Shown here: in pieces, positions 1 to 64,000 of the stretch
Layout of the letters: each line of letters starts with the position of its first letter
Numbering within the stretch: the first letter of the stretch is position 1
Assembly: GCA_951406725.2 (NCBI GenBank)
Contig: OX597822.1
Location: forward strand, 5,332,001 to 5,396,000
Source: Octopus vulgaris
Lineage: Eukaryota
DNA length: 64,000 bases
Direction: 5' to 3'
Notes under the pieces: generated by a model
Databases searched by the model: none
Told to the model about the DNA's origin: nothing
Seen by the model: the letters and a program-made list of their open reading frames with translations, nothing else
Program-made: the position numbers and the translations under genes

Positions 1-2014
1 CAAATTCTTTAAGAGACCATCCAAATTAACATACCCTCAATGACCTCAAGATTAGCTTTCAGAATTAGATTTTCAACTCCCTATCTGTCCATTATAGACC
101 ATATCCCAAAATAGCTATTCCACTGATTGGTTGTACATCTTCACACACATTGAAATACAACAGCCTCTATCTAGAACAACAGTAATTCCTGTGTCACTGA
201 TTTTGCAAACTGTGGATCACTAAACTTATTTATCACTCCTTTTCTCTCCATCTCTACTCACAAACTATGAGATAAAAATTTCACCTAAAACATCATCATA
301 GAGTTGCAAGCTCTCCAGAACTTTCCCCAGCCCTGCTCGTATTTTTCCTATGAACTATATGCTCAACCTCAATCATGACTTCACTGATCTAAGACCACCA
401 ACAAAAGTTATGCCCCCCCCCCCTCCATTACCACCACCACTCATATTTAAATGTAAGACAATGGGGTATTTTATTTTTATTTTTCCCCAATCCCAAAGTA
501 TGAAAGTCAGGTAGTTATATTTCTTACTTTATATACTTTATTCCAAAGATAGTAAACTTTTTTGTTCTTATTAGTTACTACCCTGTGGTTTTCACTGTAT
601 AGGCCACGTATAATAATTTATTTGGTACTTTTTAAGTATTAACCCATGTAAAAGACACTTGGAATGTTATTTTTATCATCAGAACTTTTCCTATGACCAT
701 ACAAAGACTACCAACTTTTTTTATTTATCTTTTTATCAGCTATTCCACATATTTAAATATGAACTATGCATATAAATATGGAGATTAAAACTATTTTCTG
801 CAGAAACAGAAATACTTAAAAGTAACAGTTTCTTGAAATAATAATAAAATTGGATTTTCCAGAGCCAAAATCCATTGACACAGAAATAGTTCAAAACAGC
901 ACCATGCAGCCAAGGTAAGCGATATCAGCAATGTCATTAAGAAAAGATAGTGTGCAAATTTTCTGGCCAAATTATCATATGATAAAATATATAAATATAC
1001 AGAATCATATCTATATGTTTTTAGAAGAGTATGAAATTAGGCCCACAAGTGACTAATTATCATATAAGATAAGGTCAGAACAAATAACTTGTATGTACAG
1101 TCTTCTCAAATACGTGCTGTAGCATATTTGGTACTAGCCACAACACCCTCTCAGTTTCAGATTTGCATAAAAATTCCATTATCTCTTAAAAATCTAAATA
1201 ATATGATATATCCTATCATTAGTACGTCCATTTCTTTAATTAGCTTTTGTCAATTCTAATTATCTTCATACATTCATATGTAGATGACAAAACTGATCCT
1301 TCCTCTACACCGTTTACATCAAGCATTTGTTCACTGCTTATACCAACACCACCTACAGGACATCCACTCTACCCATTGTTGATGACCATCAGTAGTTCTG
1401 ATCTATGACTTTATCATTTGCTTACAAATCTGCAGAGACATATCTCTGGAGATATGTATTACAATCTTGATCCAAGTATTCTTCTGGTATATATTCCAGC
1501 AATTTGATTTGAATTCAGATACATAACTACATGCAAATACATAACTAGGTCAGACATAATAAAATGTCTGCTGCTTTTTGCAGTATTACTCCTCACAGAA
1601 GACAGTTAGAATGTCATTTTTCCATTTATTCTTTTCACATGACCATATATAGGTTAACATTTTTTATTGGCCTTTTGACATGACTAAATATGTATTACGC
1701 ATACAAATACAAAATTAAAAATCTTCCACATGTTTGTCTATGGTACTTGAAATAAACACAATAGAAAAGCATAAGTGAACAATGCCACATGTTTGCTTTA
1801 ATCATAAATACTTCAAAACAAGATATTGACAAGAAGAATGACAAGACTTTTAAGTTTTAAGGTGTGCATGTGAGTGGGTGTTATGCTATAGCATAACATA
1901 ACTGCCTGAAAAACATAAGTAGGACAGTGAGGGTTGAGTGCCCCCATGGTCACTGGGTCTTTTATTCTTCAGGTGTAGTGTACCCCAGACTACATTGCCT
2001 AATGTGTCCTTTAA

Positions 2015-2234
2015 CCCTTTTGTTACTGTATTTATTTTGAGATGCTCTATGTTTCTTTCAATTATTTTAAAAATAACAAAGAATTTAGTAAAATAACTTA
2101 GTTATCATTCAGCTAGTGTTAGGAACATAAATTGTGACTAAGGCTTGGTGGAATATTTTAATTCAAAACTTATGAAAACAAGACATTTTACCACAGAGCC
2201 AGAGCCGGTTTTGGCCGGGTTAGTAACAAAAGGG
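2015..2234. mobile_element. piggyBac-type MITE
   Basis: TTAA at 2011-2014 and 2235-2238 flanking inverted termini CCCTTTTGTTACT / AGTAACAAAAGGG; non-coding. A related inverted, decayed copy starts at ~37663. Confidence 0.85.
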
Positions 2235-3555
2235 TTAAAAGGAGTGAAAAAAGAAAGATGGAAAGATGAGAGAGTGTTAAATAAATGAGATTTTAGCTTT
2301 TAAAAAAGCGATGAGATCGTCATATTCAGAAAGCATAATTGCTTACAAGCTGGATTGTAACAGTTGGTGTGCTTTCAAAAAAGATGGAATGGTCACTATT
2401 GAAATGCTTTCCAGAGACATGACAAAGATAAACATGTGGTATTTATCTTCGCTTTTTAATCTGTGTTTACAAAGTTACGATGAATCAGAAGGAGAATGAA
2501 CTTGGCAGATGCAATGGGAAAATTAAAACTATGTAATTTAAAAAATTTTTTTTAATGGAAAATAGTTAACTGACGATGGCTGATTCTATCAGCTATAAAA
2601 TAAAAGTCACTAAATAACAAACTATAAAGCATGTTATATACAAGCAAATCTCAGGACAGTAACAGTATATACAAAAAAAAAAAAAGTTAAAAACTCTATT
2701 TGAAACTCACATTAGGCTGACTGAATGATCTCTTTACTACATTTTACAAATATTCATAACACTCACAATTATTTATGTGTTCATTGACAGCAAAACTAAT
2801 GGTTCTGGCTGAAGCTAATTAATGACGATGAAATCAATGAAAATCCACTTCACTTTCCTGGATTTATTTCTATGTTTCAATCCAACACACTTCTGTATAC
2901 TGTTCACATTCCTCTAATCCAAATAAATAAAGACAATAGAAAAATCAACCGCACTGCCATCTATAAACTAAAACATCTCAAACAACACAACCAAATTTGA
3001 AGTTCATAAATATAGATGGAACATATTCATAGTAAAAGTCTGCTGAATGAAATGAACTGGAAATACTTTTGTAGAAGATTTATAAGCATGTGTAGACTAA
3101 TTAAATGATTTGCTGCAATACATATCACGATATCACAACATAGAAGGGAAGAAAAAACGCAATAAAAAATAAAACCCAGAAGTAATATTCTGTATTAAAA
3201 GTTGAAATAATAAATAAACCTAAATAAAGTGATTTCCTATTAGAACATGAACCTGAAAAGTTTTTCCCACTTTTTGTAAGACATTATTAATTTGAGTGAA
3301 ACAGTTTCAGATTGGATCAAAAACTATGTCATGAAATCATTCATACATTATCATCCACTCTTTTATCAGTTGCTATTGTTCTATGTCTATTAAGGAGACA
3401 GCACATTAAATGGGGTTTGATTGTGATGCTCCAGCTTGGGAGTCCAGGAATTTTAGGAAGAATGGAGTTGTCCCTTAATCATGATTCTCATAATGCAAAA
3501 CTAGTCCCTCTGCGAAAGGGTTAAATAGGCTGTGCCTCAAGAGACTTAATAGAAT

Positions 3556-3940
3556 GGATGGAAGCACTCCGTCAGTTACGACGATGAGGGTTCCGGTTGA
3601 ATCGGATCAATGGAACAGCCTGCTCGTGAAATTAACGTGTAAGTGGCTGAGCACCCCACAGACACGTGTACCTTTAACATAGTTCTCAGGGATATTCAGT
3701 GTGACACAGAGAGTGACAAGGCTGGCCCTTTGAAATACAGGTACACAGAAACAGGAAGTAAGAGTGAGAGAAAGTTGTGGTGAAAGAGTACAGCAGGGAT
3801 CACCACCATCCCCTGCCGGAGCCTCGTGGAGCTTTAGGTGTTTTCGCTCAATAAACACTCACAACGCCCGGTCTGGGAATTGAAACCGCGATCCTATGAC
3901 CGTGAGTCCGCTGCCCTAACCACTGGGCCATTGCGCCTCC
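3556..3940 (-). mobile_element. tRNA-derived SINE, family B
   Basis: Minus-strand head GGAGGCGCAATGGCCCAGTGGTTAGG with A/B-box-like motifs; TSD TTAATAGAAT at 3546-3555 and 3941-3950; near-identical to 15368-15752. Confidence 0.9.
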
Positions 3941-4479
3941 TTAATAGAATATAAGACAGCAGATTAAACTGCAAATAAACCAACAGAAGGAAAAAGGAAA
4001 CTCGCTTTTGTTTTGTTTTGTTTTGTTTTTATCCTAGAAAATTAATAAATCTTCTGACTCTGCAATGGTGGACAATGACCCCCAATGCCTGCCTGCCTGC
4101 CTGCATGACACATAAAGGGAAACAGAAGAAAAGCATTTACTTACTTAACTTCCAACAAACTGTCTGAAAATATTTGTAATCTGTATTTCATTGTTGCTTA
4201 GTGAAAAGAATGGTATCCAACAAGCACCTTACATCTGCTAAATTATGAGACATAAAGAAGGGCTGAAACAACCATGTATTCCATAATTCTAAGGCTGCTC
4301 CTGATTACTTCAATGATTTGCTCAGTTTCATTTGTTATTGTGCATTTTTTATCTTAAATTTTGATAATTGTTTTTTCCTATTCTGATCATTAAATGGGAT
4401 GTTACAGCTGCAGTTTATGTGGGATGATGTTTCTGCTCTTATATCAATGATATGAAATGAAATAAAGAGTACTCAATGT

Positions 4480-4660
4480 ATGTAATAGAGGTATTTTTTC
4501 TGTCTTTATGTTCTGGGTTCAAATTCCACCATGGTCAAATTTACCTTTCATCCTTTTGGGGTCAATAAATTAAATACCAGTTGCGTACTAGGGTTGATCT
4601 AATCAACTGCCCCCACCCTCCCCCAAAACTTCGGGCCTTGTGCCTAGAATAGAAAAGAAT
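4480..4660 (+). mobile_element. SINE fragment, family D
   Basis: GGGTTCAAATTCC...CCTTTCATCCTTTTGGGGTCAATAAATTAAATACCAGTT core recurring at ~10490, 27400, 32350, 50450-51090, 52460 and 62940. Confidence 0.65.
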
Positions 4661-4928
4661 ATATGTTATAGAGAAAATACATATATATTATTATTGATGT
4701 CACTTGCTTTTTCAGGTTTGTGCTGAAGAACCATTTATAAAATGGTATGAAAGTGAAGGCTGTTTCATTATAAGCCATAAGATGAACACATCTTCGGTAT
4801 AAAACTAGAATTATTTGAAAAGTAACCAACTTTAACACTAAAAGAAAATTGTGTGTGTATATACACAAATGCACACGTATGTGTTATTTCTTTAGATGTG
4901 GTCATGCTACAGTAATGCCTTCATGGAT

Positions 4929-5290
4929 TATCATCATCGTCGTTTAACGTCCGCTTTCCATGCTAGCATGGGTTGGACGGTTCAACTGGGGTCTGGGAAG
5001 CCCGAAGGCTGCACCAGGCTAATCAGATCTGGCAGTGTTTCTACAGCTGGATGCCCTTCCTAACGCCAACCACTCCGTGAGTGTAGTGGGTGCTTTTTAT
5101 GTGCCACCGACACAAGTGCCAGATGAGGCTGGCGAACGGCCACACTCGGATGGTGTTTTTTATGTGCCACCGACACAAGTGCCAGACGAGGCTGGCGAAC
5201 GGCCACACTCGGATGGTGTTTTTTATGTGCCACCGACACAGGTGCCAGACGAGGCTGGCAAACGGCCACGCTCGAATGGTGTTTTTCTAT
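4929..5290 (-). mobile_element. (ATG)n-tailed retroposon, family C, with internal 63-bp tandem repeat
   Basis: Reverse complement of 12560-12756 (GGGCATCCAGCTGTAGAAAC...CCAACCCATGCTAGCATGGAAAGCGGACG); GTGCCACCGAC recurs at 5101, 5164 and 5227. Confidence 0.85.
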
Positions 5291-5658
5291 ATTAACCAAT
5301 TATATTAACTTCATTAGTTAGATGGGTACTAATTACCTCAAATGGTTTAAGTTTTAGTAGAGTTATGTCTCTTGACATTTTTACTACAAGACACATGAGG
5401 CAAGTCATTCTGCAGCACATCTACTTCCAGCAGATGGAACTGTCAGCTTTGGTTAGAAGCTCAAGTGGAAGTAAAACTAAGATCTCAAGTCATCACTGTC
5501 TTTCAATCATGTTTATCTTTTGAGATCTAATATGGAGGCAACATGTTAAACTGGAATACCTAAGAGTAGTCAGTTGCAGTCTTCTACTTCATTTAAGAAG
5601 CTCAATGCTGCTCTGCTAAACTGTACCAGTCATATTATTTCTTTAGATTTATCTACAA

Positions 5659-6053
5659 CTAGCAATATCGCCCGGCGTTGCTCGGGTTTGTAAGGGAAAT
5701 AACTATATAAGCATTTTTAGAGATGTAAAGTATAATAGCCATCTCAATATGGCTAACCTCAAAGGTGGGTGTTACTGTAGCTTTTTACATTCTGAGATTT
5801 AATAATACACTCTTAAAGAGTTACTTCCCTTATATAATAGCAAAAAAATGCATTAAAAATGGGGGAAAATGATGGAAATTTTTTTTTTTAATCTTAGACT
5901 CATCGTAGACGTACGCTTATACCCAGAAGGGCTCGATATGAATCACGACTATAAGATACCCGCTTTTGGTTACACTGCACCGCAAAATGTGGGAGTAGTT
6001 AGGAATCTAAATCGTAGGAGACAGACACACAACTTCACTTTTATATATAAGGA
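5659..6053 (-). mobile_element. Non-autonomous Helitron
   Basis: Minus strand begins TC (6053), ends CTAG (5659), has the subterminal hairpin CCCGAGCAACGCCGGG (5671-5686), and sits between A and T with no TSD. Confidence 0.85.
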
Positions 6054-6739
6054 TGTATTGAATGTAAAACACCAGGTTCTTTAAAATACACCTTCTCCTC
6101 AACTTACAACCATCCACACTTACGACCACAAAATATAAAGAAATAAAGGAATAAATAAAATAAAATTGATTTTCAGATGTTGGGCAGTTGCGTGTGTGAT
6201 AACTATGGCAGCAGCTGGCAATGCGGATCGCCTTCAGATCTAGGCATCCACTACCCGCCAGTCTTTCTATCAATCAGTCACTTTCAAGCATCAGTTGCAT
6301 TTGAATGAAAATAGTGTTGGAAAATATAAATCCGACATAAGACCAGATCAACTCACGACCTGTCAGTCAGAAGAGAACTCAGTCATAAGTTGAGGAGAAG
6401 TTGTAACATTGTCCTGGTTTCCACTTTTAATAGGGAAACACTTTGACTTTGTTTCAGCATCAACACAACACAGAACATCCATGGATAACTTCAATCAACA
6501 AAGGTTTATTATGCCACTTGAGTTTCAGGACATAAAAAATCAAATGGATATCAGTTATAATAACAAGACATTCAGAAATCAATAAAAGTCTGTAGAAACT
6601 CACTGCTGAGGGACAACTGCAAGCGCATAAATATAGGAAGATATAAATAGATACACATAAATATGGATAGCTACATAGAGTTATTAATTTAGACATAAAC
6701 TGAGCCACTGTTGGCTGAATCCTATCTATCATTTTTATT

Positions 6740-7130
6740 TTTTTATCTTTTATTTGTTTCAGTCATTAGACTACAGCCATGTTGGGGCACTGCCTTGAAG
6801 AATTTTTAACCGCATGAGTCAACATCTGGGTTTATTTTTTAAAGCCTGGTGCCTATACTACCAGTCTCTATTACTGAACTGTCAAGTTACAGGGATGTAA
6901 ACACACTAACACTGGTTGTGAAGCAGTGGTGCAGAACAAACACAGACACAGAGACACACACATAGATATGTATATATGACAGGCTTCTTTCAGTTTCCAT
7001 TTACCAAATCCGCTCACAAGGCTTTGGTTGGTCTGAGGAGAAAAGAAGAAGACACTTGTCCAAGGTGTCACACCACAGGACTGAACCTGGAACCATGTGG
7101 TTGGGAAGCAAACTTCTTACCTCACAGCCA
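6740..7130 (-). mobile_element. tRNA-derived SINE, family A (diverged)
   Basis: Reverse-complement match to head, body and CAGTC..GACTGAAAC tail of 39630-40055. Confidence 0.85.
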
Positions 7131-8860
7131 AGGTTCAATACAAATATGAACAGGTGGAACATGTATAGATGTTTTAAAATATTAAGGGCCTGTAAGAATC
7201 GGGCTTTCGTTTCAGTTTCACAAATGATAAATCACCCCTCACACAGGCTTTTTGCACAGGGTTGGGAACATGCCCCAAATTTAATATCTGTTTCCCTATA
7301 TAGAGGCATGTGAAGGATGTGTGATTAAGAAGTTCATTTAACAGTCACCTAGTTTCAGGTTCAATTCTAATGCACAACATTTTGGATGTTTTCTACTACA
7401 ACACCAGGTTAACCATTACTTTATAAAAGAATTTGGAAGATGGAAACTAGAAAACCAATGATGTGTGTGTGTGTTTATGCATGTATGTGTGTGCGTGTGA
7501 ATGTTGACATTCAATGCTTGCCACCATTTGAGCAAAATGGTGATATGATGTTGACATTCCTTGTTGACAGTCATCCTGTAACTCCAAAGCACTGGATCAA
7601 AAAAAAAAAATCCCTTAAAAAAGCAAGTAAATGTTGCTGACAGGAAGAGTGCCTAGCCGCATTAAATGAATGAGCAAATGAGGGACAATTAGGTGGACTG
7701 AGTAATTAAGAATTAATTGTTCATCTCAAACACACAGAAGTAATTACAGTGCATTCAAACTGAAAACATGAATGCATAGCAACATATTGCTAGTATCATG
7801 TTGATGCTGAAGATTCAATCTAAGACATTTCTTGTCCCACACTCCTACATATTACGTCAATAAATTCCGTCTACTTATCCATTACGGAATAAAACCACAG
7901 TTATTAATTTACCAGGATATGTAAAATACAGTGAGAATGACTGGTATGAATCACTCATATGAATACATAGACTAATATATTCACCTCTGCAATATAAGCA
8001 CACAAACACATATATACATGCATACATATATATATATATATATAATGTACACACCACACGTAATTAAATAAAAACAAGTAGAGTAAATGCAGACAGGGAA
8101 AGAAACGGTAAATATCATAAGATAGCTTTGAACATTAAAGACAGAAACATAATAGTAGATACTGAAGGGGAGGCAGTAGTGTTTGATATTAAGAGGATAG
8201 CAATTTCAAATTAGTATTTATCCATATTTGCTGTCATAAAAATCAGTTTTATAGTTTTGATGTATAAATACATAAATTTGAATGTAGAGCTTAGAAAGAT
8301 TTGGGTTTCTTTTTTTTACTTTATTTCAAAAAGTGAAGAAAAAAAAAGGTAGAAAGAAAACTCCAAAACTAACAAAAAAAAAGTAACAAACATAACTTTA
8401 ATGGATGTTCACATTAAACAATAAAATGAATAACAAAACTATCATCATCATCATCATCCTCATCCTCATCATATTAAATCAAAATTAAGTAAAAGAAGCG
8501 AAGCAGTAGAAGAAAGTAAGCACTTGTTGTTCACTTTCATGTTTAAATATTTCAAAAACTGTACGAAAGGATTGGCATGTTGTTTGTGTCATGTCAATAT
8601 CAAATTTTTATATAACATTTTAACTTCTCTACTCAATTTTTTTTTGCATGTGTGTGTGTGTGTATGTGTGTGTGTGGTACTGTTTATTTATTTATTTATT
8701 TTTTTGCCTTTTCAATTTTTGGAATTTCTGATAATCAATATCATTTAGCATAAGCAAACACTAAAACTAATCTGGATTTTTCGGGAGGGATATATTAAAA
8801 TAATAAATAAAAAGGAAAATACAATAACCACAACAACAATATTGATAATGCTGATAGCAG

Positions 8861-8891
<31 letters not shown>

Positions 8892-9679
8892 AGTTCTGTT
8901 TGGCAGTGGTAAAGATGATGATGTTAAAGCAAAGAGAAATAAACAGAATTTTGCAGTATTTGTTTCTACAATGCCACCGCTACTGCCCCTATCCCCCATC
9001 TCCAAAAGCCCCATGATTATTTATTCAACATGTTTCTTCACAACTTATTGGTAAATTTAATTGGATTTCGGTATTATAGCAAACATATGCTGTACTACAT
9101 ATATTTTATGTTTCAGAACACAAGACAAATATATACAAACATACACACCTATGCGTGTGTGTGTGTGTGTGTGTGTGTGTGATTGTGTCTGTGTCAAATC
9201 AATAATGCTCATCAAAATTGCAAGAATATTGCATTATGGAAACAGTGTATTTCTATTGAATGCTGTTTCTTTGTGAAAGATGCAATAATAATAATAATAA
9301 TAATAATAATGAATTCAGTATTCCATTAAAGAAAGTGGGCATTTGGCATATAAGGGCGAGAATAGATGAATTGATTCAAGCTTTCGTAGCTTTCAGTTTA
9401 GAGTTCAAATTCTGTCAACTGTTAACTCAGCCCCTGTTGCTATGAAGATGAGACATTAGCTGTAATCACTTTCCTGCTTGTCAGTCTCAGTGATATCAGA
9501 ATAGGGTACAATCTGAAGAACTAAGAACAATTCAGCAAAGACAGGGGAAGTAGACTGTAACATTGATACCTGGACCGACAGGGGGATTTTGATGAAATGA
9601 GTAACTTCAAGCTGGAGATGTATACTGTTGCATCACAGAACCCATTATACATTCTATGTATACATGTAAAATATGAAGC

Positions 9680-10085
9680 TTAGTTTTTAACCATGTGCAT
9701 CCCAGTTTTTAATCAAGCACATCCAAGTTTTTACCTGTGTCTCTCAGGTTTTTAACCAATGTGCATTCCAGCTTTTAACTGTGTGCATGTCAATTTTTAA
9801 CCATGTATGTCCCAGATTTGAACCATGTGCATCTCAGTCTTTAACTATGTGCATCTCAGTTTTTAACCATGTGCATCCCAGTTTTTAATCAAGCACATCC
9901 AAGTTTTTACCTGTGTGCATCCTAATTTTTACCTGTGTATCCCAGTTTTTTAACCAATGTGCAGTCCAGCCTTTAACTGTGTGCATGTTAGTTTTTGACC
10001 ATGTGCATGTCAATTTTTAACCATGTATGTCCCAGATTTGAACCATATGCATCTCAGTTTTTAACCATGAGCATCCCAGTTTTTA
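9680..10085. repeat. Minisatellite, ~22-24-bp unit
   Basis: Repeated variants of TTTTTAACCATGTGCATCCCAG with a higher-order repeat of several units. Confidence 0.9.
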
Positions 10086-11169
10086 GAAGAGGTACACTGT
10101 AGCCCTGCATGCCTTTACAACATGTAGGTACATGGTACCAAGAAAAGCATACAGCTGTAACACACTGCCATCAAAAGCCCCATTCAGTCCACATCAGCAT
10201 GGTAAAGCAGACCTAAAGATGATGATAATGATAAAGATGATGATGATGATAACAACTATGATAAAGATGGTGATGTGCATATATTCTCATGCAAACTAAA
10301 TATTTCTCCTTTGGATTGGATTGCCTACTGGACTATCCATGACATGCCTCAGCATGTTCTCTCCACCAATCTCGATCTGATGTGGAGAGCGTGAATTTGA
10401 GCTTGAGATCATACTGGTTTGATGAGCGTACTCTGCTACACTTGCCAGAGGGATGCACTTTGTTTTTATACTCTTACGCAGTAATATTTAACTTGAATAC
10501 ATTGACTCCAGTACTCAACTAGTACTTATTTCAAAGATCCAGATATGATAAAAGTCGAAGTTAATCTTGGCAGAATTTGAACTCAGAGCATAGGGATGGA
10601 TGAAACATCAGAAAACATCTCACCCAGAGGGCTAACAATACACCCGGCTCAAAGTCATTTCTCCCATTAAGCACCAAAAGTGGCCTTTCTTAACGAAAAT
10701 AGGAAGTTGCAACACTGAAGCATCTCCAAAAACAATACTGACATATATCTAGTAGTTTCAACTAGGAAATCTAAACCATGTTATACACTGGAATTACCAA
10801 AAAGTCAGTACTACACAATGGAAACAACCAATTATTGTTGCATATATTTGAATAAATGAATCAGTAATTCAAATGCCGTTAATCCATGACATATAAAATG
10901 AAAATGTTTGTTGAACTTAGACCTAATCTACCAAGTGGAATTTTAGTGATAAAAATCTTTTATATCTCTATCCTTTGGCATTTGTTTATCATGACTTTAT
11001 TGATAGTTTTGAAAATTTATTGCGTTGAATTATTTAGGCTAGTATTTATAGCTGAACAGTCGTGATGACTGAAGAAATGGTAGAATGCCGAGTTGGCTTC
11101 TACAAGTAGCACCAATTGTATTCAAGTTCAAATTACACCAAAAGGTTACTTAACTCTCTCCCTCTTCCT

Positions 11170-11188
11170 CCTTCTCTCTCTCTCTTTT

Positions 11189-11245
<57 letters not shown>
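11170..11245. repeat. (CT)n microsatellite
   Basis: Direct reading. Confidence 0.95.
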
Positions 11246-11246
<1 letters not shown>

Positions 11247-11534
11247 ACTAAGTGCTATGCCTGTTTTATGTGCATCAGTCATCACGGACTCAATGTTGAA
11301 GTCTCAAGATTCATGATTTTTCTTGGGAAAGATATGAAATAGGGTTCCTGCTTCTTTCTGCTTGTTTCTTTACAGTTTACTCTGCTAGTCCCCAGCTCTC
11401 TCAAGTTTACCATCGAGGCACAGAGTCCATTTAACCCTTAGACAGCAACTTCATAGTTCCCCAAACTCCTCAATTTATGAGCTGAACTCTCACAACTGAA
11501 TGCTAGCATTCAGGACTGGAATGCTAGCAAAGGT

Positions 11535-11725
11535 GCTGAATTCTTTCAAATACTAACTGCAGTGCTACAAGGAGATATGTTTGCACCTTACTTGTTTGCA
11601 ATTGTATTGGACTGCGAAATGTATAAACCAGTGATGAAAACCTAGGTTTCATCATAGACTGACAAAGATCACAGACAGTACCAGTAGTAACCATCACGGA
11701 CCTGGATTTTGCTGATGATATCTAA
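11535..11725 (+). pseudogene. Decayed non-LTR reverse transcriptase fragment (RTE-like)
   Basis: Translates to EFFQILTAVLQGDMFAPYLFAIVLD...VTITDLDFADDI, matching the RT QG and FADD motifs; interrupted between the two motif blocks. Confidence 0.75.
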
Positions 11726-12199
11726 TAGATCACAAATAGATTGAAATCCTTACAATTTCTGCAATCCCTACAATTTTAATACTTTCCCATAAAAATACAC
11801 TTCACAACATTAACCCTGTGTATAGAAAATTTAGTACATAGAAATGTATAAATATTCCACCCAAAACGTAACATTTGCATATAGCGTCCTTATGACCTCC
11901 AGTTTTAAACTATTTTATTGAAATTTGAAACTTAACTTCTATTTCTGCAAAGAGGAAATAATTTTTATTTACAGAATAAGAACGTATGGTTGATATGTTA
12001 TAGTGCAACCCAGTGGGAATGAACCCAGACCCATGCTGTCGTGAAACAAACTTCTCAAGCACACAGCCAAGCCCAAACCTAAGAAAATAAAAATAAGAGG
12101 AATAATCTTACTGTAGTATGGAATGTAGCATTTAGAAAGTAATGAAATAGGAAATGTTTTTCCTCAAACAATTTGATACATGAGAGAAATCAACTTTTT

Positions 12200-12756
12200 C
12201 CAACTAAGGTATGAAATCAGGTGGCTTAACCAAATCAAATCAGATATCAGAAAGCAGAACCAAAATCGAAGTCGATCAACATCAATGGAAATTGCAGCTG
12301 TGATACCAGTGCCAGTGACAAGTAAGCGAACCATCCGATCGTGGCCATTGCCAGCGCCGCCCCGACTGGCCTCCATGCTGGTGGCACGTAAAAAGCACCA
12401 TCCATTCGTGGCCATTGCCAGCCTCGCCTGGCCCCCGTGCCGGTGGCATGTAAAAACACCATCTGTTCGTGGCCGTTGCCAGCCTTGCCTGACCCCCGTG
12501 CCAGTGGCATATAAAAAGCACCATCCGGCCGTGGCTGTTTGTCAGCTCCGTCTGGCACCTGTGCGGGTGGCACGTAAAAAGCACCCACTACACTCACGGA
12601 GTGGTTGGCGTTAGCAAGGGCATCCAGCTGTAGAAACACTGCCAGATCAGACTGGGCCTGATGCAGCCTTCTGGCTTCACAGACCCCAGTTGACCCGTCC
12701 AACCCATGCTAGCATGGAAAGCGGACGCTAAATGATGATGATGATGATGATGATGA
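12200..12756 (+). mobile_element. Family C retroposon, long copy with GC-rich tandem units and (ATG)n tail
   Basis: About four diverged GGTGGCACGTAAAAAGCACC units and a (GAT)n tail at ~12733-12755; source of the overlapping ORFs here. Confidence 0.85.
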
Positions 12757-14669
12757 ACAGATTGAGCAGAATTCATTTATTCCTTCTGGAGCAAAAATGC
12801 CTGTATGCAAAAAAGACCCTGTATGCAACATATTTGCTCTCTTCCAAGTGGTTCCCACTATTTCTGTTTCTCGATAATGTTGTCGTTTTTGTTTAGTTTC
12901 TGATCAAATCAATGCATGAATCGAAGACATTCTGGTCATGGAATGTTTTTAATCCCTTTTTTTCACGTGGCTGTGTGGTTAGGAAGCTTGCTTCCCAGCC
13001 ACATGGTTTTAGGTTCAGGCCTACTGTGTGACACCTTGGACAAGTGTCTTCTGCTATAGTCTCGGGGTAACTGAAGCCTTGTGATTGAATTTGGTAAGCA
13101 TAAGTGTGTACATGTATGTGTAAGTGCTTGTGCCTCCTAACAGAGAGGAGGGATGATGATGATTTTCTTTATACAATGTCCTTCATTTTGTTCCAAGTAT
13201 GACAGCATATGAGGGAGATATAGCTACTATATCAAGCATGCCAAACAACCACACTACATTCCCTTTTATAGGATTATCTTGATGTTATTGCTGTAGCAAG
13301 CTCAGTTAATTCTTCTCTGTGGCACCTGTTGCATATAGGTAACTTATTGGAAGCAATGAGTAGGTCATGAAACTTGGTATGCCTTTCAATCAAACCATTG
13401 CACATTAGGTACATGGTACATACTCATTATGCAATAGCTGGCCACATGAAATGCAGTGTGACAGCTTTAACTGCTACATTTATAATTAAAAATGTGTCAC
13501 ATCTTTAAAACTGGAAAACAACTGAGGTATTGTTCTCTGCATTAGTCTATAGTCTCTAGCCATCCTAAAGCAAAAAATTTTTTTTTAAATAAAAAAAAAC
13601 AAAAAACAACAACAAAGAAAAAATATCTGGACATGAAAGAAACCCGGTTAATGTCTGCAGTCTGCTCCACCAACACAGGCACATACAACTTATACGCCCA
13701 GCCACTCACAATCACAAACTACCACCTATTTTTTCAGACATTAGTGGAAAAATAAACACTTTATATGTATTGGCATTTTTTTTTGTATAATCATTATACA
13801 AAAGCTATTTAGGATTATTTGTTTTTGTTTTTAACAAAGCTTTTTGCCTTAATTCTTATGGAGACTAAGAAGAGTTCAGTTTTCATTTGACCATAATCAA
13901 GAGATTTTATTACATTTAGCAGTGTAATAAAATCTTTAAAAAAAAGTTTTCATTAAATTTGTTGCACTAATTTCAAATTTGTTTTTTTTTCTCTTGGCAA
14001 TGACTAGCTAGGGGTGGGGTGGGGGACATGAAAAGAGAACTGCCATCTTAATAGAAGCTAATAGCTTTAACAGCCAATTTCAAACACTATATTAATCTAA
14101 CACCTTGAATGGATAGTGAAACATTTATTATGCAGAAAATGGATTAATAACAGTTATTTAAAGGCATGCATTTTTTTTGTATAAATTTTTTTTTGTAATT
14201 ATAACAAAACAAAACAAATAAATAATAATGAGAATTTTAATTCTTGAAGGAAAAACAAACAACTAAAAATGAAAATCTTCTATTCGGAAATTTTAAGAAA
14301 ACGTCACACTTCTTTTTAAAGCATCATAGTTAAGCTTTCAATTTCCATCCAGCCTAAACTTTGACATCTCTGCTTCGATTAATGAAGCTATTGCTCTCTC
14401 AGTTTGTATTTAATTCCCTGTTTTGAAACCTAATTAGTCACTTCATGCTAAACTTTCAAATCGAAATAAGAAGAAAGGAAAACTAGAACAAAAAAAATAA
14501 ACATTTAAGTAACATGTTCTTTGCTTCAAATTGCGGTTGAATTAATTTATATAAAATGCATGAACAATGGTTACGGGTTTTAACAAGAAATTTTGGTTAA
14601 AACAATTTATGGACAATTCATTTATAATTTAGATTGGAACAGAAAAAATAAATTCCAGACAGAATGAAT

Positions 14670-14987
14670 TTCTTTTTTCTTTGACTTGTTTCAGTTATTA
14701 GATTGCAGCTGTGCTGGGGTTCTGCCTCGAAGAACTTGTGTTGAAAGAATCAACCCCAGTACTTGTTTTAATTTTTTTAAGCCCAGTACTTATTCTGTTG
14801 GTCTCTCTTGCCAAAGTGCTAAATTACAGGGATGTAAACACACCAACACTGGTTGTCAAGTGGTGATGGGGGACAAACACACATATATATATATATACAT
14901 ACAGCGGTGGTGCCCCAGCATGGCCGCGGCCTTCGGGCTAAAACATCTTTAAGGATTTAAGGATTTATACATATATATATATAAATA

Positions 14988-15029
<42 letters not shown>

Positions 15030-15197
15030 TGATATAGATATGAAGAACTTTCAGTTTCTGTCTACTAAATCCACAAGGCTTTAGTTGGCCTGAAACTATA
15101 GTAGAAAACACTTGACCAAGATGCCACACAGTGGGACTGAACCTAGAAACATGTGGTTGAGAAGTAAACTTTTTACCACACAGCAATGCCTGTGCCA
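14670..15197 (-). mobile_element. SINE family A with a nested insertion in its internal microsatellite
   Basis: Tail at ~14670-14730 and head at ~15120-15197; foreign ~60-bp piece at 14903-14966. Confidence 0.8.
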
Positions 15198-15367
15198 AGG
15201 AAAAATGTAGAGAGGAGGGAATCAGACATCCTAAATTCAATTTCTATGGAACAGAATAGTCCTGGTCAGTTTCAGTTAGACAGACATACAGCACTGAGGC
15301 AGCCAATCAAAAGAAAGCAAATGAATAAAGGTTTGGACTGTGATTATCTCATCTTCATTATGGAGCA

Positions 15368-15752
15368 GTGGAGGCGCAATGGCCCAGTGGTTAGGGCAGC
15401 AGACTCGTGGTCGTAGGATTGTTGTTTCGATTCCCAGACCGGGCGTTGTGAGTGTTTATTGAGCAAAAACACCTAAAGCTCCACGAGGCTCTGGCAGGGA
15501 TGGTGGTGATCCCTGCTGTACTCTTTCACCACAATTTTCTCTCACTCTTACTTCCTGTTTCTGTTGTACCTGTATTTCAAAGGGCCGGCCTTGTCACTCT
15601 CTGTGTCACGCTGAATATCCCCGAGAACTACGTTAAGGGTATACATGTCTGTGGAGTGCTCAGCCACTTACACGTTAATTTCACGAGCTGGCTGTTCCGT
15701 TGATCGGATCAACCGGAACCCTCGTCGTCGTAACCGACGGAGTGCTTCCATC
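15368..15752 (+). mobile_element. tRNA-derived SINE, family B
   Basis: Head GGAGGCGCAATGGCCCAGTGGTTAGGGCAGC...GTTTCGATTCCC; 12-bp TSD CATTATGGAGCA at 15356-15367 and 15753-15764. Confidence 0.92.
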
Positions 15753-15934
15753 CATTATGGAGCATTATGTCTGTTGTCACATGTCCGAAGTCTTAAAACA
15801 AAGACATTTAAAGGACAATACATAATTTATTAATGGAGATTTAGTTAAACAGCTTGAGGAGCTACAATCTCCACTGATGGCTTTTATCCACATCTTGGTG
15901 TTTTTTGGTAAGTAGACATAATCCAGCTTTTGGT

Positions 15935-16167
15935 TTAACTCTTTAGCATTCATATTATTCTGTCAAATATAATGCTGTTTATTTACACTATTTTTGATTA
16001 CTCATGCATTAAATTATCTCATAGCTTCCAGATATCAAAGATGTGATTGTTTATTTTTAGAATGACAACTTAGGGTAGATGTGATAGACCAGGTCAAGCT
16101 GGTTTGAACATAAACCTGGTAGAACATTTGGGTTAGATTTGGTTGATTTTAATGCTAAAGAATTAAC
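15935..16167. mobile_element. TTAA-flanked MITE, second family (decayed)
   Basis: Termini TTAACTCTTTAGCATT / AATGCTAAAGAATTAA; related copies at ~33975-34160, 34275-34495, 36955-37150, 54340-54507 and 61985-62075. Confidence 0.7.
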
Positions 16168-16281
16168 ATGATGACTTTAAATCAAGGAGTGTCAAGCGTT
16201 CCATTTTAAAAAAATTTCTTATTTGTTTCTTTAATTTGATATAAGAATTATATAGGAAGCATTAGCAAATTGTGTCAGGAT

Positions 16282-19200
16282 AAGTTAGTTAGTTAGTTAG
16301 TTAATTTGGCTCAAAAGCAAATAGCAAGGCCATGTAGGGGGACATGGAGTTAAGTACAGGGTGGTGTTCATGTAAAGAGTTCAGGCCACTTGAGGTCCAG
16401 GGAGGCTTTGAACAAAGCGGTCGTCGGCATCTTCACCATCTCATCTGGCAGCTTGTTCCACGGATCCGCAACCCGGACGGAGAAAGCTCCTCTCCTTCGA
16501 TTGAGATGAAATCGTCGCAGGTAGAGCTTTTCGGAATGACCCCGCAGCCGACGCTCCGGAGCAGGAGTGAAGAACAGCTCTTTCGAGAGGTTACACTTCC
16601 CGCTTATGATGTTGTGGTCGAGAATGAGATCACCACGGCAGCGGCGTTTTTCAAGAGAATAAAGGTCGAGCGTCCTCAGCCTTTCTTCGTAGGACAAATT
16701 TTTGAGACCATGAACCAGGCGGGTAGCCAGCCTCTGGACTCTTTCGAGGTGCTGTATGTCTTTGAGGAGATAAGGAGAAGAGGCTTGAATCCCATACTCC
16801 AATATGGGTCTCACCAGCGTGACATAGAGTGGCAGGAATATGGCTGCTGTGAGCACTCCGAATGACCGTCGAATCAAAAACAGAATTCCGCGCGCTTTGT
16901 TGGCAGCATGGACGCACTGGGCCGAAGGCGAAAAGGAGAAATCCACCAAGATACCCAGGTCCTTTACCTGATCGGTCCTCTCCAGCAGCAGACGACCCGG
17001 CTCGAAATCAAGTTGAGTTGTAGGAGTAGAGCCGACAGGCAGATGACAGCACTTTGACACGTTCAGACACAGGTCCCAATCGTTAGACCACTTCCAAATT
17101 TGGTGGAGGCATCGACGAAGATCCTCTATACTACCGTGAGGAGCGACCAGTTTGATATCGTCGGCAAATAGAAGGGTGTGTTGCGTGAGGTCGTCGGGCA
17201 AGTCATTTATGAAGACTAAGAACAACAAGGGCCCAAGCACTGAACCTTTAACCATTAACTTGAACTTGGAAGGAGCGATCTGAGAGGAAGGCACCAACCC
17301 ATCGTACAATATCCGGATGGAAACTATATGCTTGAAGCTTGACAAGTAGTAGGCGGTGGTTTACCGAGTCAAAAGCTTTGGCAAAGTCCAATAAAACGAT
17401 GTCAACAGCATCAGTATCATCGAGGATGCGCGTCACCAATTCTTCCATTACTAGTAAGTTGGTCAAGCATGATCTCTTCGGCACGAAGCCGTGTTGGGAA
17501 TCAGTGATCGAGGCTGTGCTTAGGAGGTGGAGCATCATACTTTTCTTAAGGATGGTTTCGAACATCTTGCTGATTATTGATGTAAGGGAAACCGGTCGGT
17601 AGTTAAGCAGGTCTTCGCGGCTCCCTTTCTTGAAAATTGGGCAGATTATCGCTGTTCTCCAGTCTGCAGGTATAACACCCGTCGCCAATGACATATTGAA
17701 TAGTCGTGTTAAGGGCTCGCAGATTACCGGAGCCAACGCTTTGATAACCCATGGGTGTATGCCGTCAGGGCCGTGACCCTTGTTGACATCGAGGCCTTGA
17801 ATAGCACGTTTGACTTGGTCCCGCGTGATGATCAATCAAAGCATTGGAGGTACCGATCTATCAAATGGAGGGGGTTCACGACCATCATCTTGTTTGAAAA
17901 TAGTTGAAAAAGCCTCGGCAAATAATTGACTCTGTTGATAAGGGTCCTCAATCGATACGCCTGTTGAGTCTACCAATGTTACAATCTGGTTGTTCAAGCG
18001 GGAATTCCGCTGGACATAGGCAAAGAAGGTTTTTGGATTGCTACTGGCATTTGCCGCAATTTTGTATTCATAACTGAAGCGTTCTTTCTTTTCAATTTTC
18101 ACGGCTCGGTCTCGTTGAGTTTTGTACACCTCAAAAGCTGCAGTCGAATCCAGATTTTTGAATTCAGCCCAAGCAATATCTCTGAGTCGACGTTCTCGTT
18201 TAACCTTCTTCGTCACCCAGGGCTTGTGTTTCTTCCTCTTGGGAAGTCCAACGGGAACTGCCTGGTCAGTCAAACAGATTACATATGCTTTGAGGGATGA
18301 CCATAGTTCGTCAACTGAGGACGACGTCATCAGGGAACGCCAGTCCAGAAGCGTGGAAGCCTCGGTTAGAATTTCAAGATTAATTGCAGAGAAGACTCTA
18401 CGTGGCAGCGAAGTAATCGTGGGCGTGGAAAAAGTTGTGTGCATGACGAACTTCAGAACCGCATGATCACTCTTGGCAAGAGGGGCGCACACAGATATGT
18501 CTGACACTGATCTTGGATAGCGGGAGAATACCAGATCTAGCATAGATGGCTGCTGCCCAGACCGATGCCTTGTCGGATATTCAACATGTTGCGATAGAAA
18601 ACAATCTTCAGCCACGTCAAGAAGGGCCTGGCCGAACCGGGAAGATGTTGTACAAATTGATGCGGGCCAATCGATCATGGGAGCGTTGAAGTCGCCTAGT
18701 ACCAAGCAGTCATGCGAAGCTGAAACGAATCTTATCGCCTCGAGTAGATGAGCATCGTCCTGGGGGTTGGCTAGAGGCGGCCTGTAGACAGCCAACACGG
18801 GCAGGCAAAACTCAGATAGGCTCAGCTTGCAATAGACGGCAACGAATTTGGTTGTAGGTTGAGCATTTGTGGGTAGAATACCGCAGGACGGTTTGTGCTC
18901 AGACTTAACATACACAGCAACACCTCCACCTCGCCTTTTTCCTCTGTCACATCTGAAAAGGACGTAGCCCTGCAGGTGGATCTCTGAGTCCTTTACTGCT
19001 GGAGTCAGCCAAGTCTCGGTGATAGCTATCACATCAGGGGAGTCGCGTAGGGCCAGTGTAAATAGTTCACTGAACTTTGGGAATAAGGAGCACGAGTTGG
19101 TGTAGACGATGCTGAGCTGTGAAGTCTGAGGGGCGGGAGTTGGGGAACAAGCAGAATAAAGGGCATCAGAGATAGCATCGTTGACGGGGGTATCAACTTC

Positions 19201-19390
19201 ACTTCGATTTGCCCTCACATCACTTTCCCTGTCAGCACTACAGCATGGGACCAGAGGTAGGACTTGATTATCTGTCCATCTTGGATTCGTAAACCCTTCT
19301 CTCCCATTTGTTTCCTCATCTTTAGCTCGGATATCAGGTTCCTCCGGCGAATTCTCTCTCTTAGTGAGTATCTTAGTAAGATACAAGCTT
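16282..19390 (-). mobile_element. CR1-type LINE, ORF2 essentially complete but inactivated
   Basis: GC-rich block with APE endonuclease (IAITETWL, GGGVAVYV, LGDFN, SDH), RT (NYRPVSLTS, QHGF, LDFAKAFDSV, GSVLGPLLF, FADD) and CR1-type C-terminus (LRGH..KL..FSVRV..WNKLP); short 3' UTR and (CTAA)n tail at 16282-16304. Confidence 0.93.
16368..19386 (-). pseudogene. LINE ORF2 (AP endonuclease + reverse transcriptase), disrupted
   Basis: ORFs 17836-19386 and 17248-17835 are in the same frame, separated by a single TGA. At ~17250 a deletion removes the expected SGVPQ segment and shifts frame into the 16368-17345 ORF. Confidence 0.9.
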
Positions 19391-19447
19391 TGTCAATGTA
19401 TTGAGTTGTCTGGAAAGCTCATGTCAATTTTAAATTTTGTCAATGTA

Positions 19448-20706
19448 TTGGGTTGTCCAGAAAGTTCTTGACGATTTCTAAGAGAAGACAAAACAAAATT
19501 ATGCCATTAAATGTTTATTCAACTAAATATGAACCATTTTGTTGCACAACCTTTCTCCATCATTCCGTCAGCTTATAGATTCCGTCTTCCCAGAATTTCG
19601 CTGGTTTCTTGGCAAAGAACTCATTAAGGTAGATTTTTATGTTCTCCAAAGAATTAAAATTTCTACCATTGAAATTATTTTGGAAGGACCTGAATAAAGG
19701 AAAATCCAAAGGAGTAATGTCTGGTGAATATGACGGGTGGGATAATATATCCCAGCCAAGCTGCAACAATTTCCGATGGGTCGCCAGAAAAATGTGAGGT
19801 CTGGCATTATCCTGATGAAAAACAACACCTTCCTGTTTGCCAATTCTGGGCATTTTCTTTGAATTGCTGCCTTTAAATCAAGCAATACTTCTCAGAATTA
19901 ACTGACTGGTTACTTAGCAGAAGCTCATAATAAAGAATTCTTTTCCAATGCCACCAGATGCAAAGCATGACTTTCTTAGGATGAGGACCTGCTTTTGGAG
20001 TGGCTAAAGGTGGCTCATGTCACTTACCCCAGGATCCTTTTTGGTAAACATTGTTGTAAACGATCCATTTCCCATCACCCATTACAATTTGCTTCAAAAA
20101 GCATTTTTATTGTGTTTATACAGACAATTACAACAGATAGAAATGTGATCCAAAAGATTCTTTTCACCCAGATTATGTGGTACCCAAACATCATAGTAAT
20201 TTGAGTACCCAGGCTTCACCAAGAGATCATGGATGGTGAATTTTGATAAATTTAGTATTTCTGCCAATTCCCATAATGTGGGTTATTCTCAATCAATGTC
20301 TTGATTTGGTCATCATATGAAGTGGGGTGGGGTCTGCCAGGACGTTTTTCATCAATAAATCTACAATAACCAACTCTAAACTTAGTGAACCACTTCTGTA
20401 CAGTTCTGTCAGCCTAAGCACCTTCGCTGCACACAGCACATACCTTTTGTGTTGCTTGTGAGGCATTTTTGCCTTTACAGTAATAAAAAACATGAAGTGT
20501 CTAAAGTACACCTTATAATCTTCCAATGTCATAGGGGTGCAAAATTCACATGAATTAAGTAATTTTAAACTTTCTTTCTCAAGAGATAGTTTGAAGTGTG
20601 CACTAACCAGAAATGTAAGCATAATATATGTCGATAAATTTGACATATTCTCATGTGTTGGAACATGAACAACTAAAAGTGGACTTGAACTTTCCAGACA
20701 ATACAA
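19448..20706 (-). mobile_element. Mariner DNA transposon, full length, decayed transposase
   Basis: TA-flanked imperfect TIRs TTGGGTTGTCCAGAAAGTTC / GAACTTTCCAGACAATACAA; ~1.26 kb; motifs HQDNARPH, HPSYSPDITPLDF and FWEDGI in ORF 19560-19853. Confidence 0.9.
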
Positions 20707-20790
20707 TACAATGGCTTGGATTATATTTTGGGGAAAGATTTAAATAAAACAACATATGTGAAATATTCTTGTAGTTAAAGAAACAATACA

Positions 20791-21445
20791 GGCGCAGGAG
20801 TGGCTGTGTGGTAAGTAGCTTGCTAACCAACCACATGGTTCCGGGTTCAGTCCCACTGCGTGGCATCTTGGGCAAGTGTCTTCTGCTATAGCCCCGGGCT
20901 GACCAATGCCTTGTGAGTGGATTTGGTAGACGGAAACTGAAAGAAGCCTGTCGTATATATATATATATATATATATATTTATTGGCTTGATTGGCTTGAT
21001 TTAATTTAATCAGGTTAGTTTACCATTAAACAATAGATGAAACGGTGCATCATATAAGAAATTACAGGGTAAATGTTTTTTTTTAAATTTTCTCCTGGTT
21101 TGCGGAATTGATGTTATTTTGCGGTTGAAGCTTTGGCTGTTATTTCTAGTGGGTGAATGGCCTATTATGGCCATTCCTTGATTGTGATATATATATATAT
21201 ATGTATATATATATATGTATGTGTGTGTGTTTGTGTGTCTGTGTTTGTCCCCCTAGCATTGCTTGACAACCGATGCTGGTGTGTTTACGTCCCCGTCACT
21301 TAGCGGTTCGGCAAAAGAGACCGATAGAATAAGTACTGGGCTTACAAAAGAATAAGTCCCGGGGTTGATTTGCTCAACAAAAGGCGGTGCTCCAGCATGG
21401 CCGCAGTCAAATGACTGAAACAAGTAAAAGAGTAAAGAGAGTAAG
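20791..21445 (+). mobile_element. SINE family A with ~210-bp insert in its (TA)n
   Basis: Head GGCGCAGGAGTGGCTGTGTGGTAAG...GGTTCAGTCCC; tail CAGTCAAATGACTGAAACAAGTAAAAGAG; insert at 20978-21186. Confidence 0.92.
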
Positions 21446-22579
21446 AGAGATAGTTTGAAGTGTGCACTAACCAGAAATGTAAGCATATTATAAATTTGAC
21501 ATATTCTCATGTGTTGTAACATGAACAACTAAAAGTAGACTTGAACTTTCCAGACAATTCAATACAATGGCTTGGATTATATTTTGAGGAAAGATTTAAA
21601 TAAAACAACACATGTGAAATATTCTTGTAGTTAAAGAAACAATACAAAATTAGGTATTGCATCATCAAAGACTACAGCGAGGGACTATACTGTGTAAGTA
21701 GATGCTAACTTGTTTATTAACATTCTACATGGAAACGAAATGCTTTGAAGCTTGCCACTCAGTAATTATTCACATTCTACATTTTAGAATTCTCAACTAC
21801 CACTCTCAGAAAATCAGAAGAATGAAACTGGAATGGATTTCCAAAGTGAAAACTTCTCAACTTCCTTCTATGAAGAATAAACTATTATAAATATAATGAT
21901 ATAATAGAAAATGGTTGAGAAAAAAATAAAGTTAACTAAAATATTTGTGCCTCATGCTACTGAAAGATTTACAAAGGACATTGAGATATTAAATATAAGT
22001 ATATCTGTATATTCAAGAAAGACAAGTATGTATAACATAGATTTGGCACAGTATCACTGAAGTTTGTAGTAATATATGATCAATGAATGTAGAGTAACAC
22101 AAGAGTGCCAAAAAAGAAACATGATATTCACCCATGCATTAAGAAGCTGAGTATAATGGGAGAAATGGGCAACTGAGTGTACCTTTCATTCTTCTAGGAT
22201 GGGATAAAACAAGTAGCACTTGATTAACCAACAACATGGTAAAAAACCTAATTCAGCTCCTTCCTTCATATTCCAACCTTTCCTCATCTAGCATGGAATT
22301 ACCTTCCTCACAACTATAACCTCACTCAGTCAAAGTGGTCTTAGTCTTACAGGCTGCATGGTCACCTCATTGGCTCCCTGCCATGAGGAAAAGTACTCAG
22401 TAACCTCTGTAAAGTCATTGGCTTTTAGAAAGGCATCCAGCAAAAGAAATTATGCCAAAGTAGACACTAGAGTACAGTGCAGTCCTCTGACCCATCCAAT
22501 TTTATCACTGGTATTATCTTTACACTCATCATCTACTAGCATACATCTTCCACGCCAGCATTGAAGATAGCCTCTAATA

Positions 22580-22612
<33 letters not shown>

Positions 22613-23132
22613 AGCGACTCCCACACTAAGATAATGGATCAGTATAGTTAACCATATTCAGTGTATGTACCAGTTATGGACAACCTTTCTTGAGAAAGAG
22701 GCATGGTGCACTATCTGCCTGGTTGCACTATCAAAGGTTTCAAGGTAATTTTCATTAGGTGTGTCATTTAGAAAGTCATGCAGACTGCAAGATGCCTATA
22801 GTTAAAAAAAAACCCCCAAAAAACGGCACTCCGTTGGTTACGATAAGGGTTCCATTTGTTCCAGTCAATGGAACACCTTGCTTGTGAAATTAATGTGCAA
22901 GTGGCTGAGCATTCCACAGAAACATGTAATCCCAGGGAGATTCTGTATTACACAGAATGTGACAAGACAAGCCATCTGAAATACAGGTAACTACTCATTT
23001 TTGCTACTTGAGTAAACTGAAGCAACATGAAATAAAGTGTCTTGCTCAAGAACACAACATGCCACCAGGAATCTAACCTACAATCATACAATCGTGAGCC
23101 GAATACCCTGACCACTTTTCCATGCACTTATA

Positions 23133-23183
<51 letters not shown>

Positions 23184-24470
23184 CGTGTGTGTACCAAGAA
23201 AAAAGTAAGAAAGCTTCTATTTGTTTTTTCTTGAGAAAAAAATGATATATAATGTTGATATATTTGGAAATAATTAATATAGCTTATAAAAAAACTCATT
23301 GGTCATTAGTCTTAGAATAAATTTCACTTCTTTCTCTCACCAAAACATTTGACATTTACATTCCCCAAAATAAAATTTTGCTGGAAAAAGGAAGAGAAGT
23401 AAAATATATTCGAGTCAGATACCAGCTGGTGAGTGTGTTGATTAATTTATTAATCATGACTCTTCCCAAATATAATAATATTAGTTTCAACATTCAGTCT
23501 TCAATCAAAATTCTTGCAAAGCATATTTAAAATCAAAACACAATGATATTCATACAAGACTAGGCGAATGGACAATTGGTTTATCCAATATAGGTTATAG
23601 AAAGAGGCTCAGAAACCATCTTGTCAGCTTTGCTAATGCGATTTGCAGAAAAACAATAATGTATTCCTTTAAAATATAATACTACAGAGATATTACAGGC
23701 TTCAATGTTTTGATTTAGAAGATCGATTGTAAGATTTTTCTTCAATAAGTTTTAGTTTTTGTTTGTTACCTGATGTCTCTTCATTTTGTCAACTGCTTCT
23801 ATTTCAATTATTTCCTCTTCTTTTTCGTTCTTCTTTTAAAACATTTTATCGATGTTGTAGTAATGCTGTCAATATCGAGGGTTTTGTTTTTCATGTATTT
23901 ATTTTTTGCTCATATGTAATATTGTATTTTCCAGGATTTCTTAATTTCAGAATTCTCACTAGATTTCAAAAGACTTGCGGCAGTTCTTTTTTTGTATTTT
24001 ATAGCAACAACTATATTACTATTATTTTCCACTGTTGTTACACTACTACTGCTATTGGTTAACTAACTACACAACATACTAGAAGGAAAAAAAAACCATT
24101 TCATTAATCAAAAAAATATAAACATGAAATATTTACATCATTTGCCTATACACACTACTTACACACACACACACACAAATGAATATTCTCACCTAACTAA
24201 TAATGTTCGAAAATGTATACACTGAAAGTGAATGCACAAAACACATTTTTATGATGCAAGTTGCCATAAAACAAGAATAATAAATTTAAATACTATAAAT
24301 TTCTGAAAATCTCATAGAAGAACAAGCTATAAATGTATATAAATACCAAGCCAGACATCAACTCGAGGAAAATATAGTGAAAGAAATAAGCACTCACAGA
24401 CACATTCATTCATTCGCTCTTCTTTTTCCTTGTTGTGCTGGAAATTTCTCTAATTTTAACTCCTATATAG

Positions 24471-24574
24471 GATGCTTTAGCAGACACTCTAATTGGCGGC
24501 CAGGGGGTGTAAAAAAAATGAATAAAAGTAAAATACCAAATGATGAGAAGAAATCTGGTTGTACTATTCAATAA
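24471..24574 (+). other. Candidate spliced terminal exon
   Basis: Branch-like CTCTAAT, then TTTTAACTCCTATATAG acceptor. Reads DALADTLIGGQGV* in phase 0 or CFSRHSNWRPGGVKKMNKSKIPNDEKKSGCTIQ* in phase 1. Candidate upstream donor CTG|GTGAGT at 23428/23429. Confidence 0.3.
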
Positions 24575-25070
24575 CAAAAAGTACCAAAATAAGAAAAAAG
24601 TAGATTTTTATTTTGTTCTCAGATTGAAATCAGATGCATTCAGTTTTGGAGATGCTTTTTAAAGAGTAAATCTGGTTAAGGGAAAATGGTAACATTTTGA
24701 CATTAGACTCAAGTAATGACACAAAGTTAAATTGGTTAAAAAATATAATACACATTTACCATTAGTTATATGTACAAGCAGAAAAGTAATTGAACTTCTT
24801 TAGTTTACTGTTTATTTCGTTTTTAATTTAAATGTGTTATTTGTTGTTGTGTTCTTTGAGATGTTAAAATTTATACAAAATATCCAAATACATTTGAATT
24901 TCATAATTATTTAAAAATTCAGAATCATAACTTTTCTGATTTGTTTTTTCCTTTTCCTTCTTTTATTTATTTAAATTTTTGAATCTTCACACATATATGT
25001 GTGTATGTAAACAAATACACACACTTTCTTATTTATTTACATACACACATATGTATAACATGTCAAAAGG

Positions 25071-25662
25071 AGAAGTGATAATGAAATTTAGATGAATTCT
25101 TTACAAATTATTTTGTAAATTAAGCTTGGAAACAAATGCATGAATAGTATAAATTGTACTACAAGTGACTGAATAAGAAATTATATATAAGTACAGCACT
25201 GATTTTCTGAAAACTGAAGGCCCAATACTTCCTTTAACCAGGAAAAATTATGAAAGGGAACAGAGAAGTGATAATGAAATTTAGATGAATTCTTTACAAA
25301 TTATTTTGTAAATTAAGCTTGGAAACAAATGCATGAATAGTATAAATTGTACTACAAGTGACTGAAGAAGAAATTATATATAAGTACAGCACTGATTTTC
25401 TGAAAACTGAAGGCCCAATACTTCCTTTAACCAGGAAAAATTATGAAAGGGAACAGAGAGGTGATAATGAAATTTATATAATTTTTTAATGAATTATTTT
25501 GCTGTTATGATATCAAAACTTATTAAGATTGGAAACAAATGCATGAATAGTATAAATTGTACTACAAGTGACTGAAGAAGAAATTATAAATAGGTACAGT
25601 ACTGATTTTCTGGCAATTGAAGGTCCAACACCTCCTTTAAGCAGGAAAAATTATGAAGGACA
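25071..25662. repeat. Tandem triplication, 193-bp unit
   Basis: Units start at 25071, 25264 and 25457; the first two are almost identical, the third is longer and diverged. Confidence 0.95.
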
Positions 25663-26631
25663 ACATGAAATTCTTGTAGCTGTCAGTCAAGTCCACTCTG
25701 CAAGCACAGGTGTTACTGTGTGTACGATGTTTACATGCATTTTTGATACTGCACTTGTAAGTGGCAATACCAGAATTTTGAGAGATCCTCTGCTTGGCTA
25801 GGTGGCATTGCTGAATTCACTGTTCGAATATATAGTTTTCAAAGTGACACACAATCACTGATCTAATAAGATAGAAATATTATTATTTCTAACTCTTGAA
25901 AAACTATATATTCAAATGGTGAATTCAGCAACCTATCCAGGCAGCTCCTTTGTGTTGATAATGGGCAATAACCCAGAAACCAGTCCACAAATGTTGTTTT
26001 GCACTGGATGTGAGTGCTGAACTCTCTGTTTGAAAATATAAGGGCACAGATATTGTGTCATATAGCCAGCAGGAAATTATATTTCCTGCGTTTAAACAAC
26101 AGCAACATCATCCCTTCTAGGACAGCCACATTATGTTGGCAAATAGTCTTTAAATATATAGAGTATGCAGTCTTCGAAACATGTGTTGAGAGTAAAGGAA
26201 TTTTGTTAAAATCTTTGTTCGACTCCATTCTTTCATTTATTCATATAAAAAAAACACAAATTTCCGCACAAGAACACAGGGTTTCTGCTCTTGGCATGTA
26301 GCTTCAACCATGTTTTCTGACGTGAATTTGCTACCCAGGTATCGATTAACCAAATTATCCATACTAGGATAATTCATTCACCTACTTAAATATATATATA
26401 TATATAATTCAGCTACGGTAGTAGTTGAATGATCAAGATAGACAGACAGACAGACAGACAGATAGATAGACCCTTTCTGTATGTTGTCTAAGAAAAATAT
26501 GTCATAATCAGATTTTACACCAGTTGTCTGCATGTTCATGCCTTTGTTCTGTTACTCACAAACACACAATGGGTTTCCACACAGTAGCTGTTTACCAGAT
26601 TTATGCACAGGACATGGGTTGGCCTGGAACA

Positions 26632-26662
<31 letters not shown>

Positions 26663-28090
26663 CTTGCAATGGCTTTCTATCAGTTTCCATCTAACAAATC
26701 TACTCACAGGGAGTCAGTAGGCTGAAGGTATGGTAGGGCAATTGCTCAAGGTGCCATGCAGTGGGACTGAACCCGGAACCATGTGGTTGAGAAGCAAGCT
26801 TCTTACTGCATAGCCATGCCTATATACATACACACACGCACACATACATACACACATAAATTAGAAGGCACATGCCAAGATGTTCTACAACATATCTGAA
26901 GCAGGAATTGCATGGTTGCAAAGTGAACATTTTAACCAGAAAGTCACGCAACTAAAATGTAGAAATCATTGTAAGAAGTAATGGCTGGGCATCTGAAGAT
27001 ATTAAACCAAGCTAAAGGATTAGAGTTCAACAAGAAGAATATTCCAATATAGTGAAACACAAGAACTAAAATGCTCTGTCATCTTCAGTTGACAAAGATG
27101 TCAAGCATGAGTGTTGGAAACAAGGAGGGTCATAAATAGCAACAGGAGCATCACAAGGCTTTTACTTACTGTTTTTATTTGTGTATAATGCATACATTTG
27201 TCCTCGATGATTAAGCATAATAGTCATTTCACATGAGAACCAACTAAGTGTTTGTGTGCGTGACCATGTTTCGAATGGCATAAAGTTATATTTATTGACT
27301 AAGTTAACTGATGTGCAATTAAGAATTTTGAATCATTATAATGATGTAATATTTTTCTCTGACAGTAATAATACACTTAATGTTCATTAGGTTTCATAAC
27401 TCTAAGATGCTCAGCAGCATTTTGTCTGTCTTTACATTCATTCTGAGTCCAAATTCCGCCAAGACCAACTTCTCTATTCATCCTTTCAGGGATGATGAAA
27501 TAAGTACCAGTCAAATACTGGGAGCATTGTAACTAACTTGAGACTCTCCTCTCAAAAACTGCTCATCTTGTGCCAAAATTAGAAGCCATTGCTTCATAAG
27601 CCTACCCATAAGATCATATTACTCAAAGTTGATTACTATTCTATTAACACATTGGAAAGTTCCAGAAGTAAATAGAAGCAACGAAATTATGAAGTGTATA
27701 TATAAAGTGCAGATACATAGCTGTGTTTATACACTGCTTCGTGTCTCAGTGTGTGCATATGTGCTGTTACACGAATATGTCAAGGTATGTAGCCAAGTGG
27801 TAAAGGTTTTGGACTCACAATTATAAGCTCATGGGTTCAATTTCTCAACCTGGTGACATGTTATGTTCTGGAGTAAAGTACATCATTTTATGTTGCTCCA
27901 GTTGTTAGTATTTATATAACAGTAGTTGCAGGTTTGGCCATGCAGTAAGAAGTTTGATTCCCAACAACAAGGTCCCAAGTTCAGTCCTGCTGTGTGGCAT
28001 CTTAGGCAAGTGTCTTTATTATAGTCCCAGTCCAACAAAGCCTTGGAAATAAATTAAGTACACCAAAATGAAGGCAAGCCCAGTGTGTGA

Positions 28091-28142
<52 letters not shown>

Positions 28143-28403
28143 GCGTTTGACATTGTGTGACATAAATGATTGCCAGTCATTCAAGCAATACCCTTCATTT
28201 CCAATATTCTGCAAAAACATGTCTGGACATGGGGAAATATTACTTTGCATGGAAACGGGTAAGTGTTTGTGGTAGGAAGGGTATCCAACTTCAGAAGATC
28301 TGCTTCAATTATATCTTTCCAACCCATGCTTGCATAGAAAAATGGGCATTAAAATGAAGATGAGGGTGATGATGATGATGAATCAAACCTATAGCTATAT
28401 GGA

Positions 28404-28439
<36 letters not shown>

Positions 28440-29128
28440 AGAAAAGAAGAGAAAGAAAGAAGACAGACAAGGAGAAAGTTTATAAGATCCAAAGATACAG
28501 AACTCAGGCTGAGAAAGAGACAGTGAGATAAGCAGACAAGTAGAGAGACTAACAGATACATTGCCTAAGAGGCATTTAAATAGACACATACCAAGAGAAG
28601 CACACGATTTACTGGTACACAGAGCACCAAAAAAAAAAAAACAGATGGACAGTGAGAGAGACATATAGATTGATACATTAATAGACAAATTGATAGATAA
28701 GAGTGGTTCCTTTTTAAGGTAATAATCAAGCATAAGCAGACTTATATAATTATTTATGAGTTTAATGTTTACCAACCTCGACACCAGGGTGATGACAAAA
28801 ATAAGAAAAATAAGAAAATTACAAATGAAGCAGACAATAGGCTACTAGGAATTTGAGAAAGATTAAAGTTATATTGAAAGCTGTACATTTAAGATTAGTG
28901 TCTCCTGCAAAGAAAGAGTAAATTAACAACTAAGCTTCTATAGTATTTCTGCTGTAGCCAGAGCATGAGTGTTAGGTTGACTAGAGAGAGAGACAGCATG
29001 AACGAAGAAACATTTGACTGTGTTAAGAGAGATTAATAACAACACCATACAAAAGACATAATAAAAAAAAACAATATTGGTTTATGACCATGGTAATGGT
29101 GATGATGTGGAGGCGTAATGGTGATGAT

Positions 29129-29440
29129 GTGGAGGCGCAATGCTCAGTGGTTAGGGTAGCGGACTCTCGGTTGGAGGATCGCGGTTTCGATTCCCAGACC
29201 GAGCGTTCTGTGTGTTTATTGAGCGAAAACACCTAAAAGCTCCACGAGGCTCCGGCAAGGGGTGGTGGCGACCCCTGTTGTACTCCTTCACCACAACTTT
29301 CTCTTCGTCTTTCTCTTCCTGTTTCTTGAGTAACGCTGCGATGCACTGGCATCCCGTCCAGCTGGGGGGAACACATACGCCACAGAAACCAGGAAACCGG
29401 GGCCCATGAGCCTGGCTAGGCTTGAAAAGGGTGTAAAAAA
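29129..29440 (+). mobile_element. SINE with family B head but a different 3' body
   Basis: Matches 15368 up to ...CACCACAACTTTCTC, then diverges to CCCGTCCAGCTGGGGGGAACAC...TTGAAAAGGG(A)n; flanked by AATGGTGATGATG. Confidence 0.85.
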
Positions 29441-29934
29441 AAATGGTGATGATGATGATGGTAGTGGTAGTAATGGTGTTGTTATTGCCGTTGTATATCC
29501 CAGACCAACCCTGGCTGAGCAGAATTATGGTCAAAGACATTATCCACATGCCTCTCTTTTCCTAAGATAGTATGGCATGGTTTCAAGGAACATGGCTGCT
29601 ATTTCTAGCAGGTTGAACTACTGCATAGATTTTACTTCATTGGTTCAGCAGTGATGATGGTGATGGTTGTAGAAGTGATGATGGTGATGGTTGTAGTGGT
29701 AGTGGTTGTCACAGTGATAGTCATAATGACACTGGTATCATTGGTGGTGTTGGTAGAGCTGGTGATGATAATGGTGGAATTAGTGGCAATGATGCTGTTT
29801 GGTGTGGGTTGTGAAGTGATGTTTGTTATGATGATGTTATGATGGTGACGAGGCAAGAAGAGTGGAAATAGTTAACAAAAAAAAAAACTTAGAAAAAAAG
29901 AAAACAAAACACAAGAGAAATGAAAATCAACAAC

Positions 29935-30350
29935 CAGGAGTGGCTGTTTGGTAAGTAGCTTGCTAACCAACCACATGGTTCCGGGTTCAGTCCCACTGCG
30001 TGGCATCTTGGGCAAGTGTCTTCTGCTATAGCCCCGGGCCGACCAATGCCTTGTAAGTGGATTTGGTAGACGGAAACTGAAAGAAGCCTGTCGTATATAT
30101 GTATATATATATAAGTGTGTGTGAATATGTTTGTGTGTCTGTGTTTGTTCCCCTAGCATTGCTTGACAACCGATGCTGGTGTGTTTACGTCCCCGTCACT
30201 TAGCGGTTCGGCAAAAGAGACCGATAGAATAAGTACTGGGCTTACAAAGAATAAGTCCCGGGGTCGATTTGCTCGACTAAAGGCGGTGCTCCAGCATGGC
30301 CGCAGTCAAATGACTGAAACAAGTAAAAAGAAAAAAAGAGAAAAAGAGTA
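29935..30350 (+). mobile_element. SINE family A
   Basis: Near-identical to 20791-21445 without the insert. Confidence 0.92.
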
Positions 30351-30670
30351 ACCTAAACAAGCAAACACTAACAATCGCACAGAGAGGGACAGACAGACAG
30401 ATGGATGAACACAAACACATATGATGCACGCATACGCACACAATCTGAAAAGTTTCAACAACAATAAAATAAACCAGCACCAGGTGAAAGAATGTTTCAT
30501 AGAAGCAATAGAAGAATGACTATCAGAAGACTTATGCAATATCTGATCAAGGTGATAGAATATGTACGCTAGGTAGAGCTATGAAATATCTTGCTTTGAC
30601 TTCTAGCATGGCTTGTTTCTTTTATCATCGGTCATTTCTAAGCAATAATTTACATAAATCTCCATCACTG

Positions 30671-30701
<31 letters not shown>

Positions 30702-33049
30702 GCATTAGATGTGTACATTTTATTATTGAATGACTTATGTCAACTTCTATAGGTGTTAGGAGAAACGTATTGTACAAGTTTTTCTTTCCAATCTTTATTC
30801 AACTATTTCCCCAGCTTCCCATGTTTCTCAATAATTCAATTTGAAATGGTGGCACTAGAGAAAACATTGAGCTGCCAACAACTTTCACTTCCAGCACTCA
30901 TTGTTTTAACACATGTGCTCTGGTTTTCTCTTTCTCTCTCTCTCTTTATCTTTCTATCTATCTATATTTCTATCTCTCTCTTGTTTTACAAAACATACAT
31001 TCTCTCGTCCTTCTGTCTTTTCCACTGTAAGGAAAGCGAGTAGTATATCTTAAGTATTTGGATCCAGTGCTCCTCTCCACCACCAATCTGATTAATGCAG
31101 AACCATTTCTTGTTCCTCACTTACCAAACCTACATCACAAAGCAAAAATGTCTCACAGTTCAAGCACAAAGTAAAACCATCAACTTTTATGTTGCATTTT
31201 ATGAATTTTCCAGTCAACGCGTATGTATGTACACATGTGTTTCTGTAAGTGCCTGTGTGTTTGTGTGGTTAACACACACATATATCCAAATATATCCAAA
31301 TGTATACACACACACACATATATATATATGCACAAGTTATCTTTCAAAGATATCTTTAGTAATTTTATTTTTACGATTCAAAGGGGATTTTTTTTTTTTT
31401 TGATGTTGGAAAAAAAAATCATATTCTGCTTTGTTCTTCTTTGAATAAAGTTATTCAGATATTAAAAAAAAAGTTATTGATTATGATCAAACAAATATGT
31501 AGGCAAAAATCTACAAATGAATTCTAAAAAAAATAAATAAAACAGTTAATATGTTAAAACAAATTCTGATTCCAATGAAGAGTAAGAGAAAGCAAGTGGA
31601 ATACAGGAAAATTTAAAACAGTAAAGGGGAAAAAATATTCTAACAAAATATTAAATTATAAATTGAAATGTCTAAAAATTAATATTGTCTTTAATTGAAA
31701 ATTATATCTCTTGACTTGTAATTTTTATATGATATATATTATTAAATGTAAATTAGTCTGCCGTATAGGGCCTGTGCCTCCTTCATTAGATGCAGTCAAG
31801 TTTTGGTAGGAATTATTGGATGCTAGTATTTGGAAGAAAGACATGAACAGGAAGGAAGATCCAGTGGGATATAAGATCTGGGGAATACAATTGATGATGT
31901 GTGTTCTGGATAAGGCTTGACTAGTGGCAGATACATCAGGTGGGTTTTAGATATAGAAGAACAAGGAAAATTTAATTTGTCTATTAGGGTGGGGGCGGTG
32001 CAGGTTTTGGTAGTGGCAGCAGGTAAAGATAATGTAAAGTTATGTTCTCAAATCATGCTGACTCACAAGAGCTGGTTTCCCAGTTTCATGGCTTTTAGAT
32101 TCCCCAGTCTGTTGCAGGATTATTCATTTTTGCCAGCTGAGTGGACTGGAACAATGTGAAATGAAGTGCTCTGCTCATGAACATGATGCATTGCCTGGTC
32201 CAGGAAACAAAACCACAATGAGTCATGCACCCTAACCACTAAGCCACGTACCTCCACTAGTGGCAGAAGCATTAGAAACAAGGGAAAGATACAGCTCAAT
32301 AGTATACCAGTTATTGTAAAAGAATTTTTTATTAAAGGTTTGCTATTATAGAGGGCAGCCTTGGGGCCAACTTCACCTTTTATCTCTTTAGGGTTTGATT
32401 AAATAAGTACTAGTTGAACATTGGGGTTGATGTAAATCAACTTAACCCCACTACTTTAAGTTTTCCTTAAAAGTAGAAAGGATTACCATTTTGTTTGTTT
32501 TTAGGAATGAAGAAGAGGGAGTAATAAGTTTTAATTCTATCTAAAAAGAAGAAGAAAAATGTTCTTATTCCATATTGCCTCCGTCATGTAAAAAAAATGT
32601 TTAAATCATTAAGCTGGTGTTCAAGAGAATAAGCCATTTTTGACCAAGTAGGCTAAGACAAAAGAACAGATAAATGAAACACTTAAGCAATACTTGCTAA
32701 CATCAGCTTTGTTATGAATCTAATAATGGAATTATTATTTTAGCTGTAGTCATTCTCAATAGAATCCCATTGGTTCTATCAAGCATTGCTGACTATTTTG
32801 AAAAACAAAAATTTCATATGATTTCAAGCAGACAATAGCTGAGGGTCGTTGACAACCAGACTAAGTACCAGTAGTAGATGTCTAGTCCTTGGTATTGCAC
32901 TGTGTTTGTGGCCAACATACTGCACTCTCAAGTGGCCTTGTCTACATGCTTAAAGTTAGGTCGATATTGTAAAGCAATCAAAAGATTGTTGATTGTTTAG
33001 CAGTGTCAAGTTCAGTTCTTCGTATAGAAAAAAGAATCTGTTTGTGATA

Positions 33050-33372
33050 AATCATCATCATCATCATCTAATGACTGTCTTCCATGCTCATATGAGTTGG
33101 ATGGCTGGACAGGAACTGGCAAGGCCTGGGGCCACATCAGGTTCCATAATCTGTTTTGGCTTGGTTTCTGCAGTTGGATGCCCTTCCTAACACCAACCAC
33201 TTTACAGAGTATATTGGGTGCTTTTACATAACACCATTGCCAGGGCTTTTTACATGACCCCCAGCACCAGTGTTTTTTTTTTATGTGGCACCAGCACCAG
33301 TGCTTTTTACATGGCACCAGCGCCCACATCCTATGCAGATAAAGGTTTACTTCATCTGTCTTAATGGTACAG
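33050..33372 (-). mobile_element. Family C retroposon (diverged)
   Basis: (CAT)n then TGGATGCCCTTCCTAACACCAACCAC and GGCACCAGCACC units; further copies at ~34730-34990, 37440-37600, 37830-38027 and 55365-55590. Confidence 0.75.
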
Positions 33373-35820
33373 AAACTAGAGATAAGTACTGGACCATGCA
33401 GACCAGAAGGATTCATAAAACAAGTAGTTTTAGAGAGCAACCTGTAGGGAGAGTTAAGCTGATGCAAGTTCATTAACATTAATTTGCTTCATTTTTACGT
33501 CCATGTTTTCCATGGTAGCATGGATTAGATGACTATATTATTGAGATATTAGTTTATAGCTGAATGCCATTCATATTACTGACCCTTACCTCTTTTTCAA
33601 GTAAGGGATTACTTATACCACATGTCTTCAGGGGTGCAAAGGCAGCAGAAGACTTGTTGACAAGAGAACTGGTGTGGGTAGTTCAGGGATTTTCGGAGAA
33701 ACATAAATGTGAACAAACACATATATGCATGCATGAGCACACACACACTTTTTTCTCTCTCTTTCTCTCTCTCACACACTGTATTTCTCTCTCTCTCTCT
33801 CTCTCTCTCATACACACTATATTTCTCTCTCCTCCTCCTCTCTCTCTCACACACACAAAGATGTATAGAAAATAAGATTTCAGTTTCTGTCTACCAAATC
33901 CACTCACAAGGTTTGGGAATAAAAAATATTAAAGATGTAAAGAGACTGTTGTCACCAGCCAAGCATTCCTTGTTACCCCTTGTGTTAGGTTCAAACTGGC
34001 CAGATTCAGCTTCTTACACTTACCCTACAATGCCATTCTAGAAATATACAATTACATCATCCTAAATCTTGAAGCTATGAGATAATGCACGATTAATTCA
34101 AAGCAATGTTTATAAACAAGCATTATATTTGGCAGAGTTATTTGAATGCTAAAAGGTTAAACAAACAGGGGAAAAGCAATGACATAGTTACATCTCAACA
34201 AACTGGGTATGGATAATAGTTTAATCCCAATCTGAAGTCATTTGACTTCATGAAAAGCACAAACATAATTTCCTTTAACCATTTAGAATTTAAACAAACC
34301 TTATCCAGCCCAAATATTCAATGTTTTGTGTTCAAACCAGCTAGATCTGGCTTCTTACACCTACCCAAAAATATCATTCTAAAAATAAATAATTATATTA
34401 TTAAAATCTTGAAATTATGAGATAATGCATAATTAATTCAAATCAATGTGAACAAATAAGCTTTACATTTAAGAGTAATGCTAAAAGGCTAATTTAGAAA
34501 CTTCATGAGAGAACTTCAAGTAAAATACAATTATGCAACAAAAATGAAAATAGGTGACCATAACAAAAAAAACTACACACACATACACACACACCTAAAA
34601 GAAGGCCGTTTGATTGTGTTGCAAAGATTCACTCTCTACTTCACTACAACAAATGGATTACAGACGAGAAGGTTTATTTCTTTATTTTTTTGTTGTTCTA
34701 CTACTGCTGCAGCAACGGTGCTTGCTCCTCTTCATCATTATCATCATCACAACACTTGACTCCTGTTTTCCATGCTGGAAGGCTTGACAGGAATTGGTAA
34801 GGCCAGAGGCCATACCACATTGCATAGTCTGTTTCGGCTTGGTTTCTACCATTCTTCACACCAACCACTCCAGAGTGCACTGGGTGCTTTTTACATGGCA
34901 CAAGCACCCACACCAGTGCTTTTTACAGGGCACCTTGATTTTAGAATCTCACTTTGGTTGTGGTGGACAGGTCTTCTTGAGTACAGCAATATGTCACATC
35001 TCTCCTCTTATTTAGCAAACTGCATTTAACATTCACCTCATTCCACCTGAGACACCCATCTCTGACTATGTCCCATGCCTAATCATTCCTTTCTAAAATT
35101 ATAGTTTTTTTTGTTTTTTTTTTACCAACTCACACTTTTCCAACAGAAGAAACCAGAACTGAATATTGACATTAATTGATTTCACCCAGTCTAGGAGGGC
35201 CTACAAAAGTCATGAATACTGTTTCTTCACCTCGGATGAATTAGCAGAAAAGCTATTACTATTACTACTGTGACAACAACGTATTAAAATTATTTGGTCA
35301 TATTCAAGTCTGGAGCTGCAGGCAACATTTACAATGTTTCCTGCAGATCTTGTTGCCATGGAATTCTCCTTTACAAAGCTGACAACACTCACCAGTATCT
35401 ACTTTGAATAATAATGTCTTCTTAACTTATGTAATTTAACTCTTCCAAATTTAGATAAGAGTCAAGATATAGCTGTACCTATAGTAACACCAGAAGAGGT
35501 AGTACCATTAACAGTGGTTATAAACATTTCCAAAGGACATGAATTTGTAGTCAATTGAACACATCGTATAAATAACTGGGATGGTGGTGACAATGCACAC
35601 ACACAGACACATGTGTGTGTGTGCGTGCATGTGTAATAATATTAACTGAAGGAAATGGAAAATTGATTTGGTACTAGTCTTTATTCAATACAACGATCAT
35701 TTCAAGCCCTTCTACCAAACTGAACGTGCATTACTCAACACACTAATTGACATATACCCATTAGTCTACAAAATTAAATGTGTGTGTGTGTATATATATA
35801 TACATATATATATATATATA

Positions 35821-36265
35821 ATAATAAATATTAGGGAATAAATCCAAACTTACAGGGAAAAATCAGATTTAGGATTGAATCCAATTTTATAGTAAAATAT
35901 TATATTATATTAAATTAGAGACAAAACCACTATTAGGCAAATCAAACAATGAAAGACTTAAGCCAATACATAAATTAATTTATATTATTTAAATATGTAA
36001 CAATTATTAAAAAATATAATTAATATCCACTACGATCATTTCCTGTCTGCTGTCATCAAATTTTTGAGTTGCAGTCATTCATCAAGTGGTTTCAAAATCT
36101 TTCTTGGCAAGTTTTAAACAATAGGAAACGATCGTAGTGGATATTAATTATATTTTTTAATAATTGTTACATATTTAAATAATATAAATTAATTTATGTA
36201 TTGGCTTAAGTCTTTCATTGTTTGATTTGCCTAATAGTGGTTTTGTCTCTAATTTAATATAATAT
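35821..36265. mobile_element. Fold-back element in (TA)n carrying a hammerhead-like motif (copy 1)
   Basis: Inverted arms 35908-36044 and 36123-36259 (~137 bp, one mismatch seen); leader nearly identical to 48987-49068. Confidence 0.85.
36026..36090 (-). ncRNA. Type I hammerhead ribozyme motif, degenerate core
   Basis: Minus strand ACCAC-TTGATGA-ATGACTGC...GCAGACAG-GAAA-TGATCG-TA-GTGGA; C3 reads U and stem II is extended. Confidence 0.6.
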
Positions 36266-36294
36266 TATATATATATATATACACACACGCACGT

Positions 36295-36330
<36 letters not shown>

Positions 36331-39235
36331 GATTTCTTTCAGTTTTTATCTGCCAAATTCACTCAGACTTTAGTTGGCCCAAAGCTATAGCAGAAGATAT
36401 CTGCCCAAAGTGTCGCAGTCTGGGACTGAACCTGTATTTTTTCTAGCAGGTGAAATAATTATACAAAGATTCTTTCACTGGTTGAACTATACAAAGCTGA
36501 TTCCATGGAAGGTTTTGTATTGTCCATGTATCTACTGAGAGCATGTATGTGTGTATTTCATATTGATCATGACACATATAGCAAGTAGACCACTTGGTGT
36601 GAAATACATCATCAGACACGAGTCAATGAGGAAACCTCTATGCAGCCACTTATGTTGCAAGTAATAACAGCTAAATCCCTCTCAAAACAAATAAAATATG
36701 ACATATTATCCTAACTCAGATGTCCTAAAACTTTTATCTTCTTTATTTTGCAGCACATTTAATAATGTGACCAACATAAGACAGCATCCCATTTCTATCC
36801 TAACCCTTCCTATCCACACCCAGCTCCATTGCATCCTTTTTGTGTAGCAGTCATATAAATATAGAAGCTGGACTAAGAAAGGTAAAGAGAGATATATTAC
36901 AACAAAATACATTACATAACAAATGTTCAAACATATATATGCCTTTAGCACTTATATGCCTTTAGCATTTAGATTACTCAATGAAATGTGATTTTATTTT
37001 TTATTCACAATATTTTTGAATTTATCATGCATTATCTTTTGGTTTCAAGATGAGAATTTATTTATTTCTGAGTGACAAAGTAGGCCAGTTTAAACATAAA
37101 ACAGGTAGAACATCTGGGCCAAATATGGCCTTAAATGATGGAGGATTAAAAACACAAAGACAAAAAGTGATAAAAAGAGCATCAATGATGCTGATAGAGG
37201 GAAACTTGTTCCTGATGTTTTTGACAAATTTCAGCAATCTGACACTGGATACTTGACAAACACAACTGCATATCATTCTTCACTTTGCTAGATACAAATT
37301 TTGTATTCTTTTCATTTGTATGTCTTTTATTGAGATTTTTATATCTTTTTAGATGTTTTTTTATATCGTCAATTAAGCTTTATTAAAGCTGTGAACCTGT
37401 ACTCAAAAAGCTAAGTATTTGTGGACTGGAGCTTTACAGGGTATACTGTGTGCTTTTACATAGCACCATTACCAATGCTTTTATGTGGCACCGGCACCAG
37501 TACTTTTTATATAGCACCAGCAACGGTGCTTTTTGCATGGCACCAACACCAAAATCCTATACAGATAAAGATTTATTTTATCTATACTAATGGTACAGAC
37601 TTTTCATAAACATGGTTATTTACTTTTAATGAAGATCCAAAAGCTGTCAAAGGAAACTTCTTTAACCATTTTGATACCAACCCATCTGAGATCACTCCTG
37701 TTTCTATGATACAAACTTCCTGTTTAAAACCTTTCATTAACATTTCTTTTTAATTTGTTCCAAACACAGACTGAGTCATGACAAAATTATTTTACTAAAT
37801 TTTTCATTATTTTCAAAATTAAATGAAGTCATGGCTGATGTTGGGGTCATGTAAAAAGCATCTATTATGGAGTGGTTGGCATTAGGAAGGGCATCCAGCT
37901 GTAGAAACATTGCCAAATCAGATTGGAACCTGGTGCAGCTCCCCAGCTTACCAGTTTTCAGTCAAACCGTCCAACTCATGCCAGCATGGAAAGCAGACAT
38001 TAGATGATGATGATGATGATGATGATGAATTGAAACAATATTAGTGTTCTGAAATAACCAAAATACTTTCCCAAGAAATGAAAGTTTGTACTAACAAAAT
38101 GATACTGGGATTTGTTTGGTACCATTCCCTTGTTGCTCAATTTCTTTCGATAAAGGGAATGTTCAGAGGAGGGTATGTGGATTTGTCCATAGCAAGTGAA
38201 ACTAAGTGATAGAAAACTTTGCACTTTGTAAGCTCTTGTAACTTTTGGGCCTGGTAAACAAACCATCACTTTCATCCACTAAAAGATACAAGAATCATTT
38301 TCTGATGTATAGTAGCTATCTATTTCAACACTTTCACTGTCCAGACAGTCATCATCTGTGAATAACCATTTCTACTTTAAAACAAATCTACTTCTATTGA
38401 ACTTCAATTTGCGACACAACAAACACTCCAGCAAAATACTGAATTGACTGCTTACAAACACAACTGAATTACACAGACATCGCACTCACTTCAAGAGAGA
38501 TATCTTTTACTCTTTGAATTCCTTCAATCAAGAATTAGAATAAATATTTAACATTTCAAATGAAAAGAATGTACGACATCGATTTCAGTTTACTTTTACT
38601 TTCACTTTAGGTAGAGTGTTTCTTTTCACTGATAATGCAAAAAGTATTCATGACACCACTAGTCAGTCTTGGTGGAATCCAAAGGTGCCACAGTATCTTG
38701 ATTAAGAACCTCTGCCCAAGACAGACTGTGTTTACAACAAGGATGCCACAAGGACTAATCAGTCACAGTGGCACCCAATGATTCCACAATATCTACGGTT
38801 AAGATGGTTAAGAAATTCTGATTTAGATAGACTATGTCTATACTAAAGATGATGACAACTGGAATGCTTTTGATATTAGGTCTATTTGATCAGAGCTAAA
38901 CACTATTAATGATATCAGTGAGTTCTGAAAATACAGTCAGTAGATTTATGGTTAAAGCTTCAAACTGCTAACTAAATGATGAATGTTTCAAATTCCATAA
39001 CCAGCATTAACTTTTGCTACATGGAACAGGAGCTTTACATTGCTGTATAGAGTGAGAACACTATCAATAAACATTGCTTTGCTGGTTAACAATGCTGAAT
39101 TTGCATTTTCATAAAATATGTAACATAGGCATGGCTCTCTAGATGCAAAGTTCACATTGTAACTATATGGTTTAAGGTTTTATCTCACTGCGTGGCAACT
39201 GGGCCAGTGTCTCCAAATAAAGTCAATGACATATC

Positions 39236-39440
39236 AGTTAGTTAGTTAGTTAGTTAATTAGTTAATTTTGGCTCAAAAGCAAATAGCAAGGCCATGTAGG
39301 GGGACATGGAGTTAAGTACAGGGTGGTGTTCATGTAAAGAGTTCAGGCGACTTGAGGTCAAGGGAGACTTTGAACAAAGCGGTCGTCGGCATCTTCACCA
39401 TCTCGTCTGGCAGCTTGTTCCACGGATCCGCAACCCGGAC
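39236..39440 (-). mobile_element. 5'-truncated copy of the CR1-type LINE
   Basis: Nearly identical to 16282-16478 including the tail; 12-bp TSD GACATATCAGTT at 39228-39239 and 39438-39449; inserted in an old family A SINE. Confidence 0.93.
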
Positions 39441-39629
39441 ATATCAGTTGAATTGTAGAATCGGTTAATGGAAATTGTATGGAAGCCCATCATATGAGTA
39501 TGTGTGTTTGTCTCTGTACTAGTAAACAAGAATGTTGACCTCTTATATCTTGTCACCACCTGAATAAATCAGAGATGCAATGTTTACAATATGTCCACTT
39601 GCTTTGTACTTTCAAAAATAAATGAAATA

Positions 39630-39794
39630 GGCGCAGAAGTGGCTGTGTGGTAAGTGGCTTGTTTACCAACCACATGGTTCTGGGTTCAGTCCCACTGCAT
39701 GGCACCTTGGGCAAGTGTTTTCTACTATAGCCTCGGGCCGATCAAAGCCTTGTTAGTGGATTTGGTAGATGGAAACTGAAAGAAGCCTGTCGTA

Positions 39795-39846
<52 letters not shown>

Positions 39847-40055
39847 TGTGTGTGTTTGTCCCCCTAGCATTGCTTGACAACCAACGCTGGTGTGTTTATG
39901 TCCCCGTTACTTAGCGGTTTGGCAAAAGAGACCAATAGAATAAGTACTGGGCTTACAAAAAAGAATAAGTCCCAGGGTCGAGTTGCTCGATTAAAGGTGG
40001 TGCTCCAGCATGGCCGCAGTCAAATGACTGAAACAAGTAAAAGAGTAAAAGAGTA
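39630..40055 (+). mobile_element. SINE family A
   Basis: Full head, internal (TA)n/(TG)n and (GTAAAAGA)n tail. Confidence 0.92.
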
Positions 40056-40711
40056 TATATAAAAACAAAATTCCTTTACTTGAAAAAGTAAGGGATGCAA
40101 GAGGAAGAACATTCAGCTAGAAAATGCTACCTCAAATAAGTTTATGTCCAACTTGTGCAAGTATCAAAAAATAAAACAGACATAAAACAAACAAATGGTG
40201 AAGTCAAATAAATTTTTTCCCAATTTTCGTCCATAAAAACAAACCCCTCAAATACGTTGGTTCTGTGTGCCTTTATTGCGATATTCTATCAGTGTATTAA
40301 AAATGAGTGATAATCTATCAAATATTTAAGCCCATCACACTAACGCAATTGCCACAAATTGGATACATTATTGGATACATTCAATGCAATCACTGAATAA
40401 TATATCTAACTAGTGGCAATCGTTTTATGATTTTTAATTTCATTCTGACAGTTCTATGTTTAAATCTCACAAAGTTCAATAAAAAAAAAGAAAAGTTCCA
40501 CTATTTATCCTGATAATTCAATCAGCTAAATTTCTTTCCTTACAGCAAATACTGACCAGATACATTAGCAATAAAATATTTTTATGTTAGAGTATTACAC
40601 CACAATGAGTCTACTGCTTTTGCTTAAACAGAATTGGGAAACGTCTATCTTTTCAATATGGCAGGTATAAAATTAATGCATTTAATGCAGTTAAGTTAAT
40701 AGATATACACA

Positions 40712-40823
40712 GTGTGTGTGCATGTGCGTGTGTGTGTGTATTTGTTAAGCATAGATTGTGTGTGTGTGTGTGTATTTGTTAAGAATAGATTGTGTGTGTG
40801 TGTGTGTGTATTTGTTAAGCATA

Positions 40824-40857
<34 letters not shown>

Positions 40858-41049
40858 TTGTTAAGCATAGATTGTGTGTGTGTGTGTATTTGTTAAGCAT
40901 AGATTGTGTGTGTGTGTGTGTGTATTTGTTAAGCATAGATTGTGTGTGTGTGTATTTGTTAAGCATAGATTGTGTGTGTGTGTGTGTGTGTGTGTGTATT
41001 TGTTAAGCATAGATTGTGTGTGTGTGTGTGTGTGTATTTGTTAAGCATA

Positions 41050-41110
<61 letters not shown>

Positions 41111-41155
41111 CGTGTGTCTGTATATATGTATATATACTTGTTAAGCATAGATTGC
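40712..41155. repeat. Compound satellite: constant 18-mer alternating with variable (TG)n
   Basis: Ten copies of TATTTGTTAAGCATAGAT (two with one change) separated by (TG)n of different lengths. Confidence 0.95.
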
Positions 41156-42095
41156 TGACAAGGTTTGATTTGGAATTTCTGCTGTTAAACCACCTTCGTA
41201 GAATGGTTATATGGAAAAGCTATTATCAATCAACAGGGAATTAAAAGAGAATTATATTTAAAACTTTAAGTATATTACTACTGAGATGCATTACACTCTA
41301 CATTAACAATCCAACAGATAAAGGGATTACAATTCAAAACCCTAATCACAGACACTCACACAGTGTTTGTGTGTGTGTGAGAGAGAGAGAGTGTGTGTGT
41401 GCGTGTGCATGAGAAAGAGGGGGGGAATATGGTAACAAATAAGAGAAATAACAAAAAAAAGGGACTCAATATCAGAGGTAGAGTATAAATAATTCAGTCA
41501 ATTGAAATGAGGCTAGCTGAAAGTATAAGTTTCAACAAATGCTACCAACTGTATATTCAGTGAACTGAATATACAAACAACAAAACAGAGTAACAGGATG
41601 ACAGACAAAATGTAGTCTGTCATTCGCTGCTCAGAGCAGCTCTTGGGGTGATATACGGATATCAGACAATGGAAATCATAAAGGAAACATTTTTAAAATT
41701 AAAAATGTAAGGGGAGCTGAGTAGATATTTGCACATGTGTCAATGGCTTAGATACAGTGGTAGTTACGAAAGTATACAAATAGATTGCTAACACAGCTGG
41801 CTCATTTTTACATGCAACCACACATATATATCTACTCAAGTAAGTGATATATGAAACACTCAGTATCTTTGCATTCACAAAAATCTGCAAGAACAAATAT
41901 CGATAACATACCTTATGAAATAAAATGAAATAAGTAACCGATAAATACTTAAAATAAGTTTAGCACTACATGGGTATATGCAAATTTCTCCATTTACTCT
42001 GCTTACTTACATATACTGACTCACAAGCATATCTTCACCTACATACATAAATATGCATGCATATATACATGCATACACAAGTGTGTGCGTGTATT

Positions 42096-42137
<42 letters not shown>

Positions 42138-42214
42138 TTTCATTCATTTTGGCCATGCAGCTGTGGTCATGCTGGAACATCACCATGGAATTAGATATAT
42201 ATATATATATATAT

Positions 42215-43350
42215 GTTGTTGTATTTAGGAATGGTCATGTTGCCAGTTTAGCCAATAAAAACACACGCACTATATATTTGGTGTTAATTTGCATCAGCTC
42301 AGCTTTATTTATTTTTTACATTAATCTTAATCTTATTTCGCCCAGAGTTCTTTCGTCACACTTCTGTGACCTCATCAGTGATCCTTTGCTTTCTTCTTTC
42401 TTATTTGTGTGTCTCTCTTTACTAACAGTCAGCCATTTTGTATTTTGTATTCCTATTATATGTGTCTTCATTTGCGCATGCATATATCTCTATGTGTGTC
42501 TATGTTTAGTTAGTGGGGGGAGGGCCTGTAATATTTGTATCTCCTGTTTATATACGTTCGTGTAATTTGTTTTTGTTTATTTTATTCGTTCATGTGTTTA
42601 CACCTACTTATTATTATTATTATTATTATTATTTTTAATGTATATAGTTATTTACTTCCATTTGTTTATTTATCTGTGTATCTTATTTTTGTTTTTAGTT
42701 TTGTTTGTATTGTTACCAGTTTATAGGGATCTTATTCTGTCATATGTTGTGGTGTGTTGGGAAGGGGACTGCTAGTGTTCCATTCCAGTTTCCTATTCAG
42801 GCTCGGTTTATCTTCTATTATGTGTGTAGCTTCTGTAATTTGTCTAATTGTTGTTCTATGTGTGGACAAGATTTTAACTTCTATGTTGTTGAGTGAGCCC
42901 CCGTGTTCCTGCTCGGCGTGCAGGTACAGAACCGATGAGCTCTGTACTTCCTTAAGTTCTCTCCAATGTACATTTAGCTGCTGTCCTATGCTCCATGCTG
43001 TCTCCCCCACATACGTTGTTGTCTTGTTACTGCATCGTCCCTCTGTACATCTCATACTATAGACTACATTTCTGGCTTTTCAGTTTGTTTGTGGGCTAAA
43101 TCTACACACAGTACAGTTCCTATCTGTACAGGGGGTTCTACTAAAAGGGTAAGTTCTATCGATTAGGGATTTGATAGGGTTTCCTGGCCTTTCAACAACC
43201 TTAATCCTTAACTTAAGCTTGGCTAGGGCCCTTCTAAAGCGGTACGCCAGTTCACCTCTAGGAGTGGTGTCGACGAACATGACACTCTGGTATTTGTGGC
43301 TATCATACCAAGAGTTGGCCTTCCCTATTTTCTTCTTAGTCCTTTCAAAA
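42215..43350 (-). mobile_element. Penelope-like retroelement, 3' portion
   Basis: Minus-strand ORFs 43080-43280 (FVDTTPRGELA...KVVERPG...CTDRNCTVC, Cys-rich linker) and 42732-43055 (C..C..YVGETA...H...HAEQEH...EATHI...LNRKLEW, GIY-YIG endonuclease); ends at a (TA)n tract. Confidence 0.88.
42339..42383 (-). ncRNA. Minimal type I hammerhead ribozyme motif in Penelope 3' region
   Basis: Minus strand GATCA-CTGATGA-G-GTCAC-AGAAGT-GTGAC-GAAA-GAAC-TC-TGGGC: intact core and 5-bp stem II, weak stems I and III; same strand as the endonuclease ORF. Confidence 0.7.
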
Positions 43351-43351
43351 G

Positions 43352-43858
43352 TATGGCCACTCCACTAGCAATGTGCACCAGAGAAGAATAAAGAGCACTG
43401 ATCTCATTTCTCAGATCAAAAGGTGTGTCAGATGCTGAAATTCATTAGAGGCTTTTACACAATATGGGAACAGAGCACTACCACATAGAAGTGTGTATGA
43501 GTGGATCGAAAAATGTTTAAAAGTGACCAGACAAGCATGATGCACAAAGAGGGAACAGGATGCCTGTCAACCTCCACAACTGGTGAGAAGATTCAGCAAG
43601 CTCAAAAGACGGTAATGGTGAACTGGTTCATCATTACCATCTCAGATCATCACTCTTTGTTCTTCTTTGGTGCACATTGCTAGTGGAGCAGTCATGCTAA
43701 CACTGTAAAGCCAGAAAGGAAAATGGCTCAATCAGGCTCAAACTTCGATCAAGTGACCACAATTGTACCAACTATAAGCATGCATGCGCAGAAGACAGTG
43801 TGACAATAATAAAGATATGTTATGGCGAAAGTTGGATAATTTTTGACTTCCCCTCATA
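43352..43858. mobile_element. Mariner-derived fold-back remnant
   Basis: Plus strand encodes a decayed transposase N-terminus (MATPLAMCTREE*RALISFL..G...AEIH...VYEWIEK). The same start recurs inverted at ~43643-43698, followed by a terminus reading TATGAGGGGAAGTCAAAAA on the minus strand. Confidence 0.75.
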
Positions 43859-45304
43859 TATACACAATGGGCTTCTTTCAGCTTCCATCTAGCAAATCCA
43901 TTCGCAAGGCTATAGTGGAAGACACTTGCCTAAGGAACCACACAGTGGGACTGAACCTGGAACCATTTGTTTTGAAAGCACGTTTCTTACCACATAGCCA
44001 TTCCTGTACCTATAAAATAAAAGGAGTTTGCACTCACAGAGGAACTCGAAACCGTGACCTTCAGATTGCCTGAAAAGTAATATGAAAATCTGATGCTCTA
44101 CTGACAGATGTATATATGTATACACACACACACACATGTATATACTTAGCATGCATACAAAACATACATGAATACATACATACACACATTAATATGTATG
44201 GGCATATACATGTATCTCATCATCATTTTAGCATCTACTTATTCTATGCTTATTCTAGTTTAGCCAGAATTCACTGGAGCAGATTTTCTATAGCTGTATG
44301 CTCTTCCTGTCACCAACACTCAGCTATTTCCAAGCATAGTATGTATATGCATATATACACACATATACATGCACTTATACAAACATAGATATATTCATGT
44401 ATACATATGTGGTGCAGTGCAAGCAAGCCTGAAAATCAGTTTTCACTTATTATGGTCTTACTATCAGTTCAACTTTGTTTCGTCTGTCACTTCAAATTTT
44501 GCTGGCAGACTTATTCAACAGCTTAATTAAAGCATTTATTTAATTGTAAGTATAATTGACAACATCAGATGTAGTGGATCTGGCTTTGGTGTTGGAAGCA
44601 TGAAAACCTCTAATCACACAACTGAGGATGAGATATTCCATGTCTTTAAAGAGCTTGGTTCTTCACTGTTGTATATTCAGGGCTACCACTTGAAACATTT
44701 GTTGATACATTTATATGTATATAACTGAGGATTTTTTGCAAGGAATTTGCAAAGTTAATAAGGAAATACTTGTGGTGGGTAACAGTTTTGTGAGAAGGTA
44801 GTTTATTTTGAGGTTTTGTGGGCTTTATAACATATACGATGCATATCTATATGAAAAGCTAGGCACTTTTGTTAAAAATGAAAAATGCACACCATGTTCA
44901 ATTAAGAATTCAATGGATCATATGATACCGAATTACATAACTCATTTATTGAGCTAATCTCTCTACAATTTTTATATCATCTCAACTGGAGACTAGTATC
45001 ACTGATAATGTTAGCCCTAGCTGAAGCTATATATTAACTGTGTAGAGATTAACTCTATGAAAAAAATTCTGAACATACACACATGTAATACATAATATAT
45101 ATACATAATATATATACACACGCAGGCATGTATGCATATGCATGCACGCACACACACACACACACTCAACATACATAATATCTATAACAAATTAACTAAT
45201 ATATGTAATGAATATATATGTAGGAATGCATATACACATACACAGACATGTATATTTGTGTGTGCCTGTGTTTGTGAATACACACACACACACATATATA
45301 TATG

Positions 45305-45336
<32 letters not shown>

Positions 45337-47090
45337 TATACATGTGTGTCTCTGTGTGTAATACTAACCAAATAACATTTAGAATTAAACATTTTACAAA
45401 TATGTGTGTGTGTGTGTGTGTGTATTGTTCTTATATTTATTATTTCATACATGAATGTGTGTACGTACACACTTGCAGGTATGTGTGCACACACACCCGC
45501 ATGCCTGTATATGTGTGTGAAGGTTATTTTAATAGGATTTTTGAATGTTTTCCAAAGAAACATTGCAACATTTTTTTGTTTATTTTCTTCTGTTTTTGGA
45601 TGAAATCCGAATAGCTAGAGAGATAAGACTTTGTAGACAAAGCATTCAATGCTGATATATTGAAACACAATTCTGTTTGCCACGAGCCAACAGTAATTAG
45701 ATTAACTGCAAGCGAGCAACAACATCATCAACATTATTATTATTATTATTATTATTATTATGATTTCTATTATTATTATTGCTATTATTATTATCATCCT
45801 CCTCATTATCATTATTATTAATACTATTGTTGTTGTTGTTGTTGTCGTTATAAATGTAAGTGTTGGTAATATTAGCAGCAATGTTGATAAAGCAACAAAC
45901 GCAAATGAGAATAAATTTGATATGCTCACAAGTTGTCTAGCGTTTCCAGCATTAACACTCCCGAACAGCATTCATCAGTTATAAAAGCAATCTACTAAAT
46001 TGATTTAGAAAAATCATGGATTTGCGTCTAACATCCAAATAAGAAAACAACAGCAGCAACCTCTCCAAATGATAATGATGATGATGGTGGTGGTGATGAT
46101 GAATTTATTAAAATAGGTTCAGAGAATATTTTAAATTAAATTATAGATTAAACGACCTAAAAAAAAAAATAGCATCAAAGTAATAGTTACTTTTTTTCCT
46201 TTTTTTTTTAAATTTGTTTATCATATTCACTTTTTCCTTCCCAATTAATAATGCTCTAAGATGCATTCTATTATTTTTACATAGCTTCACAGCGGCTCAC
46301 TTGTTTCATCATTGATCTTTTTAGTCTACAGCAATGTGAGTTATCATTTAGTAAAAAGAAAAGAAAAGAAATAATAAATGAAATAAATAAATAATGAATA
46401 AAAAGCTAATAAAACTAAAAAAAAAATAAAACTAGGGGTTTTTGAGGTTCCGTCTTGTCCCACTCATTATAGTTATTAATTTCTAATCTCTAAAACAGAG
46501 GGGAAAATCTCTATAGACAGCATACTTCAGAGAGAAGGGAAGATACTAATAGATAAATAAGAGAAACAAACATACAAATATACAAACACTTGAAAGAGTA
46601 AGTGAAATCAATAAATAGAATTAAATAAATCAACAAAAGTCAATTTGTTTCTTGCTAATTATCTATGATTACAAGCAACTCTTACCAGAATAACTTTACT
46701 TCCGTGTTTCACTAAAACCATTACTAATTCTAATCTAATAATGCATACTGCTATATAAAACCCAGCAATTTCACAGTTATTTGGTGAGTATTTTTACAAA
46801 TTTTATTTAATGCGTTTGGTTTTTTGTTTTTTTTTTCTAATATTTTTCTTAACAGATTCATTACACTTTCCTTAGAATATCATCAGCTTGAGTTCAATAT
46901 CAGACAGAAATGACAAAAATAATAGTGATATTTTTTTTTTTCATCAATCCAATTCCAAGGAAATTATAATGGTGAGACCATTCCTAAAGATATTAACAGT
47001 GCTGAATAAACTGGTCCCACTGACCCCTCTAACTATGCTACCGTCTTGCTTTAGCTGAGAGTATTCAAAATATGATACTTCACTCAAACA

Positions 47091-47520
47091 GTAGTTTGAC
47101 CATAACCAGTTGAGCATGTCCTTAGTGGCTGATGATATGTGCATCTCTGACCACAAGCAGAAGTAGTGGGAGAGCATCATAACCACATGTTGAAAGGAAT
47201 CTTTGGGGGTTTGAATAATTCACCTTTAAAAACATGGGTGTTTCATTCATCAGTCTTAAACAAATCTCTTATTCAGAGACCTTTTGAGTGGGATGGGCTA
47301 TTCAACTTAAGAAAATTCTAATTGGGCTCCACCTGCAAGGTCATGTGCTATTTATCTTGAAGTGAGATCACCATGTCATGCACATATGATTGTGATGCAT
47401 GTACCTGATGTACCCTTATCAGAAGGGTAGTCATGATGGGTGTATTGGGCTTCATATATTTATACCCCAGTGTCACTTTGATGGCATGCGCTGCTCTCTC
47501 ACTCAATATTAATAATAATG

Positions 47521-47559
<39 letters not shown>

Positions 47560-48127
47560 GCCCTGATGCAGTACCAGGCAGTGGCTCTCATGGCTTCTGA
47601 TCTTAACTGATTGGAAGCGTTATCATGTACATTGTTTTGTCTTGGTATAAAAGATGGGCTACAGCAAATATTCTGCTCAAACCACAGATTTGCTTGTTAG
47701 TTGTTTGACCTTAACCAGTTGAGCATGTCCCTTAGTGGCTGACGATATGTGCATCTCTGATCACGAGCAGAAGTAGTGGGAGAGCATCATAGCCATGTGT
47801 TGAGAGGAATTCTTTGGGGTTTGAATAATTCACCTCTGGAGACATGGGTGGTTTTTTCAACATCCTTAAACAACCCTTATTCAGGGACCGTTTGAGCGGG
47901 ATGGGCTACTCAACCTGAAGAAAATTCTAACTGGGCCCCACCTGCAAGGTCATGTGCAGTTTATCTTGATATGAGATCACCATGTCACGCACATATGGTT
48001 GTGATGCATGTGCCTAGTGTGCCCTTATCAGACGGGTAGTCATGATGGGTATATTGGGTTTCGTATATTTTACCCCAGTGTCACTTTGATGGCATGAACT
48101 GCTCTCTCACTCAATAATAATAATAAT
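47091..48127. mobile_element. Two head-to-tail copies of an (AAT)n-associated interspersed repeat
   Basis: 47091-47510 matches 47698-48113; both end in CTCTCTCACTCAATA followed by (AAT)n; the longer copy starts at 47560 directly after (AAT)n. Confidence 0.85.
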
Positions 48128-48164
48128 GGCTTCAAATTTTGGCACAATTAGTCAGACACTGTAC

Positions 48165-48368
48165 TTAATAAGGTCAAATGAGGCATGAAGAAATGCATCA
48201 TTGCAGCACATCACTGCATCCACCGTTTGTTGGTATCTGTTCAGGTCATTATGGACAACACTCCAGTCAGTTCTCATCTTTGTGAAATACATCCTCATTC
48301 ACCATGGCCATGGGGCATGTGGTCAACCAACATGAGCCATCACTCCACCTGGATCCTAAGGGATGGTG
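48165..48368 (-). mobile_element. RTE-type LINE 3' fragment
   Basis: Inverted homolog of 52760-52970. Confidence 0.65.
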
Positions 48369-48925
48369 ACATTATAATTTCTGTCAAAACAAAATGCATT
48401 CCAATAGTATGAATTTCAGGTATTTATAGATTAGTATAAGTGCACAGTCAAAATTATGCAACAAAACATGTAGAAATATTAGGATTTTAACATCCAAATG
48501 AACCAGACCATACAACAGAGGAAACCCAATATTAAAGATGTCAACCAAAAAACAATAAAATGCTTTATTACCATTATCAGTACCAGAGACACCACAATAT
48601 CTCCCGTAAGGATTTTCAAATGAATAATAATTACTAAGATCACAAACTAAATTAAACGAACTAAATGTCTGACATGAGTCGTTGTTAATGAGATAATAAT
48701 TTTTCAGACTATTAACTTCATCCTTAGAGGATGAAACATTTTTCAATATTTACATCTACAATGTTTCAATTAATTTGATTTCCAATAAATAACAGGTGTT
48801 TTATTCCTGAATATCAACAGATTAACAAGCTAGGTTTGAATTAAGAATTTTTGTTCCAAAACTAAAGAAAACATTACTACCTTTAGATTATAAAGTTCCT
48901 CAGTTTGAATCTACTCCATTACTAA

Positions 48926-48980
<55 letters not shown>

Positions 48981-48986
48981 TATATA

Positions 48987-49383
48987 GTAATAAATATTAA
49001 GGAATAAATCCAAATTTACAGGGAAAAATCAGATTTAGGATTGAATCCAATTTTATAGTAAAATATTATATTATATTAATTAGAGACAAAACAACTATTA
49101 TGCAAATCAAACAAAGAAAGACTTAAGCCAATACATAAAAAATTTTATATAAATTAAATATAATTAAAATAACCACTACGATCGTTTCGTGTCAGCACTT
49201 CTATGAGACATTCTTCAGGTGGTTTCAAAACCTTGAAAGAATGTCTCATAGAAGTGCTGACACGAAACGATCGTAGTGGTTATTTTAATTATATTTAATT
49301 TATATAAAATTTTTTATGTATTGGCTTAAGTCTTTCTTTGTTTGATTTGCATAATAGTGGTTTTGTCTCTAATTAATATAATA
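48987..49383. mobile_element. Fold-back element in (TA)n carrying a hammerhead ribozyme (copy 2)
   Basis: Arms 49069-49215 and 49237-49383 (147 bp, one mismatch seen), 21-nt spacer, (TA)n on both sides. Confidence 0.9.
49172..49223 (-). ncRNA. Minimal type I hammerhead ribozyme
   Basis: Minus strand ACCAC-CTGAAGA-ATGTC-TCATAGAAGTGCT-GACAC-GAAA-CGATCG-TA-GTGGT: perfect stem I, full CUGANGA/GAAA core, palindromic stem III (ACGATCGT), GUA cleavage triplet; A.C mismatch at the base of stem II. Confidence 0.85.
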
Positions 49384-49617
49384 CATATATATATATATAT
49401 ATATATCTTCCTAAATGAACAACTAAGGACCAAGCCAATTACAATGTAGTGTAAATGTTCCAACTTGCTTTTCATCCTTGCAAATGTTAAGAGCCTGAAA
49501 TATTAAAATCTTGTTAAATTACAATCACATCAGAAACAAATATAGTAATTGTTAATAATTGGAGTATTAAATGGCACATGGCCCATCATACTGAGACATG
49601 ATAAAAAGAACACTAGT

Positions 49618-50033
49618 CACAGGAGCGGCTGTGTGGTAAGTAGCTTGCTTATCAACCACATGGTTCCGGGTTCAGTCCCATGGTGTGGCACCTTGGGCAA
49701 GTGTCTTCTATAGCCTCGGGCCGACCAAAGCCTTGTGATTGGATTTGGTAGACGGAAACTGGAAGAAGCCCATCGTATATGTGTAAATATGTATATGTAT
49801 GTGTGTGTATATGTTTGCGTGTCAGTGTTTGTCCCTCCAACATCACTTGACAACCGATGCAGGTGTATTTACACCCCCATAACTTAGCGGTTTGGCAAAA
49901 GAGACCGATACAATAAGTACTAGGCTTACAAAGAATAAGTCCTGGGGTTGATTTGCTCGACTAAAGGCAATGCTGCAGTATGGCCGCAGTCAAATGACTG
50001 AAACAAGTAAAAGAGTAAAAGAGAAAGAGAGTA
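49618..50033 (+). mobile_element. SINE family A
   Basis: Full-length match with (GTAAAAGA)n tail. Confidence 0.92.
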
Positions 50034-50454
50034 AAACATAAATACCACACAAGTCTCCATAAACTTATGTAGAATCCCAAACAGATCTACAAGTCAGAAC
50101 ACATTCTATGCCTTACTATCAATCTCAGTTCTTGACTCAATAGCAAGCCTACAATTTAGATCCTACATGTAACAGTTTCTATATGTTATCACAATTTATG
50201 CTGTATATGCTTGACAACTGACACAACCAGCTCCCAATACAATAAAACTTTCAGAAGAAACAAGTATAACATTATAAATTACATAAAAATCAGAAGCAAA
50301 ACAAACACTTCTTTATCCTTAAAAATTATAACAATACTATTTGCATCTGAGAAACATAGAAGGGTATCTTTTGGTGCAATGTAAAGTTGACATGAAACCA
50401 TTAAAGGAGGAGGAGGAGGAGGAAGAGGAGGAGGAGGAGAATGACGATGATGAT

Positions 50455-51085
50455 GATTTTGGCATAAAGCCAGCAACTTCAGAGAGAAGGATAAGTCAAT
50501 TACATCAACTTCAGTGTTCAGCTGGTATTTATTTTATTGACTCTGAAAGAATGAAAAGCAAAGTCAACCTCAGCAGAATTTGAACTCAGAACACAAAGAC
50601 AGATGAAATGCTGCTTAGCATGTTGCCCAGCATGCTAATGCTTCTGCTAAGTCACCACCTTAATAATCCTGTCATGGCATGAAATTTGGGGTGGGGATTA
50701 AGTTGATTACATTGACTGCAGTGCCTAACCAGTACCTATTTAATCAACCACAAAAAGACAAAAGGTAATGTCAACCTTGGTGGAATTTGAACTCAGAATG
50801 TAGTGAGAGATGAAATACCACTAAGCATTTTGCCTGGTGTGCTAACGGTTCAGCCAGCTCATTGCCATTCGCCAAATTTCTTGGCATAAGGCCAGTAATT
50901 ATGTGGGTAGTAATAAGTCAATTATATCAACCCCAGTGTTCAACACGTACTTATTGTGTTGAACCTGAAAGGATGAAATGCAAAGCCAACCTCAGCGGAA
51001 TTTGAATAGAGAACATAAAGACCAACAAAATGCCACTAAGCGTTTTGCCCAACATGCCAACAATTCAGTCAGCTTGCCACATAAT
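50455..51085 (-). mobile_element. Three tandem family D SINE copies
   Basis: AAAGTCAACCTCAGCAGAATTTGAACTCAGAA-like block at ~50560, 50770 and 50980. Confidence 0.75.
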
Positions 51086-51094
51086 ATTAATAAT

Positions 51095-51539
51095 CATAAC
51101 TGGATTTGATGAGCTCAGAAAATATAAAGATTTGTTGACTGAAATCAAAAAGATATGGTATCTCAAGATGGCTACAATACCAGTGATTCTAGGAGCATTT
51201 GGAATGAGGAAACTAGAAATCATTTGAGGTGTCATCACTGTGAATTTTCTTTCCTTTTCCCCAGATTTTCTTTGCTTTCCTTTTTTCCTTCCTTCCTCTG
51301 TTTTTCTTCCCTTTTTTTCCATCATGTGACTTTATAAATGAACAATCTGGTGTGTTTATTTTAATGGCCTACCTATGTATACAGTGAGTTTTTTTGCCCT
51401 AGGTGTTGGGAAGACACTCAGTAAGAAATGAAAACAAAATTAAAAGAAGATAATAATAATAATGATGATGATGATGATGATGATAATAATAATAATGATA
51501 ATGATAATAATAATAATGATGATAATAATAATAATAATG

Positions 51540-51588
<49 letters not shown>

Positions 51589-51590
51589 AG
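51095..51590 (+). mobile_element. R4/Dong-type non-LTR element 3' remnant with (TAA)n tail
   Basis: FDELRKYKDLLTEIKKIWYLKMATIPVILGAFG resembles the restriction-like endonuclease C-terminal motif (K..KY.DL..E....W......P...GALG); followed by a 3' UTR and (TAA/TGA)n at 51450-51586. Confidence 0.7.
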
Positions 51591-52639
51591 AGATAAGGAA
51601 CTTGTAGTATTTCAAATGTAATAAAGATTTATAGATTAATAAAACAATCTGTTGAGAAGAATACCTATAAAATCAAGTCATCCAAAGTAAAGATCATAAG
51701 AAGATTGAGATTATGGCATTTCCTAAGTGGTAGATGTAAGCTAGATGAGAAATCTCAATAAACAGCCACTGCATAAAATAAATAAATACATAGTACAAAA
51801 AAACATTAACCACAACTTTCAACTTTTGTATTAAATCTTTATACAAAGGAATTACAATTAAAAGTCGTTGATGACTATTCATGCAGCAATGATGTATATT
51901 TTCAGCAAAACATTATTAATGTATGCTTTTTTTGTTTTTGTTTTTGTTTTTTTGCTTGTTTCCTTTTTCTCGCAAGTGATAAGAGGAAGGCTGGTAGAAA
52001 CAGATGATGGAGTTATTGGAACGAAATAATAATTTGATTTTTAAATTGCCCTGATTCTGAACTGGATTAGTAGTCAGAGGACATGGTAAATTGGACAAGT
52101 GTTAATTACTAGCCAAAGTGTCTCTGGCCCATGGCAGTATAACAGAAAGAAAAATAGGAGAAACAACAGCAGTAGTTACCATTGCTAATGCAGATGATAA
52201 GCAATAAGGACAATAAAAATAGAGGTGATAATCATAGTGCAATGATGCTGAAGACAAATATAATAAAAAGAAGATTGGATTAGATTGCTTCAGTTCAGTT
52301 GAAGGCCTCAGCATGTTCCCTCCACCAAACACAGCCTGATGTGGAGGCCATGAATTTGAGCTTGAGATCATATTGGTTTGATGGACCTATTCTGCTACAC
52401 TCGCTTCACATGGCTTGGCAGAGGGGTACAGTTTATTATTTTTTTTATACTTATACCCAGGAGTAAAGTCAATTACATTGACCCCAGTTGCTCAACTGAT
52501 ACTTATTTTATCAACCCGAAAAAAATGAAAAGCTAAGTCAACTTCAGCAGAATTTGGATTGAGAAAATCAAGAGGGACAAAATACCACAAAACATTTCCC
52601 CTGGCATACTAATGAAAAGAGTAGAGAATATAATAAGTG

Positions 52640-52970
52640 TGGAATCACTTCATCTTCAGCCCTTTTCTGGGATGCATACTGTCACTTGCATGATTCAGGA
52701 GCGTCAGCTTAGACTGTTCATATTGCTCAATTTTCTGAGTTAGATCCAGCATACTGGTTTCTCTTCTCTGAAGATCCAGCAAGAATGACACTCGTGTTGG
52801 TTGGCCACATGCCTCATGGTCATCATGAGTGATGAGGAAGTATTTCACAAAGGCGAGAACTGACTGGAACACTGTTTAGAGGGTTGCCCAGGATGACCCA
52901 AGCAAATACCAACAAATAGTGAATGCAGTGATGTACTGCAATGGTGCATGCTCCATACCTGACCTGACCT
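52640..52970 (+). mobile_element. RTE-type LINE 3' fragment with (CCTGA)n tail
   Basis: Decayed C-terminus RVGWPHASW...RVAQDDPSKYQQIVNAVMYCNGACS then ACCTGACCTGACCT. Confidence 0.7.
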
Positions 52971-53799
52971 TTGCTTATCCAAAACATTTTCATATTTTGT
53001 CTGAAACAACTATGCTTGTTTCTAGACTTTTAGTTAGTTAGTCCTTGTTTCATACATTCTGAATAACACAAAGCTTTACTTTAAATACCAAGTTACTCTG
53101 GAGGTTGAGAGATAATTGGGAATATGTATCATACATATATGAAGGCATATGGCTCAGTGGTTAAAGCATTGGGCTCACAATCATGAGGTAGTGAGTGTGT
53201 TGTGTTCTTGAGCAAAACACTTTATTTCATGTGGCTCCAGTTCACTCAGCTGTAGAAATGAGTTGTGAAGTCACTGGTGCCAAGCTGTAACAGCCGCTGC
53301 CTTTCCCTAACAACCTTACCTGAGCTTGTACTTTAGAGGCGAACTTTCTTGGTGCAATCCCATGGTCATTCCTGACCGAATGGGGTCTTTACCCTATGAT
53401 GCATAGAAGCCAGGGAAATATGTCCTCATTTCACATGTGGTACACAGGACTGGCAAAGAGTTAAAAAACAAAAGAACTAAAATCAACAGTTTACTAAAGG
53501 TGACTGTAGCTATTCAACCAGGAGTTGGCTTTGATCCAACAGACCTATGACCAAAGGTATTCAAGTTGTAATGATCTTTTATTTACTTATATTGTTTTTA
53601 GGAATAGTGTATCCAGTCTATCCCTGTTTAAGATGACAGGGTATGATGTAAGGAAGATTTTAGCTACTATATTTAGCAGGCTGAGTGACAGCCTATAAGG
53701 CTTGCTTTTGGCCTAAGCTACTTCAATGTGTATAAACAATGAAAAGCATTAACCTATTTGTCAATTAAATTATACTAACAAGAAAACAAAATACACCTG

Positions 53800-53832
<33 letters not shown>

Positions 53833-54934
53833 CTACACACACACACACCTACACACATATATACACATACAAATACAGACACTGGTTCACATGTTTTATA
53901 AAAGTATGAAACCAGAGATGGGTGAGAAAATAGGATGTTATGCTATTAGTACCTTTCCCAAGAGCATTAATGATCTGAATGAATAAAATAAAATAGATCC
54001 TAGTAATAATAAAATCAGTTTGAAGGTAGAGAGCATTATAATGTTTAGATCTATGGTGTCAAAAGTTACCATTTAGATGTTAGTGACTTCACTAACTAAT
54101 TGAAGCAGCTAAATAATCCAATAACCTACTTTGTGAAATGCTAAGAGCAATGCATTTCATAGAATTCCTAAGACAATGTAAGCTAATTAGACAGGAGTTT
54201 TATATATTGATATTTGTTCTAATATAACAGTTCACAAATGCTTTTTTACCCTTTGAAAAGCTGAGATTGAGTTTAAAATCCCAGGAAAATGTCTAAATAA
54301 TGTCAGTAGCTAGGAAAGGAAAGAAGCTTTATTTATGGTTTACTCTAGCATTTAAATTACTCTGTCAAATATGATGCTTATTTATTCCCATTGTTTTAAA
54401 TTAATCATGCAGCTTCAAGATTTCAATGGTGTGAGAGGCTAGATCTGGCCAGTTTGAGCATAAAACATTTGAGCCAGATATGGCCAGTTTAAATGCTAAA
54501 AGCTTAATAGGCATTATTCATCACAGAATCAAACATAGGTTTTATTACTGTTAGTACCAAATACCAATGGCTTAGTTGGCAAATTAGTAGGTCTAAATGC
54601 TAGATAACCGACAGTTAATGTTAACTTGGGGTTATTATTTTAAAGCAAGTGTAAGAATAACATTACAACATTTACTGATTGTGGAACTTGATACTGAATG
54701 AGATCTTAAGATGAATAAGCCTGTCACAGTCAAGACAAACTTTGACAAACAGATATGAATGCACATTTTAATATTTCATATCACAATCAATAAAAGACAT
54801 ACCAGTAATATTTTCATACTTGGACTTATTTCAATTTACAGCTGCATTGCAAATCAAGAGAGTTAGTTGTTGTGGGAGTAACAAAAATAAGTCAGATTAG
54901 TGTTGCAGATAGAGCATTTGATAAAATATTTCAA

Positions 54935-55084
54935 GGCGCAGGAGTGGCTGTGTGGTAAGTAGCTTGCTTACCAACCACATGGTCCCGGGTTCAGTCCCAC
55001 CTTGGGCAAGTATCTTCTACTATAGCCTCAGGCCGACCAAACCCTTGTGAGTGGATTTGGTAGATAGAAACTGGAAGAAGCCCA

Positions 55085-55125
<41 letters not shown>

Positions 55126-55365
55126 TATGTGTGTGTGTGTTTATATGTTTATGTGTCTGTTTGTCCCCCCAGCATCGCTTGACAACTGATGTTGGTGTGT
55201 TTACGTCCCCCGTAACTTAGTGGTTCGGCAAAAGAGATCAACAGAATGAGTACTAGGCTTACAAAGAATAAGCTCTGGGGTTGATTTGCTTGACTATAAA
55301 GGCAGTGCTCCATCATGGCTGCAGTCAAATGACTGAAACAAGTAAAAGAGAGAGAGTAAAGAGAG
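54935..55365 (+). mobile_element. SINE family A, followed directly by a family C 3' end
   Basis: Head at 54935; tail abuts family C sequence 55365-55590. Confidence 0.9.
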
Positions 55366-56026
55366 AACCAGCGCCATGTCAAAAGCACCCAGCAGACACA
55401 CTGTAAAGTGGTTGGCATTAGGAAGGGCATCAAACTGTAAAAACCAAACCAAATCAGACTAGAACCTAGTGTAGCTCTCTGGCTTGCTAGTTCTGGTCAA
55501 ACCATCCAACCCATGCCAGTATGGAAAATGGACATTAAAGGATGACGAAGATGACAACAATGATGACAACAATGACGATGATGATGACAAAAATTACCTC
55601 AAGATTCTGAGTTCCTATTCCATTAGAAGATATTTTGAATTTATCTGTTTAGTTAATAAAGTAAGCACCAGGTATACACTGAAATAAAAACATGTCTGGG
55701 GAAAATAAAAACTTATTATACTATCAGTGATTTTAAATATTCTATATTTTATTTCCTATGCATGTGAAATAACTTGAAGTTATCTTAGAAAAACAGACCC
55801 ATCAGAGATGATAACTATATCTAAAATACTAACAAGAAATAAATTTGACACAAAGGATGCTTGCATGTGTAAAAAAAATATGCTTATGTATCACCATTCA
55901 AAGTATTAGTGAAACAACTATGTCTAGTTGTATAAAAACATAACAGGCAAAGTAAAACTTATAAGAAAATAGGAAATCTCTGGTGCAAAGATTTCAAAAT
56001 AACAAAAAATAACTCAGTCTTAAAGC

Positions 56027-56057
<31 letters not shown>

Positions 56058-59000
56058 GCTATATCCAAATACATTGAACTACTTAGTTTCATATCTTATA
56101 AGTTTGCCTTCAAATTCCCCAAGAGCTGATCATTCACTGTTCAGAAAACACATAACTAATATTTTTTTTTTTATTAAAGAGATTAATACAGTTGAACAGA
56201 ATTATGGGAAATATAAGCCACACACCCTTATTTTGTATGTGGATAGATCTCTTTAGATTGCAGCTAGTTGTGACTAAACTAAACTAAACCACTTAAATTA
56301 CAATATATGAATATTGAACAGGAATGTATTTATTAAACGAGAATCAACAGAAATTAAATTCGGGGCTACTTTCAGCTACTCCAGGATTTTCATAGCGACA
56401 AAATGTCTAGAACTTCATGCAACTTTGGGCTTAGGAAAGAAGAATTACAAGAAATGGACAAGTTGGATAGAAAAACTGACAGAGTTCAATCAATGAATGG
56501 ATTACCATGTTGTTTTATTTTTTTCGTATTATTCCCATCAGCCAATTTATTCAGCATGATCAATAACATCATTATTTTAAGGCCTGCAGAGACATCTTGT
56601 CAAAATGGATAACATATTAGATTCCTTGAGTAGGATCATGATTCTGTAACCTATTGTGCATTGTGTTGTGTTGTTTCACTGGACAGGAGAGACTGAAGCT
56701 TGCAGCCTTAGAAAAGTAGAGTTAAAAAGTTATGTTTGGGTCATACAACCAACCAGGTGTACAAATTGCATTCCTATATGTTATCGCCATTGCATAAATT
56801 TTCAATTACTTTGTTTTTGCTACATATAGCCATTATTTTCAAGTGACTGATCATGATGTTTCACAATATATTTCTCTTGATCAGAAATTAGAAGAAATGT
56901 TCTTGTATCAAGGAAAAAAAAAAAGCGAAAACAAACAAACAATTTTAAAATTACATGGCATTTGATGGGAACTGAAGATATACTGCTATATAACTGCATA
57001 CTTAATGGTCCTAGAGGAGAAGAAAATAAACCCTAATTCACTAAAGTGTTCATGCTTCAGTACTGATAATAACTTTTATGACAACAATGATGATAATGAT
57101 GATGGTGGGGATGGCGTCATATAGATTTTTATTTTGCCTGTTTTTACTCTCAAATATGGCCCTTAAAGATATGTTTCTACTGCCACAACAGTTATAAAGA
57201 TTGAAGATAAATATAATATATAATGCATTAAACTTTTTCTAAGAGAGCCAAAATTACTATTTCTTATTTTTAATGAGCACAGAATTTTCTTGGCTAAACA
57301 GCATTTTTTTCTTTTTATATATACTCATAAATCTAAGTAACACAAGAAAGCAGTTTAAATAAAGTTTAGTGTTAGATAATAACCATGGAATCTAGAAACT
57401 TTTATTTTAGTATTCTTAACATGCTTATTTGTTTGTTTGTTTTTTGGGTTTTTTTTTAAGAGCTCCACTACCAACAAGAACATTCAGATTCCAATTGATT
57501 ACTGGATAACGGGAGTGTCAGAAAGTAAATATTTGTGTTTTCTACTCATGAAGCCTAAAAACGATGACGACACCAACACTATCATAATAATTGCATGATT
57601 TCTTTTATAGGTATTGCTTTAAATTATTTAGGGAGAATATAAAATAGAAAGATGAGTCTTCTTTGCCAAAGAAATAATCTAAGAGAATCAGTTCTTTCAG
57701 GGATTGAAACCAGAAAGTTTTATGTTTTGTCACATTAGCCTTAAGCATAATGTCTCGAGGGGTTTTATTTTCTGATGCTTATTTACATCATGATTAAAAT
57801 TGAATAGTTAAACCAACTATGGAAGGAGGTGGAATTGATAACACTTGCTGAAATGTGGAATACTGATAGAATTAAATCTATCACATGCAAACCTAGAACA
57901 TAAACCTAGAAAATGATCTCCAATAAGGTCATATCAATCTTGTCTTCTTCAACATTATAAAAACACAATCAGTAAAGATATAATACAATTAAAACCCTTA
58001 AGGTCACTACAACTGTTACGCCTCATAATCATTGATCCTTTCTCCTGCTGATCTCATACCTACAGCATAACGAAAACTACATCAACCAAAGACAGGCTTT
58101 TCTATTTAGAACCAGAAAATCCTTCAGCTGTCAACAGTTGCTCATTCTCTACAAAGCACAAGAGAGACTCACACTGGTATACTGCTTCTATTTCTATAAT
58201 GACTAAAACCCACAGGAACAAGAGCCTTAACTCAATGCAGTGAGCTATGAAAATCTTATCAATTCTAAACTTTCGCCACTTACACCAGTTAACTATGCTA
58301 ATCTATTTGCAGTTAGGTATACTCAGTCACAGAAATGCTCAAACTCAATAATAGGATAAGAACTGTTAATCTTGCAGCTGTTTCTCTTGCATGCTATCAA
58401 CTAAGCCATCTTTGGTTCTGTTTGAAGAAAGAACAATCCACAAAATAGCACAGAAAGAAAGACAAGTATGTAAATATATACACCCATGTTGCCCTTGGCT
58501 TTATCAATCATGCCTATAGTGCTTATTAACCATCTCTTGATTTCTCACTTCTTTTCAGTTTCACAGTTCTAAGCTACTGATGTCACTAAGAATAGATGTA
58601 TATCTTTTTTCACTAACCTAAACAATGCTTGCAGTGTGTAATGAGCTAAAGACTTACCTGACCCTGTCTGCAACACTCCACATGCTGAGGTCTGCATATA
58701 CTGCAGAAAATATCTAGTATCCTCACTGTTATTCACTCTCACCATTTGTTCATTTCTTGCCATCCACCACACTCTCTCACTTATTCTTGCCCTCTCTATT
58801 GCTGGTGCTATGACAGAATGTACCCACCAATGAAAACCAAGACAAAAATTATATTTATGAGTGACATGTAGCCCCCAGGAGAGCAAAAATGGACCATCCA
58901 TTCATACCAGCTTGGAAAGTGGACATAAAACAAAGACAAAAATGATGTTCATACACTGATATATGCAAAAAAAAAAAATACATACAAATATAAGAAGAAA

Positions 59001-59585
59001 TCACAGAATGTGTATTATGACTAGAAAACATAAACAACTATGAAAAAAAGTCTAGGCTATATAAAGTAAATATTTTTTGTTTTACTTTTTCCCTTTTGAC
59101 TGGTAATAAATATATGAATGCATCATAATCTTGATGATGCTAATGTTGTTTTGGTATAAGATCAGACATTTTGAGATGAGAAGCAGTTGATTTAAAGAGT
59201 CACAATACCCGAATGATATTTAAAACAAAGGAAGAATTACATCTACATTCTTGTTGGTCTTTAAGACTTCATCTCTCTCTATCTTTGAACAAACTACTTG
59301 GATATATGTTTTCATATCCCTACATACTTTTCTTCTTTTCTATTTCTTTCTATTTTCATTATCATGCATGAATGTGTTCTGTTTCTTCATATTTAATAAC
59401 AAACATTTCTGATATTTCTTACTCCCTAAACCCAGAACAAACAACACTGCTACATGTATTTCCATCACTCACACACGTTTTTCAATAGAAAACTAATTGC
59501 ACTATGTTCACTCCTGTAATTCAGCACACTCCTCTCTGTGCTTTCCTTCGATTTCAGCAGGAGAGATTATAATGAATATAGACAC

Positions 59586-59586
<1 letters not shown>

Positions 59587-59650
<64 letters not shown>
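59587..59650. repeat. (TAA)n microsatellite
   Basis: Direct reading. Confidence 0.95.
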
Positions 59651-59952
59651 CTCCATAGGAACAATGTAAAATAAAAGAACTGTCAGTATAGAAACTGTAC
59701 AAAGGTGTGGTAAAATTATGTGAAGCAGACCATATGTAATTAAAGAGAAGGTTTTACAGCTGGATACCTTTTCTGATGTGAACCACTAATTTAATAATTT
59801 TTATCTAACTGCTATAACCTAAAGCCGAGGTGAAAAAACATGAAGTAATCATGTGATTAATAATTTAGATGAAATATTCGGTTCGATTACACACACCGCA
59901 AAATACACATATATACGTACGCAAGTTCATCCTATCTCTCTTTCTCAGTATG

Positions 59953-59984
<32 letters not shown>

Positions 59985-61779
59985 TACATATATACACACA
60001 CACACATATACACCCACACACACTTATACACCCACAAACATATACATATATTGTTTAAACATTTTCATTAAAGTCATACAAATTAAGTGAAGGGTGATAA
60101 ATTTTCATGAGAGGAAAAATAACAAGAGAAAATAAATTCTATTTTAATCTATAATATTGATATATTAATTGATTTTAGAATTTTCAATTAACAAACATTA
60201 CAGAAATTTATGCACAGTAGAACAAGTTCTTGAAAGTTAAAAAAGAGTAAAGGAGAGGGGAGATTTTTCCAAAATACTTTTGTTACAAAATAGTTTTGGA
60301 AAAAGCAATATATTAATAAAAAGGAAGACAAAAAGGAGAACAGTGAAGTGCAATGTCCTATATATAATATATGCCTATAGAACGGAGGTTCTCTACCTTT
60401 TGTCACTCAGCACACCTTTTACCAAATGAAGCTTTAGAAATTACCTACCTTCCTCATGTTTTACAAAAGAATAATAAATGAAAAAAAACAGCAAATTATT
60501 TTAATCAAACAGAAGCTAATTTTATGCACTGATTTATCATTCATATTTTATAATGCTATCCTATCCAACTTGTTTGTGTGAACTAGTACCTTCTAAGTTA
60601 AATTTTTATGGTTATCAAGAAGGCAAAACGAACTTTGTCATCAGTTATTTTCTGTTCATTGGTAGCAGAATGTCCAACTCATTTTCTAATCTTGACAAAA
60701 ATTTCATTTTGAAAATGTTTTCTAAATTTCTATTCGAAAATAAAATCTCAACCCCTCTGAACATACCCTCAGCACTCATTTGACATTTGATGCCCTCCAA
60801 GATGGCACTGTCACCAAGGTTAAAAACCACTACGATAGAATAATTATAAATCTGAGGATATGAAATCTGAAAAGTCCATAATGTAATTATTACATGTTAT
60901 TTAAGAAACTATGCAACATGCTTACAAAACTGAAAACATTTTCAACAGGAAAGTTATCAATTCAAAACTAGGATATAATAGATATAGGAAGAACATTAAA
61001 TTTGATACACCTCACTAAATATATTGAAAGGAGGTCATTATTAATGAGTTCTTAACAGATTAAATTTGTTTCTCATATGTAAAAATAAAAGATATAAAAA
61101 TCACCCAGCCCAAGAATCTCATTTAAATGAAGTAACTATACATTGAGAGAACAAAGTAAGATTTCTGACCAATTATTTTTAATAAAGTAGCCAGTTGCTC
61201 AAGCAAAGATGATGTAAAACACAGTTGTCTTTCTTTGTTTTCTGTTTCTATCATGTTAACTCTGAATAAGGAGTCTGCTTGAAGTGTTGGCTATTCCACT
61301 CTCCAAATGCAATTTTACTGTATTCTTTCTATCAGTTTTCTTAATAATACTAATCTTGCTGATACAGACCACAATCAGTTTCCTTGGTCATGAATTTGAA
61401 CATACATACAGCCCTTAAGATAAACCTAAATGCCAACACAGTACCAAGCACTTTACTTATTACAAGACTACTTTGGTGACATCAGGGATTCCTATTTCAC
61501 AATTAGGTGGAAATCACTGGAAAGTTAAAAGCAGCATCTCTCCTAGTACCTCTGACAACATGCAAAGCTGTAAAAACTGCCACACCAAATGAACATAGAA
61601 AAATGGACAGTTAGAGAAATTAACTTTAAAGCAATGTTTGTATGTCTTTTCAAAAAGAAATATTTTTATTTATTTGGTTTTTTGTATCATTAAATTTAGG
61701 TGTGATATGCCACTAACTATCACTGATTTGTGTGCTTACTCATGCCATTGTGAATATATATATATATACATATATATAT

Positions 61780-62920
61780 AAGGAAAATAGGACAAGGTAG
61801 AAAATGCTAAAATAATTTTATCATGAAGAACATTCTAGTACTGGTTTCAGTCTTTGCGACTTCTTCAACTTAGAAGTTGAAGAAGTCGCAAAGACAATTA
61901 AAGTGTAGAAAAATAAAATGAAATGTTTCTTTTTTCTAAATATTTCCATAGTTTTCAAATGCAATGGTTTAATAGTATTGTTAGAATTTTAACCAAGATC
62001 ATTAAAATCTCAAAACTATAAGAATGTGAATAATATGCATTACATTTGACAGTGATCTAAATGCTAAAGGATTAAGACTAACTTCTCTTCCTCCAACAAG
62101 TCATAAAATATCTAGTTTTCAGGTCCACCATTTTCAACTGAATTATTACCCACAAATGTAAGCATATGCATACATATATAGACTTTCACATAAATGTAGA
62201 TGAAAATGCTGACTGAAAAATAAACTTTGATCCAGTGATACCAGTGCAATATCTAAATGTCATTTCATGCAGATGTGTAACGTTTGAAATTTATAGTGGA
62301 AGGGGAAACTGCTTTGTCTCATTTCTTTAACGATACAAACCTGAAATATTTCATAGTTTTCAAATACATGGAGCATTTTCCTTTTTTTTTTCTTTCTGTC
62401 TGTTTCTCTCCCTCTCTCTCTCTTTTACTTTTGTGAAGGCTCCGCAGGTAGGTAGTAGCAGGTCTGAAGGAATATTTAATATAAGGGATATGGGTTCTTT
62501 GTTTTGCTGCTTAAACAATCAAAACCAAGAACCCACATTCCCCATATTAAATATTCCTTCAGACCTGCTACAACCTACCTGCTGAGCCTTCACAAAAGTA
62601 AAAGAGAGAGACAGAAAAAAGAAAAATGTCCCACGTATTTGGAAACTATGGAAATATTTTTTTTTAATATTTCATTTAATTTTTCCACAATTTAATTGTT
62701 TGTCATGCTTTACTTAAGTTGAAAAGTTGCAAAGTCGGAAACCGGAACTAAAATGTTCTCATGATAAATATTTTAGTACCGGTTTCAGTCTTTGCAACTT
62801 CTTCTGAAAAACAATTAAATTGTGGAAAAATGAAATGAAATGTTCTTTTAAAAATATTTCCATAGTTTTCAAATGCAATGGTTTGGTAGTATTGTCAGAA
62901 TGTTAACCAGGATCATTAAA
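61780..62920. mobile_element. Complex of overlapping palindromes with hammerhead-like motifs
   Basis: 22-bp-arm hairpin 61850-61895; imperfect palindromes 62344-62659 and 62638-62875; direct repeat 61897-62005 / 62814-62920; begins after (TA)n. Confidence 0.75.
61830..61875 (-). ncRNA. Minimal hammerhead motif, second family (degenerate)
   Basis: Minus strand TCTAAG-TTGAAGA-AGTC-GCAAA-GACT-GAAA-CCAG-TA-CTAGA; the sister copy at 62770-62806 has the palindromic ACCGGT stem III. Confidence 0.6.
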
Positions 62921-63751
62921 TATCACATTAAATATGTTATTTCACTGATTCTTGAAAGGATAAAAGGCAAAGCTGACCTGGGCAAGATTTGATCTCAGTG
63001 TTGATAGTAAGAACAAATACAGTGAATCTTTTTGTTCAATGCTCTAATAACTCTGCCAATTTGCAGCTTTAAAAATAGGAGCTCATGTGGGACAAACATG
63101 AGATCACTAGAGACCACTCAAATATATTTTCCTTCACACATTCTCTGTGAAAGTTAAACTGATGGATTATTAGCTACAGAATTATGAATTGAAAGCCTGG
63201 TAATTATTGTGTGTTGTAGATAATAGCTTAATTAAAAAAAGATGCACTCCTACCACACCTTCTCCTACAGTATCCAATGAGCAATTATTTAAACAGTATT
63301 TAACTCTCTAAGAAAGATGCAATACGAAAACACCACCAAACCAGGACAAATAACAACAAATCTGCAACTTACTGTAAAAACTGCCAATGAAAATTAGTAA
63401 GACACATTACTTTTAAGATATGTTTGTGTAAAGTGTAACTATCCATGTAAAAGTCTCAGGTTTGGTGGGAAGAAACAATGAAATCTGCTAGACAATATCA
63501 TTAACAATTAAAGTTTAAACAGAATGTTAGTTCAACATATTCAAATCTCCCCTGATCTGATCACTGCTCAGAAAGTGACTGAGTCACTATTCTAGTATAT
63601 AAAGCTACTGACAGAAGTAAAATATTTGAATATTTGATGCAAATAGTAGTTCCCATTGCAAAAGGATCCGGTGAAGTAATTCAAATGAACAGATAAAAGC
63701 AAATGAAATCTCAGGTGTTGTATTGTCAAACACTCAGTAAAAATATTTGTA

Positions 63752-64000
63752 GGCGCAGGAGTGGCTGTGTGGTAAGTAGCTTGCTTACCAGCCACATGGT
63801 TCCGGGTTCAGTCCCACTGCGTGGCATCTTGGGCAACTGTCTCCTGCTATAGCCCCGGGCCGACCAATGCCTTGTGAGTGGATTTGGTAGACAGAAACTG
63901 AAAGAAGCCTGTCGTATATATGTATATATATATATGTGTGTATGTGTTTGTGTGTCTGTGTTTGTCCCCCTAGCATTGCTTGACAACTGATGCTGGTGTG
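63752..64000 (+). mobile_element. SINE family A, cut by window end
   Basis: Head GGCGCAGGAGTGGCTGTGTGGTAAG and body match to 20791. Confidence 0.92.

What the first reader, a model, noticed from the sequence alone, without database searches (positions are those of the whole stretch)
35821..36265. Second family member: arms match within a copy but differ between copies, and stem II is swapped
Seen: the leader and outer arm closely match the 49-kb copy, but the AT-rich segment before CCACTACGATC and the whole stem II differ (TGACTGC..GCAGACA, long, versus TGTC..GACA). Stem I, GAAA, GATCG and the TA site are kept. Each copy's two arms are ~99% identical to one another, and the inversion breakpoint differs (just before GAAA here, within the CUGA box there). 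Inference: the inverted arm is created anew at each insertion from that copy's own template, and the ribozyme fold is kept while stem II sequence is free, which is covariation-type evidence for function.
Basis: partly seen in the sequence, partly recalled or inferred. Interest (0 to 1): 0.72.

Follow-up and report, generated by a model that had tools for sequence, protein, structure and literature searches.

The report
Spliced Penelope retroelement stub, head-to-head
This 445-base hairpin-shaped insert is two short end-pieces of an abundant Penelope-like jumping gene joined head to head in a TA repeat, with an intron missing exactly at its splice signals, so it was likely copied twice from one spliced RNA, and the sister copies suggest that the element's predicted self-cutting RNA often sets where copying stops.

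Summary
Observation confirmed. Each copy's arms differ at 1 of about 145 bases, the two window copies are 77% alike, and breakpoints vary. The insert is a 5'-truncated, head-to-head stub of a Hydra-clade Penelope-like retroelement: about 2,000 copies, and parents with intact 821-862 aa RT + GIY-YIG frames. This layout (hammerhead, inverted copy, tail, TA target) is published. The stem II 'swap' is a subfamily difference, and I found no significant covariation. The sister copies add mechanism. 668 exact matches read across a GT-AG intron against 226 that keep it. Spliced arms stop near one point upstream of the donor. The two arms of a pair always share subfamily and splice state. None of 77 inverted arms carries the tail, and either arm can be the longer one. 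Arm ends pile up just 3' of the predicted ribozyme cut, and both arms of a pair respect that limit. Most likely one sense RNA is reverse-transcribed twice, from two start sites, once from each target strand. The scan's notes report this same reading for other copies in this genome. Verdict: new member of a known kind, with testable mechanistic clues.

The parts
35791..35820 (.). (TA)n target tract, left side
   Evidence: Sequence; 97 of 100 tail ends and 76 of 77 inverted ends abut (TA)n
35821..35896 (-). Tail (about 76 nt, edges +/-5 nt because they merge with TA): the part between the two fixed 3' ends; in full-length parents it runs on to the ORF start 54-59 nt further
   Evidence: present on one arm only
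35897..36122 (-). Tail-bearing arm: sense copy of the element's terminal repeat (spliced 5' leader)
36025..36091 (-). Type I hammerhead motif: stem I 36091-36086 with 36030-36027; core 36085-36079 (C3 mutated to T at 36085); stem II 36077-36044; GAAA 36042-36039; palindromic stem III; predicted cut between 36031 and 36030
   Evidence: Sequence; alignment and pair counts; activity not tested
36098..36099 (-). Exon-exon joint (+/-1-2 nt): the 650-1,100 nt GT-AG intron of the parent is absent here
   Evidence: Parent L141 donor and acceptor; intron lengths
36099..36122 (-). 24 nt of exon 1, ending 3 nt short of the TTCAT motif where spliced copies stop (inferred transcription start)
36123..36270 (+). 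Tail-less inverted arm, starting 14 nt upstream of the predicted cut site and ending at the second fixed 3' end
36271..36281 (.). (TA)n target tract, right side
   Evidence: Sequence
48987..49383 (-). Second copy (B), another subfamily: tail-bearing arm about 48987-49236 on minus, intact hammerhead core 49171-49224, spliced-type upstream sequence, tail-less arm 49237-49383 on plus

Best explanation
The insert is a dead-end, head-to-head stub of the terminal repeat of a Hydra-clade Penelope-like retroelement, likely made when the element's protein cut a (TA)n repeat on both strands and reverse-transcribed one spliced sense RNA twice. Shown: parent elements with RT + GIY-YIG frames carry this repeat at both ends; this copy lacks the parent's intron at the splice signals; the two arms end at two fixed 3' positions 76 nt apart; arms of a pair share subfamily and splice state. 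Inferred: transcription starts near a TTCAT motif about 27 nt before the intron donor; the two fixed ends are two RT start sites in the 5' leader, one used by each target strand; each cDNA runs until it falls off or reaches the RNA's 5' end (the cap, or the ribozyme cut); the two cDNA ends are then joined, often through 0-6 nt of overlap. Copies started in the 5' leader of the spliced mRNA can only be short; full-length copies would come from starts in the downstream, unspliced repeat of a read-through transcript.
For: Parent: a 745-aa open frame contiguous with intron, ribozyme and arm; repeat-ORF-repeat copies with 821-862 aa frames; Hydra motifs; Atlas neighbours carry GIY-YIG and HTH_animal at 0.95-0.98. 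Splicing: 668 exact exon-exon matches vs 226 intron-keeping ones for the same downstream letters; 83 spliced arms, none matching more than 10 nt past TTCAT by ungapped scoring (one about 16 nt by eye, with an indel); 11 of 11 repeats downstream of an ORF keep the intron. Two syntheses: 77 of the first 100 tail-bearing copies have an inverted arm and 0 of 77 has a tail; tail-less arm longer in 19, tail arm longer in 19, near equal 23, unclear 8 of 69. One RNA: 21 classifiable pairs all concordant (14 spliced/spliced, 7 unspliced/unspliced; 7 more not classifiable); 13 of 13 pairs among 148 listed sites concordant (partly the same loci); both arms of L204 share a rarer splice from a distal donor; at most 2 of 115 pairs have 3 or more subfamily-type differences. 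Cut site: 37 of 117 arms end within 13 nt 3' of it vs 13 of 130 and 13 of 80 in the neighbouring bins; 0 of 22 pairs with an end there have a partner beyond +20, 30% expected.
Against: No cleavage, transcription start or cDNA was observed. A perfect hairpin followed by random central deletion would also give arms of either length. Subfamily concordance is expected if one source locus dominates in a cell, without one RNA molecule. The cut-site bin was chosen after seeing the data, only 5 of its 37 ends lie exactly at the cut, and a stall at the folded ribozyme would peak in the same bin; other bins also lean below the shuffled mean (2 of 12, 1 of 9, 1 of 11). 3 of 12 ribozyme-anchored pairs have no tail on either arm, so 'one of each' is not strict. 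In vitro, the anole element showed no strand difference in start sites, did not need cleavage, and no RNA reads ended at the cut (PMC11167929). Copying one RNA twice needs strand displacement, which is inferred. The unbiased sample is the first 100 of 1,997 sites, all on one contig. Pfam gave no RT or GIY-YIG hit.
Confidence: 0.68

Rival explanations
1. Same element, but each arm is copied from its own RNA molecule held by a dimeric protein; the arms match because both RNAs come from the locus active in that cell.
For: Arms are no closer to each other than to the nearest sister copy; L020 has 3 subfamily-type differences between arms; the palindromic stem III suits RNA dimers (PMC4209133, passages); an earlier scan note reports mixed arms in another family (e1-9536500).
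Against: No spliced/unspliced mix in 21 classifiable pairs although both forms are common; both arms of L204 share a rare splice; arm ends are linked at the cut site.
Confidence: 0.17
2. Fold-back (self-priming): one cDNA folds on itself and is copied into a hairpin; later central deletions make the arms unequal. Arkhipova et al. 2013 proposed self-priming, on an antisense template.
For: 23 of 69 pairs are near-symmetric and several have no spacer; short overlaps at junctions; explains splice and subfamily concordance directly.
Against: In 19 of 69 pairs, plus 4 with almost no tail arm, the tail-less arm holds sequence that the tail arm lacks, including pairs with 0-1 arm mismatches; needs secondary deletion in about a third of copies. 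The antisense-template version cannot give precise sense GT-AG intron loss.
Confidence: 0.12
3. A non-autonomous unit of its own (MITE, or tandem non-LTR retrozyme) whose stem II was exchanged between copies.
For: Non-coding, short, ribozyme-bearing, high copy, TA target.
Against: Ends are asymmetric and breakpoints vary; the sequence is contiguous with RT + GIY-YIG frames; no tandem arrays seen in the loci read; stem II tracks subfamily.
Confidence: 0.03

Closest known systems
Hydra clade of C-terminal-endonuclease Penelope-like elements, incl. Hydra-1_Obim (Craig et al. 2021, PMC8557442: passages, section 11, supplement part 2 and found passages)
   Same: DKT, W-K motif, CxCx5C linker, CxxC and CxH in the endonuclease, canonical type I hammerhead near the 3' end, (TA)n target; inverted 5'-truncated copy and tail are their Fig. 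2 layout. By eye the protein is colinear with the listed Hydra proteins.
   Different: A different family from Hydra-1_Obim (other ribozyme and protein letters); unit about 5-6.5 kb with a long intron-bearing repeat rather than under 3 kb; tail about 76 nt rather than 30-40; most short copies lack the intron, whereas the paper stresses intron retention.
Poseidon of Anolis carolinensis (Frangieh et al. 2024, PMC11167929: parts 1-2 of 4 and passages)
   Same: Two internal RT start sites bracketing the tail; both target strands cut and extended; hammerhead in the repeat.
   Different: Start sites there lie inside the ORF, here about 55-60 and 135 nt before the ATG; no strand bias in vitro, whereas here no pair has two tails; no sign of ends at the ribozyme cut there.
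Penelope of Drosophila virilis and Adineta vaga Pen2a (PMC2377424, PMC3846280, PMC4209133: passages)
   Same: Start site and 5'-UTR intron in the terminal repeat; intron ending next to helix I; inverted repeat with optional tail; opposite-strand hammerhead pairs 100-700 bp apart already noted in Schistosoma.
   Different: Those copies are described as keeping the intron, and antisense self-priming was proposed; here three quarters of the matched sites are spliced in the sense direction.
Animal non-LTR retrozymes (bioRxiv 10.64898/2026.07.22.740005: part 1 of 5)
   Same: Short, non-coding, type I hammerhead, related to PLE repeats.
   Different: Defined as tandem units; this is a head-to-head stub of an autonomous element.

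Membership tests
Hydra-clade Penelope-like element | Single ORF with RT followed by C-terminal GIY-YIG endonuclease | tested here: met
   821-862 aa frames with YRDD and YIGST motifs; Atlas neighbours with GIY-YIG/HTH_animal; Pfam itself gave no hit
Hydra-clade Penelope-like element | DKT in place of DKG; RWK motif near the N terminus | tested here: met
   SDKTR in 5 of 5 frames; RIKWK (K for R) in 4 of 4 full-length frames
Hydra-clade Penelope-like element | CxCx5C linker; CxxC and CxH flanking conserved E and N | tested here: met
   CxCx5C and CYLCSNE in 5 of 5; CRH in 4 of 5
Hydra-clade Penelope-like element | Canonical hammerhead in the terminal repeat; (TA)n insertion | tested here: met
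   145 of 150 ribozyme-independent anchored arms keep CTGA(T/A)GA; 97 of 100 in (TA)n
Hydra-clade Penelope-like element | Placement inside the clade in an RT phylogeny | not tested
   Published Hydra proteins were seen only as text in the supplement; compared by eye
EN+ PLE insertion layout | Partial tandem repeats, inverted 5'-truncated copy, tail at one end | tested here: met
Active hammerhead ribozyme | Intact core and stems | tested here: inconclusive
   Met in the family and in copy B; copy A has C3 to T, as do 4 of 64 close sisters
Active hammerhead ribozyme | Significant covariation in stems | tested here: not met
   81% of cells paired vs 20-57% when slid, but covariation score 0.080 vs 0.085 shuffled
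Active hammerhead ribozyme | Self-cleavage | not testable with these tools
   Only indirect: pile-up of ends at the predicted cut
MITE | Fixed symmetric terminal inverted repeats and fixed length | tested here: not met
   One end has a tail, shared arm 10-319 nt
Non-LTR retrozyme | Tandem non-coding units each with a hammerhead | tested here: not met
   Units are head-to-head or solo, or flank an ORF; no genome-wide search for arrays was run

The most novel reading that the evidence does not exclude
The thousands of stubs are a genomic record of the Penelope-like insertion cycle: a dimeric protein copies one sense RNA twice, from two start sites onto the two target strands, and the element's hammerhead really cuts that RNA in the germ line, so copies stop at either the cap or the cut. 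Intron retention in PLEs would then only reflect that spliced leaders yield dead-end stubs, and the ribozyme would decap the element's own mRNA leader.
Probability: 0.4. Interest if true: 0.7.

Novelty: new member of a known kind. Interest (0 to 1): 0.45.

Why it matters
How Penelope-like elements make their inverted ends, why they seem to keep introns and what their hammerheads do are stated as open in the papers read (PMC8557442, PMC3846280, PMC4209133, PMC11167929). This family gives countable evidence on all three: sense spliced templates are used in bulk, a simple fold-back does not fit, and ends pile up at the predicted ribozyme cut. Intact parent frames make it testable in vitro. The single insert itself is an ordinary, probably inert stub.

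Tried and rejected
Rfam: no match in the window. Pfam and PDB sequence search: no informative hit for the parent protein. Single-strand folding gave no support for the monomer hammerhead fold. The first pair count used a mis-registered structure and is discarded (corrected). The first exon-1 mapping caught only one donor type and is superseded. Covariation as evidence: rejected; the one double change in stem III (G-C to A-U, 5 of 19 rows) is also what CpG decay of a palindrome gives, and the third stem II pair is broken in 7 of 20 rows. 'Private template' from arm identity: rejected; 26 of 115 pairs share an allele seen in no other arm, 3 of them through poor coverage, which is weak support only. 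One spliced pair 153 nt apart was checked as a possible breach of the upstream limit: its spacer is unrelated filler. Sequencing runs: no RNA holder listed; two runs guessed to be RNA hold a contig skipping the 700-nt GT..AG intron, not counted because spliced genomic copies could supply it. 10 of 160 segments were dropped as false upstream anchors; 4 of 166 arms were dropped for poor alignment. No host gene was recognised among the window's long ORFs.

Full report
1. Observation. The window holds two related inserts, A (35821-36270) and B (48987-49383), each an asymmetric palindrome in (TA)n. Arms differ at 1 of 143 bases in A and 1 of 147 in B; A and B are 77% alike with gaps. Both carry a type I hammerhead motif on the minus strand. 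A's complete ribozyme has C3 changed to T and an A.A mismatch in stem II. Rfam finds nothing and folding is uninformative.

2. The family. The genome (2.8 Gb, 227 contigs; earlier scan notes call it an octopus, which I did not test) has 1,997 exact matches to a tail word and 2,029 to the ribozyme pattern, controls 0. Walking upstream from long copies reached a 745-aa open frame contiguous with the repeat. A protein search found many intact frames; 20 fetched loci include repeat-ORF-repeat units with 821-862 aa frames, in which the tail runs on to the ATG 54-59 nt further. The motifs are those that Craig et al. 2021 give for the Hydra clade (PMC8557442, section 11; motifs). Their supplement lists an octopus member with a different ribozyme and protein, so this is another family. 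The inverted truncated copy, tail, hammerhead and (TA)n target are all in that paper, and opposite-strand hammerhead pairs were noted in PMC4209133.

3. Breakpoints vary: shared arm length 10-319 nt in 69 copies. Arms differ from their partner by a mean 1.7 per 90 nt, from the nearest other copy by 1.6, and from a typical copy by 7.5 (41 copies): the match is by subfamily. Stem II length follows subfamily (188 of 205, 44 expected). On 20 representatives, 81% of cells pair but covariation does not exceed the shuffles. With anchors that use no ribozyme letters, 145 of 150 arms keep CTGA(T/A)GA; position 7 splits 76 T to 74 A while the six other positions show 6 departures in all. That pattern fits a conserved hammerhead core (established knowledge: position 7 is the free one).

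4. An intron is missing. Parents have a 646-1,116 nt GT-AG intron ending about 9 nt before stem I. Copy A reads exon to exon. Genome-wide, 668 exact matches are spliced and 226 unspliced for the subfamilies covered by the two patterns. None of 83 spliced arms matches more than 10 nt (one about 16 by eye) past a TTCAT motif some 27 nt before the donor, while unspliced arms run for kilobases; I infer a transcription start there, as in D. virilis Penelope (PMC2377424 and PMC8557442 passages). All 11 repeats seen downstream of an ORF keep the intron. So spliced stubs are best read as copies of the mRNA leader. This argues against the antisense-template proposal in PMC3846280 for these copies.

5. 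How the inversion forms. Of the first 100 tail-bearing sites listed (all on one contig), 77 have an inverted arm within 1.8 kb, none with a tail; 23 are solo. In 12 ribozyme-anchored pairs, 9 have one tail, 3 none, 0 two. The tail-less arm is the longer in 19 of 69, the tail arm in 19, near equal in 23, unclear in 8, which a plain fold-back cannot give without later deletion. Splice state agrees in all 21 classifiable pairs of 28 and in 13 of 13 pairs among listed sites (overlapping sets); both arms of L204 share a rarer splice. At most 2 of 115 pairs show 3 or more subfamily-type differences. Of 53 junctions, 33 show 0-15 nt of overlap (30 of them 0-6 nt) and 20 leave an unassigned gap, from filler or poor references. 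The anole protein cuts and extends both strands and starts at two internal sites bracketing the tail (PMC11167929). I infer two cDNAs from one RNA, joined end to end.

6. The ribozyme. Arm ends pile up in the 14 nt just 3' of the predicted cut: 37 of 117 at risk vs 13 of 130 and 13 of 80 next door (Fisher p 3e-5 and 0.02; bin chosen after looking), with 5 exactly at the cut, and a second pile at the inferred start. When one arm ends there, the partner never passes +20 (0 of 22; 30% expected, 0 of 20,000 shuffles; other bins 2 of 12, 1 of 9, 4 of 12, 1 of 11). This fits a physical RNA end shared by both arms. A stall at the folded ribozyme is not excluded. Copy A ran through its ribozyme to near the start; 4 of 64 close sisters share its C3-to-T change, which may or may not have been inherited.

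7. Novelty. The kind and the layout are known; the family appears new. Four literature searches returned no paper describing bulk spliced PLE copies or ends at the ribozyme cut; the library lacks most subscription papers, and Arkhipova 2003 and 2006 were not seen. The scan's own unreviewed notes give the same reading for other copies in this genome, seen after my analysis; they are not independent support. Interest 0.45.

Noticed in passing
window 62412-62614: A third palindrome (95-nt arms, 92% complementary, 13-nt spacer) unrelated to this family; no ribozyme motif seen by eye
   Followed up: no
window 16368-19392 (-): LINE-like retrotransposon in three long frames (AP-endonuclease-like and RT-like by eye)
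   Followed up: no
window 20777-21428, 29917-30328, 39616-40039, 49602-50012, 54921-55210, 63738-63981: Dispersed SINE-like repeat family with an internal (TA)n tract
   Followed up: no
window 42732-43079 (-): 115-aa frame with a GIY-YIG-like YVGET motif, by eye a fragment of another Penelope-like family
   Followed up: no
L204 (G000:C1:65362600-65364700): Both arms join a distal donor in the 3' untranslated part to the acceptor before the ribozyme, about 2 kb skipped: a second splice form
   Followed up: partly
L141 2470-2560 and 7250-7420: One ORF-bearing copy has a spliced, truncated upstream repeat and an unspliced downstream repeat
   Followed up: partly
L098 frame, residues about 420-520: Asparagine-rich stretch between RT and linker, like the N-rich inserts described for Adineta Penelope elements (PMC3846280 passages)
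   Followed up: no
L040 886-970 and L106 5391-5480: A different hammerhead-bearing repeat with a 60-nt stem II region, also head-to-head in L106
   Followed up: no
L238 660-772; L074, L213: Some junctions hold 100-170 nt of unrelated filler between the arms
   Followed up: partly
G000 C9, C19, C20, C28: 4 of 64 close sisters of copy A share the same C3-to-T core change, with no other letter at that place
   Followed up: partly
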